Notes: a model not told the origin generated them from the letters alone. A DNA stretch of 64,000 nucleotides from Candidatus Ornithoclostridium excrementipullorum (GCA_018716085.1 DVKK01000044.1:5106-69105); one strand, 5' to 3'; numbered from the stretch's first letter, positions 1 through 64,000 are shown. Translations and numbers: made by a program.

Positions 1-1024
1 AGTAGTTGTTGATGTAATACTCGCTCGAATTTTTCTTCACATAAGGTTTGACCGTGTATCCCTCCGCCATGAATTTACTGCGGAGTTCGTTCAGAGTAAG
101 AAATCTTACGGAATCGCCGTCGTCGGCATCCCGCTCGCTGTGACCTGCATAATCGCGAAGATCGTTCTGCGGTTTGCTGTAAATACTGTCGAAACTTGCG
201 ATATAATTGACTTTTTCGGGTTCCTGACGATATGCCGCGACATCTTCACGACGATAAGCTTTTTCACGGTTTTCCTCGACGGGACGGAAGCGATCTTCGC
301 GCTTTGGGGCAAACTCTTCGCTTTGTCCGTACGCCCTCGAGTAGTCGGGAGCGTAAGTGCGCTCGTAACGCTCTTCGCCGACGGATCGGGAAATTTCGTC
401 CGCAGGTTCCTTGGAAAATGCGGGCTCCGACGCCGGGTATGCGGCAAAAGAGGAAAGCTCTGCATCTTTTTCGGGTTCTTCCTTCCGTCCGTCGTCCGCA
501 GTCGCAACTACGGGGATCGGGGCGATCACTTCATTATCTTCTTCGGATGCGGCGGTCTGCGCTTCCGCCTCGTCTTCGCCTTTTATCGACGCCATATACT
601 CGGCATACGACTGCGGATTGCGCTGACGCTTCGTCATAGGTCTGTATGCGGAGGGATCGAACGGGGGAAGGGTCGACGGATCGAATTCTTTGTCGGACAG
701 CAAGCTGTTGATGATCGTACGGCTGAATTCCCATTGCTGTTGGTCGTTTTCCAGAAAAGCTCGGCCTTCGGGCTGAAGAGAGTAGTAAACCCTCTGCGCG
801 CCGTTCGATACATCGCCTTTGTAGGAACGGATATATCCCTGTTTTTCAAGGCGTTTCAGACAGCTGTAAAGCGTGGGCTGTTTCAGCATATACAGCCCTT
901 TGCTTTTTTCCTTGATCTCGTTCAGTATCTCATAGCCGTATTTATCCTCGTCGTACAAAGCCCTGAGGATTATCGTATCCACGTGGGATCGTATAAGGTC
1001 TATGTTTACATTGGAATTTTCCAT
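1..1024 (-). CDS. PadR-family winged-helix regulator with long acidic/low-complexity extension (3' end outside window)
   Basis: Not in ORF track. AAAGGAG RBS then ATG at 1024; translates MENSNVNIDLIRSHVDTIILRALYDEDKYGYEILNEIKEKSKGLYMLKQPTLYSCLKRLEKQGYIRSYKGDVSNGAQRVYYSL (PadR YGYEI / TLY..L.RLE..GYI / R.YY motifs); open to the window edge (341 codons). Confidence 0.9.
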   Translation of the reverse strand, partial: MENSNVNIDLIRSHVDTIILRALYDEDKYGYEILNEIKEKSKGLYMLKQPTLYSCLKRLEKQGYIRSYKGDVSNGAQRVYYSLQPEGRAFLENDQQQWEFSRTIINSLLSDKEFDPSTLPPFDPSAYRPMTKRQRNPQSYAEYMASIKGEDEAEAQTAASEEDNEVIAPIPVVATADDGRKEEPEKDAELSSFAAYPASEPAFSKEPADEISRSVGEERYERTYAPDYSRAYGQSEEFAPKREDRFRPVEENREKAYRREDVAAYRQEPEKVNYIASFDSIYSKPQNDLRDYAGHSERDADDGDSVRFLTLNELRSKFMAEGYTVKPYVKKNSSEYYINNY

Positions 1025-1042
1025 GCCGTCTCCTTTATGGAT

Positions 1043-1072
1043 ATGATACAACAAATACGCGCATACAGTCAA
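1043..1072 (-). promoter_or_regulatory. Putative sigma-A promoter of the PadR gene
   Basis: TTGACT-18 nt-TATCAT on minus strand upstream of the RBS. Confidence 0.55.
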
Positions 1073-3178
1073 TCGTTGGCTCGTTTTTTCGTAACAATAA
1101 TTTTACTTTTCGGCGCAAACAGTTACAAATTGACTTTATTTTCATAATAATTTTATCAAATTAAGCCATTATTTTTCTAATTGCATACACTTTCGTAAAA
1201 ACAAGAAATTTCGCGCTTCGGATAAAGACATATATCTGCCGAGATTCCTTCCGAAACTTAAAAGCCTCCCATCTCGGCTGAGAACGAGAGGATCGAATAA
1301 GGCATCGGTTACTTAGAAATAAGAGTCCGTTCGGGCATAGGGAGATGACAAAGGAATTTTACGGCACCGCGCACGCAGCGCGATAAACGAACAAAACGCG
1401 AAAATCAAATCACACCGTAGCCTGACAGATATCCTAGTATTATTTTTTAGCTGTAAAGAGGGCGGCGATCATCATAAAATTCTCACCGAAAGCAGCTGCA
1501 ATTAAAAAGAGCAGGAACGAATAAGCTAAATTGTATAAGATGTGCAACTGATATTTTCTCATAAATCGACGATAATAGCCAAATAAACGTGATAAGCGAG
1601 AAAAACAAATTATATGAAGGCGGAATACTTGATACATTATTCAATGAGCAAATACTACGAATGCTAAAATACAAAACGTAAAGCGACGTCAGAAAGCGGT
1701 TGTGATATATCGATCGAAAGCGCAAAGGGCGCAAAATCACAATAAAATCAAATAAACTCAGAGAAAATACCGCATAAAACAGCAAAATCGGGTAGTGATG
1801 TATACAAATGTTCATATTTTATTTATACAAGCGTTCCAAGCGCTCGTGCGTTGTTTTATAATATACGATATAAGCCGGATCCTGTCTTTCCGATGCACGC
1901 AATGCTCAACGCTTATAATAATCCAACCGTAAATAACGTAACGCCAAAATGAAATTAACGGGAGATAAACGCTGCTTTCGGTGCGCTGATCTATCGGAGA
2001 ATATTTTATGATTCCGAATAAGAAAATATCGCTAAGCTTCGCAAAATAAATCCATGAGCATACTCTTGACATATCATTTGCAATTTAAGGCACATTCATC
2101 GGTCCTTCCAAAATTTTCCGATAACACTCGATATTGCTTATCGTCGTCCCGACAAAGAGTAGGTATGGCGAGTCCGATACAATTTTCTATCCGATCATGC
2201 GCGTCGATTCCGTGCAACTTTGAGCATGTAAAAATAAGATGACATCAGCACGAGTGCGAAACTCATATCATAATGAACGACTTTATCGAGTCAGATTGTG
2301 ACGCCTATCGATCGCGAATATCCATCCGCCACATAAGCATTTTAAAAGCCGATCCTGAGTTTTTTGATAGGGTAATTGCCCGTTTAATCTATTCGCAAAA
2401 GCTTAGCTTTACGAAAAGATAGTGCAAAATAATGACAAAATAGTACGATTTTCAAAATAATTTTTGTCATTTGAGCCGCAAATCGGCTTAAATCGAATTT
2501 CGATTCGCCACGATAACTCGATCGTCAATTCGAATCGTCCGATACCGTTTATATTTATCAAAACGCTTACGCCGACACGCCGACTGCCGTCGTTGCATAC
2601 ACATTTTTCGGTCAGAAATCACCGTAACAAATATGCGTCTTTTTCAAAAATCGTAATATCACCGCGTTTGGCAATGTATCAAATATATTTTGCGCAAATG
2701 AGCGTTTGTGTAAATAGCTCCGACATTGAGTTTGCCAATAAAATTTACCGAATTGAGCGTTATTCCGATATCATACCTTGATCTTGTTATAGACAACAGC
2801 GTGATCGGGTCAATACGTTACGACTTGATCATACGTTCGTATATTAATTATTCTGTCCCGCTCCCGCGCGAGCTTTATCTGTATCCGTTATCGACTGGTT
2901 GCAAAGCTGCGTTGGTTTGATTCGGCTCGGTCGGACGGCTTTCTTTCGCATCCGCAACGGATCATGATCCCCGAACGCGGTATCATATCGCTTTTTTGCC
3001 GAAAAATTCGCAATATCTGAGCAATTTTTTGCCGTCGGTATATATTCGGAACGTTTGACGGATACGAGTTTATCCGAATTTATCAAATAAGCGATCAAAC
3101 AGCTATGCCCTTTTTTCGCGCACGCTTTTACCTTGACTGAATATGAGATCGACCTGTATCTTTTCGCAAAATCATTGA

Positions 3179-3207
3179 TTGCAAAACAGGACTTATTGTG
3201 ATATCAT
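3179..3207 (+). promoter_or_regulatory. Sigma-A promoter of recombinase gene (leaderless geometry)
   Basis: TTGCAA-17 nt-TATCAT with TG extension, 6 nt before ATG 3214, no SD. Confidence 0.7.
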
Positions 3208-3213
3208 ATAAGC

Positions 3214-4269
3214 ATGAAGAAACAAACCGATTATTTCGAGCAAAGGAATATCGACAATACGCTCAAACTGCGAGAGATACGCCGCGATCTGCCGCGGTTT
3301 TGCGACGAATTTTTCATCGGTATAGAAAACAGAACGACTCCGCTCACCAGATTGGAGTACGCCTACGATCTAAGGATCTTTTTCTATTATCTTTTCTCCG
3401 AAACGCGCGAATTCCAAAGCTACGATTCGTCGAATTTCACTCTCAAACAACTTGATGAAGTCACTACGTCGCAGATAGAGGCGTTTCTGGAATTTCTCAA
3501 CTATTACAAATACGATGACAATGTCTATTCCAATACCGTAAAGACAAAAGCCCGCAAATTGTCCACCGTTAAGTCTTTCTTCAAATATTTTTACAATAAA
3601 GACGCGATAGATTCCGATCCCGCATCGAAAGTTCTTACGCCGAAACTGCACGAAAAGCCCATCATACGGCTCGAAGTGGATGAAGTGGCACGGCTGTTGG
3701 ACAGCGTGGACAGCGGCGAAGGACTTGACGGACGGCAGGCGGCTTTTCACGAAAAGACGCGTCTGCGTGATCTTGCGATAATGACGCTGTTTCTCGGCAC
3801 AGGCATCCGTATAAGCGAATTGGTCGGTCTTGACGTCGACGATCTCGATTTCAACGTCAACGGTTTCAAAATAACGCGAAAAGGCGGTTCTCAAACGATA
3901 CTCTACTTTTCGGACGAAGTTGCAGAAGCTCTGATCGCATATCTCGACGAACGCGCCCAGGACGAAAGTCTCGACGATGAGCCGGCGCTGTTTCTTTCGA
4001 TACAAAAGAAACGTATGTCCGTGCGCAGCGTCGAACTTCTCGTAAAAAAGTATGCGAAGATAGTCACTCCTCTGAAAAAAATAACGCCGCACAAACTGCG
4101 CAGTACGTACGGCACCGAATTATACCGCGAAACCGGTGATATTTACGTCGTTGCCGAAGTTCTCGGACATAAAGATATCAATACCACAAAAAAGCATTAC
4201 GCCGCCATAAGCGACGACATCAAACGCGACGCCGCGCGCAAAGTCATACTGCGGGACAAAAAGGATTGA
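3214..4269 (+). CDS. Tyrosine recombinase, XerC/XerS-like
   Basis: 351 aa; catalytic residues GIRISE (R), TRKGG (K), HKLR, LGH, KKHY; N-terminal SAM-like core-binding domain; adjacent to lexA. Confidence 0.93.
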   Translation: MKKQTDYFEQRNIDNTLKLREIRRDLPRFCDEFFIGIENRTTPLTRLEYAYDLRIFFYYLFSETREFQSYDSSNFTLKQLDEVTTSQIEAFLEFLNYYKYDDNVYSNTVKTKARKLSTVKSFFKYFYNKDAIDSDPASKVLTPKLHEKPIIRLEVDEVARLLDSVDSGEGLDGRQAAFHEKTRLRDLAIMTLFLGTGIRISELVGLDVDDLDFNVNGFKITRKGGSQTILYFSDEVAEALIAYLDERAQDESLDDEPALFLSIQKKRMSVRSVELLVKKYAKIVTPLKKITPHKLRSTYGTELYRETGDIYVVAEVLGHKDINTTKKHYAAISDDIKRDAARKVILRDKKD

Positions 4270-4290
4270 CTTCTTTTCGAGGTTTTGCGA

Positions 4291-4862
4291 CGAATATATG
4301 TTCGTCCCGACCCGCCGTTATTTTTATTTTGAGCGATCTGGCAGGATCTCGTATCGGTCGGCTTTTATCGCAGGCGCGTCCGAAGACAGATAAAATCGCG
4401 ATAAACAAATGTTCCCTTTTGAGAAAACGCCTAATAACCGATTTCAAAAATCCGTGGATGCTAAGTTTGCGCCGTATGCGTATATTCGCTCCGAGCAACC
4501 GTTTTCGGTGCTTTTTCAAGAGCGCATTTCTTATTCCACTATACGGATCGTCCGCGAATATATGTTCGCAAAATATCGACGGAGCGTTGAGGATCCGTAT
4601 GCGGCAAATTCATACAAACAGCCGACAATATCGTGCGGTCCAATAAATATTCATAACGTAGATCCGCAAATGCGGACTTGATTCTTGTATACCGCGTATT
4701 TACGGCGAATAAATGTTCGTATTCCGTAAATTGTATTCACTAAATTCGACGCGGAACGCTCCGGTATCTTTGAAAGATACGCCACAGACAGCAAGGTCGA
4801 AGATCGTCGAATTGATCGGCATGAATTTATAAAAAGTTGTTGCAAAATGTGAACGTATGTGC
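4291..4862. promoter_or_regulatory. Cluster of LexA (Cheo/SOS) boxes
   Basis: CGAATATATGTTCG 4291-4304 and 4555-4568, TAAACAAATGTTCC 4402-4415, CGAATAAATGTTCG 4706-4719, GAACGTATGTGC 4851-4862; compare Gram-positive consensus GAAC-N4-GTTC. Confidence 0.75.
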
Positions 4863-4868
4863 TAAAAT
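4840..4868 (+). promoter_or_regulatory. lexA sigma-A promoter with SOS box in the spacer
   Basis: TTGCAA-17 nt-TAAAAT (TG extended), followed by GAGGAG RBS. Confidence 0.75.
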
Positions 4869-4896
4869 GAAATCATAAACGAGGAGTAAAGACGGC

Positions 4897-5538
4897 ATGA
4901 ACTCACAGAAAACGCAGGAAAAACTTGACAAAACGCTGGCGTTTATCAAAAAATTCATACGAGAAAACAATTATCCGCCCAGCGTGCGAGAGATTTGCAA
5001 AGAGGTCGGATTCAAATCTACGGCGTCCGTCCAATATTATCTCGATAAGCTCGAATCCGACGGTCTCATCAGACGCGCTCTCTCCAAAAACCGCACTATA
5101 GAACTTCTCTGCGACGACGAAGAGGAAGCCGGCGCAGATTTTGCATCGGTCCCCATGTTGGGCAATATCGCCGCAGGTCAACCGTTGTTTGCCGCAGTGG
5201 AAAACGATATCAAACTGCACGTTCCGACGGACTTCTTCCATTTGAAGGGAGAAACGTTTTGTCTTACCGTAAAAGGCGAAAGTATGCGCGAGATCGGGAT
5301 AATGAACGGCGACGTCGTGCTGATACGCTCTACCCCGTCCGCTTCCGACGGCGACATCGTCGCGGCGCAGCTTGACGGAAACGAAGTGACCCTGAAACGC
5401 TTTTTCAGAAAATCGCCCGAGCTTATAGTGCTTCATCCCGAAAATTCGGATATGGAAGATATAATCGTCACGCCCGAGACCGAATTCCGTATACTCGGCG
5501 TGGCTGTGGGATTGATGCGCAACACTATATCGCGCTGA
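4897..5538 (+). CDS. lexA: SOS repressor LexA
   Basis: YPPSVREI wHTH, IAAG cleavage site, GESM serine and TLKR lysine dyad. Confidence 0.97.
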   Translation: MNSQKTQEKLDKTLAFIKKFIRENNYPPSVREICKEVGFKSTASVQYYLDKLESDGLIRRALSKNRTIELLCDDEEEAGADFASVPMLGNIAAGQPLFAAVENDIKLHVPTDFFHLKGETFCLTVKGESMREIGIMNGDVVLIRSTPSASDGDIVAAQLDGNEVTLKRFFRKSPELIVLHPENSDMEDIIVTPETEFRILGVAVGLMRNTISR

Positions 5539-5565
5539 TCCACGCTTGAATTATCGGATCATCAC

Positions 5566-5598
5566 GAAAGTCCCGAGATTTTTTCCCGGGGCTTTCTC
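5566..5598 (+). terminator. Probable lexA terminator hairpin
   Basis: GAAAGTCCCG...CGGGGCTTTC just after the stop; weak U tract. Confidence 0.5.
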
Positions 5599-5972
5599 AT
5601 TAAGACGCACTCTTCCGTAAAGTCACTCTCTGCTTCCTATCGATCAAATACATTCATGGATCCGCAGTTTTCACTTTATTACAGCGCGCCGACGTTCGTT
5701 GCTTACGGCGTTTCGGTTCCGTTACACGTATCGTTAAGAGGATAATAGCGCCGTTTCCTGCGGCGATACCTCCGAACATGCACCTATCCCTTGATTTGAC
5801 CTTATACGGATAACGGAACGCGCCTTGCAAAAATCGGTTCTGAATACGATATCCGTAAGTCGGAGAACTCACCCAGCCGAGCCGCTACTCGGATATATTC
5901 TTCTGCTCGCCAAAACCATTCCGGTTCATGCCCGACGGCAATCCCGCCTGTTGGCGTTCGCCCGAGTTGCGG

Positions 5973-7211
5973 TCATTTGACCGCGTTCAGTCTTGTAAGG
6001 CAGTTCAAAAGCGCGATCTTGCCATGTTCGTATGTGATACCGCCTTGCAGATAACCGATATACGGTTCTCTTATCGGAGAATCCGCGGACAGTTCTATGG
6101 ACGCGCCGGCAACAAACGTCCCTGCCGCCATTATCACTTTATCTCCGTATCCCGGCATATCCCATGCAAACGGAGTGACGTTGCCGTCTACCGGCGAAGA
6201 GTACTGCACCGCTCTGACGAATTCGGTGAGTTCGCTCTCGCTGCCGAATTTTATCGAACGTATTATGTCGCGGCAGACAGCGCCGGGTTTCGGCATGGTT
6301 TCGTAACCGAGCCTGTCGAACGCCGCGCCGAAAAGCATGCTTGTCTTTATCGCCTGCACGACGACGTGCGGCGCCATAAAAAAACCTTGATAGAATTCGC
6401 GGTAACCGTATGCGTAAGAACCTACTTCTGCGCCTATCGACGGTGAAGTCAATCTGAACGAAGCCTGTTCCACCACATCTCTTTTTCCGCAGATATATCC
6501 TCCCGTCGGAGCTATACCTCCACCCGGATTTTTTATCAGCGACCCCGCCATGATATCTGCGCCGACTTGCGTAGGCTCTTTGACGTCGACGAATTCTCCG
6601 TAACAGTTGTCGCACATTACGATAACGTCTTTGTCGACGTCTTTTACGAATTTGCACAGTTGTCCGATCTCGTCCACCGACAGCGCGTCGCGCCATTCGT
6701 ACCCTCTGGATCTGCCGACAAATACGACTTTTACGCCCGTTTCCATCTCACGGCGTATCGCGTCGAAATCGAATTTGCCGTCTTTTAGCGCCACGCTGTC
6801 GTATCTTACGCCGTAATCCGCGAGAGAACCGATCCCTTTGCCCGTGATCGCCTCTTTCAGAGTATCGTACGGTTCGCCGCTGACGGACAGCAATCTGTCG
6901 CCGGGGCGCAGAAGTCCGAACAGCGCCGCGGTAAGCGCGTGAGTGCCCGACACTATCTGCGGCGAAACTATCGCCGCTTCCGCGCCGAAAACGTCGGCGA
7001 ACACTTTGCCGAGGGTATCTCTTCCTATATCGTCGTATCCGTAGCCGTTGGTCTGTGCGAAATGTCTTTGACCGACGCCGTGTTCGAGAAACGCCGCGAG
7101 GACTTTTTCCTGGTTGAGAAACGCGATCTCGTCCGCTTTTTTTGTATCGGCGGCAATGGATCTTTCGACTTCCGCCACAAAGTCGTATGTTTTTTTGTCG
7201 TACAATTTCAT
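5973..7211 (-). CDS. ynbB: YnbB / methionine gamma-lyase (aluminium resistance) family PLP enzyme
   Basis: GYGYDDIGRD, SGTHAL, DNCYGEF, GSLIKNPGGG motifs; position after miaA. Confidence 0.9.
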   Translation of the reverse strand: MKLYDKKTYDFVAEVERSIAADTKKADEIAFLNQEKVLAAFLEHGVGQRHFAQTNGYGYDDIGRDTLGKVFADVFGAEAAIVSPQIVSGTHALTAALFGLLRPGDRLLSVSGEPYDTLKEAITGKGIGSLADYGVRYDSVALKDGKFDFDAIRREMETGVKVVFVGRSRGYEWRDALSVDEIGQLCKFVKDVDKDVIVMCDNCYGEFVDVKEPTQVGADIMAGSLIKNPGGGIAPTGGYICGKRDVVEQASFRLTSPSIGAEVGSYAYGYREFYQGFFMAPHVVVQAIKTSMLFGAAFDRLGYETMPKPGAVCRDIIRSIKFGSESELTEFVRAVQYSSPVDGNVTPFAWDMPGYGDKVIMAAGTFVAGASIELSADSPIREPYIGYLQGGITYEHGKIALLNCLTRLNAVK

Positions 7212-8140
7212 GATTGACTCCTGTTTTCGGTATACCCTGCGTCGCTCAACGCGATATCGGTCATGCTTTCGAGAGATTCGGAACAGGGATCGACCGTAAC
7301 TGCGAATTTATATCGCGAAAACCATGTTATCTGCCGCTTCGCATACCTGCGGGTATCTCTTTTTATCCTGTCTTTCAGTTCGTTCATCCCGATCTCCCCC
7401 GAAAAATAATCGGCAAATTCCCTGTATCCTATCGCCTGCATGCTTTGGGACTTGAAATCCACGCCTCTGTCGTAAACAAGGGATCTGACCTCCTCTTCAA
7501 GACCGAGTTCAAACATTGTTTCCACACGCCGATCTATCGCCTCATAGAGCTTATCCCTCGGCGGGAGCAAGAAGATCATTTTGACGCTGTATCTCATTTC
7601 GGCGTTTTCGCCGGAAGGCTTAACGGCTCCAGTCGTGCGAAGTATCTCCAACGCGCGCAACAGCCGTTTTACATTGTTCGGATGTATCTTAGCGGCGTCT
7701 TGCGGATCCGCGGCGGCAAGCTCGGCATGGAGAGCCTCGGCTCCCCTTTCTCTCAGTTCCCGTTCCAACTCTTCTCTCACGCGTTCGTTCTTCTCCGCGC
7801 CGAAAGAAAACGGATAGATCACGGAGTGCGCATACAGCCCCGTACCGCCCGCGAATATAGGCAAACGCCCGCACGACGCGAGTCTGTCTATCTCGGACAC
7901 GGCGGCCTCGGCGTATTCGAAAGCGCTGAATTCGCTTTTAGGATCCGCTATGTCGGTCAGAGCGATAGGCACACCGTCCGCCTCCTGCGCAGTAGTTTTA
8001 GCCGTACCGATATCCATATGGCGGTATATCTGCATACTGTCGCAGGATATGACCTCGGAACCGACTCTGCGGGCGCACGCAAGCGCGAGCGCGGACTTCC
8101 CGCTCGCCGTAGGTCCGACTATGAAAAGGATCTTGGTCAT
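7208..8140 (-). CDS. miaA: tRNA dimethylallyltransferase
   Basis: Start MTKILFIVGPTASGKS (ATG 8140 overlapping mutL stop), DSMQIY, QAIGYRE, RYAKRQITW. Confidence 0.96.
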   Translation of the reverse strand: MTKILFIVGPTASGKSALALACARRVGSEVISCDSMQIYRHMDIGTAKTTAQEADGVPIALTDIADPKSEFSAFEYAEAAVSEIDRLASCGRLPIFAGGTGLYAHSVIYPFSFGAEKNERVREELERELRERGAEALHAELAAADPQDAAKIHPNNVKRLLRALEILRTTGAVKPSGENAEMRYSVKMIFLLPPRDKLYEAIDRRVETMFELGLEEEVRSLVYDRGVDFKSQSMQAIGYREFADYFSGEIGMNELKDRIKRDTRRYAKRQITWFSRYKFAVTVDPCSESLESMTDIALSDAGYTENRSQS

Positions 8141-10056
8141 ACTATCCTCTTGAACAGTTTGTCCAGATCTTTGCGCGTAAATACAAACGTGGTGGGTCTG
8201 CCGTGGGGACATTGCAGAGGTACGCCGTCGCTCATCTGTCCGAGCAGTGACTCTATCTGTGCGTCGGTAAGTCTGTCCCCTCCTTTGACGGCGGATTTGC
8301 AAGCCCAAGTCGCTATCGCGTCGTCGATCATATCGGAATTCTTGAAAGACGCGAGTTTGCCCCTCTCTTCGAACAGCTTTCCGAAAAACGCGTCGAGATT
8401 TATATCCGTCAGCATGTCGGGTACGGCGCCGATCCTGAAACTGTATCCTCCGAATTCGGATATCTCGAAGCCGAGCTCGGTCAGTTTGTCTTCGAACTTT
8501 TTCACCGTTTCGTATTGAGGTCCGTCGCAATCGAGCACATAAGGTATCAGAAGCGGTTGGGAAAACGTCTGTCTGGAGTCTATCCTTTCCTTGAATTTGT
8601 CGTACAACAATCTTTCGTGGACCGCATGCTGGTCTATCAGATACGCTTTATCGCCCTGTTCCACTATAAGGAATGTGCCGAATACCTGTCCCACGATCCT
8701 GTAACCGAGCCTGAGCGTGCGGTCTATGTCTTCAAACAATTCGCTCCCTTTTTCCTCTCGGTTTACCGATTCCATGGTAAAAGCGCTCGGCGAAGAGACC
8801 TTTGTCTGCGGCTTATAGATGCTGTGCGTGAATATGGCTGTCTGCTCGACCTTTTCGCGCTGCTTTTCCAAAGCCTTCTTTATCTCTTTTTCGCCTGTCT
8901 GCCTCTCGTCCGTTCCGCGCAGCAGGTCTTCCGGTCGGCGACCCGTCGCCGCGGGAATTATTTTCGAAGGATCGACCGATCCGGAAGAACTCGCAGCAGA
9001 CGCGGGCTCGGCATCCTGCGCAAGAGTTGTCTGCCCGCCGAGCGGATCCTCTCCTATACGGATAGTATTCGCCTGCTTCGCCAACGCCCTTTCAATGGCG
9101 CGGTAAACTGCGGAGAATACCGCGTTCGGCCGACGGAACCTCACTTCATTCTTGGAAGGATGGACGTTTACGTCCACTTCGTCGAACGGAAGTATCAAAT
9201 TGATCACGAACACGGGATAACAGCGTTTCATGAGCGATCCGCCGTATGCCTGGGTGGCGGAGGTCTCGACGGTCTTGTCGCTGACCGTACGGCCGTTGAC
9301 GATAACTGTCTGCAAGCTCTTGTTGTGTCTTGTCAGTTCCCGTCTGCCCGTATATCCGTAAACCCTGTAACCGTCGTCTCGCTTTTCGTCGAACCAGATA
9401 AGCGCGTTTGCCACTTCGTTGGAGTATACGGTGTATACGGCATTGTCGAATCCCCCCGAAGTGCTGAACACCGTCTTGCCGTCGGTGACGTAGGTGAACG
9501 ACAGATCGGGATTGGCGAGAATGAGCGCCGATACCGTCTCCGTGACCGCTCGCTCTTCCTGCGCCGGCTTTTTCAGGAAACGCGCTCTTACGGGCGTGTT
9601 GAAGAACAGATCGGACACCGTCACGGTCGTGCCCGCCGCGGCTCCGCAAGGCTCGGAGTCGCCTATCTTGCCGCCCTCGGCGACGATAGAATATCCTTCG
9701 CCGTCCTCATGTCGTCTTGTGACTATCTTTACGCGCGATACCGCGGCTATCGACGCGAGAGCTTCTCCCCTGAATCCCAAAGTCGCGATGGCGTCGAGAT
9801 CGGCGGCGGACGCGAGCTTCGACGTCGCATGGGGCAGGAGCGCTTTTTTCAGATTGCTTTCGCTCATTCCGCAGCCGTTGTCGGTTACCGATATCTCTCT
9901 CGTGCCGCCCTCTTTCACCGACACCACGATCCTGTTCGCACCTGAGTCGATCGCGTTTTCCACCAGTTCTTTGACCACGGACGACGGTCTTTCCACGACC
10001 TCGCCCGCCGAGATAAGATTGTAAACGCTGCTGTCGAGTATATTGATTTCGGCCAT
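8137..10056 (-). CDS. mutL: DNA mismatch repair endonuclease MutL
   Basis: GEVVERP, GFRGEAL, DQHAVHER, ACK, CPHGRP. Confidence 0.97.
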   Translation of the reverse strand: MAEINILDSSVYNLISAGEVVERPSSVVKELVENAIDSGANRIVVSVKEGGTREISVTDNGCGMSESNLKKALLPHATSKLASAADLDAIATLGFRGEALASIAAVSRVKIVTRRHEDGEGYSIVAEGGKIGDSEPCGAAAGTTVTVSDLFFNTPVRARFLKKPAQEERAVTETVSALILANPDLSFTYVTDGKTVFSTSGGFDNAVYTVYSNEVANALIWFDEKRDDGYRVYGYTGRRELTRHNKSLQTVIVNGRTVSDKTVETSATQAYGGSLMKRCYPVFVINLILPFDEVDVNVHPSKNEVRFRRPNAVFSAVYRAIERALAKQANTIRIGEDPLGGQTTLAQDAEPASAASSSGSVDPSKIIPAATGRRPEDLLRGTDERQTGEKEIKKALEKQREKVEQTAIFTHSIYKPQTKVSSPSAFTMESVNREEKGSELFEDIDRTLRLGYRIVGQVFGTFLIVEQGDKAYLIDQHAVHERLLYDKFKERIDSRQTFSQPLLIPYVLDCDGPQYETVKKFEDKLTELGFEISEFGGYSFRIGAVPDMLTDINLDAFFGKLFEERGKLASFKNSDMIDDAIATWACKSAVKGGDRLTDAQIESLLGQMSDGVPLQCPHGRPTTFVFTRKDLDKLFKRIV

Positions 10057-12647
10057 CAGTTGTCCTCCCTCGCCTTTTTGACGACGTCGCTCAAAAACAT
10101 CCACGCCTGTATCGGCGTCATATCGTCCACGTTACACGAACGCAGAGTATCGAGTATCTCGTTCGATCCGAACATGGAAACGAGATCCGCGGGTCTGCTC
10201 GCAGCCTTTTCGCTCTTTTTGGCGATCGCGTCTTTTTCGAGTTCGGACGATATGCGTTTCGCCCTTGCGATGACCTTTTGCGGCACGCCCGCAAGTTTTG
10301 CGACCTCTATGCCGAAACTCTTGTTTGTCCCGCCGCGCATGATCTTGTGTAAAAACACTATGCCGTTTTCTCTTTCCGACGCCACTATCTTATAGTTTTT
10401 TACGCCTTCGAGCTTGTTTTCCAATTCGGTAAGTTCATGGTAATGCGTGGAAAACAGCGTCTTGCATCTGATATTCGACGTGACTTCTTCGAGTACGGCT
10501 TTGGCTATCGACAGTCCGTCAAACGTGGACGTTCCCCTCCCTATCTCGTCGAGAATGAGAAGGCTGCGCATCGTCGCGTTCTGCAATATGGTCGCGACTT
10601 CCACCATCTCGACCATAAACGTACTTTGACCGTAAGCCACGTCGTCGCTGGCTCCGATCCTTGTAAATATCCTGTCGGTCACCGCTATCGTCGCGGACGA
10701 CGCGGGAACGAAACATCCTATATGCGCCATCAGCGTTATCAGGGCGACCTGTCGCATATATGTGCTCTTGCCCGCCATGTTGGGACCGGTTATCACCATG
10801 GTCCTGTTTTGCGAGCAGTCGAGCTCGGTATCGTTGGGTACAAAGCCCCCCGACGGCAGCAGCGATTCCACGACCGGATGTCTGCCGTTGCGTATATCTA
10901 TGACCTCGATGTCGTCCCGTATCAGCGGCTTGCAGTAATCGCAGTCGTTGGCGAGTTTGGCAAACGACAGGATCGTGTCCAGCGTCGCTATCGCCCTCGC
11001 GGTCGATTGCAGCTCGGGTATAGCTTGCAGCATATCGAGTTTCAGCTTTTCGTAAAGCGCATATTCAAACTCTATCGCGCGGCTTTCGGAATTGAGTATC
11101 TTTTCCTCTATCTGTTTGAGATCTTCGGTTATGAATCTCTCGCCCGTCGTCAGCGTCTGTTTGCGCACGTAACGTATGGGAACTTTATCGAGATTGCCCT
11201 TGCTGATCTCTATATAATACCCGAAAACTTTGTTGAAGCCTACTTTGAGATTCTTGATACCCGTTTCGGCACGCTCGTCGCTTTCCAGTTTTGCAAGCCA
11301 GTTTTTCCCGTCCGTCTTTGCGTTGCGGTATTCGTCCAGCTCTTCGCTGTATCCTCTTCTTATATAGCCGCCGTCCTTTGTCATCGCGGGAGGATTTTCG
11401 TCGATGAGGTCGAGTATCTCGTCGCGCCTGTCGGCAAGTTCGAATATATTGTCCGCTATCTCCGTAAGATACGCGTTACCGCAGGACGCCGCGTAAGCTT
11501 TGATCTCGGGCACGGGCGCGAGCGACTGGGCTATCGCTATGAAATCGCGTGGAGACGGATTGCCGTAAACGATCTTCGAGGACAGCCTTTCGAGGTCTTT
11601 GACCCGACCGAGCAATTCGTCCAAATTGCTGCGCGTGCGCGCGTCCGCAACGAGAGCCTCGACGGCGTCGAGTCTGCGGTTTATCGCCGAGGCGTCCCGC
11701 AGCGGCTGTTCGAGCCAACGCCTCAGGTTGCGCGCGCCCATGGAAGTTTTCGTACGGTCGAGCACTTTGAGCAGCGTTCCTCTGCGCGTTCCGTCTCGCA
11801 GATTGGAAGTGAGTTCGAGATTACGGCGCGTATTCGCGTCGAGGACCATGAATCTGCTGCTTCTCACTAACCGCACGTCCTTTATATGCGACAGGGCGCG
11901 TTTCTGAGTTTCTTCGAGATAAAGGCACAGCGCGCCGACGGATTGGTAACAGAGTTTCATATCCCCGAATTCGTATTTTGCGAGAGAATCCACTCCGAAC
12001 TGCTTTTTCATAGCCGCGGACGAATTACCCTCTGTGAATATCCAGTCGTGGTATCTCTGTATCGGAGGATATTTCGACTTCCTCATCTCGGGAAGTTCCT
12101 TGAACAGCTCCGCGGCATATTCGTTGGCGATGATCTCGGACGGAGCGACCGTGGAAAGCATATCTTCTATCTCCGATATATCTTTGAATTCGCTCTGCAA
12201 CACGTTGAATTCGCCGGTAGACACGTCTACCCACGCCAAAGAATACGCCTTGTCGTTCATGACAAGACACGCGAGGTAATTGTTCTTTTTGTCGTCGAGG
12301 ATATCCTCTTCTATTACCGTGCCCGGAGTTATGACCCTGACGACGTCGCGTTCGACGAGCCCCTTTGCCTGAGGCGCGGAAAGCTGTTCGCAGATGGCGA
12401 CCTTATGACCGGCGGCTATCAGCTTGGAGATGTATCCGTCCACCGCATGATACGGTACTCCGCACATCGGAGCGCGCTCATCCAGACCGCAGTCCCTTCC
12501 CGTAAGAGTCAGATCGAGAAGTTCGCTGCACAGTTTCGCGTCCTCGAAGAACATTTCGTAAAAATCACCGAGTCGGAACATGAGGATAGCGTCCTTATAT
12601 TTTTCCTTGACCTCGAGATAGTATTTCATCATCGGTGACAAAGCCAT
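10056..12647 (-). CDS. mutS: DNA mismatch repair protein MutS
   Basis: SPMMKYY, GDFYEMF, GPNMAGKST, DEIGRGTST. Confidence 0.97.
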   Translation of the reverse strand: MALSPMMKYYLEVKEKYKDAILMFRLGDFYEMFFEDAKLCSELLDLTLTGRDCGLDERAPMCGVPYHAVDGYISKLIAAGHKVAICEQLSAPQAKGLVERDVVRVITPGTVIEEDILDDKKNNYLACLVMNDKAYSLAWVDVSTGEFNVLQSEFKDISEIEDMLSTVAPSEIIANEYAAELFKELPEMRKSKYPPIQRYHDWIFTEGNSSAAMKKQFGVDSLAKYEFGDMKLCYQSVGALCLYLEETQKRALSHIKDVRLVRSSRFMVLDANTRRNLELTSNLRDGTRRGTLLKVLDRTKTSMGARNLRRWLEQPLRDASAINRRLDAVEALVADARTRSNLDELLGRVKDLERLSSKIVYGNPSPRDFIAIAQSLAPVPEIKAYAASCGNAYLTEIADNIFELADRRDEILDLIDENPPAMTKDGGYIRRGYSEELDEYRNAKTDGKNWLAKLESDERAETGIKNLKVGFNKVFGYYIEISKGNLDKVPIRYVRKQTLTTGERFITEDLKQIEEKILNSESRAIEFEYALYEKLKLDMLQAIPELQSTARAIATLDTILSFAKLANDCDYCKPLIRDDIEVIDIRNGRHPVVESLLPSGGFVPNDTELDCSQNRTMVITGPNMAGKSTYMRQVALITLMAHIGCFVPASSATIAVTDRIFTRIGASDDVAYGQSTFMVEMVEVATILQNATMRSLLILDEIGRGTSTFDGLSIAKAVLEEVTSNIRCKTLFSTHYHELTELENKLEGVKNYKIVASERENGIVFLHKIMRGGTNKSFGIEVAKLAGVPQKVIARAKRISSELEKDAIAKKSEKAASRPADLVSMFGSNEILDTLRSCNVDDMTPIQAWMFLSDVVKKAREDN

Positions 12648-12658
12648 TTTCTCCCTCC

Positions 12659-13975
12659 TTAAACCTTTTCGCCGAAAAGCGCCGCAGATTGCGCTCTGTT
12701 TATCTTCACGTCGCAGAACGTGCCCACAAGCGAGCCGTCGCCGCCGAACGTGACCATCCTGCCGCTCTCGGTCCTGCCGCAGACGGAAACTACGCCGTTT
12801 TTCTCGACTACGTCTTCGCACAGCACACGGTAAACGCCGCCCACATATTCGCGGGAAAGACGCCGTGTCACGGCATTCTGTTCCGCGATAAGACGCATGA
12901 TCCTGCGTTTGGACACCTCTGCCGGGACCTGAGGCATGGACGCCGCGGGCGTACCTCTCCTCGGAGAGTAAACGAAAGTGAACGCGTTGGAATACCCGAC
13001 TCTGCGCACGATATCCAGCGTGTCTTCGAAGTCCTCCTCTTCCTCGTAAGGAAACCCGACCATAAGATCCGTGGTTATGCCGCAGTCGGGCATCTTCTCC
13101 CTTATGCGGTCGATGATACGAAGATAGTCGTCGCGCGTATAATGCCTGTTCATCAGTTTGAGGATCTTATCCGAGCCGGACTGTATGGGCAGATGGATAT
13201 TGTTGCAGATATTGGGCGATGACGCCACTATGTCTATCACTTTTTCGTCCATATCCTTCGGATGCGACGTCATGAACCTTATCCTGTGATCTCCGCCGTA
13301 TTTTGCAAGATCGGTAAGCAGTTCGGCAAAGCCGTATCCGTCCGCTCGGTCGTTGCCGTAGGAATTGACGTTCTGCCCCAAAAGAGTGACTTCTTTGTAT
13401 CCGTCGGCGAGCGCCTGTTCGAATTCGCGCAATATGGCGTCGCGAGTGCGGCTGCGCTCCCTTCCCCTTACGTACGGTACCACGCAATACGTACAGAAGT
13501 TGTTGCATCCGTACATTATGTTGATCCAGGCGTTTACCCCGCTTGTCCTGTAATAGGGATATCCCTCCGCTATCGCCGGCTTCGGATCGTCGTCGATCTC
13601 GACGGTCTTCTTGCGCGCCGATACGGCGTCCCTGATGTATTCTCCTATCTTTTCGGTATTGTTCGTACCGAGAACTATATCCACGAACGGGAATTTTTTG
13701 CGCAAAGCAAGTCCCGCGCCGTCCTGTTGCGTCATACATCCGACCACCGCTATCACGGCGTCGGGATTCTCTTTTTTAAGCTGTTTGAACCGTCCTATCT
13801 GCCCGACGGCTTTCCTCTCCGCATTGTCGCGGATACAACACGTGTTGAATACGACCACGTCGGCGCTGTCCGTTTCCGATTCGCTCATACCCATACCGCG
13901 AAGGATACCCGCTATCTTTTCGGACTCGTGCACGTTCATCTGGCAGCCGTAAGTGACGATCTTGTAAGTAGACAT
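12659..13975 (-). CDS. miaB: tRNA methylthiotransferase MiaB
   Basis: TYGCQMN, CNNFCTYC radical-SAM motif, C-terminal TRAM; start ATG 13975. Confidence 0.96.
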   Translation of the reverse strand: MSTYKIVTYGCQMNVHESEKIAGILRGMGMSESETDSADVVVFNTCCIRDNAERKAVGQIGRFKQLKKENPDAVIAVVGCMTQQDGAGLALRKKFPFVDIVLGTNNTEKIGEYIRDAVSARKKTVEIDDDPKPAIAEGYPYYRTSGVNAWINIMYGCNNFCTYCVVPYVRGRERSRTRDAILREFEQALADGYKEVTLLGQNVNSYGNDRADGYGFAELLTDLAKYGGDHRIRFMTSHPKDMDEKVIDIVASSPNICNNIHLPIQSGSDKILKLMNRHYTRDDYLRIIDRIREKMPDCGITTDLMVGFPYEEEEDFEDTLDIVRRVGYSNAFTFVYSPRRGTPAASMPQVPAEVSKRRIMRLIAEQNAVTRRLSREYVGGVYRVLCEDVVEKNGVVSVCGRTESGRMVTFGGDGSLVGTFCDVKINRAQSAALFGEKV

Positions 13976-13981
13976 GGATAT

Positions 13982-14010
13982 ATTATAGCGTACGCGCGCG
14001 CAAAACTCAA
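13982..14010 (-). promoter_or_regulatory. Sigma-A promoter of the miaB operon (leaderless geometry)
   Basis: TTGAGT-17 nt-TATAAT-6 nt-ATG, no SD. Confidence 0.7.
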
Positions 14011-14176
14011 ACGGTTGCGCGCAAATACTGCGCAAAAGCGCTCTTTTTCGACAATGCGGCGTACGGTTCTCAGCGATCTGCAAAAAGACCGAATTTCGCT
14101 TGTTCTCCGTTGCGTTCTTTATAAAAAACGCGATGATGCACACGATAGTAACGCAAAAACAAGACGAGAGGCTGAT

Positions 14177-16396
14177 ATGGCAAGATCCGGCAAAAAAAAG
14201 ACGAGCAAAGCCACGAAAATATTTTTCGCGCTGACAGTGACGTGCGCGGTAGCGGTCGCCGCCGTTATAGGCGGAGGTATATGGTATCTGCATTCGGGCG
14301 ATGACGTCGACTATACGAAAGTACAGACCGCCGTGGAACCGCTCAAGCTCTATGCCGCCGACGGCACCGAAGCGGCATATTGCAGCGCCAACTACGGCTA
14401 CGCCTCCTCGGATGAGATCCCCGAGCTGGTAAAAAACGCTTTCATAGCGATAGAAGACAAGCGTTTTTACAGCCACGACGGCATCGACTATATCCGCCTT
14501 GCGGGCGCCGCGATAGGCAATCTCAGATCGGGGTCATTCGCCGAAGGCGGCTCGACGATAACTCAGCAGCTTGCAAAAAACATATATCTTTCTTCGGAAA
14601 AAAGCGTTTCGCGCAAAATACGCGAAGCGCAGATAGCCGTCAAGCTGGAAAAACATTACAGCAAAGATCAGCTTCTCGAATACTATCTCAACATGCTCTA
14701 TTTCGGAAGCGGCGAATACGGCGTGAAAAACGCCGCCGAAAGATTTTTCGGAAAGGAACTGAACGAACTTACGCCCCTCGAAGCGGCAATGCTCGCAGGG
14801 ATAGTAAAAGCGCCTTCCAATTACAATCCGATCAACGATTTCGAAAGATCGTCGGAAAGAGCACGGCTTGTTTTGTCCTTGATGTACGAACAAGGCATGA
14901 TCGACGAAGATAGCTATAATTCGGCTAAAACTCAGCAAATTATTATAAAAAACGAGTTAAACGAGAATAGTTTTGACTCGGTTTACGTGGTCAATGCGCT
15001 CGAAGAGGCTTGCGGGATACTCGGCACGGACGAAAAAAGCATCGCGGCGAAAGGTTACGAGATATACACTTACCTGGACAACGACAGACAGAAATATCTG
15101 CGCGACGCGGTCTTGTCGAGCGACAGCGAGGGACTTAGCGCCGCAGTATCGGCGCGAGTGGACGATCATTCGATCGACGCGGTATATGCGAACTTTGCGC
15201 TCTCGTTGGATTCGTTTGCAAGACAGAGCGGTTCCGCGCTCAAACCTCTGGCGTGCTACGCCCCCGCTTTCGACGCGGGCGTCATATCGCCGGCAAGCGT
15301 ACTGGGCGACGAAAAGACGGATTTCGGCGGATACTCCCCCTCCAACTACAACGATGTGTACAGAGGCAGCGTAAGCGCGCGCGAAGCTCTTTCGCTGTCG
15401 CTCAACGTCCCTGCGGTACACGTTATGCAGAGCGTCGGCGTAAGCGAAAGCGTTTACGCTCTCGAAAAAGCGGGAATATCTTTGTCCGACGGCGACGACA
15501 ATCTGTCTTTGGCATTGGGATCGACCGAAAACGGAATAAATTTCAAGGAACTTCTCGGGGGATATCTGACCCTTGCCGACGGCGGCTCTTATTCCCGCCC
15601 CGCATTGGTGAGCGCCATCGCAGACTCGGAAGGAAACGTCGTCTATCGCCGCAACGCGGATAGCGCAAGAGCTTTTTCCGAACGGGCGGCATATCTCACC
15701 ACGGACTGTCTGAAAGACTGCGCCGCCGAAGGAACGGCGAAAAAACTGTCGCCGCTCGGTTTCGACGTGGCGGCCAAAACCGGAACGGTCGGCGACGAAG
15801 GGGGAAACCACGACGCATATTGCATAGGATATACTTCGGACACAGCCGCTCTTTTCTGGTGCGGCAGCGACGATTATTCGTCTTATATCCCGGAAAACGG
15901 CGGAGGTATACCTTGTATAAGATTGCGAGAATATCTGGATGATATCTATTCGGACGGCGCTCCGAAAGCGTTCGAAGCGCCCGACGGGGTCGTGAACGTC
16001 GCGCTGGACAAGGCGGATTACGAAGAAGGCAGACTTACTCTCGCTTCCGACAACGCACCCGAATACGCGGTCACTACCGAGCTGTTCGATTCCGAATTTT
16101 TGCCGACCGAAAAAAATTCCAGCTTCGATTGGCCGAAAGCGGATAATATAGTCGTTTCGGAAGACGACGGAGGCACTACCATAACTTTTGTCGCCGATCC
16201 GAGGCTGAGTTACAGGATCGTAAGAAAAAATTTCCTGAAAAAAGACGACGTGATCTCGGAAATAACCATGACGGCAGGAGACGTGACGGTAAGCGACTCG
16301 TACGACGGATTTTTTCCGAGCACTTACGTGATAATCCCGTACTATCTGGACGGATCGGGATGCGAAGTTTACGGAGAAATAACCGCGGTCAAATGA
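14177..16396 (+). CDS. Class A penicillin-binding protein (transglycosylase/transpeptidase)
   Basis: N-terminal TM, EDKRFYSHDG, GGSTITQQLAKN, SALK, SLN, KTG; GAGAGG RBS. Confidence 0.93.
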   Translation: MARSGKKKTSKATKIFFALTVTCAVAVAAVIGGGIWYLHSGDDVDYTKVQTAVEPLKLYAADGTEAAYCSANYGYASSDEIPELVKNAFIAIEDKRFYSHDGIDYIRLAGAAIGNLRSGSFAEGGSTITQQLAKNIYLSSEKSVSRKIREAQIAVKLEKHYSKDQLLEYYLNMLYFGSGEYGVKNAAERFFGKELNELTPLEAAMLAGIVKAPSNYNPINDFERSSERARLVLSLMYEQGMIDEDSYNSAKTQQIIIKNELNENSFDSVYVVNALEEACGILGTDEKSIAAKGYEIYTYLDNDRQKYLRDAVLSSDSEGLSAAVSARVDDHSIDAVYANFALSLDSFARQSGSALKPLACYAPAFDAGVISPASVLGDEKTDFGGYSPSNYNDVYRGSVSAREALSLSLNVPAVHVMQSVGVSESVYALEKAGISLSDGDDNLSLALGSTENGINFKELLGGYLTLADGGSYSRPALVSAIADSEGNVVYRRNADSARAFSERAAYLTTDCLKDCAAEGTAKKLSPLGFDVAAKTGTVGDEGGNHDAYCIGYTSDTAALFWCGSDDYSSYIPENGGGIPCIRLREYLDDIYSDGAPKAFEAPDGVVNVALDKADYEEGRLTLASDNAPEYAVTTELFDSEFLPTEKNSSFDWPKADNIVVSEDDGGTTITFVADPRLSYRIVRKNFLKKDDVISEITMTAGDVTVSDSYDGFFPSTYVIIPYYLDGSGCEVYGEITAVK

Positions 16397-16420
16397 AAAA
16401 AGCCCGGCTTGCCGCCGGGC
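16396..16420 (-). terminator. Intrinsic terminator between convergent PBP and thiI
   Basis: GCCCGGC/GCCGGGC stem with U6 on the minus strand. Confidence 0.65.
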
Positions 16421-16425
16421 AAAAT

Positions 16426-17592
16426 TCATCTGCCTATCTCTATTTTCTCCACGCCCTCTATCGCCGCGTCTATCAGCGACGCAAGGTCCTCTATCTTCGC
16501 CTGTTCTTTCCGCGCCGTTTCGACCGAAGGCTTGATCACGGGATTGCGCGGCAGAAACACCGTGCAGCAATCCTGATACGGAAGTTCGCTCAGCTTGTAC
16601 GTTCCTATCGCCGCCGCGGTATCCATGATCTCGTATTTGTCCATACCGACCAACGGTCTGAATACGGGAAGAGCTTTCACCGCGTCTTCCGTCACGGTCA
16701 TGCTCTCGAGAGTCTGCGACGCGACCTGTCCGAGGCTTTCGCCCGTGATCAGCGCTCCGCACCCCGTTTTTGCAGCAAGTTTTTCGGCTATCTCGATCAT
16801 GATCCTTCTCATTATGGTGATCATGTAATCGGGACGGCATTTCTCGTGGATCGCAAACTGGATATCGGTAAAAGGCACGACGTACAGATCGATAGGCCCC
16901 GCATATCCGCTGAGAACGTGCGCCAGATCCACTACTTTCTGCTTTGCCTGTTCGCTGGTATACGGGAACGAATGATAATGCACCGCCTTGATGCGCATAC
17001 CTCTTCTCGCCATTCTGTATCCCGCGACGGGTGAATCGAACCCTCCCGACAACAGCAGCATGCCGCTTCCCGAACAGCCCACCGGCATACCGCCGGCACA
17101 CTCTTCGACGCCGCAGAACACATAAGAATAACCGTTCTCGCGTATATCCACTTTGATATTGAGCTGCGCGTGATCCAAGTCCACTTTATACAGCGGGCGG
17201 CGTTCCAGAACGTATCCGCCTATATCCGCGCCGATCTGCGAAGAATTTTTTTCGAGCGATTTGTCCGCTCTGTTGACGGTAACGCGGAAAGTGAGTTTTT
17301 CGTCGGGAGCGTACAGCATCGCCGCTTCGCCGATTTCTTCGTAACCGGTGGGGACCTTGACCGCCTCGCTTAGAGAATGCAGACCGAATACCTTTTTGAG
17401 CCTGTTTTTGAATTCGGCTATCTCGTCGCCGTCGAAGTCCTCGACGTAATACCTGTTGTGCGTCTTGACAAAGCGGTATTCAAGCCCCGACAGCGAGCTT
17501 TTTATGTTGTCGATCAGAAGTTTTTCGAAATAACTTTTGTTCTTGCCTTTAAGAAATATCTCGCCGAAGCGCAGCAGTATCACTTTTTGCAT
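16426..17592 (-). CDS. thiI: tRNA 4-thiouridine synthase ThiI
   Basis: GEIFLKGKN, THUMP domain, SGGFDSPV PP-loop, GESLGQVASQT, DCC. Confidence 0.95.
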   Translation of the reverse strand: MQKVILLRFGEIFLKGKNKSYFEKLLIDNIKSSLSGLEYRFVKTHNRYYVEDFDGDEIAEFKNRLKKVFGLHSLSEAVKVPTGYEEIGEAAMLYAPDEKLTFRVTVNRADKSLEKNSSQIGADIGGYVLERRPLYKVDLDHAQLNIKVDIRENGYSYVFCGVEECAGGMPVGCSGSGMLLLSGGFDSPVAGYRMARRGMRIKAVHYHSFPYTSEQAKQKVVDLAHVLSGYAGPIDLYVVPFTDIQFAIHEKCRPDYMITIMRRIMIEIAEKLAAKTGCGALITGESLGQVASQTLESMTVTEDAVKALPVFRPLVGMDKYEIMDTAAAIGTYKLSELPYQDCCTVFLPRNPVIKPSVETARKEQAKIEDLASLIDAAIEGVEKIEIGR

Positions 17593-17614
17593 ATCCGTCA
17601 TCTCCGTCGGATCG

Positions 17615-18760
17615 TCAGATCCTTGCGTATTTTTCAAGCACTTTGCGGCACGCGGCGAGTTTCGAACAAAATTCCGCGATATCGCCGTCGCTCTCTTCTC
17701 CGTCGAAGCTCACCCTGACCGCTCCTTCGGCATATCCGCCCATGAGACCGAGAGCGTCCGGTATCCTTCTCTGCGCTTTTTTCGAAGAACAGGCGCTGCC
17801 CGTTCCTACCAGTATCCCCTCTTTTTCCAACGCGTGGACGAGCACCTCTCCGCGCACGTCGGAGAACGCGAAGTGGAATATTCCTCCTTCGCTGTTTCCG
17901 AGATCGGTATTTATCCTCACTTTATCGGCATAATTCGTCCGCAGAAAATCCGCAAGTTCGGCTTTCAGCGAAGCGAACCTCTCACGCTTGCTCTTACGCA
18001 AAACTCTGCCCTTTTTCACAGCGGTCGCGAAAGCGGCTGCCGCAGGCACGTTTTCCGTTCCCGATCTGATATCGTATTCCTGTCCTCCGCCGTACACGAA
18101 CGCGGACGGATTGATCCCGGGCGCGAGATACAAAGCGCCTATGCCTTTCGGTCCGTGTACCTTATGCGCGCTTACGGTATAGAGGTCTATTTTCGTTTCA
18201 GACAGCGAAAGCGGCACTTTCAGAAAAGCCTGCACTCCGTCGCTGTGGAACACCGCGTGCGGAGAGCGCTTTTTGACCTCGGCGGCGATCGCCGCGATAT
18301 CGTTGTAAGCGCCCGTTTCGTTGCATACGTGCATTATCGACACCAAAGACACGTCGTCGCCGAGCATCGGGTACAGTCTGTCTTTGTCCACGGCTCCGAA
18401 GCGATCGCACGGCGCGACCGACAGCGAGTACCCCTCGGCTTCGAGCGCCTTTGCGGTATTCCATACCGCGGCGTGTTCGAGCGCGGATACTATCACTCTC
18501 CCGCGTTTTTTCTTAACGCAGCAACGCAAAGCTATATTATCGCTTTCGCTTCCGGAAGCCGTGAATATCAGCCTGGCTCCGCTCGGAGCGCCGAGCGCGG
18601 ACAATATCTCAGTCCGCGATTCGGAGACCTTGCGCGCCGCTTCGCCCGCCGGCGCGTAATAAGCCGACGGATTGTAATATTTCCGCATGCCGTATGTTTC
18701 CAGATCGTTCAGGCATTCGGCATACATCGCGGTCGTCGCGGCGTTATCCAGATACAACAT
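17615..18760 (-). CDS. iscS: Cysteine desulfurase (IscS/NifZ-like), partner of ThiI
   Basis: YLDNAATT, SAHKVHGPKG, RSGTEN, GSACSS. Confidence 0.92.
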   Translation of the reverse strand: MLYLDNAATTAMYAECLNDLETYGMRKYYNPSAYYAPAGEAARKVSESRTEILSALGAPSGARLIFTASGSESDNIALRCCVKKKRGRVIVSALEHAAVWNTAKALEAEGYSLSVAPCDRFGAVDKDRLYPMLGDDVSLVSIMHVCNETGAYNDIAAIAAEVKKRSPHAVFHSDGVQAFLKVPLSLSETKIDLYTVSAHKVHGPKGIGALYLAPGINPSAFVYGGGQEYDIRSGTENVPAAAAFATAVKKGRVLRKSKRERFASLKAELADFLRTNYADKVRINTDLGNSEGGIFHFAFSDVRGEVLVHALEKEGILVGTGSACSSKKAQRRIPDALGLMGGYAEGAVRVSFDGEESDGDIAEFCSKLAACRKVLEKYARI

Positions 18761-19229
18761 CTCTTTCTTCGTCTCCGATCGTATTCAGCAAAGCGAGCAT
18801 ATAAGCGTTGAGCGCGAGCATATACCGCTTTCCGTCCGATAATTTTATCACATATACGCCGCAACCGCAAGGATCGCAGTACAGTTTGACGCTTTTTTCT
18901 TCTCCGTCGCCGACCTCTTCCAATCGAAAATCTTTTTCTTTTAGGGAGAAAATTTCCTCAGTTTTATTCGGATAACGGACCTTGACGGAAAACGCGCCGC
19001 CGTCGAATACGTATATCCATTCGCGCGCCATTCGCAACGACGGTATCCTGAGCGCGAGGGTCACCGGCAGCCATGCAGCCACTCCCGCAAAATACGAATA
19101 TGCGCCGCTGCAAGCACGCACAAGGCATATCAGCGCGACGATATCGAAAAGCAGCGCGACCGCAAGCAGCAATATCCGATACGGTCTGCGCGTATAGTCG
19201 GGATACACGCATTCGTAATACCGTTTCAT
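18744..19229 (-). CDS. Hypothetical membrane protein (2 TM plus soluble domain)
   Basis: Overlaps both neighbours in the operon; two hydrophobic segments. Confidence 0.7.
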   Translation of the reverse strand: MKRYYECVYPDYTRRPYRILLLAVALLFDIVALICLVRACSGAYSYFAGVAAWLPVTLALRIPSLRMAREWIYVFDGGAFSVKVRYPNKTEEIFSLKEKDFRLEEVGDGEEKSVKLYCDPCGCGVYVIKLSDGKRYMLALNAYMLALLNTIGDEERDVVSG

Positions 19230-21580
19230 TTCAATTCTACGACCGTTGCGCCGCTGTCCCCTTCGCCGTACGCCGCCGCGCGATAGCCTTTGATATACGA
19301 CAGCGACGACAGATACTTCCTGATCGCGCTCCGCAACGCGCCGCTTCCCTTGCCGTGAACTATCCTCACCTCGCTGCGCCCGCTCATCATCGCGCGGTCG
19401 AGATAACGGTCGGTCTCGGCAAGAGCCTCGTCTACGGTCAGCCCTATCACGTTGAGTTCCCCGGGACAGCCCTCGTAAGCGGGATCGGGAGTAGTATATC
19501 TGCGCTTCGGAGCGCTCGGCGCCTTTGCGTCAAGCCTTTCTATATCTTTACGTCGCACTTCGGTGCGCATTATCCCCGCTGCGACGGTATATTTGTCGCG
19601 CGCCTTGTCCGCCGATACGACAGTGGCTTCGCATTTCAATACCGGCACGTACACCCGATCTCCGACCTGCGGATCTCCGCCTATCCTCTTCGGCTTGGGC
19701 GCGGCGTGTTCTTCTCCGCTTCTCTGCGAAGAATTTTCGAGCTTCTTTTTGAGCCGTCTTGCCTCGAAAAGCGCTTTCTCGTCCCCTTTCTCGACCTGTT
19801 TCTTTATCTGCGCTATGAGTTCGTCCGCCTGTTCGATATAGTCGGAAAGCAATTCGCGCGAATGTTTTGCCGCCCTCGCCTCGAGCTTTTCGCGTATCTC
19901 TTCCGCCTTCTTTTTTTCCGCGCGCGCGGCTTCGAGTTCCTTTTGGCTCTCGGCTTTCAGCGCAGCGCTCTCCTCTCTGAGCCGCTCAGCCTCTCTGCGG
20001 CTGTTCTCCGCGGACGCGACAATGTGGTCGAAACTTCGTTTTTCGTCGCCGAGCATCGCCTCGGCTCTGTCTGCGATGCGGGCGTCCAGTCCGAGCGAAC
20101 GTGCTATCTTTATCGCGTTAGACGATCCCGACACACCGATCATCAACCTGTAAACAGGCTCGAACGTAACGGGGTCGAAGTCCATCGACGCGTTTTCTAT
20201 CCCGTCGTGCGTATAAGAATATTCTTTAAGTTCGCCGTAATGCGTGGTGATTATGCATCGGCATTTTTTCGATCTCAGATATTCTATCGCCGCGATGGCA
20301 AGCGCGCTTCCCTCCGCGGGATCCGTGCCCGCCCCGAGTTCGTCCAGCAGTACGAGAGATTCATTGTCCACGCTTTCCGTGATATTGATAAGATTTTTCA
20401 TATGCGACGAGAACGTGGACAGACTCTGTTCAATGCTCTGTTCGTCCCCGATATCGCAGTATATCCCTTTGTAGACCGACAATTCGCTCTCTTCCGCGCA
20501 CGGTACGAAAAAGCCGCTCGCCGCCATCAGCGAAGTGAGCCCGACGAGTTTGAGCGTAACGGTCTTGCCGCCCGTATTCGGTCCCGTTATCAGAAGGATG
20601 TCGAACTCTCCCCCCAACCGCACGTCGATCGGAACGACTTTTTCGGGATCTATCAGCGCGTGCCTGCCGCGTTTGATGACCGTACGCCCGCCGTCGTTCA
20701 GCACGGGTACGGTCGATCTCGTAGCGCGGGCATATTTCGCGAGAGCGAAAGCTTTGTCCGCTCCGGTCAGTATATCGGCGTTGCCCCGCAAGCCCTCCGC
20801 GCATTGCGACGCCTCGAACGAAAGCGCCGTCAATATCGCCTCGATCTCGTTTTGTTCGTCTGCCCGCAGCGCTTTGAGATCGTTGTTCATCTCAAGAACG
20901 GCGAACGGCTCTATGAACAGAGTCGCTCCCGACGCGGACCTGTCGTGCACCAATCCGTTGACGCGCATACGGTGTTCCGACCGCACGGGGAGCACGTACC
21001 TGCCGCCTCTTACCGTAACGATGGCGTCCTGAAGATATTTTGCGTTCTCGCCCGTGACGTAAGAATTGAGCTTTGCCCTTATCCTCGCATTGACGTCGCG
21101 TATCTCTCTGCGTATCCCGCCGAGCCTCGCGCTCGCGCCGTCCGCTATCTCGTTTTCTCCTATGATCGAGCTCTCTATCTTCTCGCGGAGAGCCCCGTTC
21201 TGATAAAGCGAAGCCGCGGCGGAAGATATCTTCCCGTAACCGTCTTTGGGCAGTCTTTGAGCCGCCGACACAAAGCCCGCCGAACAACGGAGCAACGCCG
21301 CTATTTTGAGAAGCTCGGCAGGCGACAGTACCGCCTGCTTCTCCAAAGCTTTCAAAATGTCCGTCACGTCGTCGAAAGCGAGCGAAGGCGCGACGAGCAC
21401 GTTGTACAGCGCGGAATACGCCTCCTTCGTATATTCGAGCGCGTCGAGCGCCGACGACAGATCGGTATGCGGTACGACCGCTCTCACCGCAGCGGCTCCC
21501 GAAGGGCTTTCCGCATACGTCGCCGCCCTGTCCTTTATCTTGTCGAATTCGAGCGCTTTCAATGTCTTTTCGCTTATCAT
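19226..21580 (-). CDS. mutS2: MutS2 endonuclease / ribosome-collision factor
   Basis: GPNTGGKT, IEQSLSTFS, DELGAGTDP, coiled coil, KOW, Smr (HGKGSG). Confidence 0.95.
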   Translation of the reverse strand: MISEKTLKALEFDKIKDRAATYAESPSGAAAVRAVVPHTDLSSALDALEYTKEAYSALYNVLVAPSLAFDDVTDILKALEKQAVLSPAELLKIAALLRCSAGFVSAAQRLPKDGYGKISSAAASLYQNGALREKIESSIIGENEIADGASARLGGIRREIRDVNARIRAKLNSYVTGENAKYLQDAIVTVRGGRYVLPVRSEHRMRVNGLVHDRSASGATLFIEPFAVLEMNNDLKALRADEQNEIEAILTALSFEASQCAEGLRGNADILTGADKAFALAKYARATRSTVPVLNDGGRTVIKRGRHALIDPEKVVPIDVRLGGEFDILLITGPNTGGKTVTLKLVGLTSLMAASGFFVPCAEESELSVYKGIYCDIGDEQSIEQSLSTFSSHMKNLINITESVDNESLVLLDELGAGTDPAEGSALAIAAIEYLRSKKCRCIITTHYGELKEYSYTHDGIENASMDFDPVTFEPVYRLMIGVSGSSNAIKIARSLGLDARIADRAEAMLGDEKRSFDHIVASAENSRREAERLREESAALKAESQKELEAARAEKKKAEEIREKLEARAAKHSRELLSDYIEQADELIAQIKKQVEKGDEKALFEARRLKKKLENSSQRSGEEHAAPKPKRIGGDPQVGDRVYVPVLKCEATVVSADKARDKYTVAAGIMRTEVRRKDIERLDAKAPSAPKRRYTTPDPAYEGCPGELNVIGLTVDEALAETDRYLDRAMMSGRSEVRIVHGKGSGALRSAIRKYLSSLSYIKGYRAAAYGEGDSGATVVELK

Positions 21581-23808
21581 TTCACACCTCTGCCGAGCAA
21601 TCCCGATGTAGTTCTACCCCCGCAAGACGCCGTCGACGCGGCAATATCCGACAATTTTGCATCTATCCCCGACAGCGACACGAACGGACGAAGTCCTCTG
21701 CCCGAATATTTTGCCAAGGCGTTCACCGTCTGCGGATTGTACAGATCGAACGTACAATGCCGCAATTTCGTGCGCGATATGCGGTACTCCTCACGCTTAT
21801 CGCGATAAACGAAATCGCCGTCGTACGCGCAGTCTGCGCAGGTACAGCCCGTATTCAGCTGTACGGGACAATGCGTAAGTGTCATCACGGGAAGAGCCCC
21901 GTACGCGAAACAAAGCGCGTCGAATCCGAGGCCGCGGTATTCCGCATAAGACAGTTCCGCCGAAGCGATAGCCGCGTTTGCGCCGGAAGCGCGAAAAGCC
22001 GCGTCCGAGCATATATTCGTTTTTATGCCCGCGACCGCATACATTCCGTATTCCCGCGCAAGTTCGAAAGCATACCAGTTATCGCAAACAAGTCCGCACA
22101 CGCTGTCCTTCACGGCGTCGAGAAAACCGCGCAGCAGACCGATATCTCCGCCGCGGGCGATAAGCGGCATATGAATATAGACTTTGCTTCCGCTTTGCGA
22201 GCAGTATCCGTTCACCGCTTCCGCCTGTTCTTTACCGAACTCTCTCGGCGCATAGACGAGCGCTTCCGCGTGCACGTCCGCTTTTGCGAGATCGTCCACC
22301 TCGTACATCGCCGACAGCGAAAGCGGTTTTGCCGAATACGGCAGCGTCGCGCGCGCTTTTCTTTGTCGTTCGGCGTATTCTGTAAGCAGTTCCGATCTCA
22401 AACCCTCGACCGCGCTCCTGCGGGCGGCGTTCAAAGCGGACGCGGGAACGAAACACCTTCCGTCGCAATCCGCCGATATGTCTTTTGCGCAAAATCCGCT
22501 GCCTCCCAATCTGTTCGCGGCTCTCGCAAGCCCGTCCGAGTCGGCGGCTTTGCCCTCCGCCCCTTCCAACATCGGACCGTAAGCCGTAAACGAGCGGCCG
22601 TCCGTCTGCGCGGTCACCGACAGCTTTTCGCCTGTACGGGCGCGTACGGACAGCGCGATCGGCAACGGCTGAGGCTCGGTCACGGCGTTGGCTGCCGTCG
22701 CGGCGTCGAAAGTCTTTGCGACCGAATCCCCCTTTGCCGCGTCGATCCCGTCGGGCATAGGCAGCAGAGCGTTTCTTGCGTTTATGTCCGATCGGGCTTC
22801 GAATCCCCCCTTTTCCTCCCCAGAAGCGGAAATAAGTTTGAGTCCGTCGCCTTTTCGGATATCTTCTTTGAGAGCGACGACCGCGCCGCGCCTGTCGACA
22901 GAAATCACGGTCCCTACGGTCACGCCGATATTGTTCTGGACCTTCGGATACATGATCCCCCGCGTGTCGTCGAAATTGTATCCTCGGGTAAATCCTCCTC
23001 TGTTGAAAGCGCGTTTCAGCGCGTCGATATCATCTCTGTCGGGTGTTTTGCCGTCGAGAGCGGCGCGGTATCTTCGCACGGTTTCGTAGACGTAATGAGG
23101 CTGTTTGAGTCTTCCCTCTATTTTCAGGCTGTCCACACGCGCAGCGGCGAGAGAGTCGAGTTCCGTTATAAGACATTGGTCTTTCGGCGAAAGCAGATAT
23201 CCCTCTTTTCCGAACGAAGACGAATATTTCAGACGGCAAGGCTGCATACATCTCCCTCGGTTGCCGCTGTCGCCGGTACGCACGGCGGAAGCCAGACAGG
23301 CGCCGCTGAAAGCCACGCACAGCGCGCCGTGTACGAAAAATTCCACTTCGAGCGAAGTGCGCTCCTTTATCTTCATGACGTCGGACAACAGCGTTTCGCG
23401 CGCGACGACCACCCGCGTGAAACCGTATCTTTCGAGATATTCGGCTCCTTCCGCATTGTGCACGCCCATCTGCGTGCTCGCGTGCAGAGGCACGCCCAGA
23501 TCCGCAAGTATCCCGACCGCGCCGATATCGGCGACGATGAACGCGTCGGTACCGGCTTCCGCACACGCCTCAGCGAGAGCGCGCAGTTTTTCCGTTTCGG
23601 AATTTTTTATTTCCGTATTCAGCGTTACGTAAGTCTTAACTCCGTGCAAATGGCAGTATTCGACGTAGGCTTTGACATTGTTTTCGTCAAACCCCTGAGC
23701 CTTCGCCCTTGCGTTGAGAGCGTTCAATCCGAAATAAACCGCGTCCGCGCCTGCGGCGACCGCCGCATAGAGCGCCTCGGGACTGCCGACCGGCGCCAAC
23801 AATTCCAT
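21577..23808 (-). CDS. U32 family peptidase-like RNA hydroxylase (RlhA-like, long form)
   Basis: ELLAPVG, HASTQ, HGALCVAFSGACL, NRGRCMQPCR, LKIEGR. Confidence 0.9.
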   Translation of the reverse strand: MELLAPVGSPEALYAAVAAGADAVYFGLNALNARAKAQGFDENNVKAYVEYCHLHGVKTYVTLNTEIKNSETEKLRALAEACAEAGTDAFIVADIGAVGILADLGVPLHASTQMGVHNAEGAEYLERYGFTRVVVARETLLSDVMKIKERTSLEVEFFVHGALCVAFSGACLASAVRTGDSGNRGRCMQPCRLKYSSSFGKEGYLLSPKDQCLITELDSLAAARVDSLKIEGRLKQPHYVYETVRRYRAALDGKTPDRDDIDALKRAFNRGGFTRGYNFDDTRGIMYPKVQNNIGVTVGTVISVDRRGAVVALKEDIRKGDGLKLISASGEEKGGFEARSDINARNALLPMPDGIDAAKGDSVAKTFDAATAANAVTEPQPLPIALSVRARTGEKLSVTAQTDGRSFTAYGPMLEGAEGKAADSDGLARAANRLGGSGFCAKDISADCDGRCFVPASALNAARRSAVEGLRSELLTEYAERQRKARATLPYSAKPLSLSAMYEVDDLAKADVHAEALVYAPREFGKEQAEAVNGYCSQSGSKVYIHMPLIARGGDIGLLRGFLDAVKDSVCGLVCDNWYAFELAREYGMYAVAGIKTNICSDAAFRASGANAAIASAELSYAEYRGLGFDALCFAYGALPVMTLTHCPVQLNTGCTCADCAYDGDFVYRDKREEYRISRTKLRHCTFDLYNPQTVNALAKYSGRGLRPFVSLSGIDAKLSDIAASTASCGGRTTSGLLGRGVK

Positions 23809-23814
23809 ATTTTG

Positions 23815-23843
23815 ATTATAACCTCTTTCCGCCGATACCGCAA
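23815..23843 (-). promoter_or_regulatory. Sigma-A promoter of the U32 operon (leaderless geometry)
   Basis: TTGCGG-17 nt-TATAAT-6 nt-ATG. Confidence 0.65.
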
Positions 23844-23862
23844 CCTTATTTGCGCGCGTATC

Positions 23863-23889
23863 AAAAGACGCGCCCGATAAAGGCGCGTC
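23863..23889 (-). terminator. pheST terminator
   Basis: GACGCGCC/GGCGCGTC stem plus U4. Confidence 0.6.
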
Positions 23890-23910
23890 GATACGGCGTC
23901 TTTGCCTTTG

Positions 23911-26307
23911 TCAGCGCAGCACCGCGCCGAGATCTTTCTGCAGTTTCGCGAGGACCGCTTCCGTCGCGGACTGAGCCTCCGCGTCGGTCAGAGTGCGGTC
24001 GGGCATTCTGAATTCCAGTTTGACGGCGACGCTCTTCTTTCCCTTTCCGAGAGCCTCGGAACGATAGATATCGAATATCCTGCTCGAACGCAGAGCCTTA
24101 CCGCCCGCCTTCGCCGCGCAGTCGAGTATGCGCGCGGCTTCAACGCTCTCGTCCACGACGACCGCGATATCTCTCTCTATCGGCGGATATTTGCCCGTTT
24201 CGACGTACTTGTAGCCGCGGCTGCGGTATCTTATCAGCGACGCAACATCTATCTCGGCGACGTACATTCTCTGTTTGACGTCCATTGCCGCCGCAACGTC
24301 GGGATGCACTTCGCCGAGGCTGCCGAAAGAGAACTTGCCGACATACATATCCGCGCCTCTTCCTTTATGGAGATAGGGAGCGTTCGATCTCCTGAACACC
24401 GGCGATATCCCGAACTTATAACAGATCTTGTCCACGACCGATTTGAGAGAATAGTAATCGTATCCCTCTCCGTAAGCGGCGATCACGAGTTTCTGTCTTT
24501 CCTCGGGCAATTCCGTCAAGGGCAGCGCCTTGGGGATATATACTGCGGCTACCTCGAACAGTTTGGCTTCTCTCACGTTTTTCAGCGCGTTGGAAGCGAG
24601 CGCGGAGAGCGCCGAATATACCAACGTGGTTCGCATTACGGAAGTGTCCTCTCCGAGAGGATTGAGCAGCCTGACGCAGTTTCTTTCGGGAGCGTCGGGA
24701 GCGAAGCCGAGGATATCGAAGCCTTTTTCGCCGGTAAACGAATAGGTCAGCGTTTCCGAATATCCCGCGCCTACGCAGATATCTTTAAGCACGTCCTCGA
24801 CCTTCTGCTCTTCGGACTTGCCGCCGAGCGTCTGTTCTTTGCCTCCGATCAGCTTGTCCTCGATATGGTCGTAACCGTACATACGTATCAGCTCCTCCGC
24901 GATATCGTTTGCGTTTTCGATGTCGTCGCGGAAAAGCGGCGGATCCACGGTCAGAACTCCGTCTTTTATCTCGGGACTCATTCCCAGTCCGCCGAGTATG
25001 GACAGCATATCTTCCTCGGGAACGGTGATCCCGAGGATATCTGCTATCCTGACCACCGGCACCGACACCTTCTTCCTCGGCTGAGGATCCGCGAAAACGT
25101 CCGCAACGCCGCGGGCGATCTTGCCGTAGCCGAATTTATATATCAGCGTGAGCGCTCTCATCAGACCGAGCCTCTGGCTGTCGGTATCTATTCCTCTCTC
25201 GTAGCGGAAAGACGAATCCGAGCGCAGATTGAGCTTGCGCGAAGTACGGCGGATGTTGTCGCGCATGAACTTAGCGCTCTCGAATACGATATCCTTGGTA
25301 TCGCCGTCTATACAGCTATTTGCGCCGCCCATAACGCCTCCGATTGCGCAGGGTTTCGCGACGTCGCATATGGCGACCATGCTGTCGTCCAGAGCATATT
25401 CCTTATTATCGAGCGCCACTATCTTTTCGCCGTTCCGCGCTCTGCGTACGACTATCCTGCCCCCTTCGAGTTTTGACGCGTCGAACGCGTGCATCGGCTG
25501 CCCTATCTCGATAAGCACGTAGTTAGTGATATCGACGATGCTGTTGATCGGGCGCAGACCGACGCTTTTCAGTCTTTTGGCTATCGTTTCGTCGGAAGGC
25601 ACGATTTTGACGTCGGACACGGCTGCCGCCATATATCTGGGACACAGATCCGGCGCGTCCACCTGTACGGAGATCTTGTCTTCCACATTGTCGGCGACGC
25701 ACTCAAACCCTATCTCGGGCTGTCGGAGCGGCTTTTTAAGTACGGCGGCGACCTCTCTGGCGATACCCAGCACGCTGTTGCAGTCGCTGCGGTTCGCGGT
25801 CACGCCGACGTCGAGTATCACGTCGTCGTTGCCCAACACTTCGTTGATATCCGTACCGAGCGGAGCGGTCTCTTTGTTCATCACGAGAATGCCGTAGACT
25901 TCCGCTCCCTCGTAATCGCTCTCGGTCAGCCCCAGTTCCTTGCCCGAACAAAGCATACCGCAGGACTCCACTCCGCGCAGTTTTCCGGTCTTGATATGCA
26001 CGCCGCCGGGCAGATAGGAATCGTCCAATGCCGCGGGCACGAGATCCCCTTCTTTCAGGTTCTGCGCGCCGGTAACTATCTGCACGGGCTCATCTCTGCC
26101 GATATCGACGGAGCATATCCACAGCTTGTCCGCGTCGGGATGATGCGTCATTTTCGCTATTTTGCCGAGCACGACGTTGCGTATCTCGGCGCTTTTGTCT
26201 ATGATCTCCTCGACTTCGAATCCCGCGCCGACCAACTTATCCGCAAGTTCCTGCACGGGAACGTCTATATCCACGAAATCTCCGAGCCAACTCATCGAAA
26301 CTTTCAT
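23911..26307 (-). CDS. pheT: Phenylalanyl-tRNA synthetase beta subunit
   Basis: HPDADKL, TANRSDC, YERG, anticodon-binding FDX domain. Confidence 0.97.
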   Translation of the reverse strand: MKVSMSWLGDFVDIDVPVQELADKLVGAGFEVEEIIDKSAEIRNVVLGKIAKMTHHPDADKLWICSVDIGRDEPVQIVTGAQNLKEGDLVPAALDDSYLPGGVHIKTGKLRGVESCGMLCSGKELGLTESDYEGAEVYGILVMNKETAPLGTDINEVLGNDDVILDVGVTANRSDCNSVLGIAREVAAVLKKPLRQPEIGFECVADNVEDKISVQVDAPDLCPRYMAAAVSDVKIVPSDETIAKRLKSVGLRPINSIVDITNYVLIEIGQPMHAFDASKLEGGRIVVRRARNGEKIVALDNKEYALDDSMVAICDVAKPCAIGGVMGGANSCIDGDTKDIVFESAKFMRDNIRRTSRKLNLRSDSSFRYERGIDTDSQRLGLMRALTLIYKFGYGKIARGVADVFADPQPRKKVSVPVVRIADILGITVPEEDMLSILGGLGMSPEIKDGVLTVDPPLFRDDIENANDIAEELIRMYGYDHIEDKLIGGKEQTLGGKSEEQKVEDVLKDICVGAGYSETLTYSFTGEKGFDILGFAPDAPERNCVRLLNPLGEDTSVMRTTLVYSALSALASNALKNVREAKLFEVAAVYIPKALPLTELPEERQKLVIAAYGEGYDYYSLKSVVDKICYKFGISPVFRRSNAPYLHKGRGADMYVGKFSFGSLGEVHPDVAAAMDVKQRMYVAEIDVASLIRYRSRGYKYVETGKYPPIERDIAVVVDESVEAARILDCAAKAGGKALRSSRIFDIYRSEALGKGKKSVAVKLEFRMPDRTLTDAEAQSATEAVLAKLQKDLGAVLR

Positions 26308-26315
26308 ATCTCACC

Positions 26316-27335
26316 TCACCTGAAGCTTTTCAGAAAACGCGCGTCGTTTTCGAAAAGTATGCGCATATCGGGTATGCCGTATTTGATCATAGTTATCCTC
26401 TCTATACCCATGCCGAAAGCATATCCGGAATATTCGGACGGATCTATTCCGCAGTTCTCCAGAACTTTGGGGTTGACGACGCCCGCTCCGAGCACTTCTA
26501 TCCATCCCGTGCCGTGGCACAGTCTGCAGCCCTTGCCGTGACATTGGGAACAGGTAACGTCCACTTCCACGCTCGGTTCGGTAAACGGGAAATACGACGG
26601 ACGGAAACGCGTTTTCGTATTCTTGTCGAACAGCTCTCTCGCAAACAACGTCAGCGTACCTTTGAGATCGCACAAAGTGATGTGTTTGTCCACGACCAGT
26701 CCCTCTATCTGCTGAAACATAGGGCTGTGCGTGGCGTCGTCGTCGGGACGATAGACTTTACCGGGCACGACGATCGCGATGGGCGGCTTCTCGTTCATCA
26801 TGGTGCGCGCCTGTACCGGCGAAGTATGCGTGCGCAGCAGTATGTCGTTCCCTATATAGAAAGTATCCTGCATATCTCTCGCGGGATGGTCTTTGGGTAT
26901 GTTGAGCGCCTGAAAGTTGAAAAAGTCAAGTTCTATCTCGGGACCTCTCGCGACTTTGAAACCGAGCGAAGTGAATATGTCCACGATCTCGTTTTTGACG
27001 AGCGTGCACGGATGCAGACTTCCCAAAGAACCTTCGTGCGCCGAATACGTGACGTCTACGCTCTCGGCGAGCATCCTCGCCTCGGTCTGCGCCGCCTCGA
27101 GTTCCTTCTGCTTTTCGCCCGTCAGCGCGGTTATGACGTCGCGGGCCTCGTTGACGTATCTTCCGATCTCCGGTTTTTTGTCGGCGGGGACGTCCTTCAT
27201 GCCGCGAAGCAACGCCGTCAGTTCGCCGCTCTTGCCCAGATACCTGACTTTGACCGCCGCGATGTCGGCGACGGTCGCGCAAGCGCTCACGTCCGCTTTA
27301 GCCGCGGAGATCAGACTGTCGATCTTTTCTTTCAT
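26316..27335 (-). CDS. pheS: Phenylalanyl-tRNA synthetase alpha subunit
   Basis: HPARDMQDTF, LLRTHTSPVQ, YFPFTEPS; GGAGG RBS. Confidence 0.97.
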   Translation of the reverse strand: MKEKIDSLISAAKADVSACATVADIAAVKVRYLGKSGELTALLRGMKDVPADKKPEIGRYVNEARDVITALTGEKQKELEAAQTEARMLAESVDVTYSAHEGSLGSLHPCTLVKNEIVDIFTSLGFKVARGPEIELDFFNFQALNIPKDHPARDMQDTFYIGNDILLRTHTSPVQARTMMNEKPPIAIVVPGKVYRPDDDATHSPMFQQIEGLVVDKHITLCDLKGTLTLFARELFDKNTKTRFRPSYFPFTEPSVEVDVTCSQCHGKGCRLCHGTGWIEVLGAGVVNPKVLENCGIDPSEYSGYAFGMGIERITMIKYGIPDMRILFENDARFLKSFR

Positions 27336-27345
27336 ATTACCTCCG

Positions 27346-27590
27346 AAAAAACAAACGCCCCATACTTTCGTATAGGGCGTTGTCACGCTGTACCACCTAA
27401 CTTCGTCCGCAGGGAAAACCTTACGGACCTCTTAAGACTGTAACGGGTCTGACCGCAGCGGCTTACAACAGGTTGGGCCGCCGAGCTCGGGAGCGAATTC
27501 CCCGTTACGCTGTCGAACCGCCCTTTCAGCCTACGGGGCGGGATCTCTGTCGGCGCGTGTCCACGGGCACGTTCTCCGTCATGGCTTTTA
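27346..27590 (-). ncRNA. T-box riboswitch (Phe) upstream of pheS
   Basis: Stem I AGAGA and GCTGAAA motifs, specifier UUC (27495-27497), T-box AAGTTAGGTGGTACAGCG (27386-27403), terminator hairpin ending in U-tract before RBS. Confidence 0.92.
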
Positions 27591-27594
27591 CCCT

Positions 27595-27623
27595 ATTTTA
27601 CAGCATTTTATCGGTTATGGCAA
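27595..27623 (-). promoter_or_regulatory. Sigma-A promoter of T-box/pheST
   Basis: TTGCCA-17 nt-TAAAAT. Confidence 0.65.
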
Positions 27624-28277
27624 CTCTTTTATCGTGGAAAAATCTATGCTGCCCGCGTTCTGTACGATAAACTGCGGCACGTCGCCCACTATGACGTTTT
27701 CGGCAAGCATGAGCGACGACGAACACTCCACGTTGTTGCTCTCCAAAGGAAGTATGACCTGCGCGTACGCGGTGATGTCGATATACAGCGCGTGCCTCAC
27801 CTGATTTATTCCTACGCTCTCGAACTCCGTCCGAAAGAAACATTCCGCCAATCCCACCGTCATTATCTCGAGATTGACGTCAAAGCCTTTTTCGCCAAGC
27901 AGAACTATGCCCGAGAACGCGCCCAAAGGTACGTTGACGCCGTCGAAAAGCAGCGAAGTCATCTCCGTCTGTATGATCGTACTGATGTTGCTCATCACCA
28001 TATTTACGTAAAGCATGTTTACGGTCAGCATTTCGATGTTGCCTTCCCCGTCCTTTACGATGGTGACGAAGTTTTCGTAATTCGCCGCGTCCATATCCAC
28101 AGTAGCTTCTTCGTACGCAGTATTGAGGGCCTCCACCGTCTTGCTCCATACGGTGTTATAGGCGGTTTCGGTGACGAGCGGCACGATATTTCCTCTGAAA
28201 TAAAACAACGCGCCTATTATCACGACAAGCACGATTATCACCGCAACGCAGATCTTCGCCTTTTTCCTTGCCCTCAT
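27615..28277 (-). CDS. yunB: Sporulation protein YunB
   Basis: N-terminal TM, VPLG, FESVGINQVRH, LAENVIVGDVP. Confidence 0.9.
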   Translation of the reverse strand: MRARKKAKICVAVIIVLVVIIGALFYFRGNIVPLVTETAYNTVWSKTVEALNTAYEEATVDMDAANYENFVTIVKDGEGNIEMLTVNMLYVNMVMSNISTIIQTEMTSLLFDGVNVPLGAFSGIVLLGEKGFDVNLEIMTVGLAECFFRTEFESVGINQVRHALYIDITAYAQVILPLESNNVECSSSLMLAENVIVGDVPQFIVQNAGSIDFSTIKELP

Positions 28278-28283
28278 ATCTAA

Positions 28284-28311
28284 TATGATATGCGGAAAAA
28301 GCCTCTGATGT
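28284..28311 (-). promoter_or_regulatory. Mother-cell sigma (SigK/SigE-type) promoter of yunB
   Basis: AC-17 nt-CATATCATA, 6 nt before ATG, no SD. Confidence 0.5.
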
Positions 28312-28849
28312 TCCCGAATGCTCTCCGACTATCGGCAGGCAGGCGTCCGAACAATAACGAAATGCGCGGTCAAACTCGGTATCAAACCGAGTCCGGTTAT
28401 TAGTGCTATGAAATTTTCCGCGCCGTGTTTTGCCTCCGCGCCCGAGCCTTACGGATGAACTGCGCCGCGTTGCCGACGGCCTACGTATTACCGGATGCGC
28501 GTATAGAATTTGAATGCGGACGCCGTTCTGAGCTCTTATTCTTTTGATCTCGGATGCTGCGATCAATAAACCGTCGCTCCGTGAACGTTCCACTTAAAGT
28601 CGACCGACAATACAAAACGATCATCCGAAAACGCTCTCTTCGCTTGGCAATTTTAAATTAACATACGGAATAATTTATTCTCGATTATCGCAATTTTCAG
28701 AATTATTCAGAAAAATATATTCTAAATCGGAAGAAAATCAAGCTTGGTCGCCAAAAGCAGAAAGCTTCTTTCAAATATGTTTTGCCGACCGCATTTGCCT
28801 ATCCTGATCCCGGTCCGAAAAGCCTTCCCCGCCTTTCGACGGGGATCGG

Positions 28850-29224
28850 CTAAGCGCTCTTCGATTTGGATTTGAACAACACCGCGAATACGAATCCGAA
28901 AACTATCGCCGCAGTCAGCCCTCCCGCCACCGCGCGAAGTCCGTAAGTGCACGCCTCGAACAGTCCTATCTCGGCGCCCTCTATCGCGCCTGCGGCAAGC
29001 GACTTTCCGAAACCGATTATCGGGATCGTTATTCCCGCCAAAGCGAATTTTTCGATAGGGTCGAACAACCCGACCGCTTCGAGCACCACGCCCGTCAAAA
29101 GGAACGTGACCAGAATACGCGCGGACGTCATCTTCGTCTTGTTTATCAGTATCTGACCGATAAGACAGACGATCCCGCCGCAGAGAAAAACTCTGCCGTA
29201 TCTTGACAATATCTCCAAAACCAT
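28850..29224 (-). CDS. spoVAE: Stage V sporulation protein AE
   Basis: FLCGGIVCLIGQ, ARILV, GFG, GGLTAAIVFG; follows spoVAD. Confidence 0.92.
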   Translation of the reverse strand: MVLEILSRYGRVFLCGGIVCLIGQILINKTKMTSARILVTFLLTGVVLEAVGLFDPIEKFALAGITIPIIGFGKSLAAGAIEGAEIGLFEACTYGLRAVAGGLTAAIVFGFVFAVLFKSKSKSA

Positions 29225-29226
29225 AC

Positions 29227-30234
29227 TCACCTGCACTCTATCGCCACGGCGTGCGCGATCCCCGGAATGCTTTCACCCTGCAACGACGAATCCTTGGACA
29301 GCATCGCGCCCGTGGGCACGAGCAATATCCTGTTGAGCTGCCCCGCCGTCAGCAACTTGTGAAAATAGCTGCAATATACAAGACTGCTGCATCCCGCGCC
29401 CGAACCGCCCAGTCCGCATTTTTGTTTTTCGCCGTAGATCAGGCACCCGCAGTCGTTCACGTTGGATCCGTCGCAGACCTTGTCATGCGACAGCAGTTCC
29501 ACCAACAGTTCTCTGCCGAGCCGTCCGAGATCGCCGGTAACGATAAGATCGTAATAATCGGCGCTCCGTCCCGTTTCCCGCAAATGCGCCGCGATCGTGT
29601 CGTAAGCCGCCGGAGCCATCGCCGCCCCCATATTGTTGGCGTCGGTACAGCCGAGATCGATTATCTCTCCCAAAGTGTAGCAGGTTATCTCGGGACAGCG
29701 CCACCCCGGATAAGAGTCCGATACGAGTACTGCGCCCGCCCCCGTGACCGTTCTTTGCGAAGCGGGAGTAGGCTGTGTTCCGAGTTCGAGCGGATAGCGG
29801 TATTGCCTCTCCGCCGTCGCGAAATGCGAGCTAGTACAACAGATGACTTTGCTCATGCCCGCGCCGATCATCATGCTTGCAATCGCGAGCGATTGCCCGA
29901 ACGTGGCGCAAGCGCAATACAACCCCGAAAACGGTATTGCGAAACTTCTTGCCGAAAACGACGACGGAACTATCTGATTGAGAAGATCGCCGCCGAGAAG
30001 GCAATCGATGTCTTCGGCGTCGAGCCCCGCTCTTTCGATGAGCCGCATCGTTACGTCGTCGCGAAATTTCGTTTCCGCTTTTTCGTGCGAAGGACACCCC
30101 CATTCTCCGCAGTCCGTGGAAAAATCGATGTAATGACGCAGATTTCCGTTTGCCTCGTCGTTGCCTGCAATATCCGCCACGTACGGCAGAAAAACTCTCT
30201 TATCGGGCGCATACGTTCGTTTCCCAAGCTTCAC
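29227..30234 (-). CDS. spoVAD: Stage V sporulation protein AD
   Basis: GGDLLNQ, SSHFATAERQYRYP, MGAAMAPAA, TGDLG, GGSGAGC; GTG start overlapping spoVAC stop. Confidence 0.93.
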   Translation of the reverse strand: MKLGKRTYAPDKRVFLPYVADIAGNDEANGNLRHYIDFSTDCGEWGCPSHEKAETKFRDDVTMRLIERAGLDAEDIDCLLGGDLLNQIVPSSFSARSFAIPFSGLYCACATFGQSLAIASMMIGAGMSKVICCTSSHFATAERQYRYPLELGTQPTPASQRTVTGAGAVLVSDSYPGWRCPEITCYTLGEIIDLGCTDANNMGAAMAPAAYDTIAAHLRETGRSADYYDLIVTGDLGRLGRELLVELLSHDKVCDGSNVNDCGCLIYGEKQKCGLGGSGAGCSSLVYCSYFHKLLTAGQLNRILLVPTGAMLSKDSSLQGESIPGIAHAVAIECR

Positions 30235-30680
30235 AGTCCGACCGCTCCTATTACGAAATAGATGAACCCGACGGCGACGCTCGCGCATACGCCGGACACG
30301 ATTATCGGCCCCGCAATGCCGAACATCCGCGCCATAAGTCCGAAAACTATACCTTCGTTATGGAACTCCATCGCCGGAGAAACTATCGAATTGGCAAATC
30401 CCGTTATAGGTACGATAGATCCCGCCCCTGCGTAATAACCTATCTTATCGTATACGCCTATACCCGTGAGCAGCGAACCGATAAAGATCATCGTCATGCC
30501 TGTAAGCGCGGATATCGATTTTTCGTCCAAAGGAACGAACGCGGTATATACGTCCGAAAACGCCTGTCCTATCATACATATCAGCCCGCCTACGCAAAAC
30601 GCCGTAAACAAAGTACGCGCTTCCTGCGTTCTCGGCGTCGCCTCTTTTACTATCGCAGAATAGCTTTTTGCGTCGATCAT
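30231..30680 (-). CDS. spoVAC: Stage V sporulation protein AC
   Basis: AFCVGGLIC, GAGSIVPITGFANS, AGPII. Confidence 0.95.
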   Translation of the reverse strand: MIDAKSYSAIVKEATPRTQEARTLFTAFCVGGLICMIGQAFSDVYTAFVPLDEKSISALTGMTMIFIGSLLTGIGVYDKIGYYAGAGSIVPITGFANSIVSPAMEFHNEGIVFGLMARMFGIAGPIIVSGVCASVAVGFIYFVIGAVGL

Positions 30681-30772
30681 TCGCGCTCCTCCGCAGTCTT
30701 TCCGACCGACGGATAGACGGTTTCCCTGTCTTCTCGATTGCGTTTGAAAGCGATATCTTCCGTCTTTCCCAT
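30677..30772 (-). CDS. Putative 31-aa leaderless peptide upstream of spoVAC
   Basis: ATG 5 nt after forespore-type -10; stop overlaps spoVAC start (ATGA). Confidence 0.35.
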   Translation of the reverse strand: MGKTEDIAFKRNREDRETVYPSVGKTAEERE

Positions 30773-30777
30773 ATCGG

Positions 30778-30806
30778 TATTATGCGCCCGCGGCGCCGAA
30801 TTAACC
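30778..30806 (-). promoter_or_regulatory. Forespore (SigG/SigF-type) promoter of spoVA operon
   Basis: GGTTA-17 nt-CATAATA, downstream of sigF terminator-like hairpin (30861-30885). Confidence 0.55.
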
Positions 30807-30888
30807 GCTTCGGACGGTCTTATCGCGTATAAAAATGTTTTGCGCCGTATCAAACGGTATAAAAATGCCGCCCGATCGGCGGCAGGAT

Positions 30889-31605
30889 TCAATCGAAAGC
30901 TTTTTTCAACGTACTGATTATCTTGCTCTCTATTCGCGATATCTGCACCTGGGACACGCCCATTATCTTGGCGATCTCGCTCTGCGTTTTGTCTTTGTAA
31001 TATCTTAAGATCAATACCTTTTTCTCCCTTTCGGGCAGTCCGGCTATCACGTCTTTGAGCACGAGCTTGTCTATCATCGAATCGGACTCTTCCCCCGACG
31101 GCAGTTTGTCTATCACGCTCCTGTTCTCTTCGTCGTCGAATTTTTCGTACAAAGATACGGGATACTTGCTGCTGTCCATCGCGAACACTATCTCCTGCGG
31201 AGTAACTTCGAATTTATCGGCAAGGTATTCCGCGCTCGGAGCCTCTCCGTGCTCCGCCCGATAAGCTTCCACCTCTTTTTTGATCCTGGACGAAAGCGTT
31301 TTGAGCGCGCGGCTGACTTTGATCGCTCCGTCGTCGCGTATGAACCTCTTTATCTCGCCCGCTATCATGGGCACGGCGTAGGTAGAGAAACGCACGTTGT
31401 AAGACGTGTCGAAATTGTTTATCGCCTTTACCAGCCCCAGGCTGCCGAGTTGCAGCAGATCTTCGTATTCCGTCGCATTGCCCCTGTAACGGGCTGCGAT
31501 CGACTTTATCAGCGGCATATTGTGAACGATCAGCTGTTCCTTAGCATGATCGTCCCCCGCCTGCGCCGCGGCGATATATTCGAGAGTTTGCTCTCTGTCA
31601 AGCAT
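30889..31605 (-). CDS. sigF: RNA polymerase sigma-F
   Basis: FSTYAVPMIAGEIKRFIRDDG, VSQVQISR; follows spoIIAA-AB. Confidence 0.95.
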   Translation of the reverse strand: MLDREQTLEYIAAAQAGDDHAKEQLIVHNMPLIKSIAARYRGNATEYEDLLQLGSLGLVKAINNFDTSYNVRFSTYAVPMIAGEIKRFIRDDGAIKVSRALKTLSSRIKKEVEAYRAEHGEAPSAEYLADKFEVTPQEIVFAMDSSKYPVSLYEKFDDEENRSVIDKLPSGEESDSMIDKLVLKDVIAGLPEREKKVLILRYYKDKTQSEIAKIMGVSQVQISRIESKIISTLKKAFD

Positions 31606-32035
31606 TTTCTACCTCGCGCTCGATCTTTTTCGCCATAACCACGCGCGTGCCTTCTCCGGGAGCCGAAGTGACGTCCATCCTGTCCATGAACGTGCTCATC
31701 AGCGTGAACCCCATTCCGCTCCTTTCCTGTTCGGGCTTGGTCGTGAAGAACGGTTGGATCGCGGTCTTAACGTCTTTTATCCCGCATCCTCTGTCGACGA
31801 CGATTATTTCCAATTCGTCCCCGTCTAAACGCGCGGATATTTCCACTTTCTTTTCCGCGTCGCTCTCGTAACCGTGTATCACGCTGTTCGTAAACGCTTC
31901 GGAAACAGCCGTCTTGATATCCTCGATCTGATCGACCGTCGGATTGAGCGGCAGACAAAACGCCGCGACCGTACTGCGCACGAACGCGTCGTTTGCCGTG
32001 AGCGCAGATATCTCGATTTTAAGTTCGTTTTTCAT
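31598..32035 (-). CDS. spoIIAB: Anti-sigma F factor
   Basis: IKTAVSEAFTNSVIHGY, ERSGMGF. Confidence 0.96.
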   Translation of the reverse strand: MKNELKIEISALTANDAFVRSTVAAFCLPLNPTVDQIEDIKTAVSEAFTNSVIHGYESDAEKKVEISARLDGDELEIIVVDRGCGIKDVKTAIQPFFTTKPEQERSGMGFTLMSTFMDRMDVTSAPGEGTRVVMAKKIEREVENA

Positions 32036-32044
32036 TGTTACCTC

Positions 32045-32353
32045 TCAGCTCGTCTTTTTGATTATCGAATAAATGCCCGCGGTGTTGAGAATTTTATCCA
32101 CGAGCCTGTTGGGACCGCATATCTTCGCCTCGATCCCTTTTTGTTTGAGTTTTTTGTATCTCCCGAGCAACATACCTATGCCCGTGCTGTCCATAAAGTC
32201 CAATTTCGAAAAATCGAAAATGAACGTTCTCTGCCTGCACATATCGATAGCCATATCTATCGTCGGCCGTACCTGCGAAGCCGTATGCTCATCCAGTTCG
32301 CCTATCAGCCTGACTACGACCGCGTCGGCGTATTCGGCAAATTTTACTTCCAT
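32045..32353 (-). CDS. spoIIAA: Anti-anti-sigma F factor
   Basis: GELDEH, FMDSTGIGMLLGRYK; GGGAGG RBS. Confidence 0.95.
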   Translation of the reverse strand: MEVKFAEYADAVVVRLIGELDEHTASQVRPTIDMAIDMCRQRTFIFDFSKLDFMDSTGIGMLLGRYKKLKQKGIEAKICGPNRLVDKILNTAGIYSIIKKTS

Positions 32354-32410
32354 GTCTTCCTCCCGAAAGTTCTCCCTTGCGGGGCAGATAAAAGTATATA
32401 TCCGCACAAA

Positions 32411-32437
32411 TGTCGCAAAGCGGCGGCGTTTGACGAA
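32411..32437. promoter_or_regulatory. Possible Spo0A boxes upstream of spoIIAA
   Basis: TGTCGCA 32411-32417 and TGACGAA 32431-32437 versus TGNCGAA. Confidence 0.45.
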
Positions 32438-32474
32438 AAGCCTCGCAAAAAGACAAAAGCGCCGCGCCGCATCG

Positions 32475-32503
32475 TTGCATACGTCCGTCGCACATGCTAA
32501 AAT
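32475..32503 (+). promoter_or_regulatory. Sigma-A promoter of the GNAT gene (leaderless geometry)
   Basis: TTGCAT-17 nt-TAAAAT (TG extended)-6 nt-ATG 32510. Confidence 0.7.
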
Positions 32504-32509
32504 GTGAAT

Positions 32510-33001
32510 ATGGTAAATACGGTGATAACGCCTGTCGAACAAAGCGACGCAAGACTTCTCAAAGACTTCACCTATCACGCCGTTTTCGTCCCGAAAAACA
32601 GTCCCGCGCCCTCGCGCGATATCGTCGAAAATCCGCAGCTTCGGACTTTTTGGGAAAACTTCGGACAACGCGGCGATATAGGTTTCAAGGCTGCGATCGA
32701 AGAAAAAACCGTAGGTATCGCATGGACGCGCCTTGCCGCGGCATACGGAGCGGTAGGAAAAGATATTCCCGTTCTTGCGATCTCGGTTCTGCCCGAATAC
32801 AGAGGCAGAGGGATAGGCTCTGCTCTTCTGCGCGCGATTCTAGGGGCATTGCCCGAATACGGCTTCGACTCGGTATCGCTTTCCGTGCAAAAATACAATT
32901 TTATCGCAAATACTTACCGAAAGCTCGGCTTCATTGAGGTCGGCGAAAACGACAGAGAGCTTATCATGATAAAAAACGGTTTGTCTGCGGACAAAAGATA
33001 A
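32510..33001 (+). CDS. GNAT family N-acetyltransferase
   Basis: AISVLPEYRGRGIGSALL acetyl-CoA motif, SLSV..N...Y.KLGF. Confidence 0.9.
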   Translation: MVNTVITPVEQSDARLLKDFTYHAVFVPKNSPAPSRDIVENPQLRTFWENFGQRGDIGFKAAIEEKTVGIAWTRLAAAYGAVGKDIPVLAISVLPEYRGRGIGSALLRAILGALPEYGFDSVSLSVQKYNFIANTYRKLGFIEVGENDRELIMIKNGLSADKR

Positions 33002-33792
33002 AATACGCCCCGAAACATTCATCGTCGATTCATTATCCTACTCATGATAATAGCGCAATTTCACAAAAAAATATCTACCGTGAGGCGTTCTACAATTCTA
33101 TTCAAGTAAAAATATGACACGCATCATGTCTTCAAGAAAGAAGGTATTCCGACGTTCAGTCGCAGAACAAGCGCACGATCGTATATCCGGCACGTACGAC
33201 TTTCCTCGAATTTTCACTCGCAAAACTTTCTTGTAAGCGGTAAGTATTCCGAAAATCGATCTGTAGACGGCAAAATTTAAAATTGTCTAATTTTTCTACA
33301 TATGAGTATTACGCAAAAATTGTATTGTATAACTCAAATGCGGTTTATGTTTATTATTTATACAAATGTTAATTAATTAATAATTATTTGTTTAATCAAT
33401 GATTATAACAGGTTTATCGTAATTTTATCGACCTATAAAATTCATATTTGATAGCTTTGAACTGTTTCACAGAACACACTGAGAATATATCATCTCAAAC
33501 CGCATACTTTTTACAATTCAAGGCGTTTCGGCATAATTTTCGCGACCGAACAAATTGTGTTTCACAGTTTACTTAGTTTTAAGTTTTTATATGAATAACT
33601 TTTTTCTCAACTCTCTGCCCTCATGATCGGTTCTGTATAAACGCAATTTTTCAGCCGCTTTTTATTATATTCTATTCAATGCCGTAATGTTTTTGTCCGA
33701 TATTCGGTTTTCCAAAGGGCTCTTCGTCAAACGTAAACATACTATTTTTGCATAAACAAAATAAAACGGCGGATACTCTCCGCCGCTTCCGG

Positions 33793-34272
33793 TCATTGCT
33801 GTTTCTTGTCGTTGTCGTGTTTATGCTTAACGATCTCGTTTATTTCGCTGAGCCAGGAATTTATGTCCTTGAACTGCCTGTGTACCGCCGCAAAGCGCAC
33901 ATACGCCACGTCATCGATATCTTTCAGCCCCTCCATGACAAGATCTCCTATCTGCGTAGAGGTCACTTCCTGTTCGAGCTGATTCGCGAGAGATTTTTCT
34001 ATATCCGCCACAAGCTTGTCTATCTGCTGCATTGATACGGGGCGCTTGTCGCACGCTTTGAGAATGCCGTTTTTAAGCTTTTGCGGCGAAAATATCTGTC
34101 TGCATCCCGATTTTTTTATGACCATGATAGGCGACGTTTCGATCGTTTCGTACGTCGTAAAACGCTTGCCGCATCTCACGCACTCCCGTCTGCGCCTTAT
34201 CGAAGTCCCGTCTTCGTTTACCCTGCTGTCCACGACCTTACTGTCGGTACAGCCGCAAAATATGCACTTCAT
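33793..34272 (-). CDS. nrdR: Transcriptional repressor NrdR
   Basis: CxxC...RRRREC..C..RFTTYE, ATP cone, AYVRFA. Confidence 0.96.
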   Translation of the reverse strand: MKCIFCGCTDSKVVDSRVNEDGTSIRRRRECVRCGKRFTTYETIETSPIMVIKKSGCRQIFSPQKLKNGILKACDKRPVSMQQIDKLVADIEKSLANQLEQEVTSTQIGDLVMEGLKDIDDVAYVRFAAVHRQFKDINSWLSEINEIVKHKHDNDKKQQ

Positions 34273-34294
34273 GGCAACCTCCGTTTTTATTATT

Positions 34295-34343
34295 ATACTA
34301 CATATTGCGGTGATTTGCCATCGTTTGACACAAAATACGGAAA
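34295..34343. promoter_or_regulatory. Candidate tandem NrdR boxes over the nrdR promoter
   Basis: ataCTACATATTGcgg 34295-34310 inside TGGCAA-17-TATAAT promoter; weaker acaCAAAATACGGaaa 34328-34343. Confidence 0.5.
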
Positions 34344-34421
34344 AGACGCAACCCTTTGCTTATAAAAGCGCGCCGCCGTGTTGACACGACGGCGTATAAT
34401 GCCTGTGCTTGACGCTTACCG

Positions 34422-35189
34422 TCAGAATCGACTTCGCAGCCTCTCCAGAGCGGTTTTTTCCAAACGGCTGACCTGAGCCTGCGATATCGATATCTCGCGC
34501 GATATCTCCGTCTGCGTTTTGCCGAGATAATAACGCATATATACGACCTTGCGTTCCTTATCGGGCAGATCCTTTATCGCGTCTTTAAGCCATATCCGTT
34601 CGTTCCAGTTTTCGGCGGTATTTTTTGAGTCGCCTATCTGATCTTCGAGCGACATCGTATCTTCGCCGTCTCCGAAAACGCTGTCCTGCAAATAAACAGG
34701 TTCGCTTACCGCGTCAAGCGCGCATACGACTTCTTTGAGAGGGATATCTATCTCTTCCGCTATCTCCATCGCCGTCGGCACTTTGTTCAGCTCCCCCTCG
34801 AGCTGTTCTTTCGCTCTCAGCGCCTTATACGCCACGTCGCGCATACTGCGGCTGACCTTTATACCCGAGCCGTCTTTGAGAAATCTTCTTATCTCTCCTA
34901 TGATCATGGGCACTGCGTACGTCGAAAAAGCCACGTCAAAGCGCGTATCGAAGTTTTCGACCGCTTTCATCAATCCCACCATCCCTACCTGGAAAAGATC
35001 GTCGCTGTTGTTCTTGTTACGGAAACGCTGTACGACCGATAACACTAGCCTTACGTTGCCCATAGCGAGCTTTTCGCGCGCGTCTTTATCGCCGTTTTTG
35101 CTCTTGTTAAGGAGTTCTTTCGTCTCCTCCCGGCTCAGTTTGGGCAAAGCTCCCGTATTGACTCCGCATATGGTGACTTTGTGATTCAT
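34422..35189 (-). CDS. sigG: RNA polymerase sigma-G
   Basis: KVTICGVNTGALP N-terminus, DDLFQVG, FSTYAVPMIIGEIRR, ISQAQVSR; AGGAGG RBS. Confidence 0.95.
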   Translation of the reverse strand: MNHKVTICGVNTGALPKLSREETKELLNKSKNGDKDAREKLAMGNVRLVLSVVQRFRNKNNSDDLFQVGMVGLMKAVENFDTRFDVAFSTYAVPMIIGEIRRFLKDGSGIKVSRSMRDVAYKALRAKEQLEGELNKVPTAMEIAEEIDIPLKEVVCALDAVSEPVYLQDSVFGDGEDTMSLEDQIGDSKNTAENWNERIWLKDAIKDLPDKERKVVYMRYYLGKTQTEISREISISQAQVSRLEKTALERLRSRF

Positions 35190-35241
35190 GTTCACCTCCT
35201 ATGTAGCGGAGCTTACGGAACGGCGCACCTCAACGTAGATA

Positions 35242-35271
35242 TAGTTTGCCCCTTCTGTCGGGATACTATAC
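35242..35271 (-). promoter_or_regulatory. SigF-dependent promoter of sigG
   Basis: GTATA-15 nt-GGGCAAACTA, matching GYATA-N15-GGNNANANTA. Confidence 0.75.
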
Positions 35272-35814
35272 CGGAAAGGGACTTTAAGCCCGTGCAAGCG
35301 ATCCGAACGGCGCGCGTAAACCGATCCCATTCGGAAACATTTGGCAGATCAAGTCAAAGCGTTCTCTTCCTTCGGATCACTGCCTTTTTCACGTATAAGT
35401 AAAACGCAGGTAAACGTTGAAACAACCGATACTGTCGCATTTTGTCGATCACGCCGTTGATTCCGAAAGCCGCTCGGAAACAACTTTTGACCTCGCAATA
35501 TTCGGCACGATCCGATACAGTACGCCCGATCTTGCCGTGTTCACGATCATAGCGCGATCGGAGAACGGCAAAATCAAATCGACTTTCGCAAACTCAAGAC
35601 CATAGAACGACCGCGACCCCGAGCGATCTTATCTTGCGGAACAGACTTCGGACTGCCCCTAAATTTTATTTATTGCGACGATATTTTGAAATGCGTCAAT
35701 GACGTTCAATGCGGTTTGCGATTAATAAATATCACACGTTTGGCGTGTAGATATCTCATCGACCGAGCCTCTTTTGAAATACCGCGGCTACCGCGGGGTA
35801 TTCGTCGACACAAT

Positions 35815-35843
35815 AAAAAAGACGGCGTTTCCGCCGTCCTTTT
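35815..35843 (-). terminator. Terminator of the decarboxylase operon
   Basis: GACGGCG/CGCCGTC stem flanked by A and T runs. Confidence 0.7.
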
Positions 35844-35859
35844 ATCTGTACCGATATCG

Positions 35860-37257
35860 TTAAACCGGTTGGATACCGTTTGCCACGTCTCCTACGAGAG
35901 TGTCGACCTTGCGCTTGTTCGCCTGTCTGTACTTGAAGTAATTGAGCGCGACCTGCGGGAAAAGCGCATACGAGAGAACGTCTTCGTCCTGTTCGATGTA
36001 CTGTTTGATCTCCTCGCGGTATTTCGCAAGTTCGGGTTTGATAAGATCTGCGGGTCTGCAAGTGATCGGCTTTTCGTCGCCGAGGACCTTCTTGACGACT
36101 TCGGGGTTCGGAGCCGCGGGCAGTCTGCCGTATTCTCCTTTGAGCACGCCCTTGGTCTCAGCGGAAACCATCTTATATCTCTCGCCGCTGACGACGTTGA
36201 ACACCGCCTGCGTACCGACGATCTGGCTGGTCGGGGTGACGAGCGGCGGATAGCCGAGATCTTTACGCACATTGGGCACTTCGGCAAGCACTTCGTCGTA
36301 TTTGTCGAGAGCTCCGAGGGATTTCAACTGTCCTACAAGGTTGGAAAGCATACCGCCGGGGACCTGATAGATCAAAGCGTTGACGTCGGTCTTGAGCGAC
36401 TTTTCGGTCAACCAACCGTCTTTTTTAAGTCTGTCCGCAACGGTAATGAAGTGTTTGTTGATCTCGTTGAGCAGTTTGAGATCGAGTCCCGTATCGTATT
36501 CGGTGCCTTGCAAAACCGCAACCATGGGCTCGGTCGCAGGCTGAGAAGTACCGTTGCCCAAAGCGGACAGCGCGCAGTCGACGATGTCTACGCCCGCCTC
36601 GATCGCTTTGAGGTAGGTAAGATTACCTGTTCCCGAAGTCTGATGCGTGTGCAGATGAACGGGCACCTTGACGACTTTCTTTATGCCCTTGACGAGATCG
36701 TACGCCACATAAGGCAGCAGGATGCCCGCCATATCCTTTATACAGATGACGTCGGCGCCCATGTCTTCGAGTTCTTTGGCAAGTTTGATGAAATACTCGG
36801 TGGTATGGACGGGGCTGGTCGTATAGGAAATGGTCGCCTCGCAGATGCCGCCGTACTTCTTGCAGCTGTCCATCGCCGTCTTCATGTTGCGGGTATCGTT
36901 GAGCGCGTCGAAGATACGGATGATGTTGATACCGTTTTCGATCGACTTCTTTACGAACTCTTCCACAACGTCGTCCGCATAGTGCTTGTATCCGAGGATG
37001 TTCTGTCCTCTGAGAAGCATCTGCAGCTTGGTGTTGGGCATAGCCTTGCGCAGCTGTCTGAGTCTTTCCCACGGATCCTCGTTGAGGAAGCGCAGACAAG
37101 AATCGAAAGTCGCGCCGCCCCAGCACTCGATCGAATAATACCCGACTTTATCGAGTTTGTCCGCAACGGGGAGCATCTCGTCCAATCTCATACGGGTCGC
37201 CGCCTGGGACTGGTGCGCGTCTCTCAAAATGGTTTCTGTGATCTGAACTTTTGCCAT
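35860..37257 (-). CDS. oadA: Oxaloacetate decarboxylase alpha / pyruvate carboxyltransferase subunit (no biotinyl domain)
   Basis: RDAHQS, WGGATFD, IKDMAG, HLHTH, PLVTPTSQIVG. Confidence 0.92.
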   Translation of the reverse strand: MAKVQITETILRDAHQSQAATRMRLDEMLPVADKLDKVGYYSIECWGGATFDSCLRFLNEDPWERLRQLRKAMPNTKLQMLLRGQNILGYKHYADDVVEEFVKKSIENGINIIRIFDALNDTRNMKTAMDSCKKYGGICEATISYTTSPVHTTEYFIKLAKELEDMGADVICIKDMAGILLPYVAYDLVKGIKKVVKVPVHLHTHQTSGTGNLTYLKAIEAGVDIVDCALSALGNGTSQPATEPMVAVLQGTEYDTGLDLKLLNEINKHFITVADRLKKDGWLTEKSLKTDVNALIYQVPGGMLSNLVGQLKSLGALDKYDEVLAEVPNVRKDLGYPPLVTPTSQIVGTQAVFNVVSGERYKMVSAETKGVLKGEYGRLPAAPNPEVVKKVLGDEKPITCRPADLIKPELAKYREEIKQYIEQDEDVLSYALFPQVALNYFKYRQANKRKVDTLVGDVANGIQPV

Positions 37258-37275
37258 ATTCTGTTACCTCTTAAA

Positions 37276-38811
37276 TTATGCTACGCCGAATACGGAAAGC
37301 AGTACGCCTGCCGCGACTGCGCTGCCGATGACGCCTGCGACGTTGGGTCCCATCGCGTGCATGAGCAGATAGTTCTGCGGATTCTCTTCCTGTCCGACGT
37401 TATGCGATATTCTCGCAGCCATGGGAACGGCGGAAACGCCTGCCGAACCGATGAGCGGATTGACCTTACCTTTGCTGGTAATGTACATGAGTTTGCCGAT
37501 GAGCAGACCGCCGAGCGTACCGAATGCGAACGCAAAGATACCGATGAGCAGTATTTTGAGCGTCTGCAAGTTGAGGAACACGTCCGCGGTAGCCTTGGTA
37601 CCGACCAACACGCCGAGCAATATCGTGATGATATTGATGAGCTCGTTTTTAGCCGTATTGGTGAGCCTGGGCACGACCTCCGATTCCTTGAACAGGTTGC
37701 CGAGCATAAGCATACCGAGCAGCGGCACAGCACTGGGAAGTATGACGCCTACTACAAGCGTGACCGCAAGCGGGAACACGACTTTTTCGGTCTTGGATAC
37801 GGGGCGGAGCTGTTCCATTACGACGCTCCTCTCCTTCTTTGTCGTGACCAGCTTCATGATCGGCGGCTGGATCAGTTTTATCAAAGCCATGTACGAATAC
37901 GCCGCGACCGCGATTGACGGCAGCAAGTGCGCCGCAAGTTTGACCGTAACGTATATTGCGGTAGGACCGTCCGCGCCTCCGATTATAGCTATGGAAGCCG
38001 CTTCCTCGCCGGTGAATCCGATGTTGATCGCTATGATGAACGTGACGAATATACCCAGCTGAGCCGCCGCGCCCATGAGCAAACTCTTGGGGTTGGCGAT
38101 GAGCGGACCGAAGTCGGTCATTGCGCCGATACCGAGGAAGATAAGCGGCGGATAGATGACCCAGTCTACGCCCTTGTACAGGTAGTAGAACATACCGAAG
38201 TCGTCCACGGCTTCATAAGTATACGCGTAATTCGGGTCGATCTGCGCCACTCTTTCGCAGATAGCGGCAAGCTTGTCGGACAAGCTGACCATATCCACGT
38301 CGCCCGCAGTCTGGTAAACGATCCCGAACATCTCGTTGAGTTCGTTGATCGTGCCGGATATCGCCGAAGAATAAGCGTAGGTATAGCCCAGATCTCCCGT
38401 GATATAGTCTGTGACGATCTGCAGCTGCTGCGCCGCGGTAGTCCCGTCGGGCAGCGTGAGCCCGAATTGCTCCGCAAGCTGAGGTACGGTTCCCGCGATC
38501 AGTTGTTCTCCTGTATTGAAGAACATATACATCTGCTCTCCGTCGACCGTAAACGTATATCCGTACGTACCGTAAAGGATATTGTACGTCCCCGGTATGT
38601 TGATGATGAACATACCGAAACCTATCGCGAGCAGCAGATTGGGCTCGAACTCCTTATACACCGCGAGATAGATCAGAACGCACGCGATCACGAGCATGAT
38701 CAGGTTCTGCCACAGCGGCGTAAGCGAAGTCATGAAGCCCGTGCTGTTCCACAGGTTCTGAAGAGAGTCTACAAAGTCGAGAGACAGTATTGTAGATGAA
38801 AAGCCCAACAT
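37276..38811 (-). CDS. oadB: Na+-translocating decarboxylase beta subunit with large loop insertion
   Basis: EPNLLLAIGFG, GAMTDFGP, IIGGADGPT, AAYSYMAL, GSAGVSAVPMAAR, HAMGPNVAG. Confidence 0.94.
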   Translation of the reverse strand: MLGFSSTILSLDFVDSLQNLWNSTGFMTSLTPLWQNLIMLVIACVLIYLAVYKEFEPNLLLAIGFGMFIINIPGTYNILYGTYGYTFTVDGEQMYMFFNTGEQLIAGTVPQLAEQFGLTLPDGTTAAQQLQIVTDYITGDLGYTYAYSSAISGTINELNEMFGIVYQTAGDVDMVSLSDKLAAICERVAQIDPNYAYTYEAVDDFGMFYYLYKGVDWVIYPPLIFLGIGAMTDFGPLIANPKSLLMGAAAQLGIFVTFIIAINIGFTGEEAASIAIIGGADGPTAIYVTVKLAAHLLPSIAVAAYSYMALIKLIQPPIMKLVTTKKERSVVMEQLRPVSKTEKVVFPLAVTLVVGVILPSAVPLLGMLMLGNLFKESEVVPRLTNTAKNELINIITILLGVLVGTKATADVFLNLQTLKILLIGIFAFAFGTLGGLLIGKLMYITSKGKVNPLIGSAGVSAVPMAARISHNVGQEENPQNYLLMHAMGPNVAGVIGSAVAAGVLLSVFGVA

Positions 38812-38823
38812 TATGCCACCTCG

Positions 38824-39216
38824 TTAAGCTATCGTGCAGAGAACTGTTCCGGTGTCTATGTTGGAGCCTTCGGTTACGCTGTAAGTGATTACGCCGTCTT
38901 TCGTCGCGACGATCGGCGTGTCCATTTTCATTGCTTCGAGAATGACTATCGTATCGTTCTTCTTCACGCTTGCGCCGCTTGCGAAGCAGAGCTTTTTGAC
39001 CAGTCCGGGCATCTGCGTCTTGACGGGTTCGCCCGCGCCTGCGGCCTTGGGTGCCGGAGCCGGAGCGGGAGCAGCCTGCGCCGCGGGAGCGGGAGCAGCC
39101 TGAGGTGCCGGAGCCGGAGCAACGGGCGCCGCAACGGGAGCAACGGCGGCTCCGCCGATCTCCTCTACTTCTACGGCATAGGTCCTGCCGTTTACGGTAA
39201 CGTTGAATTTACGCAT
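38824..39216 (-). CDS. Biotin carboxyl carrier protein
   Basis: Ala/Pro linker, EAMKM biotinylation motif. Confidence 0.93.
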   Translation of the reverse strand: MRKFNVTVNGRTYAVEVEEIGGAAVAPVAAPVAPAPAPQAAPAPAAQAAPAPAPAPKAAGAGEPVKTQMPGLVKKLCFASGASVKKNDTIVILEAMKMDTPIVATKDGVITYSVTEGSNIDTGTVLCTIA

Positions 39217-39231
39217 GATCTTATCCTCTTT

Positions 39232-39699
39232 TTATTTGATTTCCTTTATGGAACGAACTCTGAAAGGCAGTTCGCTCATTTCCACGGGAGCAGCCGCCCC
39301 GCAGTAATATGCCGTTATCGCCGCGGTTATCGCAACGACGATCTCCTCTTCTTCCTGCGCCGCCCGCAGAGCCTCCGCCTCTTCGGCAAAGCGCTGCTCT
39401 TCTTCGCGCTTCTCTTCTTTCACGGCCTCGACCGCGTTTTTCTTCGCCAGCTTCTCGGGCAAAGCGATCAGAAGTTCCACCAGCTTGATGCATCCTATAA
39501 GGACGAACAGCACTATGAACACCATCGCGAGTCCGAGCACGAACACGAGCAGACCGGTGACGAGCCTGTCTCCGAAGTTCATGTCGGCTATGCCGAGCGA
39601 GTCCGGATCTCCCGTGACCTCGCAAGCCGCCGCAAACGTCATCATGAAGATGGCGACCAGAAGAGTCAGAAGTATTAACGCAACTCTTTTATTCTTCAT
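39232..39699 (-). CDS. OadG/MmdD-family decarboxylase anchor subunit
   Basis: GLAMVFIVL TM, EEEIVVAITAAI, FRVRSIK C-terminus; extra N-terminal signal peptide. Confidence 0.85.
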   Translation of the reverse strand: MKNKRVALILLTLLVAIFMMTFAAACEVTGDPDSLGIADMNFGDRLVTGLLVFVLGLAMVFIVLFVLIGCIKLVELLIALPEKLAKKNAVEAVKEEKREEEQRFAEEAEALRAAQEEEEIVVAITAAITAYYCGAAAPVEMSELPFRVRSIKEIK

Positions 39700-39709
39700 A
39701 TCCACTCCG

Positions 39710-41116
39710 TCAGACGCCCATGAGCATCATCAGCGCGGAAGCGAGATAAGGTCTCAGATTCTTGGCGTCGACGACGTTGTCCACATAGCCTTCCTGCGCC
39801 GCGATCATCGGATCCGACTCGATCTTCGCGTATTTGTCTTCGAGTTTCGCTCTCGCCTTGGACAGATCCTTGTCCTTTGCCGCGGACAGCTGATCCGCCA
39901 TGAGGACATCCACCGCAGCGGCGGGTGCGAGCGGAGATATGCTCGCTTTATCGGTCGCGAGCGTATAGTCGAAGCCGATGCCCTTGCTCATCAGAGCGGC
40001 ATAACCCGCGCCGACTGCCTTGCCGACGGCAACGCCTATCTTGTCTACCGAACTGCCCGCTATCGCCGCGAACATTTCGGCGGCGACTTTGGCGGCGCCC
40101 GCTTTCTCTTCTTCCAGAGTGGTGTTGAAGCCCAACGAATCGACCAACGTGATCAACGGCAGATCGAACGCTTCGAGTTTATCGACGAAAGCCGTGATCT
40201 TCTTCGCGCCTTCGAGCGAAAGGTATCCCTTGTTGACGGAAGGATCGGTCGCAACGATGCCGACGCTCATGCCGTTGACGGAAGTGAATGCGCATACAGC
40301 TTCTTTTGCCCATTCGGCGCAGTATTCGACGAAATTACCGTCGTCGCATACGGCCTTGACCGCGTCTTTCGCGGAAACGCCTTTGGCAAGAGCGGAGCTG
40401 ACTCTGTTGGGGTCGTCGGTTGTTTCGACCTCCCCGAAAAGAATGTTCGCAAGTCCGACAAGCTGCTTTTTGAGATCCGCCTCGCTCTTATAGAAGAATT
40501 GAGCCGCGTCCGCGCCCGCCTTGTGCGCGTCGTAGCCCAACAACTTGTTGAGAGCGGGATACTCCTTCTGCGTGGAAGCCAAATACATCGGCGAATCGAG
40601 CGAAAGCACGGCGTCTTTGGACATAAACGTGAAATCCGCCATTGCCGCAAACGCGGACATCATGCCGACGGCGTTGCCTTTGACTATGCAAAAATGCGGG
40701 ACTTGTCCCGAAACGATTGCGGCTTCCGCCAGCACCGACGCGTAACCTTCGAGCACGCCGACTCCCTCGCCTATCCTCGCTCCTCCGCAATCGATCACGG
40801 AAATAAGCGGCGTGCCGGTCTTTACGGCGCGTCTCATGCACTTGACGATCTTGTCGGCATGAGCCTTTCCGAGACTGCCTTTAAGCACTTCCGCATTTTG
40901 CGCGAAGATATGGACGGGCTTGCCGCCGAGAGTCGCGTAACCTGTCACGACGCCCTCGCCCAAAGCCGCGGCAGCGTCTTCGAACGTATTGCCTGTGACG
41001 AACACGTCCGTCTCGACGAAGCTCGCCTTGTCGGTAAGCGCGTCGATAAACTTCTTTATCGATGCGGTGGCCTTGCCGATGGCTTCGGAGCTGACAATGA
41101 CTTTGCCGTTCTCCAT
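39710..41116 (-). CDS. Acyl-CoA carboxyltransferase (MmdA/PccB-like, divergent)
   Basis: EGVVTGY, DCGGARIGEG, LPLITLVD, AAQEGYVD. Confidence 0.88.
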   Translation of the reverse strand: MENGKVIVSSEAIGKATASIKKFIDALTDKASFVETDVFVTGNTFEDAAAALGEGVVTGYATLGGKPVHIFAQNAEVLKGSLGKAHADKIVKCMRRAVKTGTPLISVIDCGGARIGEGVGVLEGYASVLAEAAIVSGQVPHFCIVKGNAVGMMSAFAAMADFTFMSKDAVLSLDSPMYLASTQKEYPALNKLLGYDAHKAGADAAQFFYKSEADLKKQLVGLANILFGEVETTDDPNRVSSALAKGVSAKDAVKAVCDDGNFVEYCAEWAKEAVCAFTSVNGMSVGIVATDPSVNKGYLSLEGAKKITAFVDKLEAFDLPLITLVDSLGFNTTLEEEKAGAAKVAAEMFAAIAGSSVDKIGVAVGKAVGAGYAALMSKGIGFDYTLATDKASISPLAPAAAVDVLMADQLSAAKDKDLSKARAKLEDKYAKIESDPMIAAQEGYVDNVVDAKNLRPYLASALMMLMGV

Positions 41117-41177
41117 ATTCAATCCTCCATTATGCCGGTTGGCATATATTAAAATTATCTTAATTTACACCATAAGC

Positions 41178-41250
41178 ATTATATATTAATACGCGGTGCG
41201 TTTGCAACTAAATCGGCGTTAAAAATTTACCACTTTGATTAATTTTTAAC
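41178..41250 (-). promoter_or_regulatory. Decarboxylase operon promoter plus upstream inverted repeat
   Basis: TTGCAA-18 nt-TATAAT; perfect IR GTTAAAAATT-13-AATTTTTAAC at 41218-41250. Confidence 0.55.
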
Positions 41251-41362
41251 ATATCTTCGGAGCGGTTCGCGGAGCACGTAAAAAGCGCGGATATCGCTGT
41301 ATCCGCGCCGAAAAAAACCGTTTTGAGATATGCCGTATCGCGCCCTTATCCACGCGTCGGAG

Positions 41363-42004
41363 TCAAGTCGTCCGATCGCTTTCGATAGGGGCCCCGTCAA
41401 CGGGCATTGAGTCGGGATCTTCTTCCAGAAACACGTCCATTTTTGACAAAACGGCTTCGAGCCCGAGCTTTGCCGACGAGGATACCGGGGTAATATCCGC
41501 CTGTCCCATCGCGAAAGCGTTTGCGATGACTCTGAGCTGCTTTCTTACTCTTTCTTTGGACAGCTTGTCCGCCTTTGTCGCTATCACGAAAAAAGGTATC
41601 GCATTGTGATGGAGATAGGCTATCATCTGCTTATCCAACGCCGTAGGTTCGTGCCTTATATCGACCAGCACGGCAACGCAGCACAGGCGCTCGTCCTCGG
41701 CGAGATAGCCGTCTATCATCGCCCCCCAGCGGCGCCTTTCGGCGTCCGACGCCTTTGCGAATCCGTATCCCGGAAGATCGACGAGATAGAACTCTCCGCC
41801 GTTCACTTCGAAAAAGTTGAGAAGTTTCGTCTTCCCGGGCGTCGACGACGTCTTTGCGATGCCGTTCGTATTGGCGAAATAATTGATGAACGAGCTCTTC
41901 CCTACGTTCGATCTTCCCGCAACGGCTATCCTCGGGACGTCCGCGATCGCCGAAGGATCGAACTTCGCCATGGAGAGCGCGAATTTTACGTTTTTGACTT
42001 TCAT
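41363..42004 (-). CDS. engB: Ribosome biogenesis GTPase YsxC/EngB
   Basis: GRSNVGKSS, DLPGYG, TKADK. Confidence 0.95.
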   Translation of the reverse strand: MKVKNVKFALSMAKFDPSAIADVPRIAVAGRSNVGKSSFINYFANTNGIAKTSSTPGKTKLLNFFEVNGGEFYLVDLPGYGFAKASDAERRRWGAMIDGYLAEDERLCCVAVLVDIRHEPTALDKQMIAYLHHNAIPFFVIATKADKLSKERVRKQLRVIANAFAMGQADITPVSSSAKLGLEAVLSKMDVFLEEDPDSMPVDGAPIESDRTT

Positions 42005-44238
42005 TGTCTTGCTCCGTCGCCGAACGCCTGCTCGAAAACTTCGGAGATAGCGCTTACCGGCACTATCTCGAACGCGCTCTTTACGTTGTCGGGAAGCTCG
42101 GAAGCCTCTGCGGCGTTGTCCTCGGGTATAATGACTTTTTTCATGCCCGCGCGCTTTGCGGCAAGAAGTTTTTCTTTCAGTCCGCCTATCTTCAAGACCT
42201 TACCGCTCAGAGTCAGCTCTCCCGTCATCGCGAGTCCGTCGCTGACCTTTCTGTCGGTAAAAGCCGAGTCCAAGGCCGTAGCCAGAGCTATTCCCGCGGA
42301 CGGGCCGTCTTTCGGCGTGGCGCCGGCTGGTACGTGGATATGCACGTCTATATCGGACAAGCCTCTGCCCGTCTCGCTTCTGACGACCGACAAAGCTATT
42401 TTCGCTGATTCCTTCATCACGTCTCCCAAACTGCCCGTCAATATCAGATCGCCTTTTCCGGACGGGACGAGTTTGACCTCTATCGGAAGCGTCACGCCTC
42501 CCGCCGCCGTCCACGCGAGACCGTTCACGCAGCCGATCTCGCCGTCCGTCCTCTCGTCTTTTTCGGAATATGGCGGCAGACCGAGCAATTCCGAGACCGT
42601 CCTCGCGTCCACCTTCCTTTCGGACGGCAGCCCTTTCGTCAGCGCTTCCGTCGTTATCTTGCGGCATACGGAACCTATCTTTCTTTCCAGTTCGCGCACT
42701 CCCGATTCGCGCGTGTATCCTCTTATTATCAGGTCGACGGCATCGTCGAGGAAAGTGACTTCTTCGGGGAGCAATCCGCACGCCTCGAGCTGTTTCGGAA
42801 TGAGATATTTTTTCGCTATCGCGAGCTTCTCGTCCTCGGTGTATCCGCTCATCTCTATCACTTCCATGCGGTCGAGAAGCGGCTTCTGGATCGTGGAAGT
42901 CGTGTTCGCCGTAGCGATGAAAAACACCTTGGACAGATCGTAAGGCAGTTCGAGATAATTATCTCTGAACGCGCCGTTCTGCGCGGGATCGAGCACTTCG
43001 AGCAGTGCGCCGGACGGATCTCCGCGCATATCGCTGGTCAGTTTGTCGACTTCGTCGAGCAAAAACAGCGGATCGGAACTCTTCGCGCCCGCAAGCTCGG
43101 AGATTATCCTGCCCGGCATCGCTCCGATATACGTCTTGCGGTGCCCTCTTATTTCCGCTTCGTCGTGTATGCCGCCGAGGCTTATATGGATATATTCTTT
43201 ACCGAGCGCGCGCGCGATCGACTTCGCCACCGAAGTCTTGCCTACGCCCGGAGCGCCCACAAGACAGAGTACGGGGGCCGTCTTTCCTCCCGTCCTGCGC
43301 ATCACGGCAAGATATTCTATCACGCGCTTTTTAACGTCTTCTATCCCGTAATGGTCTTCGTCGAGAACGCGTCTGACTTCTTCGAGATCCACGGTCGCGC
43401 CTCTGTAAACGTTCCACGGCAGCGACACGGCGGTTTCGAGATAGTTTATCAGCTGCGAATATTCGGGAGACGACACCGGCATGCGCGCGCATCTGCGAAG
43501 ATCCTTGTTGAGTTTCGCCTTGACCTCGTCCGAAGCCGCAAGAGCGTTCACTTTTTCGGTAAGATCCTTGATATCTTCGTTCTCCTCGTCCTGCGCCTCG
43601 AGCTTTTTCTTTATGCTCTCTTTTATGTTTCTGGCCTTGGCGTCGAGTTCGGCAAGATCGTCGCATATGTATTTTGCGCGGCGCAATATGTCGTCCTCTT
43701 CGAGGATGCGGCGGCGCCTGCACGGATACAGATTTGCTATCAGACCGCATATCTCGTCAAAGGATCCCATCTCCGACGCGTCTTTGAGGACCTTCTCTCC
43801 CGCAATGCCGGACACCTTGAGCGGCGCGACGAGTTTCAGCTTTTCGAGAACGGCTTTACGCGCAAAGGCGATTTTGAGCGGAGGAGCCGACGGATAAGGA
43901 TATTCGTCGAATTCCCCGGTTATCGTCCCGCTTTCGCTATCCTGTTCGAGAGATATCACCTTTGCCCTTACGTCCGTCCTGGCGCGGAAGACGAGTTTGC
44001 CGTCTTCGGCAATGCTTTCCACCGTGCCTATCGTACAGATCTCGCGGCAATCCCTGCCCACCTCGGGAAGCTCTCCCTCGACTGCCTTGGAGTCCACGGT
44101 CACGAACGCCAGCTTCCCGACGGGCCCCGCAAATATCTTGCCGAGAGCGCTGCGCATTTCTTTGTGCGCAGGCGAAATCGCAGCCGTCTGTCCCGGCAGG
44201 AACGTTTCGTCTTTCATAAACAACACGGGTAATTTCAT
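42001..44238 (-). CDS. lon: Lon protease
   Basis: GAPGVGKTS, LLDEVDK, PKDGPSAG, GGLKEK. Confidence 0.95.
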   Translation of the reverse strand: MKLPVLFMKDETFLPGQTAAISPAHKEMRSALGKIFAGPVGKLAFVTVDSKAVEGELPEVGRDCREICTIGTVESIAEDGKLVFRARTDVRAKVISLEQDSESGTITGEFDEYPYPSAPPLKIAFARKAVLEKLKLVAPLKVSGIAGEKVLKDASEMGSFDEICGLIANLYPCRRRRILEEDDILRRAKYICDDLAELDAKARNIKESIKKKLEAQDEENEDIKDLTEKVNALAASDEVKAKLNKDLRRCARMPVSSPEYSQLINYLETAVSLPWNVYRGATVDLEEVRRVLDEDHYGIEDVKKRVIEYLAVMRRTGGKTAPVLCLVGAPGVGKTSVAKSIARALGKEYIHISLGGIHDEAEIRGHRKTYIGAMPGRIISELAGAKSSDPLFLLDEVDKLTSDMRGDPSGALLEVLDPAQNGAFRDNYLELPYDLSKVFFIATANTTSTIQKPLLDRMEVIEMSGYTEDEKLAIAKKYLIPKQLEACGLLPEEVTFLDDAVDLIIRGYTRESGVRELERKIGSVCRKITTEALTKGLPSERKVDARTVSELLGLPPYSEKDERTDGEIGCVNGLAWTAAGGVTLPIEVKLVPSGKGDLILTGSLGDVMKESAKIALSVVRSETGRGLSDIDVHIHVPAGATPKDGPSAGIALATALDSAFTDRKVSDGLAMTGELTLSGKVLKIGGLKEKLLAAKRAGMKKVIIPEDNAAEASELPDNVKSAFEIVPVSAISEVFEQAFGDGARQ

Positions 44239-44258
44239 ATCGATCCGTCCTAATATCG

Positions 44259-44288
44259 AAAAATGCGAACGGCCCTCGGCCGTTCGCA
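44259..44288 (-). terminator. Intrinsic terminator between clpX and lon
   Basis: Perfect 11-bp stem TGCGAACGGCC-CTC-GGCCGTTCGCA plus U5. Confidence 0.7.
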
Positions 44289-44293
44289 CCGCG

Positions 44294-45523
44294 TCACGCG
44301 CTCTTGCGTATCACGGTAGGTTTCTCTTTCATCTGCGCGCAGTCTTTGGTGATCACTATCTTCTCGACCGATTTGTCGCCGGGCGCGTCGAACATCACGT
44401 CGAGCATGATATTCTCGACAATGGATTTGAGTCCTCTTGCTCCCGTCTTCATCCTGACCGCCTGAGCGGCTATCTCGCGCAGTGCGCCGTCGGTGAATTC
44501 AAGATCCACGTCGTCTCCCGCGAACATCGCCTTATATTGTTTGACGAGCGCGTTCTTGGGTTTTACGAGAATGTTGACGAGCGCGTTCTCGTCGAGAGCG
44601 TCGACCGACACCACGACGGGGACTCTTCCTACGAATTCGGGGATAAGACCGAACTTGATCAGATCGTCGGGTTTGACGTCGTTGCATATCTGCCCGTAGG
44701 TCTGATTGCTCGTGCCCTTGACCTGCGCGCCGAATCCGAGCGCGGAGCCCTGCTTGCGCTTTTCCACGATCTTCTCGAGTCCGACGAAAGCGCCGCCGCA
44801 GATGAACAGTATGTTTGTCGTGTCGATCTGTATGCAATCCTGCTGAGGATGCTTTCTTCCGCCGTTGGGCGGAACGTTTGCGACCGTGCTTTCGAGTATC
44901 TTGAGAAGAGCCTGTTGCACGCCCTCGCCCGAAACGTCGCGCGTTATGGACATATTCTCGCCTTTTTTCGCGAGTTTGTCCACCTCGTCGATGTAGATTA
45001 TGCCGACCTGAGCTTTCTTGATGTCGTAATCGGCTTTCTGGATGAGTTTGAGCAATATGTTCTCCACGTCGTCGCCGACGTATCCCGCTTCGGTGAGCGA
45101 CGTCGCGTCGACTACCACGAAAGGCACGTCGAGGATCTTAGCCAACGTACTCGCGAGCATTGTCTTGCCGCATCCCGTGGGACCGAGCAGCAAAACGTTG
45201 CTCTTTTCCAATTCCACGTCGCCGCCGGTATTGCAATGGAGCCGTCTGTAATGGTTGTAGACCGCGACCGACAGCACCTTTTTCGCCTGATCCTGCCCGA
45301 TGATATATTCGTCGAGTTTCGCCTTGATCTCCTTGGGCGTAGGCACGTTCACGTCAACGCTCTCATCGCTCTTCGCCGAATAGTCGTGAAGCATATGCTC
45401 GCACAGCGTAACGCACTCGTTGCAGATACATACGCCGTTCGCTCCCGTAAAGAGCCTTTCGACCTGATCGGCGGTCTTATTGCAGAACGAACAACGCGCG
45501 TTGAAATTCATTTCGTCGCTCAT
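44294..45523 (-). CDS. clpX: ATP-dependent Clp protease ATPase subunit
   Basis: CSFC..CNEC zinc finger, [20 protein letters not shown] loop. Confidence 0.97.
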
Positions 45524-45530
45524 CCGCACC

Positions 45531-46118
45531 TCATCTCTTATAGTAGATCTTGTCGATCAAGCCGTATTCCAGCGCCTCTTCCGCGGAGAGATAGTTGTCC
45601 CTGTCGGTATCGGCGATGACTTTATCGAACGGCTGTCCGCAATTTTCCGCGAGAATGCGGGCCATCTTCTCCTTGGTGCGCTGGATATGGTTGGCGACGA
45701 TGACGATATCGGACGCCTGTCCCTGCGCTCCGCCGAGAGGCTGATGGATCATGATCTCGCTGTTGGGAAGTGCGAATCTCTTGCCCTTCGTGCCCGAAGA
45801 CAGAAGGAACGCGCCCATGCTCGCAGCCATACCCACGCAGATAGTATTGATGTCGCACTTTACGTAGTTCATCGTATCGTATATCGCAAGTCCCGCGCTT
45901 ACGCTGCCGCCGGGGCTGTTGATATAGATGCTGATATCCTTGTCTGCGTCCTTTGCCTCGAGAAAGATGAGCTGAGCGACCACGCTGTCGGCGGTCTGAT
46001 CGGTGATCTCTCCCGTGATGAATATTATTCTGTCCTCGAGCAGGCGCGAGTATATGTCGTACGCGCGCTCGCCCGCTTCGGTTTTGTCTATGACTGTAGG
46101 AATAAGCAAATTCTTCAT
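45531..46118 (-). CDS. clpP: Clp protease proteolytic subunit
   Basis: [26 protein letters not shown]. Confidence 0.97.
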
Positions 46119-46161
46119 ATTGACAATCTCCTTTTCCGTTTTGCCGCAAAGCGGCTTACCG

Positions 46162-47460
46162 TCACGCCTTCTCGGTCTTGACGGTGTTGTTCTCTTTCAG
46201 ATATGCGAAGACCTTTTTGGTAGTAAGTATGCTCTTCGCGTAATCGGCATACTGGGGCGGCACGTCGGACACGGTCTTGTATTCCTTAGCCGCTTCGCCG
46301 AGCTGTTCGGCAAGATAAGCCATGATCTCGTCGTCGGTCACGTCGATGGCGGGCAGCTGCTTTATCACCTCTTCCATGACGAGTCTGTACTTGACCGCCT
46401 TGGCGGAAGAATCGTGGTAACGTTTGAGCAGATCTTCCTCGGTGGAGCCGGTGAACTTGTAGTAGTCGTTGATGTTGAGCCCCTGATACTGCAACTGATA
46501 GGAGAACTCGTCTATCTTGCGCTTGCTCTCTTCGACGATCATGCACTCGGGGATCTCCGCTTCGGACGCGTCGGCGACGGCGTCGATGATGGAATTCTCG
46601 AGTTCTTCGTCCGCCTTCTCCTCGTTCTGAGCGGCGAGTCTGTCGCGTACGCTCTTCTTGTACTCGTCCACGGTGTCGCACTCGGAAATATCCTTGACGC
46701 TTTCGTCGTCCAGTTCGGGAACGACTTTGACGGTCGCTTCGTGAACGGTAACGGTGAACACAGCCTCTTTACCCGCAAGGCTCTTCTCGTGATAGTCTTC
46801 GGGGAAAGTGACCTTGATATCCTTGGTCTCTCCCACATTCATGCCCACCATCTGTTCCTCGAAGCCGGGAATGAACGTATGGCTGCCTATGACGAGCGTC
46901 TGCTTCTCCGCCGTGCCACCGTCGAATTTCACGCCGTCTACGCTGCCGCTGTAATCGATGAGGGTCTTGTCTCCGTCCGCGACCGCTCTGTCCTTGACGG
47001 GCTCCCAGCTTCCGGCGTTTTCGAGCGCCTGCTTTATCTCGGCGTCGACGTCGCCGTCGGTCACTTCCTTTACCTTCTTGACGAACTCGAGTCCGGTGAA
47101 CTTGCCCAGCTTCACCTGCGGCTTGAGCTGTACGGTGGCGGTATACTTGAACGTGCTGTCGCTCACCGCGTCGATGTCGATCTCGGGGCTGTCCACGGGG
47201 AAAAGCTCCGTTTCCTTATCGAGTATTTCGCCGTATGTTTTCGGCAGGATTATATCCATAGCGTCTTCGAAAAATACGCCTACGCCGTATACGCTCTCGA
47301 TAACGCGTCTGGGCGCCTTTCCTCTGCGGAAACCTTCTATCTGATACTTATTCTTCGTCTTGTTGTATGCTTCGGTGATCGCGTCTTTCCATTCCTCCGC
47401 GCTGACTTCGACGGTGAATTTGACGCGGTCTTTCTCCAAAAGTTCCTTGGTGTAGTTCAT
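46162..47460 (-). CDS. tig: Trigger factor
   Basis: GFRRGKAP signature, FKBP domain FIPGFEEQ. Confidence 0.96.
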
Positions 47461-47492
47461 TGTAACCTCACAAAAAATTATTTGCAAGTAGT

Positions 47493-47556
47493 AGTTTAAC
47501 ACAATCGTCCGTTTATTGCAATTATTATTGCAAATAAATTACTTGTATTTTATAAT
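47493..47556. promoter_or_regulatory. Back-to-back sigma-A promoters for tig (-) and rqcH (+)
   Basis: Minus: TTGCAA(47516-21)-17-TAAACT; plus: TTGCAA(47528-33)-17-TATAAT. Confidence 0.65.
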
Positions 47557-47616
47557 AGTACCGTGGCGCGCCCGCCCGTCGGCATTACTGCGGGACAGAC
47601 GCGCCCCGGAGGATAA

Positions 47617-49359
47617 ATGCCCAACGATTTCGTAACGCTGAACGCCCTGTGCCGAGAACTCAACGCGGCGCTTTCGGGAGCGAAAATAGACAAGATACAC
47701 ATGCCAGAAGACGACGAAATAACCTTGTTCGTCCGAGCAGGCGGCAAAAACCTGTCGCTCGCTCTCTCCTGCAACGCCCAGAATCCGCGCATACATTTTA
47801 CAGAACGGAAAAAGCAGAATCCCGTCAACGCGCCGGCTTTCTGTATGCTTTTGCGCAAATTCCTCACGGGCGCGACTGTAGAGGGGTGCCGTATGCTGGG
47901 CGAAGACCGCATTTTCTGTTTCGATATCCTCTCGCGCAATGAGATGCGCGACGTGCTAAGGCTTTCGCTCATCGCCGAAATGATGGGCAGATACAGCAAT
48001 CTTCTGTTGGTCGACGCGCAGACCGGCACGGTCAAAGACGCGCTCAAACAGGCGTCGTTCGACACGGCGACCAAGCGCTGTCTGCTGCCCGGAGCGAAGT
48101 ACGAACTCCCGCCTCAGAACAAGACGAAACTTTCCGACAAAGCCGGATTGAGCGAAGCGCTCGACTCCTTTTGCGGAGGCAATCTGAAAAACCATCTTCT
48201 CTCCGCGATCGGAGGCTTTGCGCCCGCCACGGCGGAAGAAGCCCTGTATGCCTCGGGCTGCGGGATACTCCGCGACGAGCCCCTTTCGGAAAGCGAAAAG
48301 GCTGCGCTGAAAGCCGAATTCGACGAACTGGAAAACGTATACGACTCTCCCCTGTTCTCGCCGTGCGCAAGCGTGAAGAACGGACGACCCGACGACTATT
48401 TCGCGTTCCCTTACGCCTCGGTCGGAACGGATTTTATCCGCTATCCGTCGATGAGCGCCGCAGTGGACGCCTGCGTCGGAGAAAAGGACGCAGAAGAAAG
48501 ACGCCGCCAGCACGTCAAACATCTGGTCAAAGCGTGCAGAGGGCTGATCTCCAAGACGCAAAAAAAGCTGGAAAAATGTCTTGCCCGAAAAAGCGAAGCC
48601 GCGGGAGCGGAACGCAACCGCCTGTTCGGAGAGCTGCTCACTTCCCATCTTTACGCGCTGAAACGCGGAGAAAAAGTCGCGAAAGTCGCCAATTATTACG
48701 AAGAAGGCTGTCCCGAAGTCGAGATACCTCTGGATGTTACGCTCTCTCCCCAGCAAAACGCGGCGCAATATTTCAAAAAATACGCCAAGCAAAAGCGTAC
48801 GGCGCAGCTCGTCGACGCGCAGATATCGGAATGCGAGACCACGCTGGAATATCTCCGAAGTATCGGCGCCTTTATAGAAGGATGTACGACTCAGGAAGAG
48901 ATAGCAGAACTGGAAAAGGAACTCGAAGCGGCTGGCGCCGCCGGAATGCGCTCTGCTAGGTCCGCCCGTAAGGAAAAGCCCACGGCTCCTTTGCTGTACG
49001 ACATAGACGGCTTTACCGTCGCCGCCGGGAAAAACAATCTTCAGAACGAAAAACTCACTTTCAAGACCGCAAACGGCGGCGATATCTGGCTTCATGCAAA
49101 AAATTCGCACGGTTCGCACGTCGTCATCTTTGCGGAAAACCGTCCCGTGCCCGACGAGGTGATCGCAAAGGCTGCGGCGATAGCGGCTTACAGATCGGAA
49201 GCGGCGAACTCCGACAAAACGGAAGTCGATTACACTCAAAGAAAGAATCTGCGCCGCCATCCGTGCGGGAAACCGGGGATGGTACTCTACACAGTCTACA
49301 ATTCCGTCACCGTAAAGCCCGATCCGATGAGCCGATACGAGATAAAAAGCCGCGGATGA
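47617..49359 (+). CDS. rqcH: Ribosome quality control factor RqcH (FbpA/NFACT)
   Basis: EDRI, AEMMGRYSN, coiled coils, GKNNLQNE, WLHAK..GSHV, KPGMV. Confidence 0.93.
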   Translation: MPNDFVTLNALCRELNAALSGAKIDKIHMPEDDEITLFVRAGGKNLSLALSCNAQNPRIHFTERKKQNPVNAPAFCMLLRKFLTGATVEGCRMLGEDRIFCFDILSRNEMRDVLRLSLIAEMMGRYSNLLLVDAQTGTVKDALKQASFDTATKRCLLPGAKYELPPQNKTKLSDKAGLSEALDSFCGGNLKNHLLSAIGGFAPATAEEALYASGCGILRDEPLSESEKAALKAEFDELENVYDSPLFSPCASVKNGRPDDYFAFPYASVGTDFIRYPSMSAAVDACVGEKDAEERRRQHVKHLVKACRGLISKTQKKLEKCLARKSEAAGAERNRLFGELLTSHLYALKRGEKVAKVANYYEEGCPEVEIPLDVTLSPQQNAAQYFKKYAKQKRTAQLVDAQISECETTLEYLRSIGAFIEGCTTQEEIAELEKELEAAGAAGMRSARSARKEKPTAPLLYDIDGFTVAAGKNNLQNEKLTFKTANGGDIWLHAKNSHGSHVVIFAENRPVPDEVIAKAAAIAAYRSEAANSDKTEVDYTQRKNLRRHPCGKPGMVLYTVYNSVTVKPDPMSRYEIKSRG

Positions 49360-49383
49360 GCCGACTCTGCCGACGGCATAAAC

Positions 49384-49412
49384 GAAAGCCCCCGTTTCCG
49401 ACGGGGGCTTTT
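49384..49412. terminator. Bidirectional terminator between rqcH and rluD
   Basis: AAAGCCCCCGT...ACGGGGGCTTT. Confidence 0.75.
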
Positions 49413-50356
49413 CATTCGGCGGGCGTCGTTTTTCCGCCGTATTTGCCGTCGAGGATCTCTATCACTTTTGCAAAATAGTCGGGAAGCGGCGCGGTAAACG
49501 TCATTCTCTCTCCGCTCGACGGATGCGTTATCTCGAGTTTGTATGCGTGCAGCAACTGCCCTTTCAGCCCGAACTTGTCCGATCCGCCGTAAGTCCTGTC
49601 GCCTACCACGGGATGTCCGATCGACTTCGCGTGCACTCTTATCTGGTGCGTTCTTCCCGTCTGCAATACGAATTCCGCGAAAGTGTAAGTCGGATAACGC
49701 TTTATGACCCTGTAATCGGTCACGGCGAGCCTGCCCGTACGCGACACCGCATATATCTTGCGGTCCTTTTTGCTTCTGTCGAGATAGTTCCTTATCTCTC
49801 CGCTGTCGTTGCGTACGACGCCGTCGAGCAGCGCCAAATAATGTCTTTTCGCGGTCTTTTCGGCTATCTGCCTCTGGAGAGAAAGGTGCGCGGCGTCGTT
49901 TTTTGCCACGACGAGCAGCCCCGACGTGTCTTTGTCGAGCCTGTGGACGATACCGGGGCGTATCACTCCGTTTATACCGCTGAGAGAATCGAGCGAATTG
50001 AGAAGCGCGTTGACGAGCGTATCGCCGTACGAACCGGGAGCGGGATGAACGACCATTCCCTGCGGTTTGTTCACGACCGCGATGTCGTTGTCCTGGTAAA
50101 CTATCTCTATCGGTATATCCGACGGGGAAAGATCGAGCTCTTTCGGCGGAGGAGCGGATATGCTCACGCGATCGCCTTTACGCAGTACAGCCCCCGCTTT
50201 ATCCGCCGCGGAACCGTTTATCGTTACGTTCCCGTCCAAGATCAGATTCCTTGCGTGCGAACGCGTACAGCCGACGATCCCGGCGACGAACGAATCCAGC
50301 CTGCCCTGGTCGTCTTCCGCGTACGTCGCGGAATAATTTTCAGTTCGGGCTGCCAA
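49412..50356 (-). CDS. rluD: RluA/RluD-family 23S rRNA pseudouridine synthase
   Basis: S4 domain, HRLDKDTSG, GRTHQIRVH; TTG start with GGAGG. Confidence 0.92.
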   Translation of the reverse strand: MAARTENYSATYAEDDQGRLDSFVAGIVGCTRSHARNLILDGNVTINGSAADKAGAVLRKGDRVSISAPPPKELDLSPSDIPIEIVYQDNDIAVVNKPQGMVVHPAPGSYGDTLVNALLNSLDSLSGINGVIRPGIVHRLDKDTSGLLVVAKNDAAHLSLQRQIAEKTAKRHYLALLDGVVRNDSGEIRNYLDRSKKDRKIYAVSRTGRLAVTDYRVIKRYPTYTFAEFVLQTGRTHQIRVHAKSIGHPVVGDRTYGGSDKFGLKGQLLHAYKLEITHPSSGERMTFTAPLPDYFAKVIEILDGKYGGKTTPAE

Positions 50357-51056
50357 CGTCCGATCCTCCGTCCGAGGAGAGTTCGTCCCTCCCCGCCGCG
50401 TCTTTATCCGTCAGCTTATCGGTTCCCGGTGCGTCCGCAGAGCCGGTCTCTCCGCATGCGTCTTCCGATATGGCGTCGCTGTCCGAAGGATATTCCTCCT
50501 CTGTCGTCACGGGACAGGCGCCCGTTTTTCCGCCTCGTTTTTTTCCGGAAAAATCGCCCTCGCGATAACCGAATATCATATATACTATCAGCATCGCCAT
50601 GCCGATTATCACGAAGATATCGGCGATGTTGCCGATAGCGAAATCTATGCCGAAAAAGGTCTGTAAGAAAGTATAATCGATAAAGTCGCGGACATAGCCG
50701 AACGCTATCCTGTCGATCAGATTGCCTACTCCTCCGCCGATAACGCAAAGCAGCGCGTATCTGAATATCTTCGGAGAATGCGGTCTGAACAGCAGTATAA
50801 ACAGCGCCGCCGCAAGTCCTATGGCGGTGATCGCGGTCAAAAGTTCCGTCCTGCCGTCGAATATACCGAAAGAAGCGCCGTAATTGCGCGCCAACGTTAT
50901 CGAAAATATGCCTTCCGCTACCGTAACGGTGTTACCCGGCGCGTTTTCGAGTATGTCGAACGCCGCCGTTTTCGAAAGAAGATCGACGGCGAGCACGGCG
51001 ACTCCGAACAGCGCTTCGAAAACGAAGACGCGGTATTTTTTCAAAAATTCCGCCAT
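50340..51056 (-). CDS. lspA: Lipoprotein signal peptidase with acidic C-terminal tail
   Basis: NYGASFG, GNLIDR, VRDFID, NIAD. Confidence 0.92.
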   Translation of the reverse strand: MAEFLKKYRVFVFEALFGVAVLAVDLLSKTAAFDILENAPGNTVTVAEGIFSITLARNYGASFGIFDGRTELLTAITAIGLAAALFILLFRPHSPKIFRYALLCVIGGGVGNLIDRIAFGYVRDFIDYTFLQTFFGIDFAIGNIADIFVIIGMAMLIVYMIFGYREGDFSGKKRGGKTGACPVTTEEEYPSDSDAISEDACGETGSADAPGTDKLTDKDAAGRDELSSDGGSDVGSPN

Positions 51057-51057
51057 G

Positions 51058-51720
51058 TCAGTCGTACTTGCGTTTCAGCGAAGAAGGTCCCTGTATCATT
51101 ACGCCTTCGGGAGTGAACAGGAACATATTGTCGTTTATCCTCTGCTGGGAACCGCCCAACGCGTATATCGCGCCGCTCAGAAAGTCGAGTATACGCTGAG
51201 AAGATTTGTCCGATATTTTCTGAAGATCGACGATTATCGCCTGCCTGCCGCGCAGCGAATCGATTATCACGCGCACGTCGTCGTAAGTCCTCGGATACGT
51301 GATTATGACGTTGCGGATATTGCCCGGGTCGATGTCCTGCTTGCCTTTGAAAGAGAACAGTCCCTTTTTCTTCTTCGGCTCTCTGTCCTCGTAATGCGGA
51401 GCCTGCTGAGGCACGTTGTAATCGTAATCGAAGTCGCGCGCTCCGTACTGCGGCGCGGGCGGCTGCTGAGCATAACCTCTCTGCCGATCCGCGTCGCCGC
51501 CGTAACCGTTGTCCTGAGGAGCGTATCCCGCGTCGCGGTAACGCTGTTGCTCGCGACCCGAGTATCCCTGCCTCGGGTCCCGGTGATCGTCGCGCCCGTA
51601 AGAAGACGGCGCTCTGTACCCCTGTTGCGGATATCTGCGCGGCTCGGGATCGCGCCTGTCGTTGTTGGTATAATAGTCGCGTTCCTCGTCGTTGTAACGC
51701 CTTCTGTCTCTCTCGTCCAT
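51058..51720 (-). CDS. sepF: Cell division protein SepF with long disordered N-terminus
   Basis: C-terminal QRILDFLSGAIYALGG...FLFTP; AGGAGG RBS before ATG 51720; follows yggS. Confidence 0.9.
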   Translation of the reverse strand: MDERDRRRYNDEERDYYTNNDRRDPEPRRYPQQGYRAPSSYGRDDHRDPRQGYSGREQQRYRDAGYAPQDNGYGGDADRQRGYAQQPPAPQYGARDFDYDYNVPQQAPHYEDREPKKKKGLFSFKGKQDIDPGNIRNVIITYPRTYDDVRVIIDSLRGRQAIIVDLQKISDKSSQRILDFLSGAIYALGGSQQRINDNMFLFTPEGVMIQGPSSLKRKYD

Positions 51721-51728
51721 CTTTCCTC

Positions 51729-52424
51729 CTAATTTCTCGCTCCGAACAGCACTCTGCCCGGTCTTATCATATTGGAGCCACCGTATTCGATCGCCGCCGC
51801 GTAATCGTTCGTCATTCCGCACGACGCGTACTTCGCCGAAACGTTGCCGCCTTCCATCGACTTCAGGAGATCGAACAGTTTTGCGAAACGTCGGAAATAA
51901 CCTATAAGCGGCTGTATTTCGACGTTCGGCATCACCGACATTATCCCGTCTACGCTTATCGATCGATATCCCCGCAGAGAATCGACGAAACTTTCAAGTC
52001 CGTCGGGATCGATACCTCCCTTCGACAGCTCGCTCCCCATATTGATCTCGATAAGGCAATGCGCGGTCAGCGAATGCTTTTCCGCCTGTTTTTCTATCTC
52101 GTCGGCAAGCGATATCCTGTCAAGCGAATGTATCAGTACGACCTTATCGATTATGTACTTGACTTTGTTGCTCTGCAACTGCCCGATGATGTGCCAGTTC
52201 AACGCGGACTCGGGCGTGTACTTGGTCAGCAGTTCCTGAACTCTGTTTTCTCCCACGTCCGAGAGAAGATCTTCCTCTTCGATAAAATCGATCAGTTCCT
52301 TGGGCTGCGTCTTAGTCGCCGCTACGATGCGGATCGCGTCCTCCCTGCCGCATCTCTTCGCTATGTTCTCCACCTCCGAGCGGAGCGTTAAGATATTGTC
52401 CCTGATCTGTTCACGATCCAACAT
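51729..52424 (-). CDS. yggS: PLP homeostasis protein YggS/YlmE
   Basis: AATK, GENRVQE, WHIIGQLQSNK, GMTND, IRPGR. Confidence 0.93.
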   Translation of the reverse strand: MLDREQIRDNILTLRSEVENIAKRCGREDAIRIVAATKTQPKELIDFIEEEDLLSDVGENRVQELLTKYTPESALNWHIIGQLQSNKVKYIIDKVVLIHSLDRISLADEIEKQAEKHSLTAHCLIEINMGSELSKGGIDPDGLESFVDSLRGYRSISVDGIMSVMPNVEIQPLIGYFRRFAKLFDLLKSMEGGNVSAKYASCGMTNDYAAAIEYGGSNMIRPGRVLFGARN

Positions 52425-52514
52425 TTTTCGCCTGAGTAAAGTTATTTTCTATATTCTAACATATCGAAGCGGCAAAGTAAACATATGGCGCGATGTTTTT
52501 GAGCGCGAAAACGC

Positions 52515-52550
52515 AAAAACACGCCCGATCGTTATAAATCGGGCGTGTTT
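52515..52550 (-). terminator. ssb terminator
   Basis: 13-bp perfect stem AAACACGCCCGAT/ATCGGGCGTGTTT plus U tract. Confidence 0.75.
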
Positions 52551-52570
52551 GCTATGAAAATGCGCTTAAT

Positions 52571-53248
52571 TTATAATAATTTAGCCGTATTTTGGCTTTC
52601 GTCTTCATGCCTGCCGTTCTCGTCGGACGCGCCTTCGACCTTGAATCTGTTCACGCTGAACTCGTAAGCGACCCTTTCCTCCACGCTCCCGTCCTCGGCG
52701 GCTTTGTTGTAGACGCGGCTCTGTATCCTGCCCCACATGGACACCTTGGTCCCTACGGGCAGATCCTTTACGTAACGGGCGCTCCTTCCCCACAGGATAC
52801 ACGGGATATAGTCGGACTTGTTGTACGCCCTGTTGACCGCAAGCAGTACGTCGCATATCTCGCGGTTGAACGGCGTCACCCTGTACACGGGCTTTTTGCA
52901 GATGTAGCCGCTGACTTCGAGAAGGTTCGGATTGATCGATTCGTCCGCGGGATAGATGACGTCTCTCGCAAACGCGGTAAGCACGAGTCTGGATCTGCCC
53001 CCTTCCACTTTATTGTGGCTTCTGAACTGTCCTTCCACGGTGATCGTATCCCCTTCTCCGAAATCGTACCCCGCTATCAGCCTGTCGGACACCGTAAGCG
53101 GGATGACGTCGGATTGACCCGACAGCCTCTTCACCTCGAGCCGCGTTTCGTAAAATCCCTCTCCGAGGACCTCGTGCGTAAACACGAGCGGCGCCGCGAT
53201 CTTTCCGGTAAGCGACAGCTTGTTGTTGTTCATCATATCGTAATTCAT
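52571..53248 (-). CDS. ssb: Single-stranded DNA-binding protein, tandem OB-fold type
   Basis: RLSGQSD, REICDVLLAVNR, SDYIPCILWGR, GRIQSR. Confidence 0.88.
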   Translation of the reverse strand: MNYDMMNNNKLSLTGKIAAPLVFTHEVLGEGFYETRLEVKRLSGQSDVIPLTVSDRLIAGYDFGEGDTITVEGQFRSHNKVEGGRSRLVLTAFARDVIYPADESINPNLLEVSGYICKKPVYRVTPFNREICDVLLAVNRAYNKSDYIPCILWGRSARYVKDLPVGTKVSMWGRIQSRVYNKAAEDGSVEERVAYEFSVNRFKVEGASDENGRHEDESQNTAKLL

Positions 53249-53258
53249 AATGCCTCCG

Positions 53259-54020
53259 TTATTGTTTATGTTGTACCCCGTTGTTGTCGACGGTATAGTT
53301 TTCTCCGTATATCAACTCGCTCAGCGTAACGGGCTCGTATCCGTCGTTGATCAGTTTTGCCAATACGATGGGCAGAGCCGTAAGTATGTTGTCGCTGTTG
53401 TTGTGAAAGAGTACGATCGATCCGTTTTTCACTCTTTTCGTCACTCTATCGTATATCTCCCTGTCGGACAGCCCCTTCCAATCCAGCGAATCCACGTCCC
53501 ACTGCACCGTTGTCAGCCCCAATTCGCGGGCTCCTTCTATCAGCTCGTTGTCGTAATCTCCGAACGGCGCGCGGAAGTATCTCGGACTCGATCCGGTAAG
53601 CTCTTCTATTTTGCCGTTGACCGACGAAAGCTCCTCGGCTATCTTTTCGCGGGACAGCGTAGACATCTGAAGATGGTTTTCGCTGTGATTTCCTATTTCG
53701 CAGCCGCTCTCCGCTATCGCCTTTACCTCGTCGGGATATTTGTCGATCCAAAAGCCCACGAGAAAGAACGTGCCTTTGACGCCGTAATCGTCCAGTATCT
53801 CCAATATCCCTTCCGTCTTGTCCGCACCCCACGCCGCGTCGAACGTGAGCGCGATCTTTTTATCGTCCCGATCGACCGAATATATCGGGACTTCACGTGT
53901 GCTCGATCCCGCGAACACCGTTGCGAAATCGTCGCTGAACGTGCACCCGAAAGCGGCGGCTGCCGCTATTATCAGCGCCGCGGCGCAGATCACGGTTTTT
54001 TTGCCAATGCAATATATCAT
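53259..54020 (-). CDS. Polysaccharide deacetylase (PdaB-like)
   Basis: N-terminal TM, LTFDAAWG, GNHSENH, FRAPFG, DSLDW, LFHN. Confidence 0.9.
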   Translation of the reverse strand: MIYCIGKKTVICAAALIIAAAAAFGCTFSDDFATVFAGSSTREVPIYSVDRDDKKIALTFDAAWGADKTEGILEILDDYGVKGTFFLVGFWIDKYPDEVKAIAESGCEIGNHSENHLQMSTLSREKIAEELSSVNGKIEELTGSSPRYFRAPFGDYDNELIEGARELGLTTVQWDVDSLDWKGLSDREIYDRVTKRVKNGSIVLFHNNSDNILTALPIVLAKLINDGYEPVTLSELIYGENYTVDNNGVQHKQ

Positions 54021-54224
54021 CGGTCACCTCGCCTATTATATCCGTTTCGAAAAGGCGGATATTGTCGATATTTCGGGTTTTTCGACGTATATCGGCGTAT
54101 CCGAGCTCTTCTCTCACAGCTATGATACGAAGCGGCGCGCCGCAATATTCCGCAACGGCGCACGGTATAGCGAGTTCGCGGCATTTTCCGATCGGATACG
54201 AGGTTTTTTTCGTGTCTTTTTGTA

Positions 54225-54253
54225 TTGACATTGCCGAAAAAATGTAATAAACT
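54225..54253 (+). promoter_or_regulatory. Sigma-A promoter of SRP RNA
   Basis: TTGACA-17 nt-TAAACT, 6 nt before RNA 5' end. Confidence 0.75.
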
Positions 54254-54259
54254 ATTATA

Positions 54260-54526
54260 GCCGTGCTAAGTGGGGAGTCAGCGGTGCCCTGTACCTGCAA
54301 TCCGCTACAGCAGGACTGAATACCGACCCCGGCTTGGAGTATGGGAGGTCTGCCTCGGGTAAGTACCGTAGATACTAAGGTCTTGTGCAAATCTGCACTG
54401 TGAACCATGTCAGGGCTTGACCGCAGCAGCATTAAGCAGACCGCAGGTTGTGCCACGAGGTAGCTTTAGAGGAGGCAACTGTCCGTGTTACGCTCCGGTA
54501 CGCCATGTCAAAGTCGGTTGCACGGC
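54260..54526 (+). ncRNA. ffs: Large (Alu-containing) signal recognition particle RNA
   Basis: GCCGTGC/GCACGGC closing helix, Alu GCGGTGCCCTGTACCTGCAATCCGC, S-domain GAACCATGTCAGG..AGCAGCATTAAG. Confidence 0.93.
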
Positions 54527-54542
54527 CTTGCAAAGACGCATA

Positions 54543-54566
54543 CGGTACGGAAACGTGCCGTTTTTT
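54543..54566 (+). terminator. SRP RNA terminator
   Basis: CGGTACG-GAAA-CGTGCCG plus T run. Confidence 0.75.
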
Positions 54567-54632
54567 CTTGAAGTTTCCTTTGATTTCCATTCTCTCTCCT
54601 TTTGTGTCCTAAGGCTGAATTTCGGTTTTTTA

Positions 54633-54661
54633 TTATATTTTTCGACATTGCGTCATATTTT
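54633..54661 (+). promoter_or_regulatory. SigE-type promoter with Spo0A-like box
   Basis: TTATATT-14 nt-CATATTTT, TTCGACA in spacer, ATG 5 nt downstream. Confidence 0.5.
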
Positions 54662-54666
54662 TCAGT

Positions 54667-55548
54667 ATGGATTACTCCAAATATTACCTCAAAAACTATC
54701 GCCCCGACGATGAAGGCGAAGCCGGCGGAGAGCCGGCGTACTCGGGGCCTCTCCTTGACCGCCCCCACACTCCCGAGATCGTCTATATCAATCCCGACGG
54801 AGAAGAGTTCGTGCCCGATCCGCCGAGAGAGGTCCGCCCCGCGCCCCGCAAAAGCGCCGACAAGAAACCTTTCGGCGTGCGGCTGATAATCAACGTTCTT
54901 ATCGCGCTCGTAGTCATCTTGTCGATCTTCGTGTCCGTGGATTTCATAACCGACGGACAGCTTATAGAAGCGGTCACCGAACTGTTCTCGCAGACGCGCA
55001 CGTATTATGCGGTACTTGATCTGCCCAGCGACACCGTCCAGGGGACCGTAGTAAACGCCGAGACGGTCCGCCTCGGAGGCAAAGCCGGTTATCCCATCAA
55101 GTACGACGGCAGCTACTACTGCGTACTCGACATCTACGGAGACCGCAAAAGCGCCGATAACGCGGGAGCTTCCGCAAATTCCGTTATATACGAATTCTCC
55201 TGCTCCGCACCCGATCTGCCCTCGGAATACGACGCATATCTCGACAAACCGTACGAAGTGTGCGACAATCTCGACGATATTGCCGCAAGGCTCGCTACCG
55301 GCGAGACGTCTCCTTCTCAGGCTCTGCTGTCCGTTGAAGAGCTGTACGAACAGACTCTTATCGAATCGGACGAACTCAAGGCGCTGTCAAACGAGCGGGC
55401 GACCAAGCAGATATTGGAATTCGTCTCCGACTATTCCGTCGCAGTCGCGGCGCTGGCGTCTCTCTGCGATGAAAGCGTATACCGCACGAATTACGCAAGC
55501 GACGTCCGATACGCTCGCTGTCAGATATTGTTCGCTTTCGCGCTGTGA
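54667..55548 (+). CDS. Membrane-anchored hypothetical protein with SPOR-like domain
   Basis: Pro-rich N-terminus, one TM, YYAV...GGKAGY...YYCVLDIY...A pattern, helical C-terminus. Confidence 0.75.
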   Translation: MDYSKYYLKNYRPDDEGEAGGEPAYSGPLLDRPHTPEIVYINPDGEEFVPDPPREVRPAPRKSADKKPFGVRLIINVLIALVVILSIFVSVDFITDGQLIEAVTELFSQTRTYYAVLDLPSDTVQGTVVNAETVRLGGKAGYPIKYDGSYYCVLDIYGDRKSADNAGASANSVIYEFSCSAPDLPSEYDAYLDKPYEVCDNLDDIAARLATGETSPSQALLSVEELYEQTLIESDELKALSNERATKQILEFVSDYSVAVAALASLCDESVYRTNYASDVRYARCQILFAFAL

Positions 55549-55808
55549 CAGAGAGCCGTTTCTTAGCCTTGGCCGCAAGCAAAAAGCCGCGTTTCCGAAC
55601 GCGCGAAGTGTTGCGGAAAAGTGATTTATTCTGTTATTTTTTGTTCGACAATGCTTGTTGCAATGATTAAATTATAGCATTGACACCTATAAATGTCTAC
55701 AAAGTTCTGATTTTTCGAAAAAATTATTTGAATATCGAAAAAACACGTAAAGAAGCGCCGCCGCTCGAACCGCGGCGACGCCTGTCGTTATACGAAACTT
55801 CTACCGCT

Positions 55809-56945
55809 TTACCACCTGTCGGCAATATCTCGGATAAAGTCCAGCCACGAAGCCTTTTCGATATCTATCGGGCTCACCAAATCGAACTCGGCTCTGCGAT
55901 CGCCGCAGGTCACTATCGCTTTGGCTATCACGTCGCCTTTGGCTACGGGCGCTTTGACGTCGTAAGGCACGTATTCGACGGTCAGTTCCTCGCCTCTCAT
56001 CAACGACATACCTACTTTTTCCGCAGCGACGGGGACAACCGTCTTTGTCTTTCCGCTCTTGACTTTTATCTCGATATCCGCGCTCTGCCCCTGATCCAGC
56101 ACGCTTTCGTAACGGCAATTCGCGAACGCATAGTTCAAAAGTCTGCTGCATTCGGCAAAACGCGTTTTGCTGTCCGCCGCGCCTATGATCGTTGCGACCG
56201 CGCTTACGCCGTTGCGCTCGGCGCACGCGGAAAGACAGAACCCGGCATTATCCGTATAACCGGTCTTACCGCCTTTGCACCCCTGATACTGTCTTATCAA
56301 TTTATTGGTATTTGTAAGATTGGTCACCCTGCCGGACGGATGCACGTAATCTTCCGTCCAGATCGAGGAGTATTCGAAATAAAGATCGTGTTTCATCAAC
56401 TCCCTGGTCATGGTATTGACGTCTCTGGCGGTAGAATACTGCTCGGATTGAGAAGGAAGCCCCGTGCAGTTGGCAAATTTAGTTCCGCTCATACCCAGCT
56501 GCGACGCCTTTTCGTTCATCATAGCGACAAAAGTGTCCGCGCTGCCCGCGACGCGCTCCGCCAAAGCGTACGACGCGTCGTTTGCGGAAGCGACGATCAC
56601 GCCCTTCAACAGATCGCCGACAGGATATTCGCTTCCCGCGTCGAGAAACATCTGACTGCCGCCCATGCCCGAAGCCTCTTCGGACACCGTTATCTTTTCG
56701 TCCACCGAAAGATCTCCTCTGTCGATACTCTCAAAGACCAGCGTCGCCGTCATGATCTTTACCATACTCGCGATTTCATGCTTTGCGTCGGCATTGTACG
56801 AATATATCTCTCTGCCGTATTCGTCGGCGAGATATGCCGAATGCGACGTAACGCTGACGCCGCTCTCTTCGGCGCAGGCGACCTGAAAAGTACATACTAC
56901 GGCTATAGCCGCAAGCGCCAACGCCACTATCAATTTTTTCTTCAT
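55809..56945 (-). CDS. dacF: D-alanyl-D-alanine carboxypeptidase (DacF-like)
   Basis: Signal peptide, ASMVK, MGGSQMFL, SAN, KTG. Confidence 0.85.
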   Translation of the reverse strand: MKKKLIVALALAAIAVVCTFQVACAEESGVSVTSHSAYLADEYGREIYSYNADAKHEIASMVKIMTATLVFESIDRGDLSVDEKITVSEEASGMGGSQMFLDAGSEYPVGDLLKGVIVASANDASYALAERVAGSADTFVAMMNEKASQLGMSGTKFANCTGLPSQSEQYSTARDVNTMTRELMKHDLYFEYSSIWTEDYVHPSGRVTNLTNTNKLIRQYQGCKGGKTGYTDNAGFCLSACAERNGVSAVATIIGAADSKTRFAECSRLLNYAFANCRYESVLDQGQSADIEIKVKSGKTKTVVPVAAEKVGMSLMRGEELTVEYVPYDVKAPVAKGDVIAKAIVTCGDRRAEFDLVSPIDIEKASWLDFIRDIADRW

Positions 56946-57308
56946 ATGACACCTCACGCGTTTAGTATTGTTCTTAGAGTGTTTTTTTTGCATACGATCA
57001 AATTTAGAATATAATAGGCTTAAAACTCGATTATTATTATGAAAATCATAGCAATTTATAACAATTTATCGCCAACAGTGATCATGATCCTTGTGAAAAA
57101 CTTTGATCTGCACTCTTAACCCCACACCGATAACTTCCCATTCGGTATGCGGAGCAATGCCTGCTTATCGTATTTTCGTCAGACAAACGCTTCTCAGACG
57201 ACCGGATCGTACATATTACCATACAGTCACGAAACTCACATCGATCGGAGCTTACGCGTAATATTCGGATAATTATGGATATATATTATACAGACAGAGA
57301 GGCGCAAT

Positions 57309-58346
57309 ATGAACATAGTACTGACCGGAGGAGGAAGCGCGGGACACGTTATGCCCAACCTCGCCCTGCTCCCCCATCTTACAGACAAATTCGATAAAAT
57401 ATTTTACATCGGCTCCGAAAACGGTTGCGAAAAAAGACTTGCCGAATCCAAGGGAATAACATTCCGATCGGTCCCGACGGTCAAGCTCGACCGCACGAAA
57501 AAACTTGCCAACTTAAAAATACCGTTTACCTTGTACTCGGGTATAAGCGAAGCAAAAAAACTGCTGCGCGATCTCCATGCCGATATCGTATTCGCAAAAG
57601 GCGGTTACGTTTCCCTGCCCGCGGCGTTTGCCGCAAGATCGTTGAATATCCCTGTGATATGCCACGAATCGGATTACAGCCTCGGACTTGCCAACAGGCT
57701 GATATCGGGCTTTGCAGTACGCACGCTGACATCGTTCGAGAGTACAAAAGCGAAAAACGCGGAATTTACAGGCAATCCCGTGCGGCTCGACCTGCTGACC
57801 GCAAACGCGCTAAACGCAAAAAGAGAATGCGCGTTTTTACGCGATAAGAAGACCGTGTTATTTGTCGGAGGATCTGGCGGAGCCGCCGCTGTAAACAGCG
57901 CGGTCAGGGCTTCGCTTTCGTCGCTCACGCCCGATCTCAACGTGATACACATCGCGGGAGCAGGCAATAAATACGACCCCGAGCTCGGATACAGATCGTT
58001 TGAATTCGTGGATAACGTCTTTGACTATTACGCATATGCGGACGTTGTCGTTTCCCGCGCGGGAGCAAACTGCGCAAGCGAACTCGCGGCAATGGGCAAA
58101 CGAGTGATATTCATACCTCTGCCGAAAGGAGCTTCGAGAGGCGATCAGCTGCAAAATGCGGACTTTTACGCAAAGCGCGGGTGTGCGAGAGTGTTGGAAC
58201 AAGACCGCCTGTGCGCTTACGAACTTGTCTGCGCGATCACGGATATGCTGTCGCGCCCCTCTCCCGATCCCGACCCGATACCTCTCGGAGCGGGAGCAAA
58301 GATCGCCGATATACTTTACAGCGCGGCGAACGCCGCAAAGGCGTGA
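57309..58346 (+). CDS. murG: MurG-family glycosyltransferase (stand-alone copy)
   Basis: GGGSAGHV, KGGYVS, HESD, GNPVR, SRAG, DQLQNA. Confidence 0.88.
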   Translation: MNIVLTGGGSAGHVMPNLALLPHLTDKFDKIFYIGSENGCEKRLAESKGITFRSVPTVKLDRTKKLANLKIPFTLYSGISEAKKLLRDLHADIVFAKGGYVSLPAAFAARSLNIPVICHESDYSLGLANRLISGFAVRTLTSFESTKAKNAEFTGNPVRLDLLTANALNAKRECAFLRDKKTVLFVGGSGGAAAVNSAVRASLSSLTPDLNVIHIAGAGNKYDPELGYRSFEFVDNVFDYYAYADVVVSRAGANCASELAAMGKRVIFIPLPKGASRGDQLQNADFYAKRGCARVLEQDRLCAYELVCAITDMLSRPSPDPDPIPLGAGAKIADILYSAANAAKA

Positions 58347-58540
58347 CAAGACCTACGGGTATGGTTGCGATAGATCATTGAGCGCGATAACGAGCCGGAT
58401 CCCCAAGGATATCTCCATCGACCGAGATTCGACGGCGCGTTTCGCAATATCCTTGAACGCAATACTCCGAATGTTGCCTGCGCATTGTCTGCTTCGTTGA
58501 GTTTGACTATTCCCACACGTCGCGACCTCATTTTCGACAT

Positions 58541-58568
58541 AAAAAACGACCGCCTAAGCGATCGTTTT
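58541..58568 (-). terminator. Terminator after 73-aa gene
   Basis: AAAACGACCGC/GCGATCGTTTT imperfect stem with A/T runs. Confidence 0.55.
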
Positions 58569-58575
58569 CACTCAT

Positions 58576-58797
58576 TTAATTGTTTTCAATATCTAAATAT
58601 TCGAAAGCCTCTTCTTCTGTACTGATACGCACATCGCCGTCTTTCGCAAGCACGACCAACGGCAATCCGACATATCCGCCGTTTCCGTATACGGGTATGT
58701 AAACTTCATATCCGTTCCAATCTTTTCCTCTTTTGCAACTATCTGCCCCGAGAGCCTCCATCGCTTCGTCAAGAAGTTTTTTCGTATTGTCTGTCAT
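58576..58797 (-). CDS. Small acidic hypothetical protein (73 aa)
   Basis: Globular-looking sequence, GGAG upstream, own terminator, lower GC than neighbours. Confidence 0.7.
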   Translation of the reverse strand: MTDNTKKLLDEAMEALGADSCKRGKDWNGYEVYIPVYGNGGYVGLPLVVLAKDGDVRISTEEEAFEYLDIENN

Positions 58798-58881
58798 TTT
58801 AACTTATAATCTCCGATCTTTTCAGCTTCGCGATCTTTCGACTGCGAAGTTTTACCGTTGGACTTGTACAGTCCGAAGTAT

Positions 58882-61338
58882 TCACTCTTCCACGTTGTGC
58901 CTGTAACCGCCGACAGCGACCATATTAAGTGTACTGCCCATATTTCTGCACGCCGCTTTGAGCATGTTGAAGCCTTTTTTCGTTCTGTCCGAAATGGGCA
59001 CGTCTTCGGTGTTGACGGGTACGCATTCTCCGTCCACGAGAGCGACAGCAAAATCGTACGGCATCGTTACCGTATCCACGAACACTATCGCGCCGTTTTT
59101 CGCAGGATCCGACAAAGTCACTCCTTTGCGATAGCGCTTCATCGGCTCTATCGACGAAAGGACGACTCTCTTTGCATAGCCGTTGTCCGTCATGACGACG
59201 ATCTCTCCTTCGTTGGAGTGCTGACATGCAAATATCACCTTGTCGCCGTCTCCGAGCTGTATCCCTCTGACTCCGGACGCCTTCCGTCCCTGGCAAGGTA
59301 TATCCGCTTCGGCGTTGAGCACCATGCCCTGTTCGGTGACGAACAGCAGATACTCGCACTCCGGATCGGCTATCTCCGCATTTACGACCTCGTCGCTTTC
59401 GTCTTTGAACACGAGCGCGGGGTAAACCGTCTTTTTATCCAAGCCGTATTCGGAGGCTTCGCTCTTTTTGACGAGTCCGTCTTTCGTATAGAAACATATC
59501 TCCGCGCCTTTGAGCTCTTCCGCAGTCATTACCGCTATCAGCTTGTCGTCGCTGTCCGCTTTCGCTATCTTATTGACGGATACGCCCTTCGACTTCCATT
59601 TATCGTCGCCGAGCATATCGATATCGAAGACGACGGCAAGTCCTTTTTTCGTAAAGCCTATCACGTTTGCGGAATTGTCGCATTTGACCGCCCTCCGCAC
59701 AAGATCCCCCTGCTGACAGTTGGCTATGCCTTTGGAAGCGAGGCGGTAGCCCTTCTCGCTCATGAATTTGAGATTACCGTTCTGAGTGAGCACGAGCATT
59801 CCCGATCTTTCTATCTTCGCGTTGAGATCCACCGTCGCTATCGTGGCTTTATCGGGAGCGACGATCTCGGTACGGCGCTTGTCCGCATATTTGCGCTTGA
59901 TCTCGAGAAGTTCTTTTTTTACCACCGCGAGCTGTCTGCGCTTGGATGAAAGTATCGATTCCAGTTCGGATATCTTGCGCCCCAGTTCGGCGATCTCCTC
60001 TTCGAGCTTGCGCGCGTCCACCTTTTTGAGCTGTTTGAGCTTCATCTCGAGAATCGCGACGGCCTGCCTTTCCGTCAGGGAAAACTCCTGCTTTATCCGC
60101 TCTTTCGCCTCTACGTCCGTATCGGAATTGAGGATTATATCGACCACGCGACGGATATTGTTGACCGCTATCAGTTTACCCTGCTGGATGTGTTCCAGCT
60201 TTTTGGCTTGATTGAGTTCGAACTGCGAACGGCGGTAAATTATCTGTCTTTGATATTCGGTATAATGCGCGATTATTTCGATAAGCCCCATCTGTCTGGG
60301 CTTGCCGCCCGCGATCGCGACCATGTTGACCGAGAAAGTATCCTCAAGATCCGACGTCTTGAACAGAGCCGCAAGTATCTTTTCCGCGTTCGCCTCTCTT
60401 TTGAGTTTGATCACCGCGCGCATTCCTTTGCGGTCCGATTCGTCCACGATATCGGTTATTACGCCGAATATCTCCTTTTTCTTTTCTCTCAGCTCGTTTA
60501 TCCTTTGCAGAAGCTGAGCTTTGTTCTTCTGATACGGCAGCTCGGTGATGACGATGACGTCTTTGTCCCCGTCTTTTTCGACGAAAGCGCGCGCTCTTAC
60601 GGTAACTTTGCCTTTGCCCGTCGCATACGCCTGCTCGATGCCGTCGCCGGAAATTATTATCCCTCCCGTCGGAAAATCCGGCGCGGGGATATACTGCATC
60701 ATCTCTTTCAGAGTGATACGGCTGTTGTCGATATAAGCGGCTACTCCGTTTATGACCTCGCCGAGATTATGCGGAGGTATGTTGGTGGTAAGACCGACCG
60801 CGATGCCCACGGCTCCGTTGACGAGCAGATTGGGGAATTTGCACGGCAGCATATCCGGCTCTTGCAGAGTGTCGTCGAAGTTGAGCGAAAAGCTGACGGT
60901 CTCCTTGTCTATGTCGCGGAGCATCTCCATCGCGAGAGGCGTAAGACGCGCTTCGGTATAACGCATAGCCGCGGCGCTGTCGCCGTCTACGCTTCCGAAA
61001 TTGCCGTGTCCGTCTACGAGCAGCATTCTGGTATTGAACGGCTGGGCAAGCCTTACCATGGCGTCGTAGACGCTCTTATCTCCGTGCGGATGGTATTTGC
61101 CGAGACACTCTCCCACGATCCTTGCGGACTTTTTATGAGGCTTGTCGGGAGTTATCCCCAGTTCGTTCATCGCAAACAGTATCCTGCGCTGAACGGGTTT
61201 CAGCCCGTCCTCAACGCGAGGCAGAGCCCTGTCCAATATGACGTGCTCGGAATACGGCATCATGGAAGCGTGCATTATGTTCTCGACGCTGTCCTCGATG
61301 ATTATGGATTTGTCCTCAAACGTGTTTTTCTTTGCCAT
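58882..61338 (-). CDS. parC: Type IIA topoisomerase subunit A (ParC-like)
   Basis: [22 protein letters not shown]; beta-pinwheel CTD without a canonical GyrA box at its start. Confidence 0.85.
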
Positions 61339-61341
61339 TTA

Positions 61342-63300
61342 TCACTCCGTAAACGCCTTAAAGCTGTCCGTCTTATTGAAATTCGCGTTTTCGTTTATAT
61401 ACTGTTTTCTGGCCTCGACATTGTCGCCCATAAGGATCGAGATCATGTTTTCCGCCTCCGACGCGTCTTCTATGGTGACTTTCATCAGCGTTCTCGCCGA
61501 AGGATCCATGGTCGTTTCCCACAGCTGTTCGGGATTCATCTCTCCCAAACCTTTGTAACGCTGCAACGTATAGCCTCTGCTTGCCGTTTCCAACATCTTT
61601 TTGAGTTCTTCGTCGTCGTATGCGTAGCGGGTGCCGTTTTTGTCCGTGACGCGGTACAGCGGCGGCATCCCTATGAATACATGACCGTCCATGATCAATT
61701 CTTTCATGTAACGATAGAAGAACGTGAGCAGTATCGCCCTTATATGCGCGCCGTCCTGGTCTGCGTCGGCGAGGATAATGACCTTGTTGTATTTAAGGCC
61801 TTTGATGTCGAAATCCTTATCGAAGCCCGTCCCGAGAGCATTGATGATCGACGCCATTTCCTCGTTTTCCAATATCTGATTGATACGCTTTTTTTCGGCG
61901 TTCAGCGGTTTTCCTTTCAGCGGAAGTATCGCCTGGAACTGCCTGTCTCTGCCCTGTTTGGCGCTGCCTCCCGCAGAGTCGCCCTCGACTATGAACAGTT
62001 CGTTGAATTCGGCTTTCCTGCCCGTGCAATTCGAGAGTTTGCCGACAAGAGCGCTCGACGTCATACTGTTCAGCTTGCGCGTCATGTCTTTGGCAGTAGC
62101 GGCTTTGACCCTCGCTTTCGCCGCTATATCCGCTTTTGCATAGATCGCGTCGATCGTTTCCTTTTTCGCCTTGTTCAGCCAATCGCGCAATACGTCGGTG
62201 AGGATATTTTCCACCTGCGTCTTGACCTCGGGATTGCCGAGTTTCGTCTTGGTCTGCCCCTCGAACTGAACATTGCGCATCTTTATGGCGAGCACCGCCG
62301 TCATGCCTTCGCGGAAATCCTCTCCCATAAAATTGGGCTGTTTGTCTTTGAGTATGTTTTTCGCCCTTGCGAAATCGTTGAATACCTTGGTGTAAGCGGA
62401 CTTGAATCCTGTCTCGTGCGTACCGCCTTCCGTGGTCGGTATATTGTTGACGAAACTGATTATGCTCTCGTTATATCCGTCTGTGTGCTGTATCGCGAGC
62501 ATCAGCTCGAAATCGTCGCTCTTTTTCTCGACGTAAAGAGGTTCGGGATAAAGCACCGCCTTGCTGTTGTTTATATATTTTACGAAATCGCGAAGTCCGC
62601 CCTCGTAGTGGTAGAACTTGCTTTTGACCGAACCGTCCTCGTTCTTTTCCCTCAGATCGGTAACGGTGATCTTCATGCCTCCGTTCAGAAAAGCGAGTTC
62701 TTTGCAGCGGCGTCTTATGGCGTCGAACGAAAACTGCTCCTTGCCGAAGACTCTGTCGTCGGGAAGGAACGTGACGAGAGTGCCCCGCAGCTTTTTATCG
62801 CAGGGCTTTTGCGTAAGCGGCCCCTTGGGAACGCCGCTCAATATCTTGCCGCCCACTTCGGGCGAATGGAATTCCTGAGTATACTCGGTACCGTTTTTAT
62901 AGACCGATACGGTCAGCCACCGCGAAAGCGCGTTGGTAACGCTCGCGCCGACGCCGTGCAGACCGCCCGAAAAGCCGTAGTTTGAGTTGTTGAACTTTCC
63001 TCCCGCATGCAGCTTGGTAAAAACGAGCTCGACTCCCGTTATGCCGTACTTTTTGTGCACGTCCACAGGTATGCCTCTGCCGTCGTCTTTGACTCCGATA
63101 CTGTTGTCCGGATATATGGTTATCTCCAACGACGTACCGTAGCCGTTTGCGATCTCGTCTATACTGTTGTCGACGATCTCCCATAAGATGTGATGCATAC
63201 CCTTCGATCCGGTAGTCCCGATATACATTCCGGGACGTACGCGGACCGCTTCGAGTCCTTCGAGTACTTCCAGATCCTGCGAATCGTAGCTCTCTTTCAT
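61342..63300 (-). CDS. parE: Type IIA topoisomerase subunit B (ParE-like)
   Basis: RPGMYIG, EIVDNSIDE, GGLHGVG, EGDSA, PLKGK, YKGLGEM. Confidence 0.85.
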   Translation of the reverse strand: MKESYDSQDLEVLEGLEAVRVRPGMYIGTTGSKGMHHILWEIVDNSIDEIANGYGTSLEITIYPDNSIGVKDDGRGIPVDVHKKYGITGVELVFTKLHAGGKFNNSNYGFSGGLHGVGASVTNALSRWLTVSVYKNGTEYTQEFHSPEVGGKILSGVPKGPLTQKPCDKKLRGTLVTFLPDDRVFGKEQFSFDAIRRRCKELAFLNGGMKITVTDLREKNEDGSVKSKFYHYEGGLRDFVKYINNSKAVLYPEPLYVEKKSDDFELMLAIQHTDGYNESIISFVNNIPTTEGGTHETGFKSAYTKVFNDFARAKNILKDKQPNFMGEDFREGMTAVLAIKMRNVQFEGQTKTKLGNPEVKTQVENILTDVLRDWLNKAKKETIDAIYAKADIAAKARVKAATAKDMTRKLNSMTSSALVGKLSNCTGRKAEFNELFIVEGDSAGGSAKQGRDRQFQAILPLKGKPLNAEKKRINQILENEEMASIINALGTGFDKDFDIKGLKYNKVIILADADQDGAHIRAILLTFFYRYMKELIMDGHVFIGMPPLYRVTDKNGTRYAYDDEELKKMLETASRGYTLQRYKGLGEMNPEQLWETTMDPSARTLMKVTIEDASEAENMISILMGDNVEARKQYINENANFNKTDSFKAFTE

Positions 63301-63318
63301 CCTTCCTCCGTCAAAGCG

Positions 63319-64000
63319 TCACTTTTCCAGTCCGCAGCAGGCGTCTATAAAATCCGCAACGTCGCCGTAGACTTCGCGGTTGTTCAGCTCGTTGAGCAAT
63401 TCGTGTCTTGCGTCGGGATACAGCTTCATGGACACCTTGGTCATCCCGATGGAAAGATATTTCTCGTAGAGTTTGACGACAAGATCGCCCATGCCCCCTA
63501 CGGGATCCTTGTCGCCGCTTATTATGAATATCGGCAGATCCTTGCGTATATTGCTCATATTTCCCGCCTTATAAAGTTTGGACAGACCTCCGAAAAACGA
63601 CTTGTAAAAGCCGGCGGACATCGTGAAATCGCAATATTTGTCGGCAAGATACTTTTCGCGCTTGGCGTCGTCGCGCGTCCCCCACGCAAAGTCTTTATTT
63701 TCCGAAGCGAACTTCGCGTCGTATGCTCCGAAGGTCAGCTTACGTATAAGTTCGGCGGGAGAATCATTGCCCTTGACCGCCACCTGAGCGGAAGCGACCG
63801 CCTTGCCGAATTTGACAGCGACGCCGCTCTGACACGCGCTGCCGCAGAGCACGGTGCCGATTATCTCTCCGCTCGCCCTCTGTATGTACCCCTGAGCCAG
63901 AAACGATCCGTAACTGTGCCCGAACAAAAGTACAGGCAGCCCGTATTCGTGCCTTGCGTATTCGGTGATCGCTATTGCGTCCTGGATCGTATCCGCAAAA
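63319..64000 (-). CDS. Alpha/beta hydrolase (lysophospholipase-like), 5' end outside window
   Basis: Frame open to the edge (FADTIQDA...LFGHSYGS); GxSxG, GDKD, RHE catalytic motifs. Confidence 0.88.
   Translation of the reverse strand, partial: FADTIQDAIAITEYARHEYGLPVLLFGHSYGSFLAQGYIQRASGEIIGTVLCGSACQSGVAVKFGKAVASAQVAVKGNDSPAELIRKLTFGAYDAKFASENKDFAWGTRDDAKREKYLADKYCDFTMSAGFYKSFFGGLSKLYKAGNMSNIRKDLPIFIISGDKDPVGGMGDLVVKLYEKYLSIGMTKVSMKLYPDARHELLNELNNREVYGDVADFIDACCGLEK

Follow-up and report, generated by a model that had tools for sequence, protein, structure and literature searches.

The 627-bp non-coding spacer between a XerS-like tyrosine recombinase gene (xer) and lexA in Candidatus Ornithoclostridium excrementipullorum holds four distal boxes upstream of the operator in the lexA promoter, and the identification of these boxes as LexA-type operators, among the best matches in the genome, is supported by their sequence. 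The distal boxes are tentatively read as real auxiliary LexA operators on a read-through path from xer to lexA, a reading to which we give a probability of roughly 40%. The window, which is the whole stretch of DNA that was analysed, comprises 64,000 nucleotides (contig C66, 5106-69105) of a 1.69-Mb genome in 66 contigs with 54% G+C, belonging to one of the chicken-gut Clostridia.

LexA-type boxes upstream of lexA

The lexA gene (4897-5538, plus strand) encodes a protein of 213 aa which is intact, as both the DNA-binding domain (Pfam LexA_DNA_bind, 9.4e-15) and the S24 domain (Peptidase_S24, 4.6e-30) are present, and it scores 178 bits with the NCBIfam lexA equivalog model (cut-off 111). Its promoter (4840-4868, plus strand) is made up of TTGCAA (4840-4845), 17 nt and a TG-extended TAAAAT (4863-4868), and the operator TGAACGTATGTGCT (4850-4863, plus strand) is located between the hexamers. 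This 29-nt block is kept in the 14 other loci of the same genus, three of which differ from it by one or two bases.

The spacer runs from the xer stop codon (4267-4269) to the lexA ATG at 4897 and therefore occupies 4270-4896, which is 627 bp and not the 630 bp of the initial annotation. The box coordinates given there are correct. The four distal boxes, all on the plus strand, are CGAATATATGTTCG (box 1, 4291-4304), located 22 bp past the xer stop; TAAACAAATGTTCC (4402-4415); an exact copy of the first 14-mer (box 2, 4555-4568); and CGAATAAATGTTCG (box 3, 4706-4719), which has a single mismatch to that 14-mer, so that the two identical copies and near-identical third reported initially are indeed present. 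Sites were scored with a LexA matrix for which other species supplied 30 distinct boxes located next to their lexA genes, the window being left out. Among 1,690,853 genome positions, the distal boxes rank 3 (4291, 17.5 bits), 7 (4402, 15.9 bits), 4 (4555, 17.4 bits) and 5 (4706, 16.5 bits), and the promoter operator at 4850 ranks 46 (12.5 bits). The matrix is validated by the box before dinB, which comes first in this genome. The distal boxes thus outscore the promoter operator (15.9-17.5 versus 12.5 bits), in agreement with the earlier observation that the weakest box is the one in the lexA promoter.

Clostridial LexA sites are reported to take the forms GAAC-N4-GTTC and GAAC-N4-GTTT (PMC4234289). 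The spacer boxes have the Cheo-box form, a 12-14 bp palindrome of GAAC-N4-GTTC/GTTT with an AT-rich centre, and each departs once from the palindrome: GAAT-N4-GTTC at 4291, 4555 and 4706, AAAC-N4-GTTC at 4402, and GAAC-N4-GTGC at 4850. The three strong boxes therefore carry GAAT in one half where GAAC is expected, and they share this off-consensus T and part of the flank in otherwise unrelated surrounding DNA. A search of the open-access literature for a paper on a GAAT-type LexA operator returned none. The box at 4402 is near in sequence to the dinB-upstream box ATAAACAAATGTTTGT.

The concentration of these sites is unusual at the level of the window and of the genome. When up to two mismatches to the 14-mer are allowed, the window contains 7 matches where 1.02 would be expected, a count that none of 100 shuffles attained. 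Matches of 13/14 to the consensus CGAACATATGTTCG number only two across the 1.69-Mb genome, and both are inside the xer-lexA spacer. The loose pattern GAA-N5-GTTC showed no enrichment in the whole window (11 matches versus 13.4 expected). More degenerate copies had also been proposed midway between boxes, and these did not hold up: the one at 4640-4653 (CCAATAAATATTCA, plus strand) is a weak, possibly decayed copy of 4.9 bits and rank 1321, 86% alike to box 3 across 14 nt, and near 4476 there is only a half-site (-35 bits).

The four distal boxes extend over 430 bp and lie 130-550 bp from the lexA promoter. The intervals between consecutive boxes are 111, 153, 151 and 144 bp, as first reported, and the last three fall within 9 bp of one another, which occurs in about 1% of random placements. 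Expressed in helical turns they are 10.6, 14.6, 14.4 and 13.7, meaning that the boxes are evenly spaced and yet without a common helix face; the array described initially as phased is regular in its spacing and not in its helical phasing. A promoter scan of both strands detected no sigma-70-like promoter at 4291, 4402, 4555 or 4706, and the distal boxes are, as had been noted, without a recognisable promoter or gene. Overlap or adjacency to a promoter, which is usual for LexA operators, was found for the 4850 box only. In this the distal boxes resemble a titration locus of the datA type, since they form a group of sites of predicted high affinity that lack their own promoter.

Elsewhere in the genome, top matches to the LexA matrix are present before an HTH/sigma-like ORF (C63:12577), beside a serine-recombinase fragment (C25:386), at C65:6426, which has a similar sequence, and before dinB (C9:24265). 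No LexA box was seen upstream of recA or uvrB, both of which are apparently operon-internal.

The spacer in its genome, in other strains and in relatives

The DNA between the boxes had been described as unique, and this description stands. In a self-alignment of the spacer, shuffled sequences reached at most 24, which only the boxes exceeded, with scores of 29, 28 and 25; there is no other copy of the spacer in its own genome (best E 0.35), and none of its 11-mers is over-represented there. A tandem-repeat origin of the boxes was rejected on the basis of the self-alignment, of Tandem Repeats Finder, which reported nothing relevant in the spacer, and of autocorrelation of the spacer, which detected no residual similarity at lags near 150. 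A CRISPR-like array or tandem repeat, for which near-identical repeats of at least 23 nt with a fixed period or alignable units would be expected, was rejected because the common stretch is just 14-22 nt at 73-86% identity and the units are not alignable, and a dispersed REP/MITE-like repeat because the box has three genome copies only. As the box flanks are without similarity, the identity of the boxes is not the relic of a recent large duplication.

The spacer appears to be specific to the species. No homologue was found in 60 relatives, bar one 43-nt match at E 0.0015, and comparison with phages gave one 30-nt chance match (E 0.05) and with plasmids nothing, so a foreign origin was rejected. 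The search of Rfam identified no family and a known RNA was set aside on this basis. Four spacer ORFs have no Pfam family and, by eye, no ribosome-binding site, and for the longest two, on the plus strand (126 aa and 90 aa), the best match outside the own genome among 40 relatives had an E value of at least 0.007; as the ORFs lack a family, the longest two lack relatives and indels between strains break the frames, a coding region or pseudogene remnant was rejected. The only terminator-like hairpins on the plus strand, at 4491-4525 and 4663-4676, are weak. A resemblance between the region of box 2 and that of the xer promoter, and a TTCGCAWAAT regulon, were also considered and rejected, with 16 genome matches against 6.5 expected and chance matches only in blastn-short. 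An identical 15-mer, GGTTTTGCGACGAAT, is present at the left edge of box 1 (4281-4295) and inside the recombinase gene (3296-3310), which is at chance level (E 1.3).

Variation within the species was examined with two sequences. One is a same-species metagenome contig (L035; recombinase 99% identical) that covers 4200-4564 and ends inside box 2, and the other is a strain about 3% diverged (X14), from an RNA-library run, whose contig spans the whole locus (3160-5800). Relative to X14, the recombinase gene has a pS of 0.068 and a pN of 0.005, and the spacer has 0.061 differences per site plus indels. The spacer therefore drifts at about the neutral rate, as its divergence is close to the synonymous rate of xer and it carries indels, and this pattern in the inter-box DNA means that no conserved RNA or peptide is evident. 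The differences were listed to 4599, which gives about 330 bp of spacer for comparison and covers the boxes at 4291, 4402 and 4555. The boxes at 4291 and 4402 are unchanged in both sequences and that at 4555 is unchanged in X14; there are 0 changes in 38-42 box positions and 22 and 20 elsewhere (P 0.04 and 0.06), from two strains that are non-independent.

Conservation of the boxes in relatives, which the initial annotation had made one part of the test of its proposal, is thus partial: the boxes appear to be conserved within the species, where the constraint is statistically weak, and not outside it, so that the proposal partly fails this test. The recombinase-lexA pair is retained across the order and the promoter operator is conserved throughout the genus, unlike the distal boxes, which among 50 xer-lexA spacers (some from near-duplicate organisms) were found in the window's spacer only. 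The other 49 contain 0-3 boxes, tightly grouped near the promoter save in a few loci. On this comparison the box cluster is young and confined to one species. In ten same-genus species the spacer is 90-105 bp and has little beyond the conserved promoter-operator block, with one operator; as these species manage with such a spacer, the cluster is not needed for the module.

In the four closest species, with recombinases 90% identical, the spacers are 309-650 bp and not alignable with that of the window. These sister spacers (L006-L009, L036) are filled with YTGTCAAG-N11-15-TTTT units at a spacing of approximately 75-96 bp, with one 161-bp interval in L007. Matches to this pattern number 60-179 in four sister genomes (G002, G003, G008 and G010) against 0-5 in the control, and it is not enriched in the window's genome (15 versus 9). 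Because the spacers are unalignable and have different fillers, spacer growth was independent, and by different means, in neighbouring lineages. The YTGTCAAG repeat is a dispersed intergenic element which genome-wide often occurs in rows, at 62-88 bp spacing. In distant relatives the same interval has a LysM (YneA-like) gene and/or a Cys-rich gene reading away from lexA, with 1-3 LexA boxes; the Cys-rich gene encodes 58-73 aa and has no Pfam family. Examples of these genes between the recombinase gene and lexA are located at 2353-2907 in L028 and 1177-1353 in L029, and others are present in L030, L032 and L033.

The Xer/dif module at the replication terminus

The locus is predicted from its sequence to be a single-gene Xer/dif module which is located at the replication terminus and has lexA as its next gene. 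The xer gene (3214-4269, plus strand) encodes a XerS-like tyrosine recombinase of the dimer-resolution kind (Pfam Phage_integrase, 4.4e-33) whose best NCBIfam match is XerS, at 172.9 bits, which is under the cut-off of that family. Three further tyrosine recombinase genes are present in the genome, and for this reason it is not established as the single recombinase. Its promoter, assigned by eye, is TTGCAA-17-TATCAT.

The predicted dif site ATCTATTCGCAAAAGCTTAGCTTTACGAAAAGAT (2387-2420) is a 34-bp near-palindrome and the unique full-site match in the genome, with 41.5 bits in the full-site matrix against 28.8 for the next best genome-wide. Within the 2.1 kb upstream of the recombinase gene the sole conserved block is 77 nt long and holds the palindrome ATTCGCAAAA-N6-TTTTGCGAAT. 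Of 101 loci scanned, 38 have the dif palindrome in the DNA preceding the recombinase gene, and many of the loci are too short upstream. In the complete sister genome (G010), where dnaA is at 532 kb, the maximum of the cumulative GC skew is at 1,472,558, with the start of the recombinase gene near 1,473,650 and that of lexA at 1,475,049; the skew turn lies within about 190 bp of dif. In a further genome (G033) lexA lies opposite dnaA, and the GC-skew maximum of the window's contig is at 785.

The locus resembles the XerS/difSL system reported for streptococci and lactococci (PMC1914069, PMC2965235 and PMC3025954) in having one Xer-type gene by dif at the terminus and differs from it in that the dif site is here a near-symmetric 34-bp palindrome 0.8 kb upstream and lexA follows the gene. 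A single Xer-arm-like word is present 8 bp upstream of the xer -35 (3158-3171, plus strand); at 22.5 bits it is tied with two other sites for the second-best arm match in the genome. A related word, ATTTRTTCGCATAATCC, is found at the matching place in 10 other species of the genus (L010-L019), and its position suggests that the recombinase may control its own promoter.

The recombinase target is thus predicted to be dif at 2387-2420, and the spacer has no full dif-like site, which counts against the initial suggestion of a repeat-spacer array acted on by the recombinase. A pseudo-dif array in the spacer was also rejected, as the best full site in 4200-4950, with two inverted arms of about 14 nt on either side of a 6-nt centre as the model, scores 6.9 bits against 41.5 for the true dif.

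The DNA upstream of xer is gene-poor. The region 1105-3213 is a 2.1-kb stretch of low G+C (34-45%) with no long ORF, in which short hydrophobic minus-strand ORFs (1440-2072) resemble the debris of a membrane-protein gene; G010 has a stretch of equal length, of which just 77 nt align. A gene for a PadR-family regulator (2-1072, minus strand; Pfam 6.6e-17), with a long acidic low-complexity tail, adjoins the terminus module.

Possible roles of the distal boxes

If the boxes are auxiliary operators, LexA would bind four extra sites, three near-consensus and one dinB-like, upstream of its ordinary operator. Transcription from the separately controlled xer probably continues towards lexA, since there is no convincing terminator past xer and a scan of the 95-bp spacer of one relative detected none. 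LexA dimers on the four strong sites would then form serial roadblocks, by which lexA expression would stay under LexA control, and which would open only once LexA had been cleaved after DNA damage. The distal sites may also keep LexA near the weak promoter operator. Contigs from RNA libraries cross xer into the spacer (X15, 3245-4552; X14, 3160-5800), and it is possible that the libraries contain DNA. The RNA-run data are assembled contigs showing neither strand nor ends, and for the same reason a gap in X16 (4222-4785) and breaks in X15 near 4552 and 4848 are uninformative on transcription. Contigs running from xer into the spacer are compatible with read-through and prove nothing.

The auxiliary-operator reading is supported by the site ranks of 3, 4, 5 and 7, the presence in the spacer of the two best consensus matches of the genome, the published clostridial site forms, the weaker promoter operator, the intact lexA, the lack of distal promoters, the weakness of the hairpins, the dissimilar box flanks and the unchanged boxes at 4291, 4402 and 4555 in a drifting spacer. 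Against it are the absence of the cluster from the 49 other spacers, the GAAT half of the three strong boxes, the weak constraint on the boxes, the small number of sites (three or four) relative to the LexA pool of a typical cell and the gene-poor, fast-changing terminus DNA nearby. CodY in Bacillus subtilis represses by roadblock inside transcription units, and LexA at the distal boxes is proposed to stop transcription arriving from xer in a similar way, with the difference that read-through is here only inferred. We know of no LexA roadblock demonstrated at such sites, nor of evidence that LexA dimers loop DNA.

The most probable of the alternatives, although we still doubt it, is that the boxes have no function and arose incidentally as a spacer rich in junk turned over at the terminus, in which slippage, template switching or gene conversion copied palindromes that LexA may bind inconsequentially. 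The cluster is present in 0 of the 49 other spacers, its own spacer is an orphan drifting at the synonymous rate, the spacers of sister species have been filled by an unrelated dispersed repeat, and the 2.1 kb upstream of xer is likewise gene-poor and barely conserved; furthermore, the common off-consensus T and partial flank of three boxes point to copying over independent selection. However, it is hard to see how 627 bp by lexA would come to hold four of the top seven LexA matches in a genome of 1.69 Mb without selection or very specific copying, two of the 14-mers are identical despite dissimilar flanks, and 0 changes were seen in 42 box positions between strains where approximately 2.5-3 would be expected. 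As the cluster is young, found in a single species and embedded in freely drifting DNA, it may be an evolutionary accident and its weight is limited. It is unlikely that the boxes are instead operators of one or more unannotated damage-induced transcripts from the spacer, for example a small RNA, or an antisense transcript that starts around the lexA promoter and heads for xer. A promoter-like minus-strand sequence (TTCACA, 18 nt, TAAATT; 4853 to 4824) does overlap the lexA operator, two plus-strand hairpins with T-runs follow the boxes at 4402 and 4555 by about 90-125 nt, and distant relatives place LexA-controlled LysM YneA-like or Cys-rich genes here, reading away from lexA; but a sigma-70-like promoter is found at no distal box, Rfam contains no matching family, the inter-box DNA has indels and synonymous-rate change between strains, and the spacer ORFs lack a family and, judged by eye, a ribosome-binding site, the longest two also lacking relatives.

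Two further possibilities concern LexA storage and a third concerns a different protein. Promoter-less high-affinity sites could act as a reservoir or decoy that stores LexA by its own gene in a form activated RecA cannot cleave and so shapes the SOS threshold and recovery, and this we consider very unlikely. In its favour, the distal sites beat the promoter operator and include four of the seven best sites of the genome; LexA on DNA is reported to escape RecA-driven cleavage (PMC4234289), off-rates to set the timing (PMC3159453) and decoy sites to alter the behaviour of negatively autoregulated factors (PMC7505660). No relative has a comparable store, however, and a store of four dimers would be small unless this organism contains very little LexA. 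Oligomerisation of the kind described for datA, the DnaA titration locus, is to our knowledge not known for LexA. The bolder version, in which the strongest LexA sites of the genome form a dedicated store by lexA at the terminus, as a LexA counterpart of datA, is quite unlikely. LexA resistant to cleavage would be kept there, the SOS response would owe both its threshold and its shut-off to the store, and transcription from the dimer-resolvase gene to lexA would be gated by it. The least probable reading, and a highly improbable one, is that the boxes dock the neighbouring Xer recombinase, as pseudo-dif sites or accessory arms, or another palindrome-binding protein, and not LexA. The dif arms do end, on their outer sides, in sequences similar to the box halves (..GCGAAT / ATTCGC..). 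When scored as Xer arms, the flank to the right of box 2 (4560-4573) reaches 15.3 bits and that to the left of box 1 reaches 10.2 bits, the latter being by eye a Xer arm split by three extra bases. Yet the best full dif-like site in the spacer reaches 6.9 bits against 41.5, what is common to the three boxes is the LexA palindrome and not the CAAAA part of the arm, and with about 60 arm matches of at least 15 bits genome-wide, one such match near a TTCG word is unremarkable.

Multi-box lexA regions and distal LexA sites are already known. The lexA-yneA intergenic region of Bacillus subtilis has three LexA boxes, and the locus described here is like this and the equivalent multi-operator lexA regions of relatives (L028, L032, L041 and L059) in having several Cheo-type boxes before an autoregulated lexA. 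Those regions have 2-3 boxes within approximately 70 bp that serve two back-to-back promoters, the second gene being of the LysM or Cys-rich type and directed away from lexA, whereas here four boxes are spread across 430 bp and there is no second gene. LexA operators are usually read as promoter switches. A group of a genome's best sites that is placed on no promoter and directly before lexA would offer a natural example of how auxiliary or decoy operators can tune a master repressor under its own negative control.

C. difficile CDR20291_2056 is reported to have two LexA operators approximately 460 bp upstream (PMC4234289) and the E. coli uvrB promoter region four LexA sites (PMC6015884), so that in both, as here, the single operator of textbooks is exceeded in number of sites or in distance to the start codon. 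Those sites belong to the promoter region of the regulated gene, whereas here the best sites are promoter-less and lie before lexA itself. The datA locus (PMC12371093) offers a reservoir analogy, as its sites bind a regulator with high affinity and yet control no gene, but unlike the LexA cluster it involves another protein and reportedly holds many molecules through oligomerisation. A promoter-less cluster of a genome's best LexA sites before lexA was not found in searches of the open-access literature.

The order-wide link of lexA to a XerS-like recombinase and a 34-bp dif means that damage signalling adjoins chromosome-dimer resolution. In one lineage (L026, L037, L038 and L045) a perfect GAACATTTGTTT is located just past the -10 of the recombinase promoter, and from the position of this box the recombinase gene itself looks to be SOS-controlled there.
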